NCBI GenBank assembly: GCA_963849105.1
Contig: CAWKGD010000001.1
Location: forward strand, 122,719-186,718
Source of the DNA: an uncultured Acidimicrobiaceae bacterium
GTDB taxonomy: Bacteria; Actinomycetota; Acidimicrobiia; Acidimicrobiales; Bog-793
Reading direction: 5' to 3'
DNA length: 64,000 nt
Positions 1 to 64,000 of the stretch are shown one piece after another. Every line of letters begins with the position of its first letter. Within the stretch, counting starts at the first letter, position 1. The notes below the pieces were generated by a model. The model did not search any database. It saw only the letters and a list, made by a program, of their open reading frames with translations, and was not told the origin of the DNA. The position numbers were made by a program, and so were the translations under genes.

Positions 1-605
1 TCGGCCGCCGGCCGGTCGAGCTCATGGAGGAGTTCGGCTGGGTCGGCGACGACGTCTGGTTCGCGCACGGCATCCACCTCAGTGCCGAGGAGATCACCCG
101 TCTCGGCTCCGCGTCGACGGGCGTCGCGCACTGCCCGAGCTCGAACGCGCGCCTCGCCGCGGGAATCTGCCCGGTGCGCGAGCTGATCGACGCCGGCGCC
201 CGGATCGGCCTTGGTGTCGACGGACCGGCGTCGAACGAGATGGGGGTGCTGTTGCCAGAGCTGCGACAGGCCGTGTACTTCGCGCGGCAGCGGTCGGGAC
301 GCCCCGATGCGCTCTCCCCGGCGGAGGCGCTCGAGCTCGCCACCTCCGGCGGGGCGGCGTGCCTCGGCAGAGGTCATCTCGGACGTCTGGAGCTGGGCGC
401 GCCGGCGGACCTCGCGGTATGGCCGATGGAAGACGTCGCGGACATCCCCGACCCGGTCGATGCGCTCGTGCTCGGCCCGGACCGGAGGGTCCGGCACCTT
501 TTTGTCGCCGGAGCGCCGGTCGTCGAAGATGGCCGCCTCGTCGGCGTCGACCTCGAGGTCGCGGATCGCGAACTCGCACGGCGCGCCCGACACCTCTGGG
601 GATGA
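1..605 (+). CDS. Metal-dependent amidohydrolase, 8-oxoguanine deaminase/AtzB-like (5' partial)
   Basis: FAHGIH, HCPSSN and GLGVDG-x-ASN motifs plus the C-terminal G-x-L-x-x-G-x-x-AD; the frame is open to the window start; purine catabolism context. Confidence 0.85.
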   Translation, partial: GRRPVELMEEFGWVGDDVWFAHGIHLSAEEITRLGSASTGVAHCPSSNARLAAGICPVRELIDAGARIGLGVDGPASNEMGVLLPELRQAVYFARQRSGRPDALSPAEALELATSGGAACLGRGHLGRLELGAPADLAVWPMEDVADIPDPVDALVLGPDRRVRHLFVAGAPVVEDGRLVGVDLEVADRELARRARHLWG

Positions 606-665
606 GGCGGAGGGAGGGGCCTTTGGCCCTTTAAGCACCGAGCCCGCCGGCTCAGGCTGGGCTCG

Positions 666-1421
666 ATGACGAATCTGACGCAGTACTCGCGTCCACGCGA
701 GCTCGGGGAGGCGCTCCGCCTCCTCGGACAGGAGGGTGCCGTCGCGGTCGGCGGGGGCACCGAAGTCAACAGTCGCGACCACGGCGAAGCGATCGCGGTC
801 GTGGATCTACAGGCGCTCGGTCTCGACGGCATTGAGCTGCGCGGGCCGAGCGCGTTGCACATCGGATCGACCGTGACGCTGCAATCGCTCGTGGAACACC
901 CGCACGTGCCCGTCGCGCTGCGCGACGCAGCCCGTCGAGAACTCCCGAGCACGCTCCGGTCACAGGCCACCGTTGGTGGAACCGTCTGCGGCAGACGGCG
1001 TGACAGCGAAGTGGTCGCCGTTCTCCTCCTGCACGAGGCGGTCGCCGTGGTGCTCGGGCCCGACGGGAGCGTGAAGCTCCCTCTCGCTGATCTGATCAAC
1101 GACCGCATCCGTCTCGAGCACCAGATCCTCACCGCGGTGACGGTCGACCCGCGGGGCGTAACAGCATTCGCGAGGACGGGGCGAACGTCAGCGGATCGGC
1201 CGATCGTCGCGGTCTTCGGGCGACGCCGCCCGGACGGCGCGCGTCTGTTTGCGATCACCGGCGTCGCCGAGGACCCGCTCGTGGTCCAAGGTGGACGATC
1301 CGCGCTGCGGGCCGCGCTCGAACGCACCGAGGGTTTCGGAGACTTTCGCGGCTCAGCCGAGTATCGGCGCGCGCTTGTCGAGGTTCTCACGGGGCGAGTC
1401 CTTGAGGAGCTCTCACGATGA
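666..1421 (+). CDS. FAD-binding subunit of a xanthine dehydrogenase-family molybdoenzyme (YgfM-like)
   Basis: AVGGGT, LRSQATVGG and DFRGSAEYRR motifs; stop overlaps the next start (ATGA). Confidence 0.85.
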   Translation: MTNLTQYSRPRELGEALRLLGQEGAVAVGGGTEVNSRDHGEAIAVVDLQALGLDGIELRGPSALHIGSTVTLQSLVEHPHVPVALRDAARRELPSTLRSQATVGGTVCGRRRDSEVVAVLLLHEAVAVVLGPDGSVKLPLADLINDRIRLEHQILTAVTVDPRGVTAFARTGRTSADRPIVAVFGRRRPDGARLFAITGVAEDPLVVQGGRSALRAALERTEGFGDFRGSAEYRRALVEVLTGRVLEELSR

Positions 1422-4372
1422 AGATCACTCTGCAGGTGAACGGTGAAGTGCGCGAAGTCGAGTGCGAGCCCGGCACCACGTTGCTGCGGGCGCTGCGGGG
1501 TCTCGGGTGCTTCAGCGTGCGCTTCGGTTCCTCGAGCGGGGAGACGGGCGCCGCGGCCGTGCTCGTCGACGGACGGCTCCTTGCTGCCGATGTCCTCTTG
1601 GCGGCGCAGGCCGAGGGTCACGAGGTGACGACTCTCGAGTCGCTGAGCCGGGCGACCGGCGAGCTCGACCCGATCCAGCAGGCGTTCGCGGAGTCCGGCG
1701 CGCTCCAGTCGGGGTACTCGGCCGGGGCGATGATCCTTGCCACCAAACGCTTGCTCGAGACCGTGCCGAACCCTAAAGAGGACGAGATTCGCGACGCGTT
1801 GAGCGGCATCCTCGACCGAGAGACGGGATACGTGAAGGTCGTCGAGGCGGTGAAGAGAGCTGCGACGAGCCTGCGCGGAGAAAAGCTCGAGCCGATCGAG
1901 GCGGTCCCCGTCGAGCGACTTACTGGCCGCACTGGCGACACGGTGCAACCGGACGTGACCGAACTCTCCCAGGCGAGCGGCGCGCTTCCCCGGCTCGTCG
2001 GTTCGGACGCCGTGCCGGAGGGCACGGTCGTCGGAAGGCCCGTCGTGAAAGTCGACGCGCTACGGCTCGCGAAGGGGAACCCGTGCTTCACCGACGACAT
2101 CGAGCCGCGCGGCTTGCTCCACGCGAAGGTGCTGCGGAGCCGGCTCGCGCACGCGCGGATCGTCGCGATCGACGACTCGGCGGCGCGCGCGCTCCCCGGC
2201 GTGCGCGCGGTGCTGCACTACCAGAACACGCCGCGCGTGAAGTACGCGTCCGGCGGTCAGAGCTGGCCGAACCCCCACCCGTGGGACCAGGTCAGCTTCG
2301 ATGACAAGGTCCGGTACGTCGGCGACCGCGTCGCCGCAGTCGCGGCCGACACCGCGGAGATCGCCGAGGAGGCATGCCGGCTCATCGACGTCACCTACGG
2401 CGCATTGCCCGCGGTCTTCGATGAAATCGCGGCGCGCGCTGAGGGCGCGCCCGTCATCCACGACGAGGACGACACCGTCGGCATCTACGACGCGAAGCAC
2501 AACCTCAGCCACCACATCGAGGGCCGCACGGTGGACGACGCGGCGCTCGAGTCGACCCTTTCCGGCGCCGACCACGTCTTCGAGGCGACCTACCGCGTCG
2601 GACAGGTCCAGCACGTTCCCATCGAGCCCCACATCACGGTCGGCTGGCTCGACGAGGATGACCGGCTCGTCCTGCGCTCATCGACGCAGGTGCCTTTCCA
2701 CGTGCGACGGATGATCGCGCCCTTGCTCGGGCTGCCGGTGAAGCGGATCCGCGTCGTGAAGCCCCGCCTCGGTGGAGGCTTCGGCGCGAAGCAGGAGATG
2801 CTGATCGAGGACATCGTCGGCCACCTTGTGCTCGCGACTCGGAGACCGGTGCGCCTGGAGCTCACCCGCGAAGAGGAGTTCATCGCGACGCGGGTGCGCC
2901 ACGCCCAAACGATCACTCTGCGTACCGGCGTGAACGACGACGGGCGACTCGTCGCCCAGGACATGCGGGTCGTCTCGAATACCGGCGCGTACGGCACGCA
3001 CGGCTTCACCGTGAACTCGGTGTCCGGACAGCACGGGCTCTCCCTGTACAACTGCCCGGCGAAGCGCTTTCTCTGTGACGTCGCGTACACGAACCGACCG
3101 GTCGCAGGCGCGTTCCGCGGGTACGGGGCGCCGCAGGCGTTTTTCGCCATCGAGTCGCAGATGGACGAGATCGCCCTTGCGCTCGGCATGGACCCGATCG
3201 AACTGCGACGCAGGAACTGGGTCGGCGAGGGCGATGCACTCGACATCGTCCTCCGTCTCGGAGAGCGCGGTGGTGTCGAGGAGATCGCGCCCGAGGACAT
3301 GCCGCGAGTGACGTCGTGCGGACTCGAGGAGTGCGCCGCTCAAGGCCTGCGCGCGATCGATTGGGAGCGGCGCGCCGATCCCTTGTGGAAACGCCCGCCC
3401 GACAAGCCGAACATCCGACGCGGCATCGGCCTTGCCGCGGCGATCCAAGGCTCGGGGATCCCCCTCATCGACATGGGTGCGTCCTCGATCAAGATCAACG
3501 ACGACGGCTCGTTCAATCTGCTCGTCGGGGCGACCGACATCGGCACCGGTTCCGACACGGTGCTCGCGCAGATCGCCGCCGAGGTTCTCGGCGTGTCCGT
3601 CGACGACATCGTCGTGTACTCCTCGGACACCGATCTCACGCCATTCGACGTCGGCGCGTACGCCTCGAGCACGACGTACGTCTCGGGCATGGCGGTGAAA
3701 AAGGCCGCCGAGGCCGTGCGCGCACGGATCTGTGCACGCGCCGCGCGCCTCATCGGCGTCGAAGACGCCGAAGGAATCGAGCTCCACGACCGGAGAGCGT
3801 GGGCGCCGGACGGACGGTCGATCTCGATCGCGGACGTCGCGCTGAACGCGTTCCACGTCGAGGATCAAGAACAGATCATGGCCGTCGCGTCACACGTCTC
3901 GCCGGAGTCGCCTCCGCCGTTCGCCGTCCAGCTCGCCGCCGTCGAGGTCGACGTCGAGACCGGCCAGGTGACGGTGACGAAGCTCGTCACCGCGGTCGAC
4001 TGCGGGGTGGCGATCAACCCGGTGACGGCGAGCGGCCAGGTCGATGGGGCGATGGCCCAGGCGCTCGGCTACGCGCTGACCGAGGAGCTCGTCCTCGACG
4101 AGGACGGCCGGCCCCTCAACGGCCGGCTCGGCCCGTACTGGATCTTCCGAGCAGATGACATGCCACCGACCGAGGTCTTCCTAGTCCAGACGATGGAGCC
4201 GTCCGGACCGTTCGGCGCGAAGGCGGTCGCCGAGATCCCGATGGACGGTGTGGCGCCCGCGGTGCGCAACGCGATCCTCGACGCGACCGGCGTCGCGATC
4301 AACGAGATCCCCTTCACTCCCGAGCGTGTCTGGCGGGCCTTGCAGTCGAAAGCCGGGCTGCTCGCGTCCTAG
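1418..4372 (+). CDS. XdhD-like molybdopterin oxidoreductase with a fused, Cys-less N-terminal 2Fe-2S-like domain
   Basis: LGGGFGAK, AFRGYGAPQ, GAYASST and GAKAVAE Mo-domain motifs; N-terminus resembles a 2Fe-2S subunit. Confidence 0.88.
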   Translation: MKITLQVNGEVREVECEPGTTLLRALRGLGCFSVRFGSSSGETGAAAVLVDGRLLAADVLLAAQAEGHEVTTLESLSRATGELDPIQQAFAESGALQSGYSAGAMILATKRLLETVPNPKEDEIRDALSGILDRETGYVKVVEAVKRAATSLRGEKLEPIEAVPVERLTGRTGDTVQPDVTELSQASGALPRLVGSDAVPEGTVVGRPVVKVDALRLAKGNPCFTDDIEPRGLLHAKVLRSRLAHARIVAIDDSAARALPGVRAVLHYQNTPRVKYASGGQSWPNPHPWDQVSFDDKVRYVGDRVAAVAADTAEIAEEACRLIDVTYGALPAVFDEIAARAEGAPVIHDEDDTVGIYDAKHNLSHHIEGRTVDDAALESTLSGADHVFEATYRVGQVQHVPIEPHITVGWLDEDDRLVLRSSTQVPFHVRRMIAPLLGLPVKRIRVVKPRLGGGFGAKQEMLIEDIVGHLVLATRRPVRLELTREEEFIATRVRHAQTITLRTGVNDDGRLVAQDMRVVSNTGAYGTHGFTVNSVSGQHGLSLYNCPAKRFLCDVAYTNRPVAGAFRGYGAPQAFFAIESQMDEIALALGMDPIELRRRNWVGEGDALDIVLRLGERGGVEEIAPEDMPRVTSCGLEECAAQGLRAIDWERRADPLWKRPPDKPNIRRGIGLAAAIQGSGIPLIDMGASSIKINDDGSFNLLVGATDIGTGSDTVLAQIAAEVLGVSVDDIVVYSSDTDLTPFDVGAYASSTTYVSGMAVKKAAEAVRARICARAARLIGVEDAEGIELHDRRAWAPDGRSISIADVALNAFHVEDQEQIMAVASHVSPESPPPFAVQLAAVEVDVETGQVTVTKLVTAVDCGVAINPVTASGQVDGAMAQALGYALTEELVLDEDGRPLNGRLGPYWIFRADDMPPTEVFLVQTMEPSGPFGAKAVAEIPMDGVAPAVRNAILDATGVAINEIPFTPERVWRALQSKAGLLAS

Positions 4373-4453
4373 GTGCAGGTCCGAAGAACGTTCGTCAAGG
4401 CGCGCGAGGTAAAGCCCTGGTACGTCGGCGAAATCGCCGCGCAGCGCGGAGGC

Positions 4454-6178
4454 TCAGACGGCCGTCACGTCGGTGAGGGCGAACCGCGTCACGTCGAGGA
4501 GTCCGCGGTCGGTGATCCGCAGTTCGGGGATCACCGAAAGCCCGAGAAAGCTCAGCTGCATAAAAGGCGCCTCGATCGTGACGCCGAGGCGGTTCGCCAC
4601 CGCGTCGGTGAGGGCGCTGACCTGTCGCGCGACCTCTCCTGCCGGGTTCGTGCTCATGAGCCCCCCGATCGGAAGCGGCACCTCGGCGATCACCCGGCCC
4701 CCCAAGACGGCCACCTGCCCGCCGCCGATCTCCGCAAGGCGCGCGACGCCGACGGCCATGTCCGACGGGCCGGAGTCGTCGCGGGCGCCGACGGCCATGC
4801 AGTTGTGCGCGTCGTGGGCGACCGTCGAGGCCATCGCCCCGCGGTGGATTCCGAATCCGGAGACGTAGCCGAGGCCGATGCGGCCGGTTCGGCGGTGTCG
4901 CTCGACGACGGCGATCCGCGCGACGTCCTGCGCGGGGTCATTGACGTCGAAAACGAGGTCGTCCGTCGACAACGAACGCGAGCGCACACCGATGACGTGG
5001 GCCCGTCCGTTCGCCGGCGGTGTGAGGGCGTAGGCGCTCGGGGCGGGCGGATCCTCGAGGTGGACCGAGTGGAGCATCCACCCGGGTGCCGCGGTCGCCG
5101 GCACGACGCCGGGGATGACCTCGCCATTCTCTGCGACGAGACGTCCGGCCTGCCAGACCCGGACCGGCTCGAAAGTCGAGAAGTCCTCGAAGCACAGCAC
5201 GTCGGCCTGGTAACCGGGTGCGAGCCATCCGAGGTGGTCGAAGCGGTGGTACTCGGCCGGATTCGCCGTCGCGAGAACGAGCGCGTCCTCGACGCTGACC
5301 CCGGCTTTCACCGCCAGGCGGACGCAGTCGTTGATATGCCCCTCGTTGAGGAGGGTGTCGGGCTCGCGGTCGTCCGTGCAGAGGGCGACGCGCGCCGTGC
5401 CGTGGCGGAGGACGGTCGGGATGAGCGCATCCAGATCGCGCGAGGCGGATCCTTCGCGAACGAAGATCCACATGCCCTTCCTCCGCTTCTCCTCGGCTTC
5501 TTCGAGCTCGGTGCACTCGTGATCCGACTCGATCCCGGCGGCGAGGTACGCGTCGAGCTCGCGCCCTGAGACGCCCGGGGCGTGGCCGTCCACCCGTCGG
5601 GTGCCGGCCGTGGCGATCTTCGCGAGCATCTCGGGGTCGCCCGCGATCACGCCGGGGAAGTTCATGACCTCGGCGATTCCGATCACTGCGCGGTCTTCGA
5701 GGAGCTCTGCGAGGTCGGTGTGATCGAGCTCTGCGCCGGGACTCTCGAACGGCGAGGCGGGAACACAACTCGAGGCACAGATGCCGAAGGTGAACGGCAG
5801 GCGTTCAGCGTCCCGCGCCAGCGCGAGCACTCCCGGCACACCGAAGACGTTCGCGATCTCGTGAGGGTCCGCCGCGACCGCGGTCGTCCCATGGGGGAGG
5901 ACGGCGCGCACGAACTCGTCGATCCACAGTTTTGTCGACTCGAGGTGCATGTGCGGGTCGATGAATCCCGGAGTCAACGACGCGCCCGCAACCTCGACGA
6001 CGTCGGTTGCTTCGCGTCTTCCCCACCCCGCGATGACCCCGTCTGAGATCGCGAGGTCGGTCTCGATCCACTCGCGCGTACCCGGCACAAAGACCCGACC
6101 TCCCGAGATCAAAAGGTCGGCCGGCTCATCTCCACGGGCGACGGCGAGCAAGCGAGCGGATCCACGCCGCGGGGGCAT
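4454..6178 (-). CDS. ade: Adenine deaminase
   Basis: DPHMHLES, DPHEIANV, EVMNFPG, DGHAPG, SDHEC and AHDAHN motifs. Confidence 0.93.
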   Translation of the reverse strand: MPPRRGSARLLAVARGDEPADLLISGGRVFVPGTREWIETDLAISDGVIAGWGRREATDVVEVAGASLTPGFIDPHMHLESTKLWIDEFVRAVLPHGTTAVAADPHEIANVFGVPGVLALARDAERLPFTFGICASSCVPASPFESPGAELDHTDLAELLEDRAVIGIAEVMNFPGVIAGDPEMLAKIATAGTRRVDGHAPGVSGRELDAYLAAGIESDHECTELEEAEEKRRKGMWIFVREGSASRDLDALIPTVLRHGTARVALCTDDREPDTLLNEGHINDCVRLAVKAGVSVEDALVLATANPAEYHRFDHLGWLAPGYQADVLCFEDFSTFEPVRVWQAGRLVAENGEVIPGVVPATAAPGWMLHSVHLEDPPAPSAYALTPPANGRAHVIGVRSRSLSTDDLVFDVNDPAQDVARIAVVERHRRTGRIGLGYVSGFGIHRGAMASTVAHDAHNCMAVGARDDSGPSDMAVGVARLAEIGGGQVAVLGGRVIAEVPLPIGGLMSTNPAGEVARQVSALTDAVANRLGVTIEAPFMQLSFLGLSVIPELRITDRGLLDVTRFALTDVTAV

Positions 6179-6316
6179 AGCCGCATCCTAAGAGCCCGCG
6201 ATGCCGCCGATCAGGGCAGAACGTCACGCCTGCGAGCGGTGCGGGCGCGCAAACCTCGGCACGCGGTGAGATTCCGGGGCGAAGTGCAGGAACGCGGTGA
6301 CAGCGCCTCGTCGCGA

Positions 6317-6946
6317 TCAGACTCCGGCCGCTGAGAGGGCTGACCAGACACCGAGGCCGATGAGGATCCCGGCCGAGACCTTCCGTACCACGCCGAGCGG
6401 CACGACCCGGGTGACCGTCCGGCCGATGACCACGCCGAGCGCGCTCGTCAGCGCGAACGCGACGACCGCGCCGATGAACACGCCGAGCGGGTCGCGCGTG
6501 CGCGCCGACAGGTTGACGATCACGATCTGGGTGAGATCGCCCATCTCGGCGAGGAACACGACGAGGAAGGTCGTTGCGACGAGGCGCCACGTCGACGACA
6601 CGCGCCGGGCACGTGCGCCGACCCGGGAAACGAGCGCCTCCTCCTCGGAGGAAAGCGACTCGCCGGCCCTTTGCGCCGATGCCTCCTTTGTCAGCGCGAG
6701 GTACGCGCCGCCGGCGAGGAAGCCGGACGCCGTGATCCCGGCGACGACGCGGTGCGGAGCGAGCGCGATGAGCCCTCCGGCGACGACCGCGACGGCGGCC
6801 TCGACGACGAGTCCGAGAAAGACCCCCCAGAACACCGGCAGCGGTCGGTGACGCGAAGAGATCGTGATCGCAGCGAGGAACGTCTTGTCCGGTAACTCGG
6901 CTGGGGCGACCACCGCGAAGGACGCGGCGATGACGCCGACGTTCAC
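6317..6946 (-). CDS. TMEM165/GDT1 (UPF0016) family cation transporter
   Basis: Two E-x-(P/G)-D-x-T motifs (AELPDKT, AEMGDLTQ) and hydrophobic helices. Confidence 0.88.
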   Translation of the reverse strand: MNVGVIAASFAVVAPAELPDKTFLAAITISSRHRPLPVFWGVFLGLVVEAAVAVVAGGLIALAPHRVVAGITASGFLAGGAYLALTKEASAQRAGESLSSEEEALVSRVGARARRVSSTWRLVATTFLVVFLAEMGDLTQIVIVNLSARTRDPLGVFIGAVVAFALTSALGVVIGRTVTRVVPLGVVRKVSAGILIGLGVWSALSAAGV

Positions 6947-6955
6947 GCCGCTCGA

Positions 6956-9565
6956 CTACCGATCGGCGAGGAGGCCCCCGAGCTCGGATCGGATCGCGTT
7001 CGCCAGCCGGAGATTCACCTCGAGCTCTTCGATCTGCTGATCGAGGAATCGCCGCCGCGAGCCGCCGATTTTTGCGTCGACGAAGGCGCGGATCTCGTCG
7101 AAGTAGAGGGAGTGACCCTCGGCGTCGACCTCGACCAGGCTTGGCACCCCCTCGAACATGCGCACGACCAGGCTCGGCGGGAACTTCGATTCGAGTTCGT
7201 CGAAGTGCTCGGCGACGAATCTCCAGGTCGGGACGGCGGTCTCGCGTTTGTGCATCATGAGGGCGTAGATGAACGGCGCGTTCTGATTGCGCAGCTCATT
7301 GCGGGCGAGCTCGAAGATCTCGTGGGCGAGTGTGAGGTCGGTGACCGAGGTGAGCGCGAACTCGTAGCGGTGCTCGTCAAGCGGCGAAGTGGGATGAGCG
7401 TGGCGATCGAGGAACGTCTCGTAGATCCCTCGGCTTGCGTGCGCCGCGACAACCGAGAGCACCCCGTAGGCGCTGTCGGCGTCGATCTCGTGACCGGGGG
7501 TGCGGTCAGCCTGGAAGCGGGCGTAGGCGTCCGAGATCACCTCTTCGTCCCGGCCGATCGTGCCGAGCGTGCCGATGAGCAGCCCGCGCAGGTAGGACGT
7601 CTGCTCGCTCTCACCGGGCTGAATTCGCCACGCGATGCTGTCGAGTTTCGGTCGCAGCGTCCGACGGAGGTACTCGGCGTACGCATCTCGCAGCTCACTC
7701 GGCACGACGAGATCGATCGTTCGCAGCGCAGAGATCGCGATCGACCAGACGAACGGGTTGTCCTCGTGTTCGAGCGCGTCGATCGTGCGGAAGAACTCGG
7801 CGACGCTCGTCAGGCCGGCGCGCGTCGTCGCCCAGATATCCGAGACGAGGTAGTAGCGCTCGATCGGCTGCAGCAGCTCGAGATTCGCCAGCAGCGCCAG
7901 ACGCAGCGTCTCGTCGTATCGCACGCGGTAAAAGCCCGAGCCGCCGCGGTTCACCACCACCGGCAGCTCCGGGGCGGCGAAGGTCTCGGGTGCCTTTTCG
8001 AGGATGACGCGGGTCGTCGCGTCGGGGCGCGAGGGAGCGTACGCCAGCACCGGGATGAGCCAGTCCGATCCGATCGCCGACGGCCGCGTGGCGAGGACTT
8101 CCGCCGGAAGGTACGAGAAGGCCCGCTGGGTGATCTCGACCCTGCCGTCGTGCCACGAGGCGTTGACGAGCGGGTACCCGCCTTGGAAGATCCACGAGTC
8201 CATCAACGCGCGCACGGGCACGTCGGGATTGGTCTCCTCGAGCGCGTCCCACAGGTCTGTCGTCTCGGCGTTGGAGTAGGCGTGGGTTTTCAGGTAGCGC
8301 CGGATGCCGTTACGGAAGCGATCGCCGCCCAGGTAGCGCTCGATCATCCATAAGACGCCGCCACCTTTGTAGTAGGTGAGCGAGTCGAACATCGAGGTCG
8401 CCTCTTCGGGTCGGCCGACGGGGAATTCGATCGAGCGAGTCGAGCTCATGCCGTCGTTCGCCAACGCGACCGGCCAATAACGCGCCACAGCGAAGAGGAA
8501 CGGTTCCTGCGCGGGGTATTTGTCGTCGTGACAGAGGAACGCCATGAACGTCGCGAACGCCTCGTTCAGCCAGACGCCGTTCCACCACTTCATCGTGACG
8601 AGGTCCCCGAACCACATGTGGGCGATCTCGTGTTCGACGACCTCCGCTATGCGGGCGATCTCTGAGAGCGAGGAGCGCTCGGGATCGGCGAGCAGGTCCG
8701 CCTCCCGGAAGGTCACGCAGCCGACGTTCTCCATCGCACCTTGCGCGAAGTCGGGGATGCCGACCAAGTCGAGCTTGTCGCCCGGGTAGGGGATGTCGAA
8801 ATAATCCGTGTAGAACCTCAGCGTGTGGTCGGCGAACTCGAGCGACATTTGCGTCAGCTGTTCCTTGCCCGGCAGGTGCACGACGCGCACCGGCGTACCG
8901 AGCACGTCGATCGGGTCCGTCGCGATGAACGGACCGACGACGAACGCGACGAGGTAGGTCGACATCTTCATGGTGTCGGCAAAGCGCACCCTGCGCGTGC
9001 CGTCGGGGAGGTCCTCTGAGGAGATCTGGCGGGCGTTCGAAACGGCGAACATCTCCTTCGGCACGACGAGGGTGATGCCGAAGACGGCCTTCATGTCGGG
9101 CTCGTCGAAGCACGGAAAGGCCCGTCGGGCGTCGGTCTCTTCGAAGTGGGTCGTCGCGATCGTGTGCGCGTTGCCATCGTCGTCGACGTAGCGGCTGCGA
9201 TAGAAACCGAGCAGGAGGTCGTTCAGCACGCCGGAAAAGCGCGTCGAAACGGTGTACGGGCCGGGCTCCAACAAGACCGGGGAGGCGAAGTGGACGCGCC
9301 TTTCCTCAGGCTCCATCTCGATGCTCGCCGCCACCGCCTGACCGGCCTCGCCCGCCGACTGCCAGCCGGGCGCGATCGACGCCTCGGCGATCTCGATATC
9401 CGCCGTGTTCATCACGACTTCGGTGGCGGCCTCGGTGAGCATGATCTCGACGCGCTCGGACCCGGTGAACGTGGCTGCCTCGAGGTTGGGGGCGAGTTCG
9501 AGGTCGTAGCGGACAGGTGTCGCCGTTCTCGGCAGGCGGTACGGCGCGAGTGCTCCCGTCTCCAC
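6956..9565 (-). CDS. M1 family aminopeptidase (ERAP1-like C-terminus)
   Basis: GAMEN and HEIAH-x18-E (WLNEAFA) zinc motifs, plus YYKG. Confidence 0.93.
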   Translation of the reverse strand: METGALAPYRLPRTATPVRYDLELAPNLEAATFTGSERVEIMLTEAATEVVMNTADIEIAEASIAPGWQSAGEAGQAVAASIEMEPEERRVHFASPVLLEPGPYTVSTRFSGVLNDLLLGFYRSRYVDDDGNAHTIATTHFEETDARRAFPCFDEPDMKAVFGITLVVPKEMFAVSNARQISSEDLPDGTRRVRFADTMKMSTYLVAFVVGPFIATDPIDVLGTPVRVVHLPGKEQLTQMSLEFADHTLRFYTDYFDIPYPGDKLDLVGIPDFAQGAMENVGCVTFREADLLADPERSSLSEIARIAEVVEHEIAHMWFGDLVTMKWWNGVWLNEAFATFMAFLCHDDKYPAQEPFLFAVARYWPVALANDGMSSTRSIEFPVGRPEEATSMFDSLTYYKGGGVLWMIERYLGGDRFRNGIRRYLKTHAYSNAETTDLWDALEETNPDVPVRALMDSWIFQGGYPLVNASWHDGRVEITQRAFSYLPAEVLATRPSAIGSDWLIPVLAYAPSRPDATTRVILEKAPETFAAPELPVVVNRGGSGFYRVRYDETLRLALLANLELLQPIERYYLVSDIWATTRAGLTSVAEFFRTIDALEHEDNPFVWSIAISALRTIDLVVPSELRDAYAEYLRRTLRPKLDSIAWRIQPGESEQTSYLRGLLIGTLGTIGRDEEVISDAYARFQADRTPGHEIDADSAYGVLSVVAAHASRGIYETFLDRHAHPTSPLDEHRYEFALTSVTDLTLAHEIFELARNELRNQNAPFIYALMMHKRETAVPTWRFVAEHFDELESKFPPSLVVRMFEGVPSLVEVDAEGHSLYFDEIRAFVDAKIGGSRRRFLDQQIEELEVNLRLANAIRSELGGLLADR

Positions 9566-9647
9566 GGTCGGAGCAGGCTACTGGACCCAGCGTCGAAGGA
9601 AGTTCCAAGCCCGCTGTGATGGTCGGCACTGCCAGTAACGTGCCATC

Positions 9648-10697
9648 GTGACGACCTTGGCGCGTGCCGCGGCGGCGCGCGCAAGGAAGGGTGAGCGCCG
9701 CTTCGACGTCTGTTGTGTCGGCAACGCCCTGATGGATCACCTCGCCCACGCCGACCTGGCGACGGTTGCCGCTCTCGGGCTGCCCCACGGCGGGATGACG
9801 CTCGTCGACATCGCGACGACCGACCGGCTGCGCAGCGCCGTCGGAAACGGTCGCCAGGTGCCCGGCGGCACCGTCACGAACACCGCCGTCGGAATCGCTT
9901 CGTTCGGCGGCAGACCCGCCTTCGTCGGCGCCGTCGCGACCGACGAGGCCGGCGCACGCTACGAAGCCGATCTCGAAGCGGCCGGTGTTCACGCCGCGCT
10001 GCAGCGATTCCCCTTCGACCCCGTCGGCGACGAGATGGCGACCGGGCGCTGCTACGTGCTCGTCACCCCCGACGCCGAGCGGACGATGGCGACGGCACTC
10101 GGCGTCGGCGGACAGCTCAACGCACAGGGCATCGACGCGAGCGTCATCGCCGATTCATCGCTCGTCTACTTCGACGGCTACGTCCTCGATCTCCCCGACG
10201 CCGAGGCGCTCGTCGCGCGGCTGCTCGGCGTCGCGCGCCCCGCTCGAACCAAGGTTGCGATCGGACTCGCAGACGCGCGGCTCGTCGAACGCCATCGTCG
10301 GGTTCTCGAAGATCTCTGTTCGGGGTCGGTCGACTACGTGTTCGCGAACGAATCGGAGATTCTCGAATTCACGAAGACCTCAGGCGTCGAACGCGCGATG
10401 CGCGCGATCGCCCGCGACGACCTCGTCGTCGTGGTCACCCGCGGGGCTCTCGGCGCCATCGTCGGCTTCGCGGGCGAGGTCGTCGACGTGCCGGCGCATC
10501 GCGTGGACGACGTCGTCGATGTCACCGGCGCCGGAGACCTGTTCGCCGCCGGGTTCTGCTACGGCGTCACCCACGCGATCGACCCCGTCGGTGCCGCAAG
10601 ACTTGGCAGCCTCGCCGCGGCGGAGGTGATCAGCCACCTCGGCGCGCGCCCAGAGACCTCGCTTGCCGACCTGGCGCGCGCCCGCGCGCTGATCTGA
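9648..10697 (+). CDS. PfkB family kinase, adenosine kinase-like
   Basis: GNALMD, DAERTM, FANESE and DVTGAGDLF motifs. Confidence 0.88.
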   Translation: MTTLARAAAARARKGERRFDVCCVGNALMDHLAHADLATVAALGLPHGGMTLVDIATTDRLRSAVGNGRQVPGGTVTNTAVGIASFGGRPAFVGAVATDEAGARYEADLEAAGVHAALQRFPFDPVGDEMATGRCYVLVTPDAERTMATALGVGGQLNAQGIDASVIADSSLVYFDGYVLDLPDAEALVARLLGVARPARTKVAIGLADARLVERHRRVLEDLCSGSVDYVFANESEILEFTKTSGVERAMRAIARDDLVVVVTRGALGAIVGFAGEVVDVPAHRVDDVVDVTGAGDLFAAGFCYGVTHAIDPVGAARLGSLAAAEVISHLGARPETSLADLARARALI

Positions 10698-10820
10698 GCG
10701 CGCCGTCGTCGCGCTGCAACGGTCAAAGGCGAGAGCGATACCTGGTGCGACGCCTGCCTGGTGCGGTCGGCCAGGACCTGGGCGGCCGGGGCGGCCTTTT
10801 CGTAGGGATCGGCCACACGG

Positions 10821-12104
10821 CTATTCCCGCGCATACGGCTTGCCGTCGGCGGCGGGGGGCCGCACGCGGCCGACGAGGCCCGAGACCACGGCGATCGTGA
10901 TCACGTACGGCGCCATCGACAAGAAGGGTGCCGGTATCCCGACGTTGAGCACGGCCAGCGCGCTCTGCAAGGACTCTGCGAAGCCGAACAGGAGCGCCGC
11001 TCCGAGCGCGCCGTAGGGGCGCCAGCGCCCGAAGATCATCGCCGCCAGCGCGACGAAGCCGAGCCCTGAGCTGATGTCGGTGGTGAACTCGCCGATCGAG
11101 CCGATCGTGAAGTAGGCGCCGCCGAGGCCACCGAGCATGCCGCCGATGATCACGTTGGAATACCGCCTCCGGATCACGTCCAGTCCGACCGTCTCCGCCG
11201 CCTGCGGGTGCTCGCCGACAGCACGTACCCGCAAGCCCCAGCGTGTCCTGAACAGGCCGACGTTGATGGTGACGAGGAGGATCGCAGCCAGGTAGACGAA
11301 GAAGTTCTGGTCGAAAAGAACCGGACCGACGATCGGGATCTTCGATAACAGCGGGATCTTCCAGGCCGAGAAGGTGATGCCGGTGTTGAGGGAGCTCTGG
11401 TAGGGCGTCAGCACTTCGTACAGGAGGTAGTTGGTGAGACCGAGCGCAAAGGCGTCGATCACGATGCCAATGATGATCTGGTCGGCGCCGTAGCGCAGTG
11501 CGAGGAAGCCGAGCAGCCAGCCGAGGGCGGCACCGGCGCCGGCGCCGCACAGCGCAGCGAGCCACAGGTCGCCGGTCCAGGACCCGATCATCGCCCCCAG
11601 GAAGGCGCCAACGAGGAACTGACCCTCGATGGCGACGTTGATGACGCCGGACCGCTCGCAGATCATTCCCGACAGCGAGCCGTAGATGAGCGGCGTTGCG
11701 CCGATGAGGGTCCCGGCCAGCACGCTGACGAAGTTGAGCGTGGCTCCCCGCGCCGCCCAGACGAGGAACGCCCAGAGAAAGACGATCGCGCCGAGCGTGA
11801 AGATGGCGTACATGCCGCGGCTGCGGCGCCACGTGAAGACCAGTGCCCCGAGGCCGGCGCAGACGATTGCGAGAATGATCGAGATCCACCGCACGTCCAT
11901 CGTGATCGGCGCGACGTTGACGGCCGGCGCCTCCGTGAGGATGAAGGTGGTGTGCAGGTTGCCGCCGATGCCGGCTCCCATCGGCCAGAACATGGTGACT
12001 GCCAGCAGCATGAGGAAGACCCCCATGCCGTGCCGGCGGCGGGACGGGACAAATCGGGCCCTGACAGGGGCCAACTCGGCGGCGGTGACGGCGACCGCGC
12101 TCAC
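10821..12104 (-). CDS. Nucleoside ABC transporter permease 2
   Basis: CERSGVINVAIEG, RAVGEHP and ALAAMIFGRW motifs; GTG start at 12104 overlaps the upstream stop (GTGA). Confidence 0.9.
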   Translation of the reverse strand: MSAVAVTAAELAPVRARFVPSRRRHGMGVFLMLLAVTMFWPMGAGIGGNLHTTFILTEAPAVNVAPITMDVRWISIILAIVCAGLGALVFTWRRSRGMYAIFTLGAIVFLWAFLVWAARGATLNFVSVLAGTLIGATPLIYGSLSGMICERSGVINVAIEGQFLVGAFLGAMIGSWTGDLWLAALCGAGAGAALGWLLGFLALRYGADQIIIGIVIDAFALGLTNYLLYEVLTPYQSSLNTGITFSAWKIPLLSKIPIVGPVLFDQNFFVYLAAILLVTINVGLFRTRWGLRVRAVGEHPQAAETVGLDVIRRRYSNVIIGGMLGGLGGAYFTIGSIGEFTTDISSGLGFVALAAMIFGRWRPYGALGAALLFGFAESLQSALAVLNVGIPAPFLSMAPYVITIAVVSGLVGRVRPPAADGKPYARE

Positions 12105-13375
12105 GCTGCCCACCCCTTGGTGGCGATGCGGATTTGACCTGCCCGCGCCGCACGCAGCCGGAACACTTCGCGCACAAGAGCCGGCGTCGCCACCATGAAG
12201 ACGATCACCGCCTGGATCACCGTCGTGAGGTCGATCGGGATGCCGGTCACCGCCTGCATGTTGCGCCCTCCGGAGATGAGCGCGGCGAACAGCAACGAGC
12301 CGAGGACGATGCCGCCGGGGCTGTTTCGACCCAAAAGCGCCACCGTGATCGCGTTGAAGCCGGTGTTGCCGCCGTAGCCGGTCGAGAGGAAGAAGTCGGT
12401 TCCCGAGAGCGTCGCCATGCCGGCCATCCCGACGAGCGCTCCCGAGATCGTGAGGACGAGGACGGTGATGAGCCGCGCATCCATGCCCGCTGTCTTGCCC
12501 GCGTCCGGGTTGAGGCCGATCACCCTGAACGAGAAGCCGAGCCGGCTCCTTCGCATCAGCCACCAGATGACGAGTGCCATCGCGAGAGCGACGATCAACG
12601 CAAGGTTCACCCGCAGCGTGCTACCGAAGAGATGGGGCATCTGAGCCGTGGCGGGCATGGTCTTCGAGATCGCGTTCGACTGCCCCGGCTGTTGGAAAGG
12701 GGAGATGACGAGCAGCCAATCGAGCAGGTCGAGGAAGATGTAGTTGAGCATGATGGTCGTGATGACCTCATGGGCGCCGGTCGTGGCTTTGAGGATGCCG
12801 GGGATGAAGCCTGCTACGGCTCCGCCGGCTGCGCCGGCGACGATCACGAGCGGGATGTGGATTCCGATCGGCGCCTTGATCTCCGTGCCGACCCAGAGGG
12901 CGGCGACTGCACCCGCGATCAGCTGCCCCTGACCGCCGATGTTGAACACTCCGGTGGAGAACCCGAGCCCGACGCCGAGCCCGCCGAGCATGAGCGGGGT
13001 GGCGGCGACGAGCGTCTCCGAGATGGGATTGAAGGCTTGCGTGAGACTCTGTGCGTGGGGATTGAAGATCGAGCCCTCGAGCAGCGCCGAGTAGGCCCCG
13101 GCGATCGTCGACCAGCTCTGCCCGAACGCGTGACCGGGATTGCTCCCGATGTGCCCCCACGCGTGAAGCACGACCGGGGTGGTGCAGATGATCAATAGCG
13201 CCCCGACGACGAGGCCGGCAAAGATCGCGCAGACGGTGACCACGAGCACGTTGGCCTCGCTGAGCCGGCGCAAAAGGTCAACGGCCCGCGAGCGCCGCTT
13301 CGCCCCGCCCGACGGCTCCGGCTCGGAAGACGCGACCGACTGATCGAGGTCGACGGTCCCCGTGTCGCTGCTCAT
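12101..13375 (-). CDS. Nucleoside ABC transporter permease 1
   Basis: FNIGGQGQ, HEVITTIMLNY and GFNAITVALLG motifs. Confidence 0.9.
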   Translation of the reverse strand: MSSDTGTVDLDQSVASSEPEPSGGAKRRSRAVDLLRRLSEANVLVVTVCAIFAGLVVGALLIICTTPVVLHAWGHIGSNPGHAFGQSWSTIAGAYSALLEGSIFNPHAQSLTQAFNPISETLVAATPLMLGGLGVGLGFSTGVFNIGGQGQLIAGAVAALWVGTEIKAPIGIHIPLVIVAGAAGGAVAGFIPGILKATTGAHEVITTIMLNYIFLDLLDWLLVISPFQQPGQSNAISKTMPATAQMPHLFGSTLRVNLALIVALAMALVIWWLMRRSRLGFSFRVIGLNPDAGKTAGMDARLITVLVLTISGALVGMAGMATLSGTDFFLSTGYGGNTGFNAITVALLGRNSPGGIVLGSLLFAALISGGRNMQAVTGIPIDLTTVIQAVIVFMVATPALVREVFRLRAARAGQIRIATKGWAA

Positions 13376-14937
13376 GAGCCCTCGCCTTCCGCTCCGGCGG
13401 TGGCGGCAGACGCTGCGCCGGAGTCGTCAGCCGGCGCCTCAGCGATGCCGGCCATCATCAGGCCGATCCGCTCCCGACTGGCGCTCGGATCGACGACGCC
13501 CATGATCTGACCCCTGTACATGACGGCGATGCGGTCGCCGAGGGCGAGCACCTCGTCGAGCTCGGACGAGATGATGAGCACCGCCGTGCCCTGGTCGCGC
13601 TCGGAGACGATCCGCTTGTGGACGTACTCGATCGAGCCGACGTCGAGGCCACGCGTCGGTTGCGACGCCACGACCAACTTGACCGGCTTGCCGAGCTCCC
13701 GCGCGACCACGACCTTTTGCTGGTTGCCGCCCGAGAGCGACGAGACGGGTTCGTCGACCGAGCCGGCGCGGATGTCGAACTCCCGCACGCGCCGTTCCGC
13801 GTTCTCCTTGACAACGCCGAGATGCCGCGATGCCCGACCGGCGTAGGGGGGATCTCCGTAGACGTCGAGCACGAGGTTGTCCGCCAGCCGCATCGGGAGC
13901 ACGAGGGCGTCCTTCTGCCGGTCCTCGGGCACGTAGGCCAGGCCTGCGTGGAGGCGCTGGCGTGGCGTGGCGTGCGTCAGATCCTGCCCGGCGACGACGA
14001 TGCTGCCGCGCAGCGTGCGGCGCAGGCCCATTACCGCCTCCACCAGCTCTGTCTGGCCGTTCCCCTGCACGCCAGCCAGCGCCACGATCTCGCCGGCGCG
14101 CACCTCGAGGTCGACGCCGTTGACGGCGATCAGATCGCGGTCATCGGCGACGGTGAGATCCTTCAGCTGCAACTCGACCTCGCCCGGAACGGCCGGGCCC
14201 TTCGTCACCGTGAGCTCGACGGAGCGACCGACCATCATCGAGGCGAGCTCCTCCTCGCTCGACTCGGCGGGAGTGGTGGTGCCGACGACCTTGCCGAGCC
14301 GCATCACCGTCACTTTGTCGGAGACCTCCAGCACCTCTTTGAGCTTGTGGCTGATGAACAGGATCGAGCGTCCCGAGGCTGCGAGCGAGCGCATGATGCG
14401 GAAGAGAGCCTCAGTCTCCTGCGGCGTCAGCACCGACGTCGGCTCGTCGAGGATCAGCATCTGGGCGTCGCGATCGAGGGCCTTCAGGATCTCGACTCGT
14501 TGCTGCACACCAACCGGAAGTTCCTCGACGACCGCCTCCGGGTCCACCTCGAGGCCGTACTCCTCGGACAGGCGGCGGATTTTCGCGTCGGCTTTGCGGC
14601 GGTCGTAGAAGACCCTGGCCTTCGTCGGCTCGAACCCGAGCGCGACGTTCTCGGCCGCGGTGAACACATTCACCAACATGAAATGCTGGTGGACCATGCC
14701 GATCCCGGCGCGCACGGCGTCGCCCGGGTCGGAGATCCTGACCGGTTCGCCGCCGATGCGGATCTCCCCGGAGTCCGGCCGCAGCAGGCCAAAGAGAACG
14801 TTCATCAGCGTCGTCTTGCCGGCGCCGTTCTCGCCGAGGAGGCCGTGGATCTCGCCTTGTTCGACGGTCAAGTTCACCTCGTCATTCGCGACGAGCTGGC
14901 CGAAGCGCTTGGTGATGTCGACGAGTTCGAGCTTCAT
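13372..14937 (-). CDS. Nucleoside/sugar ABC transporter ATP-binding protein with two ATPase domains
   Basis: GENGAGKT, ILDEPT and LSGGNQQK motifs. Confidence 0.93.
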   Translation of the reverse strand: MKLELVDITKRFGQLVANDEVNLTVEQGEIHGLLGENGAGKTTLMNVLFGLLRPDSGEIRIGGEPVRISDPGDAVRAGIGMVHQHFMLVNVFTAAENVALGFEPTKARVFYDRRKADAKIRRLSEEYGLEVDPEAVVEELPVGVQQRVEILKALDRDAQMLILDEPTSVLTPQETEALFRIMRSLAASGRSILFISHKLKEVLEVSDKVTVMRLGKVVGTTTPAESSEEELASMMVGRSVELTVTKGPAVPGEVELQLKDLTVADDRDLIAVNGVDLEVRAGEIVALAGVQGNGQTELVEAVMGLRRTLRGSIVVAGQDLTHATPRQRLHAGLAYVPEDRQKDALVLPMRLADNLVLDVYGDPPYAGRASRHLGVVKENAERRVREFDIRAGSVDEPVSSLSGGNQQKVVVARELGKPVKLVVASQPTRGLDVGSIEYVHKRIVSERDQGTAVLIISSELDEVLALGDRIAVMYRGQIMGVVDPSASRERIGLMMAGIAEAPADDSGAASAATAGAEGEGS

Positions 14938-14961
14938 CGGCTGCCTGCTGGCTCCACGCGA

Positions 14962-14994
14962 GGAACCGGGCCGGTCGCCGACCAGCCCGGTTCC
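14962..14994 (-). terminator. Intra-operon stem-loop between the binding-protein and ATPase genes (attenuator or mRNA stabiliser)
   Basis: Inverted repeat GGAACCGGGCcGGTC-gcc-GACCaGCCCGGTTCC; no U tract. Confidence 0.55.
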
Positions 14995-15080
14995 GTCGCC
15001 TCACTGCAGCCGTACCGGACCCGCTGGGCCATTGGCGGCAGAGTGGTCCGCTAGCGGTTCTGTGTCAGCTCAGTGGTTGG

Positions 15081-16334
15081 TCACCCCGAGCAGACGGAGG
15101 AAAGAGACGAGGCGGGCGTTGCCGCCTTGGCCGGGTAGCTGCACGGATTCACCGAGATCTTGCCGCTCTCGATGCCTGACGTGATGGTGCTCAGCTGCGA
15201 CTTCAAACTCGCTGTGATCTTGCTGGCGAACTGGTGGTACGGGGAAAGGACGGCGCCGCCGTTCTTGAGGTTGCCGGTGTAGAAACCGCCCTTGAAGGTG
15301 CCGTGGACCGCCGCCAGCACGGCGGTCTCGACCGAGGGCACGATGCCCTTCGTGACGCTCGTGATGAAGTACTTGCAGCCGCTCGGGTCCGAGACGCAGC
15401 CGTCGGTGTCCACCCACTCCATCGCGACCGAGCCCGGGCTGGTTGTGTCAGCTGACTGGATCGCCGCCACGGCGCCGAGGCCGACGCCGCCGGCCACCGA
15501 GAAGATCACGCTCGCGCCTTCGCCGATCAGGGTCTGGGTGTCGGTCTTGCCGAGGCCGGTGTCGGTGAAGTTGTCGGTAAACAGCCCGGTGCCGGTGTAG
15601 CTGACGGAGGTCCGGCCCTTGGAGGTCGGGTACCAGCCGTACACCTTCACCGACTTGTGATTCAGCTCGTCGTAGTAGCGCACACCCGCCACCCAGCCGT
15701 CCATGTAGATGGTGACGGTCGGGATGTTCTGGCCGCCGAACTCGCCGACGGCGCCGTTAGCTGCGATCGAGTTCGACTTGGCCAACGCGGCGGCGATGTA
15801 GCCGCCGAGGAAGGCGTCCTGGTTCGTCTCGTAGGCGAGGTTGTCGATGTTCTTCAGGGCCGTTTCAGAGGAGCTGAATCCGGGGCAACCCTTCCCAGTT
15901 CCGCCCGGGCAGTCGACGATCGCGAAGTCGACCGTCGGGTGCGCCTTGGCGGCGGTCTGGGTGGCGGCGGCCATGTCGTAACCGACGGTGATGATGATGC
16001 CGCAACGCTCGCTCAGGAAGGAGTCGATGTTCGGCGTGTAGTCGCTCGTCGAGGTCGACGAGAGGAACTTGGGCACGATGTTGTGGTCGACGGCCTCTGC
16101 GGCCTTCAACCCTTGGTAGGCGGAGGCGTTGAACGACCGGTCATTGATGCCGCCCGTGTCGGTCACTTCACAGGCGAGGAACTGCTTCCCGCTCTTGGCC
16201 GTTCGAGCTGTCAGCGCGGCCCTGGTGGGCGTGGCGGAGGCAACATTCGAACCGTAAGCGACGAGCGCCAACCCGGCCATCATCGCTATCCCGATGCTGC
16301 TTGCTGCCCTCCACTTGATTCTGGTGGCTTTCAT
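15081..16334 (-). CDS. BMP-family nucleoside-binding protein 1
   Basis: VTDTGGINDRSFNASA, QDAFLGG, IFSVAG and WVDTD motifs; signal peptide. Confidence 0.92.
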   Translation of the reverse strand: MKATRIKWRAASSIGIAMMAGLALVAYGSNVASATPTRAALTARTAKSGKQFLACEVTDTGGINDRSFNASAYQGLKAAEAVDHNIVPKFLSSTSTSDYTPNIDSFLSERCGIIITVGYDMAAATQTAAKAHPTVDFAIVDCPGGTGKGCPGFSSSETALKNIDNLAYETNQDAFLGGYIAAALAKSNSIAANGAVGEFGGQNIPTVTIYMDGWVAGVRYYDELNHKSVKVYGWYPTSKGRTSVSYTGTGLFTDNFTDTGLGKTDTQTLIGEGASVIFSVAGGVGLGAVAAIQSADTTSPGSVAMEWVDTDGCVSDPSGCKYFITSVTKGIVPSVETAVLAAVHGTFKGGFYTGNLKNGGAVLSPYHQFASKITASLKSQLSTITSGIESGKISVNPCSYPAKAATPASSLSSVCSG

Positions 16335-16606
16335 GTCTCAGCGGCTCCCTTCCGATGGACATTGAGGAATTTGATGGAACGTCGTTGGCAAGAAACGGCG
16401 TTGCCTGTTCGTAACGTAGTGCCAACCCGGGTCCGGTGGCTGGAGAAAAATTTCTTTCAGGCCCTTTTGGGCCGGTCGAACCGATGCACCGATCGGGTGC
16501 AACACGGTCTTGATTTCCGAGCGCCTTCATGTCGCGAATCCGATGGCCAGTCTTCTGGATCAGCACCTCTTCAAGTTGGCGCTCAGCGAACTCGCGGGCG
16601 TTTCTC

Positions 16607-17215
16607 TCAACCGCTGGACCCGCCCTCTCCGGCGGGCAGGAACGGCAGGTCGACGTCGGCGAGGCGCACGAGCGCTGAGGCGACCCAACGCCCGAGCGGG
16701 GCGATCGCCGCGTCGAGGCGGTCGGGCTCTTCGAGGTACGCCTCGTTGAGTTTGAAGTTGCCGTGGTAGGGAAGCTCGAGCGCGTACGACGGTGGCGCGT
16801 CGCTGTCTTCGGTGCGCTCTTCCACGCTCAGCGCGTCGCGGGCGAGCGGGGCCGTGCCGACGATCGGCGCGTCGTCGCCGACAGCCGAAAGGACGAGGGC
16901 TTTGTCCGGCGTGGCGGCGAGGCGCTGCAGGCGCAGCGTCACCTCGATCGAGACCTCGGGCGGGAGCGGCAGCGGCTCGCCGATCGACCAGGACCGGTAG
17001 GCGCTCTGGCTCCAGGTCGGCCACTCGAGAGCGAGGTCGGCGCGCACCCGAGGGGGACGCCCTTCGCCGGGCAGCGAGTATGACGTCTCGAAGCTCACGT
17101 CGCCCAGAAAGACATCGACCTGAAATCTCTCCTCGACGGCCTGCTGTTCGAGGAGGGCGCCTTCGAGCGCGTCCCGCATTGCCGCGATCACGTCTAAGAG
17201 GATGTGATCGACCAC
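16607..17215 (-). CDS. Hypothetical protein of about 200 aa (start uncertain; the ORF extends to 17311)
   Basis: Natural-looking composition and codon usage (ERFQVDVFLGDVSFETSYSLPGE); no family recognised. Confidence 0.65.
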   Translation of the reverse strand: MVDHILLDVIAAMRDALEGALLEQQAVEERFQVDVFLGDVSFETSYSLPGEGRPPRVRADLALEWPTWSQSAYRSWSIGEPLPLPPEVSIEVTLRLQRLAATPDKALVLSAVGDDAPIVGTAPLARDALSVEERTEDSDAPPSYALELPYHGNFKLNEAYLEEPDRLDAAIAPLGRWVASALVRLADVDLPFLPAGEGGSSG

Positions 17216-17460
17216 GAGGTCAGAGGCTATCTGTGGTACCGCGCGGCGGCCCTTGAATGACCCGCGCGGCCGGCGTTTGTCACGGCCAAGGGCCGAGGTG
17301 CCTGGTGACATTTCGGACGACGGTAGTAACGTGCTCGTAGCAATTCTGAGTGCGGCTCGGAATCAGCGGCGTGGCGCGTCGGGCGTCGAGTTGGACCTTC
17401 AGCCCCGGGCCAGCGGATCGCGGCCGGTGCGCGTGACGTTGATCCATTTCAAGGAGGGCA

Positions 17461-18639
17461 ATGGATTCAATGAACCGGCGGGCTCCGTGGGTTGCGAGAC
17501 GAACCCGGCGGTGGTCCTCGGTGCGGACGATCCTCGCCTTCTCGGCGCTGGCACTCACCGTGAGCACCGTCTCGGTCGGCAGCGCTTCGGGCTCTCGTCG
17601 TGCGAATCGGACGACCGATACGACGCGAACTCACTACAAGAGCGGCTTCTTCGCCTGTGAGGTCACCGACACCGCCGGCATCAACGACCGTTCGTTCAAC
17701 GCGTCGGCGTGGGCCGGACTGCAGAGCGCGCAGTCAGTCGACCCGTCGATGAAGATCGAAAATCTGCAGTCGGCCTCGGATCGCGACTACGCGCCAAATA
17801 TTCAGACCTTCATCGGGCGCCACTGCGGCATCATCGTCACCGTCGGTTCCCTGATGGAAAAGGCGACCCAGCAAGCCGCGAAGAAATATCCGATGCAAGA
17901 TTTCGCGATCGTGGACTATGCATACAGGCCGACCCTGTCGAACGTTTTTGCGCTCTCGTACGAGACGAACCAGGACGCGTTCTTGGCCGGTTTCCTGGCC
18001 GCGGCGATGAGCAAGACCGCCGCTGTTGGCACCTTCGGAGGTGAGAACACCCCGTCTGTCACCATCTACATGGATGGCTGGGTCGCCGGTGTCCGCTACT
18101 TCGACAAGATCCACCACAAACGAGTCGTCGCTTTGGGCTGGACTCCCGACCCGAGACGCGCGAAGAGCAGCCTCGCCGGCTCGGGCCTCTTCACCGGGTC
18201 GTACACGAACCAGGCGGACGGGCGCACCGACGCGCTGTCACTGATCCAGCAGGGCGCGGGCGTCATCTTTCCGGTCGCCGGTTCAGTCGGCGGTGTCGGG
18301 GCCGCCGAATCGGTGGAGCAGAACAAGGGAGTGACGATGGAGTGGGTCGACACCGACGGATGCGTCTCTCACCCGTCCTTCTGCCCGCTCTTCCTGACGA
18401 GCGTCACGCAGGGCATCGTTGCCTCGGTGTCGCAGGCAGTGCTGCTCGCCGCTTCGGGCAACTTCAAGGGCGGCACCTACATCGGCACGCTCGCGAACCA
18501 CGGCGTTTCACTTTCTCCGTACCACGACTATGCGCAGGTGATCCCGGCGTCGGTGCGGAAGGAACTCCAGACCCTTAAACAAGGAATCATCGCGGGGAAG
18601 ATTTCGGTCGATCCGAACTCGTACCCGGCGGTCAGCTAG
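17461..18639 (+). CDS. BMP-family nucleoside-binding protein 2 (paralogue)
   Basis: AAGGAGG RBS; shares ACEVTDTAGINDRSFNASA, YETNQDAFL and MEWVDTDGCVS with 15081-16334. Confidence 0.9.
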   Translation: MDSMNRRAPWVARRTRRWSSVRTILAFSALALTVSTVSVGSASGSRRANRTTDTTRTHYKSGFFACEVTDTAGINDRSFNASAWAGLQSAQSVDPSMKIENLQSASDRDYAPNIQTFIGRHCGIIVTVGSLMEKATQQAAKKYPMQDFAIVDYAYRPTLSNVFALSYETNQDAFLAGFLAAAMSKTAAVGTFGGENTPSVTIYMDGWVAGVRYFDKIHHKRVVALGWTPDPRRAKSSLAGSGLFTGSYTNQADGRTDALSLIQQGAGVIFPVAGSVGGVGAAESVEQNKGVTMEWVDTDGCVSHPSFCPLFLTSVTQGIVASVSQAVLLAASGNFKGGTYIGTLANHGVSLSPYHDYAQVIPASVRKELQTLKQGIIAGKISVDPNSYPAVS

Positions 18640-18711
18640 CGATTCTGGGGGGCGCGCCCCGGGTCCGGCTTGCGCCGGGCTCGGGGCGCGAGCGCCGCAT
18701 CGCACGCGTTA

Positions 18712-19040
18712 TCGAACGTGATCCTCGGCGGCGCGGTCGCGGGGATCGGCGGGGCGGCCTTCGCGATCGGCTCGATCGGCGAGTTCTCGGCCGAGATGAC
18801 GGCCGGTCTCGGCTACATCGTTCTCGCCGCGATGATCTTCGAGCGTTGGCGACCGCACGGCGGACTGCTCTCCGCGTCGTCGTTCCGGTTCGCGAGCCCG
18901 CCACAGCGACCTCACCATGTTGAACGTGCTGATCAACTCCAACCTCTTGGCGATGGCGCCGTAGGCCACCGCGATCGCCTTCGTCTCGGGGTTGATCGGG
19001 CGGGTGCGTCCCCCCGCCTACGACGGCGAGCCCTACCGTC
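18712..19040 (+). pseudogene. Degenerate 3' fragment of nucleoside ABC permease 2
   Basis: Aligns with the C-terminus of 10821-12104 (GSIGEF, LAAMIF-x-RWRP, GRVRPPA-x-DG-x-PY); frameshift near 18900-18910 and an in-frame TAG replacing Tyr in MAPY; no 5' part. Confidence 0.85.
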
Positions 19041-19060
19041 CGCGGTGGCGCGGATTCGGA

Positions 19061-19984
19061 TTACCGGGGGCGGGCGCCCGGGATCTCAACGATCGTCGCC
19101 GCGGCGACAAGACCGGAATCGATCGCCGATCTCGGCTCCGCGCCGTGCAGCCACGCAGCGAGGAAGGCGCCGGTGAACGCGTCCCCGGCCCCGGTGGTGT
19201 CGACGACGGCGGCGGCGTGCGGCGGGACGAGCACGGGAAGAGCGCCGCGTTCGACGAGGCAGACGCCGGCCGAACCGAGGGTGACGATCGACGTCGGGTA
19301 GCGCGGCGCCAGCGCCTCGCCGATCGCCTCCGGATCGGACGACCCGGTCAGCGCGTGCGCCTCGTCGCCGTTCGCGAACAACACGTCCGCTCCCTTCGTC
19401 GTGTCGAAGAACGCCTCGGCGCCCATCCGCCGGAGCGGCGCCGCCGACGAGCAGTCGACCGACCGGGACATCCCCGCCTCACCGGCCCGGTCAAAGATCG
19501 CCTTTGCCACCGGACGGGTGGCTTTATCGATCACTTCGTAGCCAGAGACATGGAGGTGACCACGGGCGCCGAAGAGCTGCTCGGGGAGCGCCTCCGCGTC
19601 GAGTGACAGGTTCGCGCCACGGTCGGTGAGCATCGAGCGTCGACCTCCGGAACAGACGATGGAGACGACGGCCCCGGTGTGAGCTCCGTGGGCGACGCGC
19701 ACCTGGGGTGAGACTCCGGCGCGCACGAGCGCCGCGACGAGCGAACGTCCGCGCTCATCGTCGCCGACCGCGCCGACGAGCGCTGCAGCGATGCCGCCTC
19801 GAGCAAGGAATACCGCAACATTCGACGCGGATCCTCCGGGCCCGGTCGTGATCTGCGCGGCGGTGTCGCTTTCTTCGGCGAAGTCCTCCTGCAAACGCAC
19901 GACGAGGTCCGTCATCAGGTCGCCGACGACGACGGCGAAGGGCTGCTCTTGGCTGTCTTCCCGTAAGCATCGAGTCGTCGTCAC
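19061..19984 (-). CDS. PfkB family kinase, probable pseudouridine kinase
   Basis: GGSASNVA, FANGDEA and DTTGAGDAF motifs; GTG start coupled to the psuG stop. Confidence 0.85.
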   Translation of the reverse strand: MTTTRCLREDSQEQPFAVVVGDLMTDLVVRLQEDFAEESDTAAQITTGPGGSASNVAVFLARGGIAAALVGAVGDDERGRSLVAALVRAGVSPQVRVAHGAHTGAVVSIVCSGGRRSMLTDRGANLSLDAEALPEQLFGARGHLHVSGYEVIDKATRPVAKAIFDRAGEAGMSRSVDCSSAAPLRRMGAEAFFDTTKGADVLFANGDEAHALTGSSDPEAIGEALAPRYPTSIVTLGSAGVCLVERGALPVLVPPHAAAVVDTTGAGDAFTGAFLAAWLHGAEPRSAIDSGLVAAATIVEIPGARPR

Positions 19985-20904
19985 CTCTTCGCGACCTCGA
20001 TTGCCACCTCGCCGGCGAGACGAGCGTTCGCCCGCACGAGGGCGCGATTCGTCCGCACGCTCTCGCCCTTTGTGTACTCGGCGAAGCACGCGAGCAGGAA
20101 GGGCGTGACGTCCTTGCCCTGCACGCCTGCGGCCGCCGCGCGGGCTTCCGCGTCGGCGAGCGCCGCGGAGTGAACTTCGGCGGAGAGCGCGTCCGCCTCG
20201 GCAACGGGATTGGCGAGGACCATCGCCGCCGGGGAGAGCGTCCGGTGGGCGCGGAACGCCGTGGCCACATCTCCGGGGGAGTCGAGGCGCCAGCTGAGGC
20301 GGTGCGGCGTCGCCCGGACGTAGAAGCCCGGGAAGGCGTCGGTGCGATATCCAGCGACGGGAACCGAGAGCGTCTCGAGGCGTTCGAGGGTCGCCGAGAC
20401 GTCGAGGATCGATTTCACGCCGGAGCAGACGACGAGCACCGACGTGTCGTGTAGCGCGTAGAGATCGGCGGATTCGTCGTAGGTGGCGCTCGCGCCCCGG
20501 TGGACGCCGCCGAGTCCTCCGGTCGCCATCACGACGACGCCCGCTCGCGCGGCGAGCGAGATCGTCGAGGCGACCGTCGTTGCGCCGTTGATGCCCTGGG
20601 CGATCGCCAACCCGAGATCGCGCGAGCTCAGCTTCGCGACCTTTGATGGTGCGGCCGCCAATTGCGCGACCTCGTCGCGGGAGAGTCCGACGACAGGGAC
20701 ACCGCCCAGGACGCCGATCGTCGCCGGCACAGCCCCGGTCGATGCGACGATCTCTTCGAGTTCCTGGGCGACCTCGAGGTTCTCCGGGCGCGGAAGACCA
20801 TGCACGATCAGTGTCGTTTCCAGCGCAACGATTCCGCGGCCTTCGGCGAGCGCCGCCTGCACGGCATCCCCGACGCGGATCGAGCTTCTGCCCCGCTCTG
20901 ACAT
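19981..20904 (-). CDS. psuG: Pseudouridine-5'-phosphate glycosidase
   Basis: VALETTLIVHG, KLSSRD, ATGGLGGVHRG, DESADL, GVKSILD and GKDVTPFLL motifs. Confidence 0.93.
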   Translation of the reverse strand: MSERGRSSIRVGDAVQAALAEGRGIVALETTLIVHGLPRPENLEVAQELEEIVASTGAVPATIGVLGGVPVVGLSRDEVAQLAAAPSKVAKLSSRDLGLAIAQGINGATTVASTISLAARAGVVVMATGGLGGVHRGASATYDESADLYALHDTSVLVVCSGVKSILDVSATLERLETLSVPVAGYRTDAFPGFYVRATPHRLSWRLDSPGDVATAFRAHRTLSPAAMVLANPVAEADALSAEVHSAALADAEARAAAAGVQGKDVTPFLLACFAEYTKGESVRTNRALVRANARLAGEVAIEVAKR

Positions 20905-20942
20905 GGGCGTCGAAGTGTACTGTTCGCACGTTCCGGGGAGCT

Positions 20943-21368
20943 TTGGAGGTCGTCATCGAGATCGACTGGGGCCGTCTGCGCGCCGAAGCCGACCGGATGG
21001 TCGAACGTGCGTACGCGCCGTACTCGCGCTTTCGCGTCGGTGCCGCGGGGCAGGTGTCGGACGGACGCATCTTCAGCGGCTGCAACGTCGAAAATGCGTC
21101 GTACGGGTTGACGCTGTGTGCCGAGTGCGGGCTCGTCTCCGAGTTCGTCGCGAACTCGGGCAGCGCCCTCGTCGCTCTCAGCGTCAAGAGCAGCTACGGC
21201 GACTTCCTCACGCCGTGCGGGAGATGTCGCCAGCTCCTCGTCGAACATGGCACGGTCGGACTCGTCATCGACCAAGGGCCGGCGCGTCCGCCGAGACTCT
21301 TGAGTGAACTGCTTCCCGACCCGTTCACGAGTTCCGATATCCCGAACCCGGGGAATGGACCGACCTAG
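20943..21368 (+). CDS. cdd: Cytidine deaminase (start uncertain)
   Basis: AYAPYS, GCNVENASY, CAE and PCGRCRQ motifs. Confidence 0.92.
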   Translation: MEVVIEIDWGRLRAEADRMVERAYAPYSRFRVGAAGQVSDGRIFSGCNVENASYGLTLCAECGLVSEFVANSGSALVALSVKSSYGDFLTPCGRCRQLLVEHGTVGLVIDQGPARPPRLLSELLPDPFTSSDIPNPGNGPT

Positions 21369-22656
21369 CCCGGGCGAGTTCAGCTTCGACGTCGTCGATC
21401 TCATCCGACAGAAGCGGGACGGCTCGACGCTTTCTGACGACGCGATCGACTGGCTGATCGACGCCTACGGCAAAGGCTCGATCGCCGACGAGCAGATGTC
21501 GGCGCTGCTGATGGCGGTCTTCTTCCAAGGAATGACAAAAGAAGAGCTCGCGCAGTGGACCTCGGCGATGATCGCCTCGGGTGAGCGGATCGATCTCTCC
21601 TCGGTCTCTCGACCGACCGTCGACAAGCATTCGACGGGCGGTGTCGGCGACAAGGTCTCGCTGATCCTCGTCCCGCTCGTCGCGGCGTGCGGCGCCGCGG
21701 TGCCCCAGCTGTCGGGTCGCGGGCTCGGCCACACCGGCGGGACGCTCGACAAGCTCGAGGCGATTCCCGGGTTCCGTTCGGACCTCACGACCGCCGAGCT
21801 CGTGGCGCAGCTCGAGACGGTCGGTTGCGCGATCTGTGCCGCGGGCACGGGTCTCGTACCTGCCGACCGCAAGATGTATGCGCTGAGAGACGTGACAGGC
21901 ACCGTCGAGTCGATCCCGCTGATCTCGGCGTCGATCATGTCGAAAAAGATCGCCGAGGGTACGCATTCCCTCGTCCTCGACGTGAAGGTCGGCACCGGCG
22001 CGTTCATGGCCGACACCGAGCAGGCGACCGCGCTTGCCCAGGCGATGGTCGGGCTCGGTGAAGCCCACGGCCTCAATGTCACCGCACTGCTCACGGCGAT
22101 GGACACGCCGCTCGGCAACGCCGTCGGCAACGCGCTCGAGGTCGAAGAGTCGGTCGCGGTGCTCTCGGGCGGCGGGCCGAACGACCTCGTCGAGGTGACC
22201 TTGGCGCTCGCAAAGGAGATGTTGGCGCTCGCCGGCATCGAGGGCACCGAACCGGCGCAGGTCCTGCGCGACGGCTTCGCGCTCGACCGGTATCGGGCGA
22301 TGATCGCCGCACAGGGCGGCGACCCCGAGGCGCCGCTTCCCGTCGCGAAGCACAAGAAAGACGTCACCGCAGACCGTTCCGGCTACCTCGCGCGGCTCGA
22401 CGCACGCGGTGTCGGCGTCGCGTCGTGGCGGCTCGGCGCCGGTCGGCAGCGCAAAGAAGACCCCGTCTCTCAGACGGCGGGCGTGATCTGTCTGGCGAAG
22501 CCCGGAGCTGCCGTCGAAGCCGGCGAGTCGCTCCTCGAGCTGCACGCCGACAGCGAGGACCGCTTTGGCCGGGCGCTCGCGGCGCTCGACGGCGCGATCG
22601 AAATAACCGACGAGCCACCCGATCCGTCGCCGATTGTGCTCGGGCGGATCGGCTGA
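21355..22656 (+). CDS. deoA: Thymidine/pyrimidine-nucleoside phosphorylase
   Basis: DKHSTGGVGDK, SGRGLGHTGGTLDKLE and SIMSKK motifs. Confidence 0.94.
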   Translation: MDRPSPGEFSFDVVDLIRQKRDGSTLSDDAIDWLIDAYGKGSIADEQMSALLMAVFFQGMTKEELAQWTSAMIASGERIDLSSVSRPTVDKHSTGGVGDKVSLILVPLVAACGAAVPQLSGRGLGHTGGTLDKLEAIPGFRSDLTTAELVAQLETVGCAICAAGTGLVPADRKMYALRDVTGTVESIPLISASIMSKKIAEGTHSLVLDVKVGTGAFMADTEQATALAQAMVGLGEAHGLNVTALLTAMDTPLGNAVGNALEVEESVAVLSGGGPNDLVEVTLALAKEMLALAGIEGTEPAQVLRDGFALDRYRAMIAAQGGDPEAPLPVAKHKKDVTADRSGYLARLDARGVGVASWRLGAGRQRKEDPVSQTAGVICLAKPGAAVEAGESLLELHADSEDRFGRALAALDGAIEITDEPPDPSPIVLGRIG

Positions 22657-22698
22657 CACGGCTTCGACGACTCGGCACCGTGCCGATACCGTTGGGTC

Positions 22699-23814
22699 GT
22701 GCCCTCGAGGAGCCCTTCGTTCCCCGAAATCGTCGCGGCGCCGAAAGTGCTGCTGCACGACCATCTCGACGGCGGCCTGCGCCCGGAGACGATCGTCGAG
22801 CTCGCGTCGGAATTCGGCTACCGCGGCCTGCCAACGACCGACCCCGCCGAGCTCGGTCGGTACTTCGTTTCCGAGACCCCTCGCCGGGATCTCGTCAGAT
22901 ACCTCGAGAGCTTCACCCACACCGTCGGCGTGATGCAGCACAAAGAGGCACTCGAGCGCGTCGCCTTCGAGTGCGTTGAAGACCTCTCCCTCGACGGCGT
23001 CGTCTACGCCGAGGTGCGTTTCGCCCCCGAACTCCACACCGAGGCGGGGCTCGAGCTCGACGAGGTGGTGGAGGCGGTGCTCTCCGGTTTCAACGTCGGA
23101 ATGGCCGCGGCCGCCGCCGCCGGGAGGCCGATCGTCGTCAGGGCGCTGCTCTCGGCGATGCGCACCGCGGCCCGCTCGCTCGAGATCGCCGAGCTCGCCG
23201 TGCACTACCGCGACGTCGGGGTGTGCGGGTTCGACGTCGCCGGCGCGGAGGCCGGCTACCCGCCGACTCGGCACCTCGACGCGTTCCAGTTCGTCCAGCG
23301 CGAGAACTTCCACGCCACCCTGCACGCCGGCGAGGCGTTCGGGCTGCCGTCGATCTGGGAGGCGCTGCAGTACTGCAACGCCGAGCGCCTCGGCCACGGG
23401 GTCCGCATCGTCGACGACATCACGGTGGAAGCCGATGGTGTGACCCGGCTCGGGCGACTGGCGAGCTACGTGCGGGACCGTCGCGTCCCACTCGAGCTCT
23501 GCCCGACGTCGAACGTCCACACCGGGGTCGTCGCCTCGATCGCCGAGCACCCGATCGGCCTGCTCTTCAAGCTGCGCTTCCGCGTCACGGTGAACACCGA
23601 CAACCGGCTGATGAGCGGGGTGACGCTCTCCTCAGAACTAGCAAAGGTCGCCGAGACCTTCGAGTGGGGCTGGTCGGATTTGTCGTGGCTGACGATCAAC
23701 GCCATCAAGAGCGCCTTTTACCCTTTCGACGAGCGACTGAGATTGATCGACCAGAAGATCAAGCCCGGATTCGCCGCCCTCGCCGACGCGCCGCCGAGAA
23801 GCGTCGAGATCTAG
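22699..23814 (+). CDS. add: Adenosine deaminase
   Basis: HDHLDG, HAGE, RLGHG, CPTSN and NTDN motifs. Confidence 0.94.
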
Positions 23815-23986
23815 GAACCGATCCGTCAGCGTCCCGGCTCGCCGCATCGATGAGTGTCCACCGCCCGGCCCCAAAGCGTCGCAACTGATGACGGCGCTAT
23901 CTACGTTCGAGCTCGCCGACGGGCGGCGCGCCGTGGTGCCTGCTTGAGACTTCTGACAGATGCGACGGTTGATTCGTAGCGTTTAG

Positions 23987-24160
23987 AGGTCCGAACGGGG
24001 TTTGCTCACGAAGTGCCTGCCCCGGATTCGTCCGGTTGGCTTTTGAACGAAGAGCGTCCCGTTCGGATCTTGCCGCGGCGTGGCTCGAAAGAGGAACACG
24101 CACGAACAATCTCAAGCAGGAGTGCCCTCCGCGGTTTCCCATCAGCTGAGACCACGGAGG
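23987..24160 (+). ncRNA. Candidate IS110 bridge-RNA-like RNA in the left non-coding end
   Basis: 14-bp closing stem 23987-24000 / 24057-24070 enclosing hairpins CCGGA-TTCG-TCCGG and GCTTTT/AAGAGC; second domain CCGCGG..GCGTG..CTC-GAAA-GAG..CACGC..CCGCGG. Confidence 0.55.
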
Positions 24161-24168
24161 AAGTGTCG

Positions 24169-25199
24169 ATGACGGTGATCATCGGAGTAGATCCGCACAA
24201 GGCAAGCCACACGGCCGTTGCCGTGAGCAGCAGGGAAGAAGAGCTGCCCGCACACAGGTCCGCGCCGGCGGCAGCCAGCTCGAGCATCTCGTCACTTGGG
24301 CCGAACCATTCCGAGAGCGCACGTGGGCGATCGAGTCGGCAGGAGGTCTCGGCTACCTCTTGTCCCAGCAGCTCGTCGCCGCCGGCGAGGAAGTGTTCGA
24401 CGTGCCGGCGACGCTCGCCTCCAGGGTGCGCGTCCTCGCCACCGGTCGGTCGAACAAGAACGACCCGAACGACGCGCTCTCGATCGCCGTCGCCGCGCTG
24501 CGCTCGAAAGATCTGCGCCGGGTCGAACCGGTCGGTCACGCTGAGGTGCTGCGCCTCCTCGCCAAGCGCAACAACGACATCGGAGATCAAAGGACCCGAG
24601 TCGTCTGCCGGCTTCACGCGATGCTCGCCGAGCTCTCCGGTGGTGGCATTGACAAGGAGATCTATGCCTCCGACGTCGACCGCTTCCTTTTGGAACACAA
24701 GGCCGAGACCCCGGTCGAACAGGTCCGCTTCGATCTCGTCGCAGAGCTCTTAGACGACATCCGTCGCCTCGATCAGCAGTTAAAGGTCTCGCACAAAAGG
24801 ATCCGAGACGCCGTTAGAGCGTCTGGAACCTCGGTGACGGAGATCTATGGGATCGGACCGATCATCGCCGCGATGCTGATCGGCTACTCGGGCGACATCA
24901 CGCGCTTTGCCAACCGCGACCACTACGCCTCTTACAACGGAACCTCCCCGGTCGAGTTCTCCTCTGGGGGTCGGGTCGTCCACCGCGTCTCACAACGCGG
25001 CAACCGCAACTTGAATCATGCGCTCCATATGGCGGCGGTCTGTCAGCTCCGCCAAGTCCACTCCGAAGGCCGCGCTTATTTCGACCGGCGCGTCGCAGAA
25101 GGAAAGACGGGGAGGGAAGCGCTCCGGGCGTTGAAGCGCCACGTGAGCAACGCCGCCTATCGAAAGCTCGTCACCGACGCGAAGCGCTCGAAGAAATAG
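24169..25199 (+). pseudogene. IS110 transposase/recombinase with a -1 frameshift near 24245-24257
   Basis: GGAGG RBS; IGVDPHK in one frame, then WAIES, KNDPND, GIGPI, VEFSSG and GNRNLNHAL in the -1 frame. Confidence 0.88.
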
Positions 25200-25200
25200 T

Positions 25201-25360
25201 GGGTCCGGGAGGACAATAGGGAGCGACTCATAGCCAGCGCGGTCGGCTTTACATCCCTGAACACCGGCTCTTTGGCGAAGTCACTCCCGAACCCAATGGA
25301 AGCCTACGCAGCCGCACCACTCGGTGGCGGCTCGGAGTCGCGCGTCCGGAACCGAGTCAT
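25201..25360 (+). ncRNA. Structured right non-coding end of the IS110 element
   Basis: Long-range stem GGGTCCGGGAG..CTCCCGAACCC (25201 to about 25294), then AGCCGC..GCGGCT and CTCGG..CCGAG hairpins. Confidence 0.4.
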
Positions 25361-25639
25361 AACGAGCTCTTGACACAAAGAGGATTCGTTCTGTGCGCAG
25401 ATCCGCTCCAAAGTCGGCCCGGAAGCAGCGCACCGATTTGTGGCGAGAGGGGCCGGCGGAATTCTTCCGGACCACCCGCAGCCCTCGACCCTGACCCGAA
25501 GCGAACAAGCGGTCCGCCCCACTGGCCGTGTGGTGTGTTGCTCCGCTTCGCGCTCTCGGTGTCACCGACCCCGTCGCCATGCCAACAGCTCGCGGGTGAC
25601 GCTGTGGGTGGATCGAGGACTACGCTGGTGGCCGCCGGT

Positions 25640-26482
25640 TCAGGCGATCGGGCGCAGCCTGTCGAGCAGCTCGGTTTGAGAGTGGGCGCCGATTTTGCGG
25701 AAGATCGCCTTTAGGTGATTGCGGACGGTGTGCTCGCTCAAATAGAGCGTGCGCGCGATCGACGCGACGCGTCGGCCGTCGAGAAGCAGCGCAAGCACGT
25801 CGCGCTCACGTCGAGTGAGCGAATCTGGCCAAACGAACGGTTCGATGTCCACCGACGAATCTGAGAACCGCTCGCGCCGAGCCAACTGCTCGCCGTTTGG
25901 TGCCGTGCGTTGCATCGATGCCTCGTCATTGGAGCGGTCTGGTTCCGGGGTCAACAGGCAGACCGCGAAGCGTCCCCGGCCGGCACTCGGAAAGGCGCTG
26001 ATTGTCATGCGAACCCGCACGCGACCGCGGTCCTGGGTGAGGAGCTCGAAGCGCGTCGAGGCTGCGCCGGACCCCTCGACCGACAGCAACGACGCCATCG
26101 CTTCCAGCATGCGCAAGTACTTCAGTCGTTGGTCGCGTGGGACATAAGGAGGCGGGTCCGAGGTGTCGGCCGGCTGGCAGGCATCCGCACCGACGAGATC
26201 GTCGAGGGCTGGGTTCGAATAGACGCGGTGCCCGGCGCCATTGACGACGAGGACGCCGTCGCTGAGGTCGTCGATGATCGTCTTTAGTGACTGGTCGAAC
26301 CATGCCTGGGTTCTGCGCTGGCGCAGGCCCAAATCCGCAACCGCCCGCGCCGAGGTTTCGTCTGTTCGGTCCGCCGAACTCTCTGCTGTTCGCTGCAACG
26401 CTGACCTCTCACTCCTTCGTGACGAGTGAGGCACCCCCGTGCCGTTTGCGAAGCCCCTCTTCGTTACGTCTTGTCGGTCCAC
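25640..26482 (-). CDS. LuxR-family regulator with an N-terminal PAS-like domain (start uncertain)
   Basis: LTRRERDVL..IARTLYLSEHTVRNHLKAIFRK HTH; PAS-like IIDDLSDGVLVVN..YSNPA. Confidence 0.85.
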   Translation of the reverse strand: MDRQDVTKRGFANGTGVPHSSRRSERSALQRTAESSADRTDETSARAVADLGLRQRRTQAWFDQSLKTIIDDLSDGVLVVNGAGHRVYSNPALDDLVGADACQPADTSDPPPYVPRDQRLKYLRMLEAMASLLSVEGSGAASTRFELLTQDRGRVRVRMTISAFPSAGRGRFAVCLLTPEPDRSNDEASMQRTAPNGEQLARRERFSDSSVDIEPFVWPDSLTRRERDVLALLLDGRRVASIARTLYLSEHTVRNHLKAIFRKIGAHSQTELLDRLRPIA

Positions 26483-26577
26483 TCTGGGCTATGCGTCTTT
26501 CGATTCAGCATGCTCGTCGCGCGTGTTGTTTGCACCATCAACGTTGATGAATTCATCTACCGAATGGTCAAGAAACC

Positions 26578-26611
26578 AAAAAGGAGGGGCCAATCTTGGC
26601 TGGCCCCTCCT
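26578..26611 (-). terminator. Rho-independent terminator of the 701-aa secreted protein gene
   Basis: 11-bp stem AGGAGGGGCCA / TGGCCCCTCCT followed by TTTTT on the minus strand. Confidence 0.8.
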
Positions 26612-26639
26612 CTCTGCTTTCGGCTACTTCCCTGCGCCG

Positions 26640-26673
26640 TGGAGACGGGGCGACCGGGGTCGCTCCGTCTCCA
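26640..26673 (-). terminator. Second 3' UTR hairpin of the same gene
   Basis: TGGAGACGGGGCGACC-gg-GGTCGCTCCGTCTCCA, 15 of 16 positions complementary. Confidence 0.55.
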
Positions 26674-26694
26674 GCGGCACAACTCGGGCGAGCC

Positions 26695-28800
26695 TTACAG
26701 CGTCAACCCCGCGATTCTGAACGCGAGGCGCCGCTGCTGGGCACGCAGGTGCGCCAGATGACGCTCCAGCAGGAGGCGCTGTGCCTTCGTCAGCGTGTGG
26801 CTGCGCAACGCCTTCTCTGCCGCCTTGATCTCCTTGCCGAGCACCCTGAACTGCCGCGCAAGCTTCTCCACCTGGGAGCGAACTTTCGGGGTCGTGTTCA
26901 GGACGCTGACGACCTTGGCGACCGAGATGGCCTCAGGAAGCGTCGGGGCCGTGGTTGTACCGGCGTTCGAGCCGCCGGGGTTGGCCACAGTCACCGGAGC
27001 CACTGTTGTCGTCGAGCCGGACGCCGGTGGATCGACGTTCGTCCAGGTGATGTCCGTCTCGGACGGGCCTTGACTCATCGTCACGTCGACCGAGGAGCTT
27101 CCGCCCGACACATTGAAGCCGCTCATGTTCGAGAGCACGGGCTCGGTGGTCAATGCCCACGTACCGCCCGGGCCGTCGTACAGACCGACGTTGGTCAGGT
27201 TCGACGACACTGCGGTCGCCGAGTACCCGGTCGTTCCGGCCTCAGTGACGAGCTGAGTGCTGTTGTACGGCAGGTAGGAAACGTAGGACGGTTCCGGAAC
27301 GTTCTGCTTACCGTTGCCGTTCAATCCCAAGTTCAGCGTCGGAGTCGCGAACACACAATCTCCGGCGTAAACCTGCACCGTGATCGTCCCGGTCGCGATG
27401 GCCCACGGGGACCAAGCCGGGTTGACCTTGCCCGTCGACAGGAATTCCTGCACGTACTGCGGACCGGTCACCGTGAAGGTGTACGGCCCCGTGCTGTCCG
27501 GCGCGTCCTTGCAGATCTTCAGCGAAGACGGGGTGGCGAGTCCGTTGACGAAGTCGATTTCGGCTTCGTCGCCATTCGTCGTCCCTGTCACCGGTGCGCC
27601 GACGATGAACTCTGTCGTCCGGTTGGTGATGTCGGGGTAGCCAGTCACGTCGGACTCAGCCCCGGAATCTTTGATCGCGTAGACCTCCGTCCCCGGTGTG
27701 ATGCCTTCGGTGACCGTCACCGTCGTGCCCGCGCGGTACTGCGTCGGGTTCGAGCACTCGCCGTTCGTCAGCGAGAAGCCGGCTGGTGCCGTGGTCGGTC
27801 CGGCCACGCCGCTCGCCGTCTCGGTGAACGAGTACTCCGTCGAGGTGCCGTAAGGCTGGTCGTTCGGGTCGCCCGCCCAGTCCTTGCAGACCTCAACTCC
27901 GACCGTGGCGTCCGTGTATGACACGACCGTCACGAGGCCGGGGCCCAACGTGCTCGGAAGCACCTCTGAGATGGACGCACCGTCAACGAGGTTCGCGTAG
28001 CCGAGCAAGGGAGCACCTTGCAGGTCGACGGTTGGCCCGTCTTCGGAGTCCAAGTTGGCAGAGATGCTCGTCACGTACAGGTTCGTCCCGTCTTCGGTGA
28101 CTTCCATCAAGCCAGCCGGAACGGTGATCGGGTTGCTGCACTGGTTGCCGCCCGGCGGGATGTACACCGAGACAGGATCGTCGTAGGTGAGTCCGCCCGA
28201 GCCGCTTTCCTCGTCGTTCGTGTTCGTGATGTCGAACGCGAAGGTTCCAGACAGCGCTCCGGGGTCATTCGCCGCGTCCGCCTTGCAGATCTCGGCAGTT
28301 CCGGTGACGAGGTCGTTGGTGAACCCAACCACCGCGGTCGAGCCGGCCTGCGCATCCGGGATCTTGAGGTAGACGGGCGTGAAGCCCGGTATGTCCGACG
28401 AGTTCCACGTCAGGTCGCCCTGACCGATGAGGTTCAGGCTGTCCTCCTCAGTGATCGAGGAGATCTGGTACCAAGATGCTGGTGCTTCCCAAATCTTGTA
28501 CGTGTACCCCGACTCAATACTGATCGGGTCGGCGCACGATCCGGCCTGAACATCGACTTCGTATGCGTCGTCGCCGTCTCTTTGGACGTAGAACACAAAC
28601 GGTGCGCCGTTGTTGTCGACCGTCACGTTCGGCGTCGCCGGGTCCGGCGTGAATGACTTGCAGATCTTGAGGTAGCTGTTGCCGTCGGGTACCGCCCCGG
28701 CCGGCGTCGCCGCCGCCAGGATCCCGACGAGGACGGACGATCCCACAAGCATCGCGAGGATCGCTCCGAGCTTCCTCATTCTCGTTAGTGGTTTACCCAT
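26695..28800 (-). CDS. Secreted 701-aa protein with four CnaB/SpaA-like repeats and a basic helical C-terminus
   Basis: AGGAGA RBS before ATG 28800; signal peptide ending AATPAGA; four repeats (I/V)CK..C..E..(N/D). Confidence 0.8.
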   Translation of the reverse strand: MGKPLTRMRKLGAILAMLVGSSVLVGILAAATPAGAVPDGNSYLKICKSFTPDPATPNVTVDNNGAPFVFYVQRDGDDAYEVDVQAGSCADPISIESGYTYKIWEAPASWYQISSITEEDSLNLIGQGDLTWNSSDIPGFTPVYLKIPDAQAGSTAVVGFTNDLVTGTAEICKADAANDPGALSGTFAFDITNTNDEESGSGGLTYDDPVSVYIPPGGNQCSNPITVPAGLMEVTEDGTNLYVTSISANLDSEDGPTVDLQGAPLLGYANLVDGASISEVLPSTLGPGLVTVVSYTDATVGVEVCKDWAGDPNDQPYGTSTEYSFTETASGVAGPTTAPAGFSLTNGECSNPTQYRAGTTVTVTEGITPGTEVYAIKDSGAESDVTGYPDITNRTTEFIVGAPVTGTTNGDEAEIDFVNGLATPSSLKICKDAPDSTGPYTFTVTGPQYVQEFLSTGKVNPAWSPWAIATGTITVQVYAGDCVFATPTLNLGLNGNGKQNVPEPSYVSYLPYNSTQLVTEAGTTGYSATAVSSNLTNVGLYDGPGGTWALTTEPVLSNMSGFNVSGGSSSVDVTMSQGPSETDITWTNVDPPASGSTTTVAPVTVANPGGSNAGTTTAPTLPEAISVAKVVSVLNTTPKVRSQVEKLARQFRVLGKEIKAAEKALRSHTLTKAQRLLLERHLAHLRAQQRRLAFRIAGLTL

Positions 28801-29842
28801 GCATTCTCCTTTGGTCCTATCTGAAATTGGGAGATTCGGTACTGCCTTCGACTTCCCGGCGAAACCAGACTCTGTTGCATGCAATTCAGGAAGTCGGCGG
28901 GAGCGGTTACGTTTGCGAGCCGCCCCGACGCTTGTTCCGAGTGAAACAAGTCCGGATCGGCAGGCCATCCGTCCAATACGCCACCCCCTTTCGATGGCTG
29001 GAAGCCCGCTCGCCAGGGCGCGGACTCAGCCCACTACGTGCGAACCGTAGGGATAGAGCGACTGTTCGACAATGGTCAGAGCGCGGATTGACTTGCAGTG
29101 AGTCTGCGATTCATCCGGAGTGTCTAGCGAAGAATGGGCTGCATGTAGTCGACGAGTCACGAAGCGTGCTCGTCAGCGGATCGCTTTTGCGTGCGACACA
29201 TTGGCCCTTTTCGAATCGGTTGCGCGTCTTGGAGACTGCAATCGAACATCTGTGACGCGAAGCCCGGTCCGCGAAGCGAGCGACAGCGGAGCGATCTCAG
29301 CCGATGCGATCCAGTTGTTCTCGAGAACCCGCAAAAATTTCCTCTTTGGTGCTGGCTGTCGTCGCGGGCGGTGCAGGAAGGCTCCGCTCGATCTGACGTT
29401 CTGCGCCTTCGTTCTCGTCGGAGGTCGGATGCGTACGATTGCCGATCGCCTCGTCGATCCGAGAGAGATCGAAAGCCCAGCTGGGTGTCGGTGTTGCGGG
29501 GGTGCCGCCGGATCGACAGAGACAACCTTCCAATGTCGTCGAGATCGGCTGGCTCTCGGGCTTCAAGTTTCCTTGCGAAGGCGGCGATTCGTCGAGATGA
29601 GACAAATTCCGATAAGTGGGTTTGGGACTTGCCGCGTATGGACGGATGACGAATTAACCACGGGCGGCGGTTCCGTCAACGCGTGATGCGTTTTAATTGA
29701 TTTCTGCGTCAACGTTCAGTCTTCTCGGCGCGTCGCGAGCGCGATTCATTTCGCAACGTTCGTCAATATGGATGATGTCCGCGCCTCGGTCTCGCTTTAG
29801 CTTGTCCTGGGTCTCTTTGTGCGGTGAGAGCCAAGGCGGACG

Positions 29843-32800
29843 ATGCGGGCTGTGCGTAAGACTCTGATTCGAACAACACTGCGACGCCCGTCCGTCCGTG
29901 CGCTTCTGATGGCCGCTCTCGTCGCCGCCACGATCGGGATCGTTGCGGCCACTCCTGCCGGCGCAGATCCCCAGGTCCCGACAACGACGACGGTGACGCC
30001 ATCGCCAGGTCCGTACACCTATGGCGGGTCGGTCACCTTCACGGCCACCGTTGCAGGAGAGGACTCGACGATCCCACCCGACGGCAGCGTGACGTTTTCT
30101 GGAGACGGCGCGGCGTGCGGGTCCGTAGCGATCGATGGTTCAGGCCAGGCCCAGTGCATTGTTCCCAGCACCGCGGTCGGCTCCGAGACGGTCGACGCGG
30201 CGTACGGCGGCGACACGGGCTACGCGCCGTCGCCGGAGGGCTCAGCGATGATCACCATCGGCCAGGTCCCGACAACGACGACGGTGACGCCATCGCCAGG
30301 CCCGTACACCTATGGCGGGTCGGTCACCTTCACGGCCACCGTTGCAGGAGATGACTCGACGATCCCACCCGAAGGCAGCGTGACGTTTTCTGGAGACGGC
30401 GCGGCGTGCGGGTCCGTAGCGATCGATGGTTCAGGCCAGGCCCAGTGCATTGTTCCCAGCACCGCGGTCGGCTCCGAGACGGTCGACGCGGCGTACGGCG
30501 GCGACACGGGCTACGCGCCGTCGCCGGAGGGCTCAGCGATGATCACCATCGGCCAGGTCCCGACAACGACGACGGTGACGCCATCGCCAGGCCCGTACAC
30601 CTATGGCGGGTCGGTCACCTTCACGGCCACCGTCAAGGGGACTGACGGCAGCACCCCGCCCGACGGCAGCGTGACGTTTTCTGGAGACGGCGCGGCGTGC
30701 GGGTCCGTAGCGATCGATGGTTCAGGCCAGGCCCACTGCATTGTTCCCAGCACCGCGGTCGGCTCCGAGACGGTCGACGCGGCGTACGGCGGCGACACGG
30801 GCTACGCGCCGTCGCCGGAGGGCTCAGCGATGATCACCATCGGCCAGGTCCCGACAACGACGACGGTGACGCCATCGCCAGGCCCGTACACCTATGGCGG
30901 GTCGGTCACCTTCACGGCCACCGTCAAGGGGACTGACGGCAGCACCCCGCCCGACGGCACGGTGGCCTTTTCTGTCGGCGGTAGCTCGTGCGGCGCTGTC
31001 GCGCTCGTCTCTGGAGCGGCGAGCTGCACGACGAGCGAACTCCCCGTCGGGAACGAAACGGTCACCGCGGCGTACAACGGCGACACGAACTACTCGTCCT
31101 CGTCGCCGGGCTCGGCGATGATCACCGTCGGCAGGGAGCCGACGACGACGACGGTGTCGGTGACAGGGTCCCGCACCTACGGCGCGTCGCTCACTTACCA
31201 AGTGACGGTCGCTCCCGTTTCAGCAGGGAACTACGCGGCCTCTCCGAGTGGCGGCTCCATCAATGTCGACGTCAACGGCACCTTGGTCTGCACGGTGCCG
31301 TCGTTGGCACCCATTGGGACCTCGGACACCTCGTCAGGGAGCTGTTCGTCGACCGGCGCGCCGGCCGGGAACGACACGGTCACCGCCAGCTACTCGGGGG
31401 ACTCGAACTACGCGTCCTCGCCGCAGGGCTCGTCGACGATCACCGTCGGCAAGGAGCCGACGACGACGACGGTGTCGGTGACGACTTCCGGCTCGTACAC
31501 CTACGGCGAGACGCTCACCTACCAAGTAACGGTCGCCCCCGGTTCTGCAGGGAACTACGTGGCGCCTCCGACGGGCGGCTCCATCAATGTCGATGTCAAC
31601 GGAACAACATTGGTCTGCACCGTGCCGTCGTTGACACCCGTCGGGACCTCGGACACCTCGACGGGAAGCTGTTCGTCGAGCGACCTCCCCTCCGGATCCG
31701 ACACGTTGAGCGCCTCCTATCCGGGTGATTCGAACTACGCGTCCTCGATGGGCACGTCGCCGGTCACTACCGGTCTTGCGGCGACGACGGTGACGGTGTC
31801 GCCGTCGTCCGGCTCCTCCACCTACGGCCAGTCCGTCAGCTATCAGGTGAGCGTCACCGCCTCTGCAACGGGCACCGCCGCTGCGTCGCCGGGCGGGACC
31901 GTCTCGGTGGTCGTCAGCGGGGCCACGGTTTGCACCGCGACGTTGACCTCGGCCCCGAACACGAACACGACGACAGGGAGTTGCACATCTCCCAACGCTG
32001 CTGTCGGTGCCGACTCGGTCACCGCGAGCTATTCGGGCGACACGAACTTCTCGTCCTCGGGATCGTCTATCTCTTCGACCTTGACCGTCGCGGAGGCCCC
32101 GACGACGACTTCGGTGACGGTTAGCCCGTCGGGCTCGTACACCTACGGTGAGTCGCTCACCTACACCGTGACGGTCACCGCGCCCTCGGACGGCACATAC
32201 CAGTCCTTGCCGAGCGGGGACGCCACGCTCACTATCAACGGAGTCGGGTTCTGCACCTCGTCGTTGACACCGGCGACGAGTAACCCATACACATGGACGA
32301 CAAGCTGCGAAGCCACCACGGATACGCCCGCCGGAACGGACACGCTCAGCGTGTCCTATCCGGGTGATTCGAACTTCCAGCCGTCTTCACACTCGGAAAC
32401 CGCCACGGTCGCTAAGGCATCGACGTCGATGTCGGTGACGTTTGGGCCGTCGACCATCGGCTACGGCACTGGCGTGACGTACAGCGTCACCGTGCAGCCG
32501 GGGTCCTCGGTCAACCTCGCCAACTCGGAGAATTATCCGACGGGCGACGTCGACATTTTCGTGGGTCCAGCGAATGGGGTTGGCGACGTCGAGGTCTGTC
32601 AGGCGCCTCTCGACCCGGGACTCTTCCAAGGCACGTGCGTCGGAACAACGGCGCCCGTCGGATCCGACACGGTGACCGCAACCTACGACGGCGATCCGAA
32701 CTTCGATGGCTCGGCGCCCTTCACCGCTGCAACGAAGCTGACGGTTAACAAGGGCTCCCAGACGATCAGCTTCTCTCCACCTTCGTCGGGCACCGTCGGC

Positions 32801-33853
32801 GACACGGTCGCCTTGTCGGCGACCGCGACATCAGGGGATCCGGTCGCCTTCTCCGTCGACCCCTCGAGCGGAGCAGAGGTTTGCAGCGTCTTCGGCAGTG
32901 ACGGTTCGATGGTGCACTTCTCTTCCGAGGGCACGTGTGTCATCGATGCCAATCAACCCGGGGATGCGAATTATTTCGCTGCTCCGCAGGTTTCCCAATA
33001 CATCTCCGTATCGCTGTCGAGCGGCGACGGTGGCCCAGGCGGCGGCTCGCTTCCCGAAAATCCGGTGCTTCCGAACGCAGCTCCGCCCGCGGGGTTACCA
33101 GCTGGCGATTTCGTCACCCCGATCTCTTGGACGATCGAAAGTGGCGTGGCTCCGACCGTCGTCCATTCAATTGACGGAGCAAAGATCTCGGTGACGATAC
33201 CGACCGGGGCGCTACCCGACGGGACGACGGTAAGCCTCTACCCCGTCGCGGACACCAGCCCGATCGCAAAGTCATTGCCCGCCGGAAAGGCCTATCTCCT
33301 GTCCTTCGCGCTTTCCTGGGAGGAAGGGGACGGGTCGGTGCCGGTCGCGTCCCAGCCGGTGTCAGTCACGATCGTCGATCCGGGCATCGCCGTCGGTGAC
33401 GTCATCTACGAGGTGACCTCGACCGGAATCAAGCCGGTCGTCAAGGCGAATGAAAATGGCCAATTGACCGTGGAGTTCGAGGACGACCCCGCGTTGCTCA
33501 TCTCTTCGAACCCGAAGATCAGAGTTGCGAACTCACAGTTCGTCCTGAACAAGGGGACTCTGCCGCTCACTCTCGACTGCTCGGCCGTGGGATGCAGAGG
33601 AACGGCGACCGTCGAGGAGCAGGTCGTCGTCCCCGCCAAGAGTGGATCGCGAACGAAGACGACCAAAGAAGAAGTCCAGCTCACCCACGCGTCGTTCAAG
33701 TTTGGCAAATCGAAGAAGCTGACACTTCGTCTCTCGCTCGCCGCACTTGACAGGAGTCTTGTTGCGCAAGCGGCGATCCATCCCATCCCGGCAATATTGA
33801 AGGTCACCGTGAACGGCGGCCTCAGCATCACGAAGACCGTCTCGATCAGTTGA
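29843..33853 (+). CDS. Large secreted Ser/Thr-rich protein with about 10 bacterial Ig-like (group 3-like) domains
   Basis: Signal peptide ending AATPAGA; repeats of TTTTV..TYG..VTFTATV..A-x-Y-x-GD-x-NY. Confidence 0.88.
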   Translation: MRAVRKTLIRTTLRRPSVRALLMAALVAATIGIVAATPAGADPQVPTTTTVTPSPGPYTYGGSVTFTATVAGEDSTIPPDGSVTFSGDGAACGSVAIDGSGQAQCIVPSTAVGSETVDAAYGGDTGYAPSPEGSAMITIGQVPTTTTVTPSPGPYTYGGSVTFTATVAGDDSTIPPEGSVTFSGDGAACGSVAIDGSGQAQCIVPSTAVGSETVDAAYGGDTGYAPSPEGSAMITIGQVPTTTTVTPSPGPYTYGGSVTFTATVKGTDGSTPPDGSVTFSGDGAACGSVAIDGSGQAHCIVPSTAVGSETVDAAYGGDTGYAPSPEGSAMITIGQVPTTTTVTPSPGPYTYGGSVTFTATVKGTDGSTPPDGTVAFSVGGSSCGAVALVSGAASCTTSELPVGNETVTAAYNGDTNYSSSSPGSAMITVGREPTTTTVSVTGSRTYGASLTYQVTVAPVSAGNYAASPSGGSINVDVNGTLVCTVPSLAPIGTSDTSSGSCSSTGAPAGNDTVTASYSGDSNYASSPQGSSTITVGKEPTTTTVSVTTSGSYTYGETLTYQVTVAPGSAGNYVAPPTGGSINVDVNGTTLVCTVPSLTPVGTSDTSTGSCSSSDLPSGSDTLSASYPGDSNYASSMGTSPVTTGLAATTVTVSPSSGSSTYGQSVSYQVSVTASATGTAAASPGGTVSVVVSGATVCTATLTSAPNTNTTTGSCTSPNAAVGADSVTASYSGDTNFSSSGSSISSTLTVAEAPTTTSVTVSPSGSYTYGESLTYTVTVTAPSDGTYQSLPSGDATLTINGVGFCTSSLTPATSNPYTWTTSCEATTDTPAGTDTLSVSYPGDSNFQPSSHSETATVAKASTSMSVTFGPSTIGYGTGVTYSVTVQPGSSVNLANSENYPTGDVDIFVGPANGVGDVEVCQAPLDPGLFQGTCVGTTAPVGSDTVTATYDGDPNFDGSAPFTAATKLTVNKGSQTISFSPPSSGTVGDTVALSATATSGDPVAFSVDPSSGAEVCSVFGSDGSMVHFSSEGTCVIDANQPGDANYFAAPQVSQYISVSLSSGDGGPGGGSLPENPVLPNAAPPAGLPAGDFVTPISWTIESGVAPTVVHSIDGAKISVTIPTGALPDGTTVSLYPVADTSPIAKSLPAGKAYLLSFALSWEEGDGSVPVASQPVSVTIVDPGIAVGDVIYEVTSTGIKPVVKANENGQLTVEFEDDPALLISSNPKIRVANSQFVLNKGTLPLTLDCSAVGCRGTATVEEQVVVPAKSGSRTKTTKEEVQLTHASFKFGKSKKLTLRLSLAALDRSLVAQAAIHPIPAILKVTVNGGLSITKTVSIS
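29972..30959 (+). repeat. Near-identical 291-bp (97-aa) tandem repeat, about 3.4 copies
   Basis: CAGGTCCCGACAACGACG recurs at 29972, 30263, 30554 and 30845. Confidence 0.95.
31136..31747 (+). repeat. More diverged tandem pair with a 318-bp period
   Basis: GAGCCGACGACGACGACGGTGTCGGTGAC at 31136 and 31454; shared GGSINVDVNGT and GTSDTS. Confidence 0.85.
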
Positions 33854-35010
33854 TCCGACGCCGAGACGCCCGGGCCTCGGTGCTGACCGTGCCTGTGGTG
33901 ATCGTTCTGAGCCTCTCGCTGCTCGTCAGCGCGACGTCCGCTTCAGCTGTCGGCGGCCCTGCAGGGCATGTCACCGTTCGCCAATTGGCGGCTGGCGGTG
34001 GGATAGAGAAGTTTTCGGCCGCGGTGACGAGCCCGGGAAGGTGCTCTTGGGATTCGGCACCCGCGATCAGTGGCTTCGCGAGGGCGGGGCGATGCGAGCC
34101 AGGGGTCGTCTCGCAATCGGTCAGCTTTCCGATGAACGATTCTCCGGCGAAGGCGTCATGGCTCGTCACGCTGACGGTCGTCGGTGCGAGAAAGCGCGTG
34201 ATCCGCTGGAGGGTCGACGAGGCGGCTCCGGACATCGCCTACTCGGCGAGCGTCGGCCCCCAGGTCACCCAGAGCCCGGCGGACCCGTTCGAGGCGACCT
34301 TCACCTATTCCGCCGGCGCGACAGCGACTGCCGGACAGAAGTCCGTCGACCTCGGCGCGCTCGGCAAGCTCCCAGACGGTGTGCTGCAACTCCTCAGCGG
34401 CGGGTCGCCGGCGTGTTCGACAAAAGTCGGCGGAGTCGCCACCGATGGCACCTGCACGATCAACTACATGACCCTCGGCAAACATTCGGTGACCGCCCGA
34501 TACGAGCCGGACGACTCGGACATCAAGGCTCCCTTCGAGACATCGGCGGCGACGATCTCTCCGTATTCAACGTCGACCTCGGAGAGCATCGAGAAGGTGG
34601 GTTCGATCTACCAGTTGTACGAGAACCCCTACTACCTCTACTCCGCCACGTACACCGTGACGGCGGACACGGTCGATCAGTACGGCTACGGGGTGGCGGC
34701 GTCTGATGGTTCCTGGGAATTCCAACTTTCGGGCCCCGCCGACGACGGCAACACGTTCGAGACGACGATTACCGCTCCGCCGGGCCAGACCAGCTGCGAG
34801 ATCACCATCCAAGCAATGCTGGACTACACCTCACAGTCATCAAGCGTGTCTTCATCGGACTGTTCAGGTGGTCTCAACACCGGCGATGCCGGCGTCGCGC
34901 CCGGAAACAACGTGCCTGGGTGGTTCGTCACGACGGTCTTCACGTCGACCTCGGCGGGCTTCTCGGGGTCCACGAGCGGCGCTCAGGACATCGTCTGCGA
35001 AGAGCCGTGA
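33850..35010 (+). CDS. Secreted hypothetical protein with an Ig-like domain
   Basis: Signal peptide (SATSASA); PACSTKV..GTCTINY..GKHSVTARY resembles the upstream Ig repeats; start overlaps the upstream stop. Confidence 0.75.
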   Translation: MIRRRDARASVLTVPVVIVLSLSLLVSATSASAVGGPAGHVTVRQLAAGGGIEKFSAAVTSPGRCSWDSAPAISGFARAGRCEPGVVSQSVSFPMNDSPAKASWLVTLTVVGARKRVIRWRVDEAAPDIAYSASVGPQVTQSPADPFEATFTYSAGATATAGQKSVDLGALGKLPDGVLQLLSGGSPACSTKVGGVATDGTCTINYMTLGKHSVTARYEPDDSDIKAPFETSAATISPYSTSTSESIEKVGSIYQLYENPYYLYSATYTVTADTVDQYGYGVAASDGSWEFQLSGPADDGNTFETTITAPPGQTSCEITIQAMLDYTSQSSSVSSSDCSGGLNTGDAGVAPGNNVPGWFVTTVFTSTSAGFSGSTSGAQDIVCEEP

Positions 35011-35074
35011 GCGTGAACGGTCGGGCGGATTGCCTCGCGGTGCGCGTCGACCGAGCCACCTAGCGATCGAGTAA

Positions 35075-36295
35075 TTAGGAAGGCACCCGGAACAGGGTCG
35101 CGTCGACGGCGCTTCCTCCGATGAGGAGGTACAGCGAGCCCTGGTAGAAGACGAAGGCTTGCAGCCGTCCCTTCGGCGTCCGCACGGACGCGATCTTCGA
35201 CTCTTGTCCGTTCGTCGGATCGAATCTGGATATCCGCTGGTAGGCGACGCTCGAGTTCCCCGACCCCGTGTAGCTCGTCGTCGCGAAGAAGAGAGCGACG
35301 TTCGCATCCGCGATGACGGGATTCGCATCGAACAGCTGCTGTCCGGACTCGACCGGCTCGACCGTCTTCGAAGAGAGGACGACGACGTGCGGCTTCGACG
35401 ATGGCGTCTTGAAGGTCTCGGCGACCGGGGTGCCAAGAGTGCCTGCACCGACGGGAGCCGCCCAGGCGGTGTGCCCTGTGGCCACCAGCCAGGTCACGAA
35501 GTCGCCGCTTCGGATCACAACTTTCGGGGCCGTCGACCGGGCTCCAACAAAAGAGAGGAGCGGCGGGGGCTTCGTTCCCGACCATGTTGTGTCTTGACTG
35601 CGTGCGATCCAGAGCCCGTCCTCGTCGGCGGCGAGTTCGACACGGGGAAGTGACGGAACAGCGACCGTTGCCAACACCCGGCCGGTCGCGGGGGAGATCC
35701 GCAGCACCTCGGCGGTTCGCCGGGTCGAGAGCGGTCCGTTCGAAAGAGCCGTGTCGTACAGCCAGAGGTACCCGCCTCCGTAGGTCCATTCGGGCGGCGA
35801 AACGGTGTCATAGCGCATCACGACCGGACCGACGTGGATTGGCGCCGAAAAGCCGCTCGTCGTCGCGATCCGTACGAACCCGAACGGCGATCGCGGCGCG
35901 ACTGGCGATTCGGCGGGGGCGGCGCTTGCTCCGTACACCAGCGGATTCGTGCAGGGAGTGTTTCGATTCGAGATGACTCGGAGAGAAGCCGGATCGACGA
36001 TGGCGAGTCGGCACACAGTGCTCGACGTCTCGTCCCCGGCGACGATGTGGCCGCCAGAAACGCCGAGGCTCCCTGTATAGAGGACCGACCGAAGCAGAGG
36101 AATCTGTATCTGCGCGACTCGCGCGGTGGGCCGGGACGAACGGATGCCACCCGATTCAGGGGATCGCGATATCGGCGCGATCAATCCGACCGCGGCGAGC
36201 GTCGTAGCCACGAGGGCCAAGTGTCCGATTCGAAGCGTCACTTCGAGATGATCGCGCGATTCGAGGCAGTGATTCGGCGTCGATGCCGAAATCAC
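35075..36295 (-). CDS. Secreted hypothetical protein, possibly a beta-propeller (start may be near 36241)
   Basis: Hydrophobic N-terminus; blade-like motifs GGGYLWLY, VLRISPATGRV, DEDGLWIA and ISRFDPTNG. Confidence 0.6.
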   Translation of the reverse strand: MISASTPNHCLESRDHLEVTLRIGHLALVATTLAAVGLIAPISRSPESGGIRSSRPTARVAQIQIPLLRSVLYTGSLGVSGGHIVAGDETSSTVCRLAIVDPASLRVISNRNTPCTNPLVYGASAAPAESPVAPRSPFGFVRIATTSGFSAPIHVGPVVMRYDTVSPPEWTYGGGYLWLYDTALSNGPLSTRRTAEVLRISPATGRVLATVAVPSLPRVELAADEDGLWIARSQDTTWSGTKPPPLLSFVGARSTAPKVVIRSGDFVTWLVATGHTAWAAPVGAGTLGTPVAETFKTPSSKPHVVVLSSKTVEPVESGQQLFDANPVIADANVALFFATTSYTGSGNSSVAYQRISRFDPTNGQESKIASVRTPKGRLQAFVFYQGSLYLLIGGSAVDATLFRVPS

Positions 36296-36495
36296 CAGCG
36301 TGAGGCGCTGAATTTACAGGGGCAAAACGCCGTAATTACAGGCAGGAAGACAACCACGAGCCGGTAACGCACACGGACGTTGAATTGGATCTGAGATCGC
36401 TCGGAGTGAAGCCGCCACTGAGCCGGCGACACAGCAGGCGACTTCTCGGTTCCGTCGTGATCGAGTCCCCGGCTCCGAGTGAACAGCGGATACCG

Positions 36496-37560
36496 ATGAA
36501 CACGAAACCCAGGCGAGTGCGGAGAGCTCCGCCTTCGGAGCGCGCCAGGGGCGAGCTGGTTCAACTGCTGTGGGCTGGTGCCGGAAGAAACGAGAATCTC
36601 GTCTCGCAGTTCGTCAGGGTCGCGATCCGCGCCGTCGTTCAACAGCTCTTGGAAGCTGAGCAAGCTGAATTCCTGGGCGATCGCGGCCGATATGCGCGGC
36701 GCGCCGACACGCGAGGATCGCGAAACGGCTACGAGCCATTCCGTCTTCGCACCGAAGAGGGCGAGATAGAGATCTCGGTGCCCCAGGTACGCAACCTTGC
36801 CAAGCCTTATCGCTCCCGATTTGTGCGACACGTCGCTGATGACTCTGACGCGCTCGAACAAACCGTCTTGGATGCGTATGGGTGGTCGCTGTCGTCGGAA
36901 CGTGGAGGGCGCGCCTTCAAGGACGCGAAGGGCGTCGCCCTCATCTCAGCTTCTGCTGCTTCCGAAGTCCTGGGGCAAATTTCCTCTGACCTGCGATCCT
37001 TCTTCGATCGCGATCTCTCAGAGCTAGCGATCGAGTACGTCTTCTGCGACGTCGTGCTCGAGTCCTCAAAACGACAACGGGACAATCGCGCTCTACTCGT
37101 CGTGTGGGCGATCGACGGTATCGGGAAGAAGCACCTGTTGCACCTGACCGTTGGCGACAAGACGTCCGAGGTCGCGTGGAAGGCGCTGCTCCTCGACGTG
37201 ATCGACCGAAACTCTCGAATGCCGAAAACCGTGACGACGAACGGGGCCGTCGGAACGATTGACGCCGTCGCGGCGGTCTTCCCGAAGACCGTCCGCCTCC
37301 GCCATTGGTTCGATCGGCCGACCGAACGCACCAAGGGAATCGAGTAGTCGTTCCAGAGCCAGGCGGCGAGGGTGAGCCTCGGTCGCGTACTCCGAACAAG
37401 CGATGTACCGACGGTCCGCCCCGGCGGCGTCGGCGAAGAGCGGCGCCCGCAGCCCGATTTGGCAAGCACCGACGGGTGCTCGTGACCAGCAACACGACGG
37501 GCGTGAACGAGCGTTTTCCCGCGTGGCGCGCAGCCTTAGTCGCTGAAGCGGACGTCGTTC
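36496..37560 (+). pseudogene. Inactivated IS256-family transposase (ORF to 37347, remnant beyond)
   Basis: QQLLEAE..FLG..RY..RNGY..G-x-I-x-I-x-VP-x-x-R N-terminus; second catalytic Asp appears as Asn (TTNG); CxxH motif lost; HRRVLVTSN remnant in another frame. Confidence 0.8.
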
Positions 37561-37909
37561 GACGAGCGCGCGTGCCCACGTGGTTCGCGCGTACGCGATT
37601 TACAGATGACTCATTCGAACCGACTAACGCGTGAACGGTTAGTTACAGGACTGTTTGCACTATTGACGTGGGATTTTGCCACATTTTCTAGCCCAAATGC
37701 GGTCTGAATTGTGATACAAACACGTTAAGGACGAGTGGGTGAAAACCGGTGGCTGCCACGTCGTGGTGGGGACTTGGGCTCTGGGGATCTTGGGGGTCGG
37801 CAGTGCGCTGTTCACACGTCGTGATGATGTTTGAACCCGCGCGCCCCGATCGCTTGCAGGGATCGGCAGACGCCGCTCCGACCGGACCCGGAACGGGAAT
37901 GTGAAGGGC

Positions 37910-38140
37910 ATGACCGCGATGAGCTTGGAGACCTTTGAGAAACTGAGTCCGCGCGAGCAGCGTGTGCTGATGAAACTGATGCGCGGCACAACCGCCCGGC
38001 AGATCTGCGATGAGGACTGCGTTTCTCTTCCCACGGTGAGAAGTCAAATCCACGCGATCATTTCGAAGCTTGGAGTCAGCACGCAGCTTGCCGCTGTCGT
38101 TCTTGCCTATCAGTCGGGGTGGCCTCCCGGCGACGATTGA
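37910..38140 (+). CDS. Small stand-alone LuxR/GerE-type HTH regulator
   Basis: LSPREQRVL..VSLPTVRSQIHAIISKLGV motif. Confidence 0.85.
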   Translation: MTAMSLETFEKLSPREQRVLMKLMRGTTARQICDEDCVSLPTVRSQIHAIISKLGVSTQLAAVVLAYQSGWPPGDD

Positions 38141-38207
38141 CTGGGGCGAGGAGCACTCGGCGGCCGTCTAGCAGCCGAGCCGCGTCGCGATAACTGACTC
38201 CGACGCC

Positions 38208-39908
38208 TCAGCTGGACAGGAGTGCTTCGACTGCGATTCGCAGTGATTCGAGTTCCTCGTTGGCGCGACGATGCGGGAAATCGAGGTCGCCTGCTTCAAC
38301 CGGTGCCGACTTCACCTCGATGTAGGCCTTCAGCTTGGGCTCCGTCCCGCTCGGGCGGACTACGACACGTGCATCGTCGTCGGTGAAGAACGCGAGCACG
38401 TCCGAGGGGGGCAGGCCACGCGTGCCCGGCAGATAGTCGACGACGTCCGCGACCTTGCGGCCAGCGATCACCGTCGGAGGAGTTTTCCGTAGGTTCGCCA
38501 TCATCTCTTCGATCTCGGCAATGCCCTCGGGTCCTTCGCGCCGCAGCGCAAGCTGGACGGTCGCGTGGACACCGAAGCGTCGCTCGAGATCGTTGAGCGA
38601 GTCGAGGAGTGTGCGGCCGCGCGCCTTCTCGTGCGCCGCGAGCCCTGCTACAACAAGCGCGGCGGTGATGCCGTCCTTGTCGGCGACCGCGTCCGACACC
38701 GCGAAGCCCAGCGCCTCTTCATATCCGAACAGCAGCCGATGGCCGGGACGCCTTCGGTGCGCGCGGGCAATCCATTTGAATCCCGTCAGCGTTTCCTCGA
38801 AGGCCACGCCGGCATCTTCGGCGATGGCACTGAGCATCCGCGACGAAACAATCGTCGTCGCGACGAGCCGGTCCGAACCAGCGCTCGTCGCAATGAGGTG
38901 GCGGCCAAGGATCGAGCCGAGCTCGTTTCCCGAAAGGACGCGATAACGACCGGGTGCGTCGCGCACGGCGATCGCGAGGCGGTCCGCATCGGGGTCGTTC
39001 GCGACGACGAGGTCAACGTCATACTTGATCGCCTCCGCGAGGGCGAGGTCGAGCGCGCCGGGTTCTTCGGGGTTCGGGAACTTGACGGTCGAGAATTCAG
39101 GATCGGGCTCGATCTGCGCGGGCACCGGAATTAGCGGCGCGAAGCCCGCCCGAGCGAAGAGATCTGGGACGACCGCGCCGCCGACACCGTGCATCGGCGT
39201 GTATACACACGAGAGCCCGCGCTCTGGGGTCGGCGCGAGCAGCGCGAGCGCGAGCTTCGCGTACGCGTCGAATAGCGCGTGCTCGTCAACAGCCTCGATG
39301 CGCGCCGACGCGTCCGCCGAAAGGGGTTCGACCGGCGGCGCGCCCAGATGTGCGCTCAACTCGGCGATGCGCTCGTCATCGGGCGGGATGATCTGCGCGC
39401 CATCGGGCGCGTAGACCTTGTAGCCGTTGTCCTGCGGGGGGTTGTGGCTCGCCGTGACCATCACGCCGGCCGCCGCCCGGAGATGGCGAACCGCGAATGC
39501 GGTGATCGGCGTCGGCAAATGATGGACAAAGCGGCGCACGCGCACGCCCGCCGACGCCGCGACCTCCACGGTGTCGTTGGCGAATGACTCAGAGCCGTGC
39601 CTCGCGTCGCGGCCGACGACGATCCCGGCACGCAACGCGTCGGCCCCGCGCTCGCGGATCCATGCGGCGACGCCGGCCGTCGTCTGGCGCACGACGACGC
39701 GATTCATACGGGCCGGTCCGGCGCCGAGCGCGCCGCGTAAGCCCGCGGTACCGAATTCGAGTGGCTCGCTGAAGCGCTCCTCGATCGCCGCGAGATCTCC
39801 CGCCGCGAGGAGCCGCTCGAGTTCGACGCGGGTCCCGGGATCGGGATCCGCGTCTGCCCAGGCACGGGCGCGAGACACGAGGTCGCCGTCGGGTCGCATC
39901 GCGGTCAA
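38208..39908 (-). CDS. Phospho-sugar mutase (PmmB-like, probable phosphopentomutase)
   Basis: [25 protein letters not shown] and RPSGTEPK motifs; coupled to the PNP gene. Confidence 0.92.
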
Positions 39909-40726
39909 AGCCTCTCGGCAACCCCAGCCACGATGCGGGCCAGTGCCGGGGCGGCGGCGGCTCCCGCGGCGAGCACCTCGGCGTGGTCGAGCGGGGTGTG
40001 GGACACCCCCGCCGCCAGATTCGAGACGAGCGAGATGCCCAGGACTTCGGCCCCCAAGTGCCGGGCCGCGATCGCTTCGAGCGTCGTCGACATGCCGACG
40101 AGATCGGCACCGAGCGCGCGCAGCATCGTGATCTCGGCCGGCGTTTCGTAGCTCGGGCCGAGCAGCCCGGCGTAGACGCCCTCGGCGAGTGACGGGTCAA
40201 CTTCGCGGGCGAGGCGGCGCAGACGCTCCGGGTATAGCGTGGTCAGGTCGACAAAGCGCGGACCGAGCTTTTCAGGCGGCGGCGGGCCGGTGAGCGGGTT
40301 CCGTCCGGTGAGGTTCAGCTGGTCGCGGATCAGCACCCGCTGGCCGGGGTGCATCTGCGGGTCGAGGCCGCCCGCCGCGTTCGTGAGGATCACCACGGGG
40401 GCGCCCGCCAGCACGGCGACGCGAACAGGGTGGACGACCTCGGCTTCCGTGCGCCCTTCATAGAGGTGATTGCGGCCGAGCAGCACGAGGATACGGCGGT
40501 CGCCGACCTCGAGGGAGCGGAGCTCGCCGTGGTGGCCGGCGACGGTCGGGGTGGCGAACCCGGGCAATTCGGACGTCGAAACCGAAACGAGCGTCTTGCC
40601 GAGGGCGTCGGCAGCCGGCAGCCAGCCGGAACCGAGGACAACAGCGGCGACGTGTTCGGCGCCGCCGGTTCGCTTGGAAAGTGTTGCCGCCGCCTCCGCG
40701 GCGAGCGCGTACGGATCGTCGGACAT
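39905..40726 (-). CDS. punA: Purine-nucleoside phosphorylase (trimeric type)
   Basis: VLGSG, GR-x-[20 protein letters not shown] and VGMST motifs. Confidence 0.93.
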
Positions 40727-40878
40727 CGTCGCCGAAGCTAGCTTTTCGGCGCGCCGCGGTTCCCGCTAACAGGAACGTTCGTGCCCTCCGTCTTGCTCGT
40801 CGTCTGCTGTCGAGGGAAGCTGACCTTGGGGTTCACCCGGCGCGACCGCACCGGTTGGACGACGGGAGCTGGGGAGCG

Positions 40879-41721
40879 ATGCCAGAGATCGTGAACGTCG
40901 GCCTCGTCCAACACCACTGGACGGGAGACAAGGCCTCGATGATCGAGGCGAATGTCGCGATGGCTCGCGATGCGGCCGCGCAGGGGGCGCAGGTCGTGTG
41001 CTTCCAGGAGCTCTTCTACGGGCCGTACTTCTGCCAGGTACAAGAGACCGAGTACTACTCGTTCGCGGAGCGCGTCCCCGACGGACCGACGACGAAGCTG
41101 ATGACCGATCTCGCCCGCGAGCTGAAGATGGTCCTCGTCGTCCCGGTCTACGAAGAAGAGATGCCGGGCGAGCTTTACAACACGGCCTTTGTGATCGACG
41201 CCGACGGCAGCTACCTCGGCAAGTATCGCAAGCACCACATTCCACAGGTGCAGGGCTTCTGGGAGAAGTTCTATTTTCGCCCGGGCAACCTCGGGTACCC
41301 GGTCTTCAACACGTCCGTCGGGCCGGTCGGCGTCTATATCTGCTACGACCGTCATTTCCCCGAAGGCTGGCGCGCCCTCGGCCTCGGCGGCGCCCGCATC
41401 GTCTTCAACCCCTCGGCGACGAGCCGCAGCCTGTCGCAATACCTCTGGCAACTCGAACAGCCAGCCGCCGCCGTCGCGAACCAGTACTTCGTCGCGGCGA
41501 TCAACCGTGTCGGCCAAGAGCCGCTCGGCGACGACGACTTCTACGGCACCTCGTATATCGTCAACCCGCGCGGCCAGCTCGTCGGCGACGCGGCGTCCGA
41601 CGTGAAAGACGAAGTCATCGTGCGTGCCTGCGACATGTCGATGCTCGAGGAGGTCCGCAGATTGTGGGCCTTTTACCGCGATCGCCGGCCCGACTCCTAC
41701 GAGTCGCTCTGTCAGGACTGA
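40879..41721 (+). CDS. Nitrilase-family C-N hydrolase, probable beta-ureidopropionase
   Basis: Catalytic E (FQELF), K (YRKHHIP) and C (ICYDRH); adjacent to hydA. Confidence 0.9.
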   Translation: MPEIVNVGLVQHHWTGDKASMIEANVAMARDAAAQGAQVVCFQELFYGPYFCQVQETEYYSFAERVPDGPTTKLMTDLARELKMVLVVPVYEEEMPGELYNTAFVIDADGSYLGKYRKHHIPQVQGFWEKFYFRPGNLGYPVFNTSVGPVGVYICYDRHFPEGWRALGLGGARIVFNPSATSRSLSQYLWQLEQPAAAVANQYFVAAINRVGQEPLGDDDFYGTSYIVNPRGQLVGDAASDVKDEVIVRACDMSMLEEVRRLWAFYRDRRPDSYESLCQD

Positions 41722-41730
41722 GGAGCGAAC

Positions 41731-43134
41731 GTGCGCACACACATCGCGAACGGGGCGGTCGTCAGCGCGACCGGGACGACGAGCATGGACGTGCTCATCG
41801 AGGACGAGCGCATCGCCGCCGTCGCATCTCCGGGATCGGAGATCTCCGTGGCCTTTGCGAACGGCGCCGATCGGCGCATCGACGCCACCGGGAAGCTCGT
41901 CATTCCGGGCGGGATCGACGTGCACACCCACTTCGACATGCCCTTTGGGGGCACGATGTCGAATGACACCTTCGAGTCGGGGACGACCGCCGCGGCGTTC
42001 GGCGGGACGACCACGATCATCGACTTCGCCATCCAAAGCAAAGGGCACAGCCTGCGCGAAGGGTTGGACGTCTGGTTCGAGAAGGCGTCGGGAAGCTGCG
42101 CGATCGACTACGGCTTCCACATGATCGTCAGCCAGGTCGACGAGCGGTCGTTGAAGGAGATGGACCTGCTCGTCGACGAGGGCATCACAAGCTTCAAGCT
42201 CTTCATGGCCTATCCCGGCGTCCTGTACTCGACCGACGGCGAGATCTTCCAAGCGATGCAGAAAGCCGCGTCGAATGGCGCGACGATCATGATGCATGCC
42301 GAGAACGGCATCGCGATCGACGTGCTTGTTGCGCAGGCGCTGTCGCGCGGCGAGACCGATCCGAAGTACCACGCGATAACACGTCCTGCTGAACTCGAGG
42401 GTGAGGCCGCGTTTCGTGCGATCCAGCTCGCGCGCGTCGCCGGATCGCCGCTTTACATCGTCCACCTCACGGCGATGCAGGCGCTCGCCGCGGTCACCCA
42501 GGCCCGCGACGAAGGCTTGAACGTTTTTGCGGAGACCTGTCCGCAGTACCTGTTCCTCTCCGACGAAGAACTCGCAAGGCCGGACTTCGAGGGCGCGAAG
42601 TACGTCTGCTCACCGCCGCTCCGTCCGAAAGAGCATCACGCAGCGTTGTGGCGGGGCCTGCGGACAAACGACCTGTCGGTCGTCTCGACCGACCATTGCC
42701 CGTTCTGCTTCAAGGGGCAGAAAGATCTCGGACGTGGCGACTTCACGAAGATCCCGAACGGCCTTCCTGTCGTCGAGAACCGGATGGAGCTCATCTACCA
42801 AGGGGTCGTTCGCGGTGAGATCACGACGCCGCGCTGGGTGGAAATCTGTGCGACGACGCCGGCGCGCATGTTCGGCCTCTATCCGAAAAAAGGTGTGATC
42901 CAAGCCGGGTCGGACGCCGACATCGTCGTCTACGACCCGGACGCGACCCACGTCATCTCGGCGTCGACCCACCATATGCGCGTCGACTACTCGTTGTTCG
43001 AAGGACTCCAGGTGACGGGCCAAGTCGAGACGGTGCTCTCACGGGGCGAGATCGTGATCGACAACGGCACTTTCACCGGGCACAAGGGCCGAGGACAGTA
43101 CCTCGAGCGGGGAACGAACCAGTACCTGCTATGA
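41731..43134 (+). CDS. hydA: Dihydropyrimidinase
   Basis: GGIDVHTH, SFKLFMAY, MHAENG and STDHCPF motifs. Confidence 0.94.
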   Translation: MRTHIANGAVVSATGTTSMDVLIEDERIAAVASPGSEISVAFANGADRRIDATGKLVIPGGIDVHTHFDMPFGGTMSNDTFESGTTAAAFGGTTTIIDFAIQSKGHSLREGLDVWFEKASGSCAIDYGFHMIVSQVDERSLKEMDLLVDEGITSFKLFMAYPGVLYSTDGEIFQAMQKAASNGATIMMHAENGIAIDVLVAQALSRGETDPKYHAITRPAELEGEAAFRAIQLARVAGSPLYIVHLTAMQALAAVTQARDEGLNVFAETCPQYLFLSDEELARPDFEGAKYVCSPPLRPKEHHAALWRGLRTNDLSVVSTDHCPFCFKGQKDLGRGDFTKIPNGLPVVENRMELIYQGVVRGEITTPRWVEICATTPARMFGLYPKKGVIQAGSDADIVVYDPDATHVISASTHHMRVDYSLFEGLQVTGQVETVLSRGEIVIDNGTFTGHKGRGQYLERGTNQYLL

Positions 43135-43185
43135 GGAGCTCACGCGTCCGGCGCGCGCGTTCAGTGGCGGGCTGAGGAGGTCGAG

Positions 43186-44184
43186 ATGGAACTCGGTCTT
43201 GTCTTGCAAACCGACCCACCGGCGAGTCGTCTCGTCGAACTCGCTCGCCGCGCCGAGGAGGCAGGGTTCACCCACCTTTGGACATTCGACTCGCACATTT
43301 TGTGGCAGGAGCCGTTTGTCATCTATTCGCGCATTCTGGGGGCGACCGAGTCGATCATCGTCGGTCCGATGGTGACGAACCCGTTGACGCGGGACCCGAC
43401 GGTGACTGCGTCGTTGTTCGCGACGCTGAACGACATGTACGGCAACCGGACGGTGTGCGGGATCGGCCGCGGCGACTCGGCGGTGCGTGTTCGCGGCGGC
43501 ACGCCGGCGACCCTCGGCACGCTCGAGGGCGCCATCGAGACGATCCGGGCGCTCGCGAACGGCGCGGAGATCGAACTTCGTGGCACGTCCGTCCGGATCC
43601 CTTGGGTGAAGGGCGGCTTCCTCGAGGTTTGGATGGCCGCCTACGGCCCGAAGGCCCTCGACCTCGCTGGACGGGTCGCAGACGGCCTCATCCTGCAGCT
43701 CGCCGACCCCTATCTCGTCGAATGGTCGGTCCGCCACGCCCGCGAGGCACACGACACGTCGGCGCGCGCTGATCTGCCGTTCACGGTCTGTGCCGCCGCG
43801 CCCGCCTACGTCGGGGACGACGTCGCCCACCAGCGCGACCAGGTGCGCTGGTTCGGTGGGATGGTCGGCAACCACGTCGCCGATCTCGTCCGCCGCTACG
43901 GGGAGCGCTCGGACGCAGTCCCCGAAGCGCTCACCGCGTACGTCAAAGCGCGGCCCGACTATGACTACGCCCACCACGGCAGGGCGGGGAATCCCTCGAC
44001 AGATTTCGTGCCCGACAGCATCGTCGACCGCTTCTGTCTCCTCGGCGATTCGGCGGCGCACATCGCGAAGCTCGAGGAGCTCGCCTCGCTCGGCGTCGAT
44101 CATTTTGCGATGTACCTGATGCACGATGCGGAGGACGCCACGTTGGAGGCGTATGCGAACGACGTGATCCCCCATTTCGCGTGA
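43186..44184 (+). CDS. LLM-class, probably F420-dependent oxidoreductase (TIGR03842-like)
   Basis: [30 protein letters not shown] and WFGGMVGNH motifs. Confidence 0.85.
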
Positions 44185-44206
44185 ACGTGATCCTCGGAAG
44201 GCGTCG

Positions 44207-45703
44207 ATGATCGAGCACGAAGTACGCGTCCACCGGAGCGCCGACGCGTTCCCGCGCGAGGAGGAGCTCGCCTGGCAGCTCGCAGAGGTCGCGACCGATC
44301 CCGTCCCGATCGACGCCGACGTTTCGGAGATGATCATCAACCGGGTCATCGACAACGCCGGCGTCGCAGCTGCGGCGTTGGACCGGCTCCCCGTCGCGAG
44401 CGCGCGCTCGCAAGCGCTCGCGCATCCCTACGCGCCCGGATCGACGATCTTTGGTCTCGCGCTCTCTCGGCGCGTCTCGCCGGAGTGGGCGGCATGGGCG
44501 AACGGCGTCGCGGTGCGAGAGCTCGACTTTCACGACACCTTCCTCGCAAAGGAGTACTCGCACCCGGCGGACAACATTTCGCCGCTAATCGCCGTCGCGC
44601 AGCAAAAGGGGATCGCTGGTGCAGAGCTCGTCGCAGCGATCACCACCGCCTACGAGGTGCAGGTCGACTTGTCGAAGGCGATCTCTTTGCATGAGCACTC
44701 GATCGATCATGTCGCGCACCTGGGACCCTCGGTCGCGGCTGGTCTCGGCACGTTGCTCCGCCTGCCGACCGAGGTCGTCTACCAGGCGATCAACCAGTCC
44801 TTGCACGTGACGACCGCCACCCGCCAATCGAGGAAGGGCCAGATCTCGAGCTGGAAGGCGTACGCGCCGGCGTTTGCGGCGAAGGTGGCGATCGAGGCGG
44901 TCGACCGGGCGATGCGCGGCGAGACCTCTCCGGCGCCTATATATGAAGGTGAGGACGCCGTGATCGCGGTGCTGCTCGACGGCCCGGAGGCTCGTTATCG
45001 TGTGCCGCTGCCTGGTCCTGGCGAGCCGAAGCGGGCGATCCTCGAGACGTACACGAAGGCACATTCGGCGGAGTACCAGGCCCAGGCGCTCATCGATCTT
45101 GCATTCAGAATCCGCGAGCGCATCCCGGACATTTCCAAGGTCGAAAGCATCCTCATCGAGACGAGTCACCACACCGACAAGGTGATCGGTTCGGGCGCGA
45201 ACGACCCGCAGAAGTACGACCCCTCGGCGTCGCGTGAAACCCTCGACCACTCGATCATGTACATCTTCGCCGTTGCGCTCGAGGACGGGACCTTTCACTA
45301 CGAGTCGTCGTACACTCCGGCGCGCGCCAGGCGTGCGTCGACAGTCGAGCTTTGGCGGAAGGTCTCGACGGTCGAAGACCCGCGTTGGACGGAGCGCTAC
45401 CACACCGCCGATCCGGCACAAAAGGCCTTCGGCGGACGCGTCGTCGTCCGCCTGCTCGACGGCTCAGAGCTCAGCGACGAAATCGCCGTCGCCGACGCGC
45501 ACCCGCTGGGCGCCCATCCGTTCCGTCGCCCCGACTATGTAGAGAAGTTCCGCACGCTCGCAGAAGGGGTCGTCGCCGACGCCGAACAGGACCGCTTCCT
45601 TTCCCTCGCCGCTGCGCTCCCGACGGCATCGCCGGAGTCCGTCGCCGAACTCTCCTTCGTCGCCCCCGGGTGTGACGAAGGGCGCAGGAGCGGCATCTTC
45701 TGA
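44207..45703 (+). CDS. prpD: 2-methylcitrate dehydratase (MmgE/PrpD)
   Basis: [22 protein letters not shown] and ETLDHS motifs. Confidence 0.92.
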
Positions 45704-46611
45704 TGCTCGAGCATTCCCTTTCCGCGACGGACCGCCGCCGGGCGTTTCGCGCCGCGCTCTCGTCGGGTCGGTTGCTCGGTTTTCCTGGCGCGTTCAACGC
45801 GCTCGTCGCACGCACGATCGAAGCGCACGAATTTGACGGCGTCTACGTTTCCGGCGCCGTCGTTTCGGCGGCGTATGCGCTGCCGGACATCGGACTCACG
45901 AATCAGTCCGAAGTCGTAGACGCCTGCCGATCGATCGCCCGTTCCGTCGAACTCCCCGTCCTCGTCGACGCCGACACCGGCTTCGGCGAGCCGGCGAATG
46001 TCGCCCGGACGATCCAGCTGCTCGAAGACGCCGAGGCCGCCGGCTGCCATCTCGAGGACCAAGTGAACCCGAAGCGGTGCGGCCACCTCGACCACAAGGT
46101 GCTCGTCGGCCGAGAAGAAATGGCGCGGAAGCTCGCTGCCGCCGTACGGGCTCGCCGCGACGAGTCCTTCGTCATCTGTGCGCGCACCGACGCTGTGGCC
46201 GCGGAAGGCGTCGACGGCGCCATCGACAGGGCGCGCGCCTACGTCGATGCGGGCGCGGACATGATCTTTCCCGAGGCGCTCGCCGATAAATCAGAGTTCG
46301 AGCGCTTCCGCAAGGCGATCGACGTGCCGCTGCTCGCGAATATGACGGAGTTCGGAAAGTCGGAGCTGCTGTCGAGAAATACTCTCGAAGAACTCGGGAT
46401 GAACCTCGTCATCTATCCCGTCACGCTGCTCAGGATCGCGATGGGGGCCGTCGAACGGGCGTTGTCTGTGATCCAAAAAGACGGCACCCAAGCGGGGATC
46501 GTGGACGAGATGCAAACGCGGGCGCGCCTGTACGAGATCATCGACTACGCCGGCTACGCGGCCTTCGATGAATCGGTCTTCAATTTCACCGTCGAGACGA
46601 AAGGGAACTGA
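45703..46611 (+). CDS. prpB: Methylisocitrate lyase
   Basis: DADTGFG, KRCGH and ANMTEFGK motifs. Confidence 0.94.
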   Translation: MLEHSLSATDRRRAFRAALSSGRLLGFPGAFNALVARTIEAHEFDGVYVSGAVVSAAYALPDIGLTNQSEVVDACRSIARSVELPVLVDADTGFGEPANVARTIQLLEDAEAAGCHLEDQVNPKRCGHLDHKVLVGREEMARKLAAAVRARRDESFVICARTDAVAAEGVDGAIDRARAYVDAGADMIFPEALADKSEFERFRKAIDVPLLANMTEFGKSELLSRNTLEELGMNLVIYPVTLLRIAMGAVERALSVIQKDGTQAGIVDEMQTRARLYEIIDYAGYAAFDESVFNFTVETKGN

Positions 46612-46612
46612 T

Positions 46613-47731
46613 GTGACGGAGCAAACAAGCGACATCAGGAGGGGTCTCGTCGGGGTCGTCGCCGACGAGACGGCGATATCGATGGTGAACGAGGAGACGA
46701 ACTCGCTTCTTTATCGCGGTTACCCGGTGCAAGACCTCGCCGCGTCGTGCAGCTTCGAGCAGGTCGCGTATTTGATCTGGCACGGGGAGTTACCGAAGCC
46801 CGAGGAACTCGAGCGATTCACCCACGACGAGCGCGCCCGGCGCGAGGTCCCCCAGCGGATCTTGGAGACGCTTTCAACGCTGCCGACGGATTGCCACCCG
46901 ATGGACGTGATGCGCTCGGCGGTGAGCCTTTTCGGCGCGTTCGACCCCGAGGAGGACAACTCCTCGTTCGAGGCAAATTTGGGTAAGTCGCTCGCGATGG
47001 CGGCGAAGCTGCCGACGATCGTCGCCTTCGAGCAGCGCCGCCGGCGCGGCGAAAAGGCGATCCCGCCCGACGAAGGTCTGTCGTACGCGGAGAACTTCTT
47101 CCATATGTGCTTCGGGGAGGTGCCGGACAAGGAGGTCATTTCGGCGTTCGAGGTGTCGATGATCCTCTACGCGGAGCATTCCTTCAACGCCTCGACGTTC
47201 ACCGCCCGCGTCATCACCTCGACGCTGTCCGACATCTACTCGGCGGTCACCGGCGCGATCGGCGCACTGAAGGGACCCCTGCACGGCGGCGCGAACGAAG
47301 CGGTGATGGTGATGCTCGAAGAGATCGGCGACCCCGAAAACGCCCAGGCTTGGCTCCAAGGTGCCCTCGCGAACAAGCGCAAGATCATGGGATTCGGCCA
47401 CCGTGTCTACAAGCACGGCGACTCGCGTGTCCCGACGATGCGCGCATCGCTCGAGCGGCTCGCGAAGCTGAAGGGCGCCGACGACCTGATGGCGCTCTAT
47501 GTGAACCTCGAGCGGGCGATGATCGAGGAGAAGGCGATCCACCCGAACCTCGACTTCCCCTCCGGTCCTGCCTACCACCTGATGGGTTTCGACACCCAGA
47601 TGTTCACGCCGATCTTCGTGATGAGCCGCATCACCGGCTGGACCGCCCACGTGATGGAGCAGCTTCAGAAGAACGCGCTCATCCGGCCCTTGTCGGCGTA
47701 CGTCGGTCCGCCCGAGCGACGACTCAGCTGA
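46613..47731 (+). CDS. prpC: 2-methylcitrate synthase
   Basis: [24 protein letters not shown] and NLDF motifs; located in the prp operon. Confidence 0.92.
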
Positions 47732-47742
47732 GGTCGACGCAC

Positions 47743-49416
47743 GTGGCAAAGGCGCCCGTCCACGCCGGCCCCCGGCCGGTGCGGGCTCCGCGGGGGACAA
47801 AACGCAGCTGTCGGGGCTGGCCGCAAGAGGCCGCGTTGCGGATGTTGATGAACAACCTCGACCCCGAGGTCGCTGAGCACCCCGACGCACTCGTCGTCTA
47901 CGGGGGCTCGGGACGTGCGGCGCGTTCGTGGGACGCCTTCGATGCGATCGTTGCCGAACTCCGGCGTCTCGAGAACGACGAGACGTTGCTCGTCCAGTCC
48001 GGAAAGCCCGTCGGCGTCCTGCGTACCCACGAGTGGGCGCCGCGCGTGTTGATCGCGAACGCCAACCTCGTGCCGAAGTGGGCGACGCCTGAGGAGTTCC
48101 ACCGACTGGAAGCGGACGGTCTCACGATGTTCGGCCAGATGACGGCGGGATCGTGGATCTACATCGGCACCCAGGGGATCCTGCAGGGAACCTACGAGAC
48201 CTTCGCCGCCGCGGCCCAGCACTTTGATGGGAGCCTGCGCGGGACGCTGACGCTCACCGCCGGTCTCGGCGGCATGGGGGGCGCGCAGCCCCTCGCCGTG
48301 ACGATGAACGAGGGCGTCGTGCTCTGCATCGAGTGCGACCCGAGTCGCGTCGCCAGGCGGCTCGAGACGCGCTATTTGGACGAGGCGGCGGACGATCTGG
48401 AGGACGCGGTGGGACGGGTGGTCGCCGCGAAGGGCGAGGGCCGCCCGCTCTCGGTCGGCGTCGTCGCGAACGCCGCCGAAGCGTTGCCGGCGCTGTTATC
48501 GATGGGCGTCGAGGCGGATCTCGTCACCGACCAGACGTCGGCGCACGACCCGTTGCAGTACCTGCCGGTCGGGGTCGAGTTCGCTGAGATGGCCGAAGTA
48601 CGCGGGAAGGATCCCGACGGTTTCATTGCCCGGGCGCGCGAGTCGATCGCGGCGCACGTCGAGGCGATGGTCGGCTACCTAGACCGCGGCGCCGAAGTCT
48701 TCGACTACGGGAACTCGATCCGCGCCGAAGCCGAGCTCGGCGGTTACGGGCGCGCCTTCGCCTTCGAGGGATTCGTGCCGAAGTACATCCGGCCGCTGTT
48801 CTGCGAGGGCAAGGGCCCCTTCCGCTGGGCGGCGCTGTCGGGGGATCCGAAGGACATCGCGACGACCGACGACGCGATCGTCGAACTGTTCCCCGAGAAT
48901 GAGGCACTCGCACGATGGATCCGCATGGCGCGCGAGCGCGTCGCATTTCAGGGGCTGCCGGCGCGCATCTGCTGGCTCGGCTACGGCGAGCGTGATCGCG
49001 CCGGGCTCGAGTTCAACGCCCTCGTGCGCAACGGCGCGATCAAGGCGCCGATCGTGATCGGACGCGACCATCTCGATGCCGGCTCGGTCGCCTCGCCCTA
49101 TCGCGAAACCGAAGCGATGACGGACGGTTCGGACGCGATCGCCGACTGGCCGCTTTTGAACGCGCTCGCGTCGACGTCTTCGGGGGCGGCGTGGGTTTCC
49201 ATCCATTCCGGCGGCGGCGTCGGTGTCGGGCGGTCGATCCACGCCGGGCAGGTCACCGTCGCTGACGGCACCGAGTTCGCCGCGGAGAAACTCGAGCGCG
49301 TGCTGTCGAACGACCCGTTGTTGGGCGTGTTGCGCCACGCCGACGCCGGCTATGCACTCGCCCGCGAAGTCGCATCGGCCCGGGGAATCCGCATCCCGAT
49401 GGACCGCGCCGAGTGA
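47743..49416 (+). CDS. hutU: Urocanate hydratase
   Basis: [28 protein letters not shown] and GRDHLD motifs. Confidence 0.95.
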
Positions 49417-49426
49417 GTCGCGGCAG

Positions 49427-50773
49427 GTGACGGTCTTTTGGTGCGAGCGAGCGCTGCTCGGCGAGCCGTCCGCCGGTCGCGTCGAGCCGGGCGTTCTCGT
49501 CGAGGAGACCGACCAGACGATCACGAAGATCGAGGTTGCGACCTCGGCGCCATCGGGGTCACGACGGCTTTTTGGCATCGTCGTCCCGGGGCTTTCGAAC
49601 AGCCACTCGCACAGCTTTCAACGCGCACTGCGCGGCGCCGTCGAACGGGACGGCGGCGACTTCTGGGCGTGGCGCGACGCGATGTACGCGCTCGCCGGCG
49701 CTCTCGAGCCGGATTCTTTCCGGGATCTCTGTGCGGCCACCTTCTCAGAGATGGTGCTCTCGGGCATAACGACGGTCGGCGAGTTCCACTACCTGCACCA
49801 CCGGCCCGGGGGCGCGCCGTACGCCGATCCAGACGCGATGACCGAAGCGCTCGTCGCCGCGGCGCGAACAGCGGGGATCCGCATGAGCGTCATCGACACG
49901 TGCTATCTGACGGGCGGGATCGGCCAACCGCTCGCCGGCACGCAGGCACGCTTTGGGGACGGCAGCGTTGAGCGCTGGATCCAACGAGTCGAGCGACTCG
50001 CGCCGAGCGAACAGGTACGGCTCTGCGCGGGCGTGCACAGCGTCCGCGCCCTTCTTCCCGAGGACATCGAAGGCGTCGCCAACTTCGCGCGGAAGCACTC
50101 GATCCCGTTGCACTTCCACCTTTCTGAGCAGCAACAGGAGAACGAGCAGTGCCTCGCCGCGTATGGACGCACACCGACCGAGCTCCTCGAGGATTGCGGC
50201 GCGCTGGACGCCGCGTCGGTCGCGGTACACGCGACCTTCGTCTCGGAGTCCGACATCGAGCGTCTCGGGTCGGCTGGCACCTCAGTCTGCCTGTGCCCTT
50301 CGACCGAGCAGGAGCTCGGTGACGGGGTCGCTCCCGCGGACGCGCTGCGCCGGGCGGGAAGTCCGCTCTGTGTCGGCTCGGACTCCAACGCGCAGATCGA
50401 TCCGTTCTTCGAGGCGCGGGCGATCGAACTCGGTGAGCGCCTTGTTAGCGGCCGACGCGCCATCACCGCTCCGGAGTTGCTGCTCGCGGCGGCGACCTCG
50501 CACGGCGCACGGGCCCTCGGCTGGCCCGAAGTTGGCGAGATCGCTGTTGGCGCTCGCTGCGACCTCGTCGCACTCGACGCGCGCTCGGTCCGTCTCGCCG
50601 GCGCGATGGAGGCGGATCCGGTGACCGCAGTCGTCTTCGCCGCGAGCGCCGCCGATGTGACCGACGTCGTCGTCGACGGTCGCACGGTCGTCGAGCAGCG
50701 GCATCACGTCGCGTGCGAGGAACCCGGGGCCGCGTTGTCGAGGGCGATCGATGCGTTGAGGCGCCGGGCGTGA
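49427..50773 (+). CDS. hutF: Formimidoylglutamate deiminase
   Basis: [27 protein letters not shown] and GSDS motifs. Confidence 0.9.
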
Positions 50774-51978
50774 GCGGCTCCATCGCAATCTCGCGCATCG
50801 GCCAACTCGTGACGAACGACCCCGAGCTCGGTCAAGGACCCCTCGGGGTGATCTCCGACGCGGCGGTCGTCGTCGAAAACGGCGTGATCGCGTACGTCGG
50901 CGCGTCGCGGACCGCGCCCGCTGCAGACGTCGAGATCCACGCGGGCGGGCGTTGTGTCCTTCCCGGATTCGTCGATTCCCACACCCATCTCGTCTTCGCG
51001 GGGGACCGGTCCGATGAATTCGCGGCGCGCATGTCCGGACGGCCGTACGCGACGGGAGGGATCTCCGAGACGGTCGAAACGACGCGTGCCGCGAGTGACT
51101 CGGTCCTGCTCGCGAATGCCCGTCGCTTGGTCGACGAAGCGGTCGCGCAAGGGACGACGACGATGGAGACGAAATCGGGATACGGACTCACGACAAAAGA
51201 CGAAGCCCGCTCGCTGCGGATCGCGGGACAATCTGTAGAGGAGGTGACGTTCCTCGGAGCGCACGTCGTACCCGATGAATACGCACACGACCGCGGTCGT
51301 TACGTCGCGCTCGTCGCCGGTGAAATGCTCGACGCGTGCGCACCGCTCGCGAAGTGGTGCGACGTGTTCTGCGATGACGGCGCATTCGACGAGGACGAGT
51401 CGGCACGCATCCTGGGGGCCGCCCGGGACAAAGGTCTCGGATTGCGCATCCACGCCAATCAGCTCGCCCCCGGACCCGGTGCGACGCTCGCGGCGCGCTT
51501 CGGCGCGGCATCCGCCGACCACCTGAACCACCTCCTGCCAGACGACATCGCCGCGCTGAGAGACGGCAACGTCGTGGCGACGCTCTGTCCGGGAGCCGAC
51601 TTCTCGACGAGGTCCCGCTACGCGGACGGGCGGGCACTGTTCGACGCCGGCGTGACCGTCGCCCTCGCGACCGATTGCAACCCGGGGACGAGCTTCACGA
51701 CCTCAATGCCGTTCGTCATCGCGCTCGCCGTGCGCGAGTGCGGGCTCAGTCCCGACGAGGCCGTCGCGGCCGCGACGGTCGGTGGGGCTCGGGCTCTGCG
51801 CAGGGACGACGTCGGACGGCTCGCGCCGGGATGCCGCGGCGACGTCGTCGTCCTCGACGCGCCGAACCACGTCCACCTCGCCTACCGCCCGGGTGTACGC
51901 CTCGTCGATGTCGTTGTCCGCAACGGTTCGGTCGTCTTCCCAGTGGATCGCCGAGAGGAGGCTGGCAGTGATGGCTGA
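50770..51978 (+). CDS. hutI: Imidazolonepropionase
   Basis: [20 protein letters not shown] and ATDCNPG motifs. Confidence 0.93.
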
Positions 51979-53515
51979 CCGGATCGTCAGCATCGGCCCG
52001 CACGGCGTCGAGCCGGAGGAGGTGATCGAGGTCGTGCGCGGGGAATGCGGCGTCGAGATCACCCCGGCGGCGCACCGTGCGATGGCGGCGTCCCGGGCGC
52101 ATATCGAGGAGATCGCCGCGCGGCCGAATCCCGTCTACGGCGTCTCCACCGGCTTCGGCGCGCTGGCGACCCTGCACATCCCCCCGGAGCGGCGAGGCGA
52201 GATGCAGGCGTCGCTGGTCCGGTCGCACGCCGCCGGGATCGGTCCCCGCGTCGAGACCGAGGTCGTCCGGGCGACGATGTTCCTCCGGCTACGGACGCTG
52301 TGCACCGGGATCACAGGCGTGCGTCCCGAGGTCGCGAATGCGCTCTGCGGGTTGTTGAACGCGCACGTCACGCCGGTGGTCTTCGAATACGGGTCGCTTG
52401 GTTGCAGTGGCGACCTGGCGCCACTCGCGCATATTGCGCTCGCGCTGATGGGCGAGGGTGATGTCGAGACGAAGGACGGCCGAACGGTCGCTGCCCGAGA
52501 AGCGCTCGACGCGAACGGGATCGCGCCGGTGGTGCTGGTGGAGAAGGAAGGGCTCGGGCTGATCAACGGAACCGACGGCATGCTCGCCGGTCTACTTCTC
52601 TGCGCCTACGACTTCCGCTACCTGTGCAAGATCGCCGACATCTCCGCCGCGATGAGCACCGAGGCGCTCTTGGCGACCGATGTCGCGTTCCGAGCGGATT
52701 TGGTGGGGCTGCGCCCCCAAGCCGGCCAAATCGCGAGCGCGCACAATCTCACGCGGCTGTTGACCGGCTCTGAGATCGTCGCTTCGCATCGCACGGGCGA
52801 TCCACGCGTCCAGGATGCGTACTCGATCCGCTGCGCGCCCCAAGTCGCTGGGGCGGCACGCGAGACCCTCGCGCACGCCGACGCTGTTATCGAGGTGGAG
52901 CTGCAGTCGAGGATCGACAATCCGGTCGTATTGGAGGACGGGGAGGTCGTCTCGAACGGCAACTTCCACGGCGCGCCGCTCGGGTATGCAGCGGACTTCC
53001 TCGCCATCGCCGCCGCGGATCTCGCCTCGATTGCCGAGCGTCGGACGGACCGGATGATGGACCATTCGCGCTCGATGGGCCTGCCGCCGTTCCTCGCCGG
53101 TGAGCCCGGCGTCGACTCGGGTCTGATGATCGCCCATTACACGCAGGCATCGATCGTGGCCGAGCTGAAGCGTCTCGCCGTACCCGCGAGCGTCGACTCG
53201 ATCCCGACCTCGGCGATGCAAGAGGACCACGTCTCGATGGGGTGGGCCGCGACGCGCAAGCTCGCCCGCGTCATCGTCAACCTGCGACGGGTGCTGGCGA
53301 TCGAGATCACCGCCGCTGCCCGGGCCCTCGAGTTGCGGGTGCCGTTGGCGCCGGCGCCGGCGACGGGGGCGGTGGTTGAGCTCGTGCGCCAGGCGGTCGG
53401 GCCCGCCGGGCAGCCCGACCGCTTCGTCGCCCCCGAGCTTGCGGCCGTCGAGGTGCTCGTGAAGGACGGGGTGCTCCTTGACGCCGCGCAATCCGCCGTC
53501 GGCACCCTGAAGTAG
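51971..53515 (+). CDS. hutH: Histidine ammonia-lyase
   Basis: [18 protein letters not shown] (MIO), [13 protein letters not shown] and QEDHVSM motifs. Confidence 0.95.
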
Positions 53516-53536
53516 CGCCCCCGTCGCGGCCAGGTT

Positions 53537-53567
53537 TCTCAGCGGGTTCCCAGCGGCCGATCAGCGG
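53537..53567 (+). promoter_or_regulatory. OmpR-family (PhoP/MprA-like) direct-repeat operator
   Basis: TCTCAGC-N4-TCCCAGC-N4-GATCAGC; CAGCGG at 53540, 53551 and 53562 (11-bp period). Confidence 0.7.
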
Positions 53568-53612
53568 ACGTGGCCATCGCCACGGGATCATGGTCGCCGC
53601 ACGGGAGGTCTC

Positions 53613-54308
53613 ATGGCAAAAGGCGAACGTCTCGGCCGGGTGCTCGTCGTCGACGACGAACCATCGATTGTCGACTCCGTGGCGACGGTGCTGCGCTACG
53701 AAGGTTTCGACGTCGATGTCGCCCACACGGGACGCTCCGCGCTCTCGAAGTCCCAGGAGGACCGTTACGACCTTGTCGTGCTCGACGTGATGCTGCCCGA
53801 TCTCGACGGACTCGAAGTCACGCGGCGCCTCCGTCAGGACGGCGTCGACATCCCGGTGTTGTTCCTGACGGCGAAGGCCGACGTCGAAGACCGCGTCGCC
53901 GGGTTGTCGATCGGTGGCGACGACTACGTCACGAAACCGTTCTCCCTGATCGAGATCGTCGCCCGCGCGAAGGCGATCCTCCGTCGTCGCAAGTCGGACG
54001 ACGACGATCGGACGCTGCGTTTTTCCGATCTCGAGATGGACGAAGAGAGCCATGAGGTCTGGCGGGGCGGCAAGTCGGTGCACCTCACGGCGACCGAGTT
54101 CAACCTTTTGCGACTCTTCCTGTTGAATCCGCGTCGCGTGCTCTCGAAGGATCAGATCATCGACCATGTCTGGCACTACGACTTCGGTGGGAATCAGAAC
54201 ATTGTCGAAACCTACGTGCGGTACCTGCGCAAGAAGCTCGACGCGCTGGGCCCGCCGCTCATCCACACGATCCGCCTCGTCGGATACGTGATGCGCGAGC
54301 AGGAGTGA
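53613..54308 (+). CDS. OmpR-family response regulator (PhoP/TcrX-like)
   Basis: VVDDE, LDVMLP, FLTAK, DDYVTKPF and a winged helix. Confidence 0.95.
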   Translation: MAKGERLGRVLVVDDEPSIVDSVATVLRYEGFDVDVAHTGRSALSKSQEDRYDLVVLDVMLPDLDGLEVTRRLRQDGVDIPVLFLTAKADVEDRVAGLSIGGDDYVTKPFSLIEIVARAKAILRRRKSDDDDRTLRFSDLEMDEESHEVWRGGKSVHLTATEFNLLRLFLLNPRRVLSKDQIIDHVWHYDFGGNQNIVETYVRYLRKKLDALGPPLIHTIRLVGYVMREQE

Positions 54309-55843
54309 TTTCGCACTTTTCGCTGCGCGCCCGACTCACCTTTGTGGCCGTGGCGATCACACTCGTCGCACTCGTCGCCGCGGACTTCGTCGTCTACACC
54401 GAATTCCGGTCGTATCTGTTCGGGCGCGTCGACACGACGCTCGAGAACGCGCACCCCGCGCTCGAAGACGTCGCCGACGAGGCGAACGGATCGATGCCGG
54501 GCCACGGCCCGTCCGCTCCAAAGGACGATTCCTACGGAGATCCCGGAGGCGGGCCGGGCTTTGACTCGGGCTTCTGCCAGCTCGGCTCCTCGGTCGCGCC
54601 GGGGATGTTCGTCGAAGTTCGAACGCCCAAAGGACGGGTCGTCACCGGAGATGACGGCCGCGAATACTGCAAGGCGTTCGAGATCGGCGAGCAGGAGCTC
54701 TCGCAGCCAGAGATCCCGACGAAGATCACGGGCTTGCACCCGAGCTCGGAAAACCGCGCCGAGCTCGTCAGTTACTTCTCGGTACCGGCGCAGTCGGGCA
54801 ACGGCCCGTCGTACCGCGTCCGGGACTCAACCCTCGACAACGGCGACTACCTCGTGATCGCCGATCCCGTCGGTGACGTCGCGAACTCGATTGGCCGTCT
54901 CGTCCGCTTGGAGATCCTCGTCACCGCGGTCGCGTTCTTGTCGGCCCTCGTCATCAGCCTGGTGCTGATCCGTCTCGGGCTGCGCCCGCTGCGCGACGTC
55001 GAGCGGACCGCGGATGCGATCACCGGTGGTGATCTCGTTCACCGGGTGCCGAACCCGAACCCGAACACCGAGGTCGGACACGTCGCGGCGGCGCTCAACG
55101 TCATGCTCGATCGGATCGAGGTCGCCTTCGAGGATTTGAAGTCCTCAGAAGCGCGCCTTCGCCGCTTCGTCTCGGACGCTTCGCACGAACTGCGCACGCC
55201 AATCGCCGCGGTCTCCGCCTACGCCGAGTTGTATCGGCGTGGCGCTTCCGCCGAAAGCGAGGATCTCGCGCGCGTGCTGTCTGGCATCGAGCGGGAGTCC
55301 GAGCGTATGGCGCGACTCGTCGAGGACCTCCTCACCTTGGCGCGGCTCGACGAGCATGCGTCGCTCGCGCACGAACCGGTCGAGCTTGTCGGTCTCGCCC
55401 ACGAGGCGATCGAGACCGCCCGCACCGTCGGGCCCGAGTGGCCCGTCGATCTCGAAGCCAGTGGCCCAGTCGAGATCTCGGGTGATCGCGACGCGCTGCG
55501 CAGGGTTATCGATAACTTGCTCTCGAACCTCCGTTCTCACACCCCGCCACAAACCCACGCCACGCTCACGGTGTGCCACCAGGAAGGTGAAGCGATCGTC
55601 GAGCTCGCGGACGAAGGCCCGGGGATCAGCGAAGCCGACGCGCGCACGATCTTCGAACGCTTCGTGCGCGTCGATCCGTCGCGGACCCGCACAACCGGTG
55701 GTGCCGGGCTTGGTCTCGCGATCGTCTCCTCGGTGGCTCGCGCGCACGGTGGTCGAACGGAAGCCGCTCCGCGACCCGGTGGAGGGGCGATCTTCCGCGT
55801 GATCTTTCCGAGCATCGATAGCGAGCTCAGCGGTAGGGCCTAA
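54305..55843 (+). CDS. HAMP-domain sensor histidine kinase
   Basis: Two TM segments; DASHELRTP, DEGPG, FERF and GAGLGL motifs. Confidence 0.95.
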   Translation: MISHFSLRARLTFVAVAITLVALVAADFVVYTEFRSYLFGRVDTTLENAHPALEDVADEANGSMPGHGPSAPKDDSYGDPGGGPGFDSGFCQLGSSVAPGMFVEVRTPKGRVVTGDDGREYCKAFEIGEQELSQPEIPTKITGLHPSSENRAELVSYFSVPAQSGNGPSYRVRDSTLDNGDYLVIADPVGDVANSIGRLVRLEILVTAVAFLSALVISLVLIRLGLRPLRDVERTADAITGGDLVHRVPNPNPNTEVGHVAAALNVMLDRIEVAFEDLKSSEARLRRFVSDASHELRTPIAAVSAYAELYRRGASAESEDLARVLSGIERESERMARLVEDLLTLARLDEHASLAHEPVELVGLAHEAIETARTVGPEWPVDLEASGPVEISGDRDALRRVIDNLLSNLRSHTPPQTHATLTVCHQEGEAIVELADEGPGISEADARTIFERFVRVDPSRTRTTGGAGLGLAIVSSVARAHGGRTEAAPRPGGGAIFRVIFPSIDSELSGRA

Positions 55844-55894
55844 TACCTCCGTGCGTTGCGCCTATGCACGCGCGCAGTGCGTAGTCTGAGCTTG

Positions 55895-56674
55895 ATGCCC
55901 GTCACCGCCGATGACGCCGTCGAAGCAACCCTTACGGATAGCTCCCGTTTCGCCGCCGCGCATCCCGAAGCGTGGATGCGGCGAGAAAAGGGCATCGCGG
56001 TCGGTTACACGGGCATTCCCGTCGCGATGTTCAACGGCATCATCGTGGAGCGCGCCGATGCAGACCTCGATGTCGCGTCGCAGATGCTCGACGAGATTGC
56101 TGCGACTGGTCTTCCCTACAGCGTCGCCGTACGCTCCCATGATCACGTCGCCTTTGTCGAGCTCGCGAGGTCGCACGGCCTGACCGCGAAGATGACGATT
56201 CCCCTCATGGTGCTCGAGTCACCAGCACGCATCATCGAGGAATCGCTGCCCGACGGACTGTCGGTCCGCGAGCTGGCGCCAGAAGAGGCCGACGAGCACG
56301 CCCAGCTCCTGGCATCGACATTCGAAATGCCGATCGAGCTCGCGAGACAGATGATGGTCGAGGAGACGTTCCGGATCGAAGGCGTGCGCAGCTACGTCGG
56401 TGAATTCGGTGGCCGTCCGGTCGCGACCGCGCTCGGGATGACGTTCGGAGATGCCGTCGGGATTCTCAACGTCGGAACCATCGAGGCGGCACGCGGCCGC
56501 GGGTTCGGTCGCGCGCTGACGGTCCGTGCGATCAGGGATGGCGTCGCGAACGGGGCGAAGTGGTCGCACCTGCAAGCGAGCTCGGCGGGCTTTTCCGTCT
56601 ACCGCCGCCTCGGCTTCGAAACGGTCGAGGAATGGAGCAACTACCTTCCCGCCACGGCTGCCAGCAGCTCCTGA
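55895..56674 (+). CDS. GNAT acetyltransferase
   Basis: RGRGFG motif A and YRRLGF. Confidence 0.88.
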   Translation: MPVTADDAVEATLTDSSRFAAAHPEAWMRREKGIAVGYTGIPVAMFNGIIVERADADLDVASQMLDEIAATGLPYSVAVRSHDHVAFVELARSHGLTAKMTIPLMVLESPARIIEESLPDGLSVRELAPEEADEHAQLLASTFEMPIELARQMMVEETFRIEGVRSYVGEFGGRPVATALGMTFGDAVGILNVGTIEAARGRGFGRALTVRAIRDGVANGAKWSHLQASSAGFSVYRRLGFETVEEWSNYLPATAASSS

Positions 56675-56713
56675 GGACCCGCGTCCTTGGCGCTCGGCGA
56701 GCGGCGGGAGTCA

Positions 56714-57331
56714 CTACGTGCCGAAGAGGCGGTCACCGAAGTCGCCGAGTCCAGGGACGATGTAGGCGTGATCGTTGAGACCGTCGTCGAGCGCCACGGT
56801 GAAAACGTTGAGTGTCGGGTGCGCTTTCGCGAGGTGATCGACTCCCTCCGGCGCCGCGACAACCGATAACAGCGAGACCTGTCCCGCCCCGGCGTCGAAG
56901 AGCGCACCTGCCGCCGCGGCGGCGGATCCTCCGGTCGCGAGCATCGGGTCGAGGAGCAGGACGGCGCGTGCTTCGATCGGCGGAAGCTTCGAGTAGTAGA
57001 GCGACGGCTCAAAAGTCGCGTGATCGCGCTCGAGTCCGATGTAGCCGACGGGAATCTCGGGGAACAGCTCGGTCACCGCTTCGAGCATGCCGAGGCCGGC
57101 GCGCAGGATCGGCACGGCGACGAGGCCCTGCGCGATGTGCTCGCCGGTCGCTTTGGCGATCGGCGTCTCGACCTCGATCGACTCCGTCGGCACCGACCGC
57201 GTCGCCTCGAGGCACAGCACGAGCGCGAGACGCTTCGCGAGGATCCGGAAGAGTGGTGGGGGTGTTCGCTTGTCGCGCAACGCGGCGAGCAGCGTCTTCG
57301 CGAGCGGGTGGTCGACGACGGTGAGCGCCAC
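56714..57331 (-). CDS. upp: Uracil phosphoribosyltransferase
   Basis: PILRAG, LDPMLATGGS and YIVPGLGD-x-GDR motifs. Confidence 0.95.
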   Translation of the reverse strand: MALTVVDHPLAKTLLAALRDKRTPPPLFRILAKRLALVLCLEATRSVPTESIEVETPIAKATGEHIAQGLVAVPILRAGLGMLEAVTELFPEIPVGYIGLERDHATFEPSLYYSKLPPIEARAVLLLDPMLATGGSAAAAAGALFDAGAGQVSLLSVVAAPEGVDHLAKAHPTLNVFTVALDDGLNDHAYIVPGLGDFGDRLFGT

Positions 57332-57359
57332 CAGTCCCCCTTTTCCTCAGTCGGTGCTG

Positions 57360-58229
57360 TCAGACGCCGATCGGGTGCCAGACGGTCTTCGTCTCGATGA
57401 AAGAGAGCATGCGCCGCGGATTCGGCGGCGCCGTCCAGTCGACCTCGCCATCCGGCGGCCGAAGCACGCGCTTCACGTTCGTCGCCGCCTGTCGTTCGAG
57501 TTCCGCGGCGAGCTCGGGCGGCGCGCCGGCGAGGTCGAGCGCGTCGACGTCGCGGTGTTGGGCGATCACCGGCGCGAGCTCGGCGACGTGACCGGTGACG
57601 ATGTTGACAACGCCGCCCGGCAGGTCCGACGTCGCGAGCACCTCGGCGAGCGTCACCGCAGGCAATGGACGAGCGTCACTCGCGACGACGACCGACGTGT
57701 TGCCGGTCGTGATCACCGGGGCAAGGGTGGCGACGAGACCGAGGAACGACGAGTCCTGCGGGGCCAAGACGCCGACGACCCCGGTCGGTTCGGGGACCGA
57801 GAAGTCGAAGTACGGGCCGGCGACGGGATTCGACGAACCGGCGATCTGGGCGACCTTGTCCGACCAGCCGGCGTACCAGATGATGCGGTCGATCGCCTCG
57901 TCGACGATCGACCGTGCGTCCCCCTTGTCGAGACCTTCGCCCTCGCGCACCGCCGAGACGAACTGGGCGCGCCGGTCCTCGAGCATTTCGCCGACGCGGT
58001 AGAGGATCTGGCCGCGCAAATACGCCGTCGCCGCCGACCAGCCGCCGAGCGCGCCGCGCGCCGCGACGACCGCGTCGCGAATGTCTTTTCGCGACCCCCA
58101 GGCGACATTGGCGAGGAAGCCGCCGTCGGCGGCGTGGACGATGTAGGAGCGCCCCGACTCAGAACGCGGGAACGCGCCGCCGATGTAGAGCTTGTACGTC
58201 TTGTTGACCGCGACGCGAGCTTCAGACAT
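57360..58229 (-). CDS. Short aldehyde dehydrogenase-like protein lacking the catalytic domain
   Basis: KLYIGGAFPRSE, YAGWSDK, EPTGVVG and KTVWHP; no ELGG or catalytic Cys. Confidence 0.85.
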   Translation of the reverse strand: MSEARVAVNKTYKLYIGGAFPRSESGRSYIVHAADGGFLANVAWGSRKDIRDAVVAARGALGGWSAATAYLRGQILYRVGEMLEDRRAQFVSAVREGEGLDKGDARSIVDEAIDRIIWYAGWSDKVAQIAGSSNPVAGPYFDFSVPEPTGVVGVLAPQDSSFLGLVATLAPVITTGNTSVVVASDARPLPAVTLAEVLATSDLPGGVVNIVTGHVAELAPVIAQHRDVDALDLAGAPPELAAELERQAATNVKRVLRPPDGEVDWTAPPNPRRMLSFIETKTVWHPIGV

Positions 58230-59712
58230 CGAGGTACGCCCCGAGGCCGTGGCGGCCACCCTCGCGGCCGAAGCCCGACTCGCGGTAGCCGCCGAAGGGG
58301 CTCGTCGGATCGAAGCGGTTGTAGGTGTTCGCCCAGACGACCCCGGCGCGCAGCTGGCTCGCCATCCAGAGAATCCGGCTGCCCTTTTCGGTCCACACCC
58401 CGGCCGAGAGCCCGTAGGTCGTGTTGTTCGCCTTCTTCACCGCTTCTTCGGGGGTGCGGAACGTGAGCACGGAGAGCACCGGTCCGAAGATCTCGTCTCG
58501 GGCGATGCGGTGCGCCTGGGAGACCCCGGTGAAGACGGTCGGTGGGAACCAATAGCCCCGCTGGGGCAGCGTGCACGGCGGCGACCAGCGCTCGGCGCCC
58601 TCGGACTCGCCGATCGCCGAGAGCTCGCGAATTTTTTGCAACTGCTCGGCTGAGTTGATCGCCCCGATGTCGGTGTTCTTGTCGAGCGGGTCGCCGAGGC
58701 GCAGCGTGCCGAGGCGCGTCTTCAACAGCTCGACAACCGCGTCGGCGACCGACTCTTGGACCAAAAGGCGCGACCCGGCGCAGCAGACGTGTCCCTGGTT
58801 GAAGAAGATGCCGTTGACGATGCCTTCGATCGCCTGGGTGATCGGCGCGTCCTCAAAGACGACGTTCGCCGCCTTGCCGCCGAGTTCCAACGTGAGGCGC
58901 TTGTGCGTCCCGGCAACGGCTCGCTGGATCGCCTTTCCGACTTCGGTCGAACCGGTGAAGGCGACCTTGTCGACACCGCGGTGCGCGACGACGCCGGCAC
59001 CGGTGTCGCCCGCCCCCGTGACGATGTTGAGGACACCCGGGGGGAGATCGGCCTGGTTGCAGATCTCGGCGAGTAAAAGAGCGCTGAGCGGCGTCGTCTC
59101 GGCCGGCTTCAGCACGCAGGTGTTGCCCGCCGCAAGCGCCGGCGCGAGCTTCCAGGCCGCCATCAACAATGGGAAGTTCCAGGGGATGACCTGGCCCGCA
59201 ACCCCGATCGGCTTCGGGTTGGGTCCGAACCCGGCGTACTCGAGCTTGTCGGCCCAGCCCGCGTAGTAAAAGAAGTGGGCCGCGGCGAGCGGCACGTCGA
59301 CGTCGCGGGATTCACGGATCGGCTTGCCGTTGTCGAGGCTCTCCAGGACGGCGAGCTCGCGTGAGCGCTCCTGGATGATGCGGGCGATGCGGTAGAGGTA
59401 CTTCGCCCGGTCGGCGGGGCGCATCGGGCCCCATACCTCCTCGTAGGCGCGGCGTGCGGCGGCAACCGCGCGGTCGATGTCCTGCGGTCCGGCGGCGGAG
59501 ACCTCGGCGAGAACTTCTTCAGAAGCCGGATTGACCGTTTTGAAGGCGCCGCCGTCGATCGGCTCGACGAACTCGCCGTTGATGAAAAGCCCGTAGGAGT
59601 TCTGGATGTTGACGATGGCCCGCGACTCGGGGGCGGGTGCGTACTCGAACTGGGGGCGGTCGACGACCTCGGCCGAGGTGGGCACGGGGTGGTCACTCGA
59701 TGCTGAAGTCAT
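58222..59712 (-). CDS. Aldehyde dehydrogenase
   Basis: PWNFP, KPAE, FTGS, LELGGK, GHVCCAG and EIFGP motifs. Confidence 0.94.
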   Translation of the reverse strand: MTSASSDHPVPTSAEVVDRPQFEYAPAPESRAIVNIQNSYGLFINGEFVEPIDGGAFKTVNPASEEVLAEVSAAGPQDIDRAVAAARRAYEEVWGPMRPADRAKYLYRIARIIQERSRELAVLESLDNGKPIRESRDVDVPLAAAHFFYYAGWADKLEYAGFGPNPKPIGVAGQVIPWNFPLLMAAWKLAPALAAGNTCVLKPAETTPLSALLLAEICNQADLPPGVLNIVTGAGDTGAGVVAHRGVDKVAFTGSTEVGKAIQRAVAGTHKRLTLELGGKAANVVFEDAPITQAIEGIVNGIFFNQGHVCCAGSRLLVQESVADAVVELLKTRLGTLRLGDPLDKNTDIGAINSAEQLQKIRELSAIGESEGAERWSPPCTLPQRGYWFPPTVFTGVSQAHRIARDEIFGPVLSVLTFRTPEEAVKKANNTTYGLSAGVWTEKGSRILWMASQLRAGVVWANTYNRFDPTSPFGGYRESGFGREGGRHGLGAYLDV

Positions 59713-60670
59713 CGGTCCCCGCGTAGGCGCCGGTGAGCTGCTTGCGCCGCTGCATCAACAGATCGTTCAACAGGCTCGACGCGCCGATACGGAAATGCGC
59801 GGCGTCGAGCCAGTCTGAGCCCGCCGTCTCGTTGACGACGACGAGGTATCGGATCGCGTCCTTCGCACTGCGAATCCCACCGGCGACCTTCACGCCGATT
59901 TGGATGCCGGTCATCTGCGCGAAGTCGCGCACGGCCTCCAGCATGACGAGCGCGACCGGCAACGTCGCGGCCGGCACCACCTTGCCCGTCGAGGTCTTGA
60001 TGAAGTCCGCACCCCCCAACATCGCGATCCACGAGGCCCGGCGCACGTTGTCGTAAGTGGCGAGCTCGCCGGTCTCGAGGATCACCTTCAGATGAATCGG
60101 TCCGCAGGTCTCCTTCACCGCGCGCACCTCCTCGAGCACCTGCGCGTAGCGACCGGTCAGAAAGGCGCCGCGATCGATGACCATGTCGACCTCGTCGGCT
60201 CCGGCTTCGATCGCGTCCTTCACGTCGGCAAGCTTCACGGCGAGCGACGCGCGCCCCGAGGGAAAGGCCGTCGCGACCGCGGCGACTTTGACCTGCGAGC
60301 CGACGAGCGAGTGTTTCGCCCCTGCGACGAGGTCGGAATAGACGCAGATCGCGGCGACCGGTGGGACAGACGGGTCCGAGGGGTCGGGCTGGCGGGCCTT
60401 GTCGCACAGCGAGAGCACCTTGCCCGGAGTGTCGGCGCCCTCGAGGGTCGTCAGGTCGACCATCGAGATCGCCCGTTCGAGCGCCCAAATCTTCGAGCCC
60501 GCCTTGATCGAGCGGGTCGACAACGAGTCGACGCGGGCTTCCGCACCGACCTGGTCCACGCCGGGCAGCCCCTGCAGGTAGCGGCGGAGGGCCGCCTCCG
60601 AGCGGACGACGTCGGCGAGGCGGCTGTCGATGAGCGTTCGCGACGGGCGCGTCGTCATGGAGCGGTTCAT
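59693..60670 (-). CDS. deoC: Deoxyribose-phosphate aldolase
   Basis: DLTTL, KVILETGEL, FIKTSTG, GVK-x-AGGI and RIGAS motifs. Confidence 0.94.
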   Translation of the reverse strand: MNRSMTTRPSRTLIDSRLADVVRSEAALRRYLQGLPGVDQVGAEARVDSLSTRSIKAGSKIWALERAISMVDLTTLEGADTPGKVLSLCDKARQPDPSDPSVPPVAAICVYSDLVAGAKHSLVGSQVKVAAVATAFPSGRASLAVKLADVKDAIEAGADEVDMVIDRGAFLTGRYAQVLEEVRAVKETCGPIHLKVILETGELATYDNVRRASWIAMLGGADFIKTSTGKVVPAATLPVALVMLEAVRDFAQMTGIQIGVKVAGGIRSAKDAIRYLVVVNETAGSDWLDAAHFRIGASSLLNDLLMQRRKQLTGAYAGTDDFSIE

Positions 60671-60831
60671 CTCGGACTCCCGCTCACCTGTGCGTTCGGC
60701 GGCGGGGAAGGTGCTCGTCACGGCGTGGCCGGTTCCTCTCCGCATCACCGCACCGGGCGTGCGGCCGCGTTCATCCTACTGACAGGGCCAAAATTGGCTC
60801 CGGGCGTCACGGCAGCCGGTAAAAAGCGGGG

Positions 60832-61689
60832 GTGAGGAATCCGTGGCTCGAGCGCCGGGTGATCGCCTATGCCCACCAGGGCGGGGAGTCCGAGGCACCG
60901 TCGTCGACGCTCTACGCGATCGACCGCGCCCTCGGCTTCGGCGCGACCGGCATCGAGCTCGACGTCCACGCGACGAAAGACGGTGAGCTCGTCGTCTGCC
61001 ACGATCCGACGGTCGACCGGACGACGGACGGGATCGGCACGATCGCAGAGTTGACGCTCGCCGAGCTCCGCCAACTCGACAACGCGTACTGGTTCGTTCC
61101 CGGCGAAAAAGCCGTCCACGACCGTGCGGCGGCTGACTACCCCTTGCGCGGCCGCGCCCCGGCTGACCGGCGATTCGGAGTGGCGACGCTTTCTGAGGTG
61201 CTCGCGCTCATGGCGGACTGCGCGCTCAACCTCGACATCAAACAGACGGCGCCGGCGATCGTGCCGTACGAAGAGGCGCTGGCCGCGGTGCTGAAGGACT
61301 ACGCCCGGCCCGATCTCGTCATCGTCGCCTCGTTCCACGATGCGGCGACGGCGCGATTCAAAGCGCTCGCCCCCGGGATCGGGACGTCACCGGGACAGAA
61401 CGAGGTGACGTCCTTCATCCAATCGGTCGTCAGAGGAGAGGATCCGGATGCGGCGATCGCCAGGCACGTGGCGATCCAGGTTCCGCCGCGAGCCTTCGGC
61501 ATCGAGCTCGTCACCGAATCCTTCGTCGCGATCGCCCACGAGCACGGCCTTGCGGTCCATGTCTGGACGATCGACGATCCAGAAGAGATCAGGGAGCTTT
61601 GTCGACTCGGCGTCGACGCCGTGATGTCGGATCGCCCGTCTGTGCTCGTGCAGACGCTCGCCGAGCTCGATTGTGCGTGGAGGCGATGA
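60832..61689 (+). CDS. Glycerophosphodiester phosphodiesterase
   Basis: AHQGG, IELDV, HD-x-TVDRTT, HVWTID and MSD motifs. Confidence 0.92.
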   Translation: MRNPWLERRVIAYAHQGGESEAPSSTLYAIDRALGFGATGIELDVHATKDGELVVCHDPTVDRTTDGIGTIAELTLAELRQLDNAYWFVPGEKAVHDRAAADYPLRGRAPADRRFGVATLSEVLALMADCALNLDIKQTAPAIVPYEEALAAVLKDYARPDLVIVASFHDAATARFKALAPGIGTSPGQNEVTSFIQSVVRGEDPDAAIARHVAIQVPPRAFGIELVTESFVAIAHEHGLAVHVWTIDDPEEIRELCRLGVDAVMSDRPSVLVQTLAELDCAWRR

Positions 61690-61697
61690 GCGAACGT

Positions 61698-61781
61698 TCA
61701 GCCGCGACCGCAGTTCGGCTTCTTGCCGTGATTGGCGTTCTTCTTCTTGCGCAGCTTGCGTTTGACGGTTCGCTTCGACAC
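61698..61781 (-). CDS. 50S ribosomal protein bL37 (27 aa)
   Basis: MSKRTVKRKLRKKKNANHGKKPNCGRG contains the ANHGK(K/R)PN signature; GTG start 8 nt after a TACACT -10. Confidence 0.85.
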   Translation of the reverse strand: MSKRTVKRKLRKKKNANHGKKPNCGRG

Positions 61782-61823
61782 GGCGGCGAAGTGTACCTGC
61801 GAGCCAGGTAGCCTCGAACCGAG

Positions 61824-62900
61824 ATGGAGCGCGTCGGTCTTGTCGGTCTGCCGAACGCCGGCAAGTCGCTGTTGTTCAACGCGCTGACCGGCGGGAACGT
61901 CCCGGTGGCGACCCATCCGTTCACAACGACCGAGACCGCGGTCGGCGTCGCGCACGTTCCCGATCACCGGCTGTACGCGCTGGCGAAGATGAGTGCGAGC
62001 CGCAAGGTCGTCGAGGCCGCGGTCGAAGTCGTCGACATCGAGGGTCTCGTCGCCGGTGCGGAACACGGCGAGGGACTCGGCAACCGCTTTCTTGCCGGGA
62101 TCCGTGAAGTCGACGCACTGTGCCTCGTGTTGCGCAGTTTCGCCGATGACGAGGTGAGCGGCGAGCGCGACCCCGTGTCAGCGCTGTCGGTACTCGAGCT
62201 CGAGCTGGTTCTCGCCGACTCGGCATCGATCGAAGTGCAGATCACAAAGCAGCAGAAAGCTGCACGCGTGAACGCGTCGCTCGCCGGCGCTGCCGACGCG
62301 ATGAAGGCCGCCCACTCGGTTCTGCAATCGGGGACTCCGCTCTACCGTTCGGAGCTTTCGAAGGAGACGCGCGACGCGCTCGCGCCGCTCTTTCTGTTGA
62401 CGAACAAGCCGGTGTTCTGCGTCGTGAACATCGGCGAGGACGAGATCGCGGATACCGAAGCTGTCGTGAAACCTGTCGCGCACGAGCTCGGCGAGCACGC
62501 CGAGGTGCTCGCCGTGAGTGTCGCGCTCGAAGCAGAGGCGCGCCTTTTGCACGAATCAGACCGTTCAGAGATGCTCGAGGGGCTCGGTCTCGGCGAGGGC
62601 GCGCTTCCGCGAGTCGCCCGCGCGCTCTACGAGACGGTCGGGCGGTGGACGTTCCTCACAACCGGCGAAAAGGAATCGCGCGCCTGGACGTTCCGGCGCG
62701 GCGCGAAGGCTCCGGAATGCGCCGGGGTGATCCACTCCGATCTGCAACGTGGCTTCATCCGCGCCGAAGTGATCGCCTGGGACGAGCTGCTGGCGCTCGG
62801 ATCCTGGCAGTCGGCGAAGGCGGCGGGAAAGATCCGTCTGGAGGGCAAGGACTACGAGGTGAAAGACGGCGATACCCTCGAGATTCGGTTCAACGTTTGA
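61824..62900 (+). CDS. ychF: YchF/OLA1 ribosome-associated ATPase
   Basis: GLPNAGKS, GEGLGNRFL, IHSDLQRGFIRAE and EGKDY..DGD..RFNV motifs. Confidence 0.92.
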   Translation: MERVGLVGLPNAGKSLLFNALTGGNVPVATHPFTTTETAVGVAHVPDHRLYALAKMSASRKVVEAAVEVVDIEGLVAGAEHGEGLGNRFLAGIREVDALCLVLRSFADDEVSGERDPVSALSVLELELVLADSASIEVQITKQQKAARVNASLAGAADAMKAAHSVLQSGTPLYRSELSKETRDALAPLFLLTNKPVFCVVNIGEDEIADTEAVVKPVAHELGEHAEVLAVSVALEAEARLLHESDRSEMLEGLGLGEGALPRVARALYETVGRWTFLTTGEKESRAWTFRRGAKAPECAGVIHSDLQRGFIRAEVIAWDELLALGSWQSAKAAGKIRLEGKDYEVKDGDTLEIRFNV

Positions 62901-62952
62901 AAAGGGAGTGGTCGCCGAGCGATCGGGCGTCCACGACGACGAGGAGATCTGA

Positions 62953-63282
62953 GTGGCCTGGCTCCTGCGCGGCGGTGAAGTGCTCGCGAGCCTCGACCTG
63001 GCGCGCTCTTGGAAAGACCGGGGAATCGGTCTCGTCGGTCGGCGATCCTTCGAAGGCGCAATGTTGATCGAACCCTGCCGATCGGTGCACACGATCGGGA
63101 TGCGCTTCCCTCTCGACGTCGCGTTCTTGGATGAGCGCCGCGCCGTCATCGCGATGACGCGGATGGCTCCGATGAGGATCGGACTGCCGCGATTCGCCGC
63201 TCGTTCAGTCCTCGAAGCGCAAGGCGGTGCGTTCGAGCGGTGGAACCTTGCGCTCGGAGACACTCTCGAAGTGAAGGAGTGA
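62953..63282 (+). CDS. DUF192 family protein
   Basis: GL-x-GR, PCRSVHTIGMRFPLDVAFLD and VLE motifs. Confidence 0.85.
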   Translation: MAWLLRGGEVLASLDLARSWKDRGIGLVGRRSFEGAMLIEPCRSVHTIGMRFPLDVAFLDERRAVIAMTRMAPMRIGLPRFAARSVLEAQGGAFERWNLALGDTLEVKE

Positions 63283-64000
63283 CCGCCGCCGATCGCGTTC
63301 GGGTGACGGAGCGGAATTCTGCTCGACTGGCAATCGTCTCCACTCCGATCGGCAACGTCGACGACCTGTCGCGACGCGCCGTCGACGTTCTGTCCTCGGC
63401 GGATGCCATTTTTTGCGAGGACACCCGGCACACCGGTCTGCTGCTGACGCGGGTAGGAATCGAGAAACGACGCCTCATTTCGCTCAACGCCCACAACGAA
63501 GCGGCACGAATCGCGATGGCGATCGACGCGTTGAGCCGAGGTGAAGACCTCGCGCTCGTGTCCGACGCCGGCACGCCGCTCGTTTCTGATCCCGGCGCCC
63601 GACTTTCCGCGGCCGTGATCGATGCCGGATATCCAGTCGTCCCGGTACCCGGACCGTCGGCGGCACTCGCCGCGCTCGTCGTCAGTGGTTTTGACACGAG
63701 CCGCTTCGAGTTCTTCGGATTCCTTCCGAAATCTGGACGTGTTCGCACAGATCGCCTCCGGGCGATCGCCGGGTCGACGATCCCGTCGATCATTTTTGAG
63801 TCACCAAGGCGCGTCGCGGTGACCCTCGAGGGCCTCGCGGCCGTGGCCGGAGCGGGCCGGCGCGTCGTCGTCGCACGGGAACTGACAAAGCTCTTCGAAG
63901 AGGTGTGGCGCGGCTCGCTCAGAGAAGCCGTCGACCGGGCGCGGTCGGTCGAGCCGATCGGGGAGCACGTCTTGGTCATAGAAGGACAGGACGACGCTGG
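63279..64000 (+). CDS. rsmI: 16S rRNA (cytidine1402-2'-O)-methyltransferase (3' partial; absent from the ORF track)
   Basis: TPIGN, CEDTR, VSDAGTP-x-VSDPG, PGPSA, FESP-x-R and RELTK-x-FEE motifs. Confidence 0.93.
   Translation, partial: MTAADRVRVTERNSARLAIVSTPIGNVDDLSRRAVDVLSSADAIFCEDTRHTGLLLTRVGIEKRRLISLNAHNEAARIAMAIDALSRGEDLALVSDAGTPLVSDPGARLSAAVIDAGYPVVPVPGPSAALAALVVSGFDTSRFEFFGFLPKSGRVRTDRLRAIAGSTIPSIIFESPRRVAVTLEGLAAVAGAGRRVVVARELTKLFEEVWRGSLREAVDRARSVEPIGEHVLVIEGQDDA

Follow-up and report, generated by a model that had tools for sequence, protein, structure and literature searches.

A predicted IS110 bridge RNA with covarying guides in an uncultured Acidimicrobiaceae bacterium and the probable insertion of its element into dif-like sites

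We examined a 64,000-nt stretch of DNA (the window) from an uncultured Acidimicrobiaceae bacterium and identified an IS110 element at positions 23941..25387 on the plus strand, made up of a left end (23941-24168), the gene of its recombinase and then the right end (25200-25387). The two halves of the target site flank the element. The left half (23925..23940, +) has an 11-bp arm at 23925-35 followed by GTGCC at 23936-40, while the right half (25388..25399, +) has a G, the last base of a 6-bp centre, followed by an 11-bp arm in which the left-arm profile is mirrored. The left and right core bases are C23940 and C25387, respectively. The element sits between a run of nucleoside-salvage genes ending in adenosine deaminase (20808-23814, +) and a PAS-LuxR regulator gene (25640-26482, -). 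In a syntenic relative (G403), the adenosine deaminase and PAS-LuxR genes are adjacent with no IS; no empty allele of the window's own locus was found among the relatives, the G403 intergenic region differing throughout.

The recombinase gene (24169..25199, +) encodes an IS110 DEDD/serine recombinase with Pfam domains PF01548 and PF02371, and it scored above the cut-off of NF033542 (155 bits vs 140). Its best PDB matches were 8wt6 and 9t56. The window copy has a frameshift near 24245. A second element copy, 99% identical and in different flanks, was found on contig C5 of the same genome (G000), and its recombinase has an open 344-aa frame with the motifs holding D, E, D, D and S. The frameshifted window copy would rely on this intact sister copy. 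The earlier note on this DNA had suggested a recombination assay with a frameshift-repaired transposase; no repair is needed, since the genome carries the intact C5 copy. Six further distant IS110-type recombinase matches (25-37% identity) were seen on G000 contigs C3, C4, C5, C6 and C7.

Homologous loci were gathered from genome contigs (80), other genomes (29), further genome regions (9) and metagenomes (80), with loci L102 and L107 (genomes G001 and G120) excluded from the set. We aligned 161 left ends. Both ends and sufficient flank were available for 115 loci, 3 of which (L076, L095 and L130) failed the register filter, leaving 112. A search for interrupted ORFs at the insertion sites yielded nothing usable. 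In the distant member L097 (38% identity), the left flank apparently lies within a repeated transposase-like gene, which is intact on four G000 contigs and which we take to be IS30-like from its encoded motif.

The element ends are common to the homologues, and the sequence shared among copies runs from GTGCC (23936) through GAGGATTC (25387). In empty sites, GTGCC is present between both flanks. The flanks of L025 align with an empty site in L038 over 153 nt at 90% identity, gapless at the junction and with GTGCC in place, and for the C5 copy two empty counterparts of its target were found on G000 contig C3, one matching at 29/30 and the other at 91% over 91 nt, with GTGCC in both. Since the empty sites contain GTGCC, the element spans 23941-25387 and the core is a single C, read as CC in the target and TC in the donor. 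The core C at -1 on both sides, which served as the inclusion filter, was found in 112 of the 115 loci, with position -2 differing between target and donor, and a G at +1 was found in 109/112 loci.

The fold of the left-end RNA was tested on 138 distinct homologous rows using RNAalifold and pair counts; no Rfam family was found to match it. The consensus runs in the order stem, left guide, hairpin, right guide and stem, followed by a second domain. The target-binding domain (23987..24070, +) comprises a 14-bp stem, a GCTC/GAGC stem, an internal loop, a GCC/GGC stem and an apical hairpin that varies. Already recognised in the earlier note, the 14-bp stem (23987-24000/24057-24070, two of its pairs being G-U) is paired in 87% of cells with compensatory changes. 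The UUCG hairpin described there (24022-24035) is also present in the window, closed by an A-U pair, and its UUCG loop is rare (6/138 rows). On the other hand, a second hairpin proposed at 24039-24055 did not hold up, being 68% paired overall with its innermost pair in 18/138 rows. GAGC, its supposed 3′ part, pairs with GCTC at 24004-07 instead (outer pair in 138/138 rows, 15 double changes), and for that reason the first domain has no branch; the branched architecture once suggested gives way to an internal loop with an apical hairpin.

The donor-binding domain (24073..24134, +) is closed by CCGCGG/CCGCGG (24073-78/24129-34), with 97% of cells paired and 48 double changes at one pair, and by GGC/GCC, paired in 100% and also with double changes. 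Thus, of the GAAA-capped CCGCGG domain reported before, the closing stem stands, whereas the GAAA hairpin is unsupported by double changes: its pairing is possible in 137-138 of 138 rows with zero double changes, and it overlaps the left donor guide. Double changes are carried by the 14-bp stem, GCTC/GAGC, GCC/GGC, CCGCGG/CCGCGG and GGC/GCC. Taken singly, the RNA sequence of the window copy folds only modestly above chance (z = -2.09; 5/200 shuffles fold equally well).

At a circle junction, the two ends of the element bring together a predicted -35 hexamer TTGACA (25370..25375, +) and a predicted -10 hexamer GAGACT (23946..23951, +). TTGAC is present in 69/70 distinct junctions, and in 65/70 it is followed at a 17-nt spacing by nAnnnT, the A2 and T6 of the -10, the spacing being off by one base in the other 5. 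As the circle junction rebuilds TTGACA-17-GAGACT, the RNA start is likely near 23957. A sigma-70 consensus scan of the linear element found no promoter. The predicted RNA has a 5′ stem-loop (23958..23984, +), the 3′ arm of which, TAGCGT (23977-82), is possibly also an internal -10. Over 117 distinct segments, this stem-loop had a median z of -2.3 against mononucleotide shuffles, with 76% below -1.5; RNAalifold gave no consensus on the aligned, gapped stem-loop, and single folds were used instead. The bridge RNA is likely about 178 nt long (about 23957-24135), with a predicted order of 5′ stem-loop, target loop and donor loop, as in IS621. The earlier note had the RNA start just after TAGCGT and lie about 180 nt from the ATG. 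The distance is right (the ATG is at 24169), while the start is at best a second, internal one, as the conserved junction promoter lies upstream and TAGCGT forms the 3′ arm of the stem-loop.

We then looked at the covariation of loop bases with the target of each copy, a check for which the earlier note had called. For each position, Watson-Crick matches over the 112 loci were compared with the mean of 2000 permutations (expected values in brackets below), with a floor p of 0.0005. Covariation was found, the floor being reached at 14 positions over four guides; the p-values of the donor and seed positions overstate it because kin share those states, and the insertion sites are independent events.

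The left target guide (24009..24017, +) reads target -9 to -1, with its seed GTGCC at 24013-17. It matched at -3 in 106/111 loci (95.0), at -4 in 108 (83.1), at -5 in 107 (88.1), at -7 in 82 (66.4) and at -8 in 62 (33.9), all at p 0.0005, and weakly at -9 (p 0.02). In the right target guide (24044..24051, +), bases 24044-48 correspond to target +5 to +1 and are followed by core/handshake bases at 24049-51. Its matches at +2 (68/112; 41.0), +3 (94; 55.4), +4 (65; 43.6) and +5 (72; 51.7) all reached p 0.0005. Across the 112 loci, no covariation with the RNA was found for target -6 and -10 to -15, nor for +6 to +11, which are mostly U-G; thus, recognition of the arms is left unexplained by the guides. 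As to strands, the left target guide covaries with the bottom strand of the target and the right one with the top strand.

The left donor guide AAAGAGGA (24088..24095, +) corresponds to donor -11 to -4, at 25377-25384, and matched at -10 in 111/112 loci (82.8) and at -4 in 105 (87.1), both at p 0.0005. Donor -5 to -9 match in 110-112 loci and -11 in 105, which is too invariant to test, and base 24096 fits donor -2 or -3 in only about half of the loci. The right donor guide CAAGCA (24113..24121, +) corresponds to donor +6 to +1, at 23946-23941, followed by core/handshake bases at 24119-21, and it matched at +2 in 106 loci (91.7), at +3 in 111/112 (62.3) and at +5 in 106 (95.1), again at p 0.0005. 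Two short matches quoted in the earlier note are not guides. The donor match GGATTCGT is the right junction of the inserted element, its RNA copy lying within the variable apical hairpin, and the target match CGGTTG (23966-71) is internal to the element, its RNA copy being changed in the sister element.

The handshake bases showed the same pattern at 24050, 24120 and 24121 as described for IS621 (PMC11208158). Base 24050 pairs with donor -2 in 112/112 loci and with target -2 in 2/112, base 24120 makes a Watson-Crick pair with target -2 in 111/112 and a wobble with the donor, and base 24121 pairs with donor -3 in 107.

An additional segment, GCAC (24100..24103, +), is complementary to the target seed and to the left target guide of the RNA itself. 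It is the reverse complement of the seed in 76/80 distinct GTGCC-type, 4/4 GCGCC, 2/2 GGGCC and 4/6 CTGCC RNAs, and it is absent in distant members and in 5 CCGCC, 3 CCGTC and 2 TCCCC RNAs. Matched changes of segment and seed occurred in at least 5 separate places when mapped on a FastTree built from 142 proteins. This covariation fits RNA-RNA and RNA-DNA pairing alike: as a remote handshake, GCAC would catch the top strand of the incoming target (-2 to -5); alternatively, it would mask the seed of the RNA to which it belongs. We regard the remote handshake as a tentative proposal, at somewhat less than even odds.

Several other readings of the left end have to be set against that of a bridge RNA transcribed from the circle junction. 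If the structure had arisen by chance or served only as a leader that controls translation, guiding nothing, a single-sequence z of only -2.1 would come as no surprise, but this is extremely improbable given that bases in the loops follow the independent insertion sites at +2 to +5, -7 and -8, as well as the element ends. Scarcely more credible is that GTGCC belongs to the element, with a blunt crossover lacking a core and a target loop that reads both product junctions. GTGCC is indeed common to both copies and most homologues, as is TCCCC to five G382 copies; however, the empty sites containing GTGCC contradict this model, and the 17-nt promoter spacing holds solely with the boundary at 23941. 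An early model of ours, in which the element started from 23936 with no core and the second handshake was on the bottom strand, was dropped because of the empty sites with GTGCC. A more serious contender, although we would still bet against it, is that transcription of the functional RNA begins at 23987-89, at an internal promoter whose -10 is TAGCGT, and leaves out the 5′ stem-loop. The integrated element would then be the source of the RNA, which could support excision; in IS621, excision requires transcription of the linear element (PMC13626964). TAGCGT (109/138 rows) or TAGCAT (16/138) is found in 125/138 rows, more conserved than its paired 5′ arm, and a similar TAnnnT lies at a similar distance ahead of the right-end antisense stem described below. 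Against this, no conserved -35 is visible upstream in the alignments, the consensus scan was without a promoter, the spacing of the junction promoter is canonical and the stem-loop upstream shows conservation. The junction start and the internal start are not mutually exclusive.

We next turn to the site into which the element inserts. Inverted 11-bp arms around a 6-bp centre are the layout of tyrosine-recombinase sites, and in the 90 distinct GTGCC-type targets a GTGCCG centre is bordered by 11-bp arms that mirror each other (11-6-11), although spacers of 8-12 score alike on the insertion sites alone. Most of the 24 other targets end in CCG. By eye, against the dif consensus, both arms look XerC-like. 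The strongest arm bases (-12 C in 87/90, +6 G in 80 and +8 G in 78) are mostly opposite U in the guides; thus, they are likely set by the site family or a protein. The arms of the window copy are weak, with a profile score of 11.6 vs 28.8 for the sister copy.

A site profile trained on insertion sites only revealed 21 empty look-alikes above score 14 in G000, as against 4 for the reversed control. When hits above score 12 were counted, 12 were found in 6/15 recombinase loci of other genomes (53 kb), the reversed control giving 1; the 9 control loci (29 kb) also gave 1, and the count for G000 was 30 vs 7; the other 9/15 recombinase loci had no profile hit. The recombinase in question is XerC-like and 304 aa long, its gene in G000 lying at C3:590181-591092. 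One empty G000 site lies about 20 nt past the stop of its gene, and relatives were found in 10/250 other genomes of the class. It falls far under the NCBIfam XerC and XerD cut-offs (112 vs 335 and 109 vs 330 bits). From adjacency only, we infer that the recombinase acts on the 11-6-11 sites. Its gene is flanked by two inverted sites in G543 and G607, while in G047 the sites are direct repeats, each separated from the next by one ORF. Five genomes, four of them picked because they carry the recombinase, were scanned with a degenerate site pattern, which matched 15 times in 4 of the 5; a permuted centre matched 5 times and the reversed pattern 3 times. Arrays of CATAA-GTGCCG-TTATG with a single ORF between adjoining sites were seen in G047 (C1:113749-116588), G543 (C1:2186156-2189981) and G607 (C5 and C7; L223, L230, L233, L251, L253 and L255).

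Comparison of 18 G000 sites gave 13 pairs in which one flank of the centre has 16-60 nt in common and the opposite flank no more than 10. Empty sites cluster around accessory genes at G000 C3:171502-215426 and C3:582831-613016, and in several of them a second, CATAACGCGCG-like motif, which may be an accessory site, lies 30-40 nt to the left of the centre. With the arms alone, GTGCCG ranked 64th of 4096 centres in G000, 2/12 arm-only hits were GTGCCG-type and the genome-wide enrichment was modest. In 140 kb of flanks, only 5 further sites were found (control centres 0-2). With the strict pattern, no empty TCCCCG site was found in G382 and no match in viral contigs. The idea of a hairpin as the target found no support.

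That the evolved target is a dif-like recombinase site is, in our judgement, probable. The alternative that we weigh against it accepts the bridge RNA and holds that it aims at nothing more than a generic intergenic repeat or a degenerate motif defined by the guides, the arms being symmetric because the two target guides are alike and not because they are recombinase sites. The two target guides do resemble one another, the arms vary among lineages, and both the modest arm-only enrichment and the weak arms of the window copy would be in line with it. However, the most conserved arm bases mostly face U, which would prefer other bases, and the sites crowd recombinase genes and mark one-sided breaks of homology. 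Moreover, the arms are no more self-complementary than random arm pairs (p 0.66), which speaks against a REP-type hairpin. We therefore consider this alternative improbable, though far from negligible.

At the right end, a second conserved, structured RNA is predicted in antisense (25201..25294, -), folded on 112 rows; it is 94 nt long and lies inside the element in all 112 rows examined. A first, gapped alignment gave almost no consensus with RNAalifold, and a new alignment was used. The asymmetry of G-U vs A-C favours the minus strand. TAnnnT is the actinobacterial -10, and such a motif lies 5-10 nt (mostly 5-7) upstream of the antisense stem in 111/112 tallied rows, the predicted -10 in the window being TAGGCT (25301..25306, -). 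In L038, L039, L040, L041, L042 and L057, the recombinase frame is about 6 codons longer and replaces the 5′ arm of the right-end stem. Matches in Rfam were weak, to Ms_IGR-2 (E 3e-5) and ncrMT1302, both below gathering; thus, these mycobacterial sRNA families may be right ends of related IS110 elements. A role for the right-end RNA as a second guide was also tried and rejected, as its columns gave no register-consistent guide signal and the top signals were scattered, out of register and likely due to kinship.

Taken together, the comparison of homologous loci establishes, at the level of sequence, where the element ends, that its core is a C, that the RNA folds into two loops, that the guides covary and that the target has an 11-6-11 form. 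The earlier note had suggested an RNA that guides a programmable recombinase of a little-studied lineage. The guide covariation supports this, and we hold the RNA to be almost certainly an IS110 bridge RNA, as judged from its sequence. Our main reading, to which we give a probability of roughly 0.8, is that the stretch first noticed is most of an IS110 bridge RNA, its guides covarying with the landing site and the element's own ends, and that it probably steers the element into the 6-bp centre of dif-like tyrosine-recombinase sites.

By analogy with IS621, excision would give a circle, the junction of which would rebuild TTGACA-17-GAGACT and yield the RNA of about 178 nt. Target -9 to +5 would be opened by one recombinase dimer, bound to the target loop, and donor -11 to +6 by a second on the donor loop, and the top strands would be cut 3′ of the C and then exchanged. 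For IS621, top-strand cleavage 3′ of the core has been described, with the handshake bases pairing after exchange (PMC11208158). Here, the pairing of bases 24050-51 and 24120 improves once the strands have been exchanged, and this would favour insertion. The site is split between its centre bases 5 and 6 by the insertion, which would block it until excision.

A bolder version is doubtful in our view: an IS110 lineage centred on Acidimicrobiia that parasitises an integron-like cassette system. In it, the RNA would read the 6-bp crossover centre and be reprogrammed to other NNNCCG centres, GCAC would serve as a fifth guide that pulls the target strand into the donor loop, and the second, antisense loop RNA would bind the recombinase as a decoy or an excision aid.

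This is a fully mapped bridge system from high-GC Actinobacteria; its core is one base long, a natural recombinase is available intact and the guide coordinates are open to testing. The one-base core could relax the CT-core limit of IS621-type tools, and the GCAC segment allows a direct test of how strand exchange becomes directional. Moreover, the insertion sites of the element are a natural census of a cassette-site family in Acidimicrobiia, and they would be a case of Xer-type sites targeted by RNA guidance. Our literature search, mostly at the level of titles and listings, found no paper on this lineage, on a dif-targeting IS110 or on these arrays, and these element ends were not among the matches listed for the Durrant 2024 supplements. 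Bridge RNAs were predicted for 85.7% of ISfinder IS110s (PMC11208160), and variants with other folds have been reported in a study the 86 models of which may include this RNA (10.64898/2026.10.21.760802).

All the features that could be tested here place this system among the IS110-group bridge systems. IS621 and ISCro4 (IS622) share with it a DEDD + Tnp-serine protein, a left-end RNA and a junction promoter (PMC11208160, PMC11208158, PMC13626964, 10.1101/2025.05.14.653916), together with an RNA of about 177 nt in three domains (177 nt in IS621; PMC11208160), four guides, handshake bases and a target read-out of about 14 bp. Those elements have a CT core, whereas here it is a one-base C (target CC, donor TC); the left donor guide here ends 3 nt short of the cut, there is the extra GCAC segment, the 188-nt right end has its own antisense RNA, and the target is dif-like and not REP. 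ISPpu9 (Asr9/Ssr9) is also an IS110 with a second small RNA downstream of the gene, although here that RNA is within the element and antisense to the gene (PMC12288879, PMC8450116). ISPpu10 is an IS110 with target features beyond base pairing, whereas the arms here form no site-specific hairpin (10.64898/2026.03.19.712850).

Three further comparisons concern the target. The IS1111-attC group (ISKpn4, ISPst6) likewise consists of RNA-guided DEDD elements homing to gene-cassette recombination sites, but its RNA is downstream of the gene and its targets are integron attC sites, whereas here the RNA is upstream and the target is a symmetric 11-6-11 site (PMC11187229). The IS1111-group combination of a right-end guide RNA with long sub-terminal inverted repeats was not seen in our element, the guides mapping to the left end. 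The gene modules of Acinetobacter bounded by 11-6-11 pdif/dif sites resemble the arrays described here, which differ in having both arms XerC-like by eye, many direct repeats and a 304-aa recombinase travelling with the sites. Finally, the ISAba32 subgroup of IS1202, the only family for which our search found Xer-site targeting, also targets Xer-type sites bounding gene modules; it belongs to another family and lands 5 bp beside the site with a 5-bp duplication, whereas the element described here lands inside the 6-bp centre and is RNA-guided (10.1101/2022.12.17.520857).
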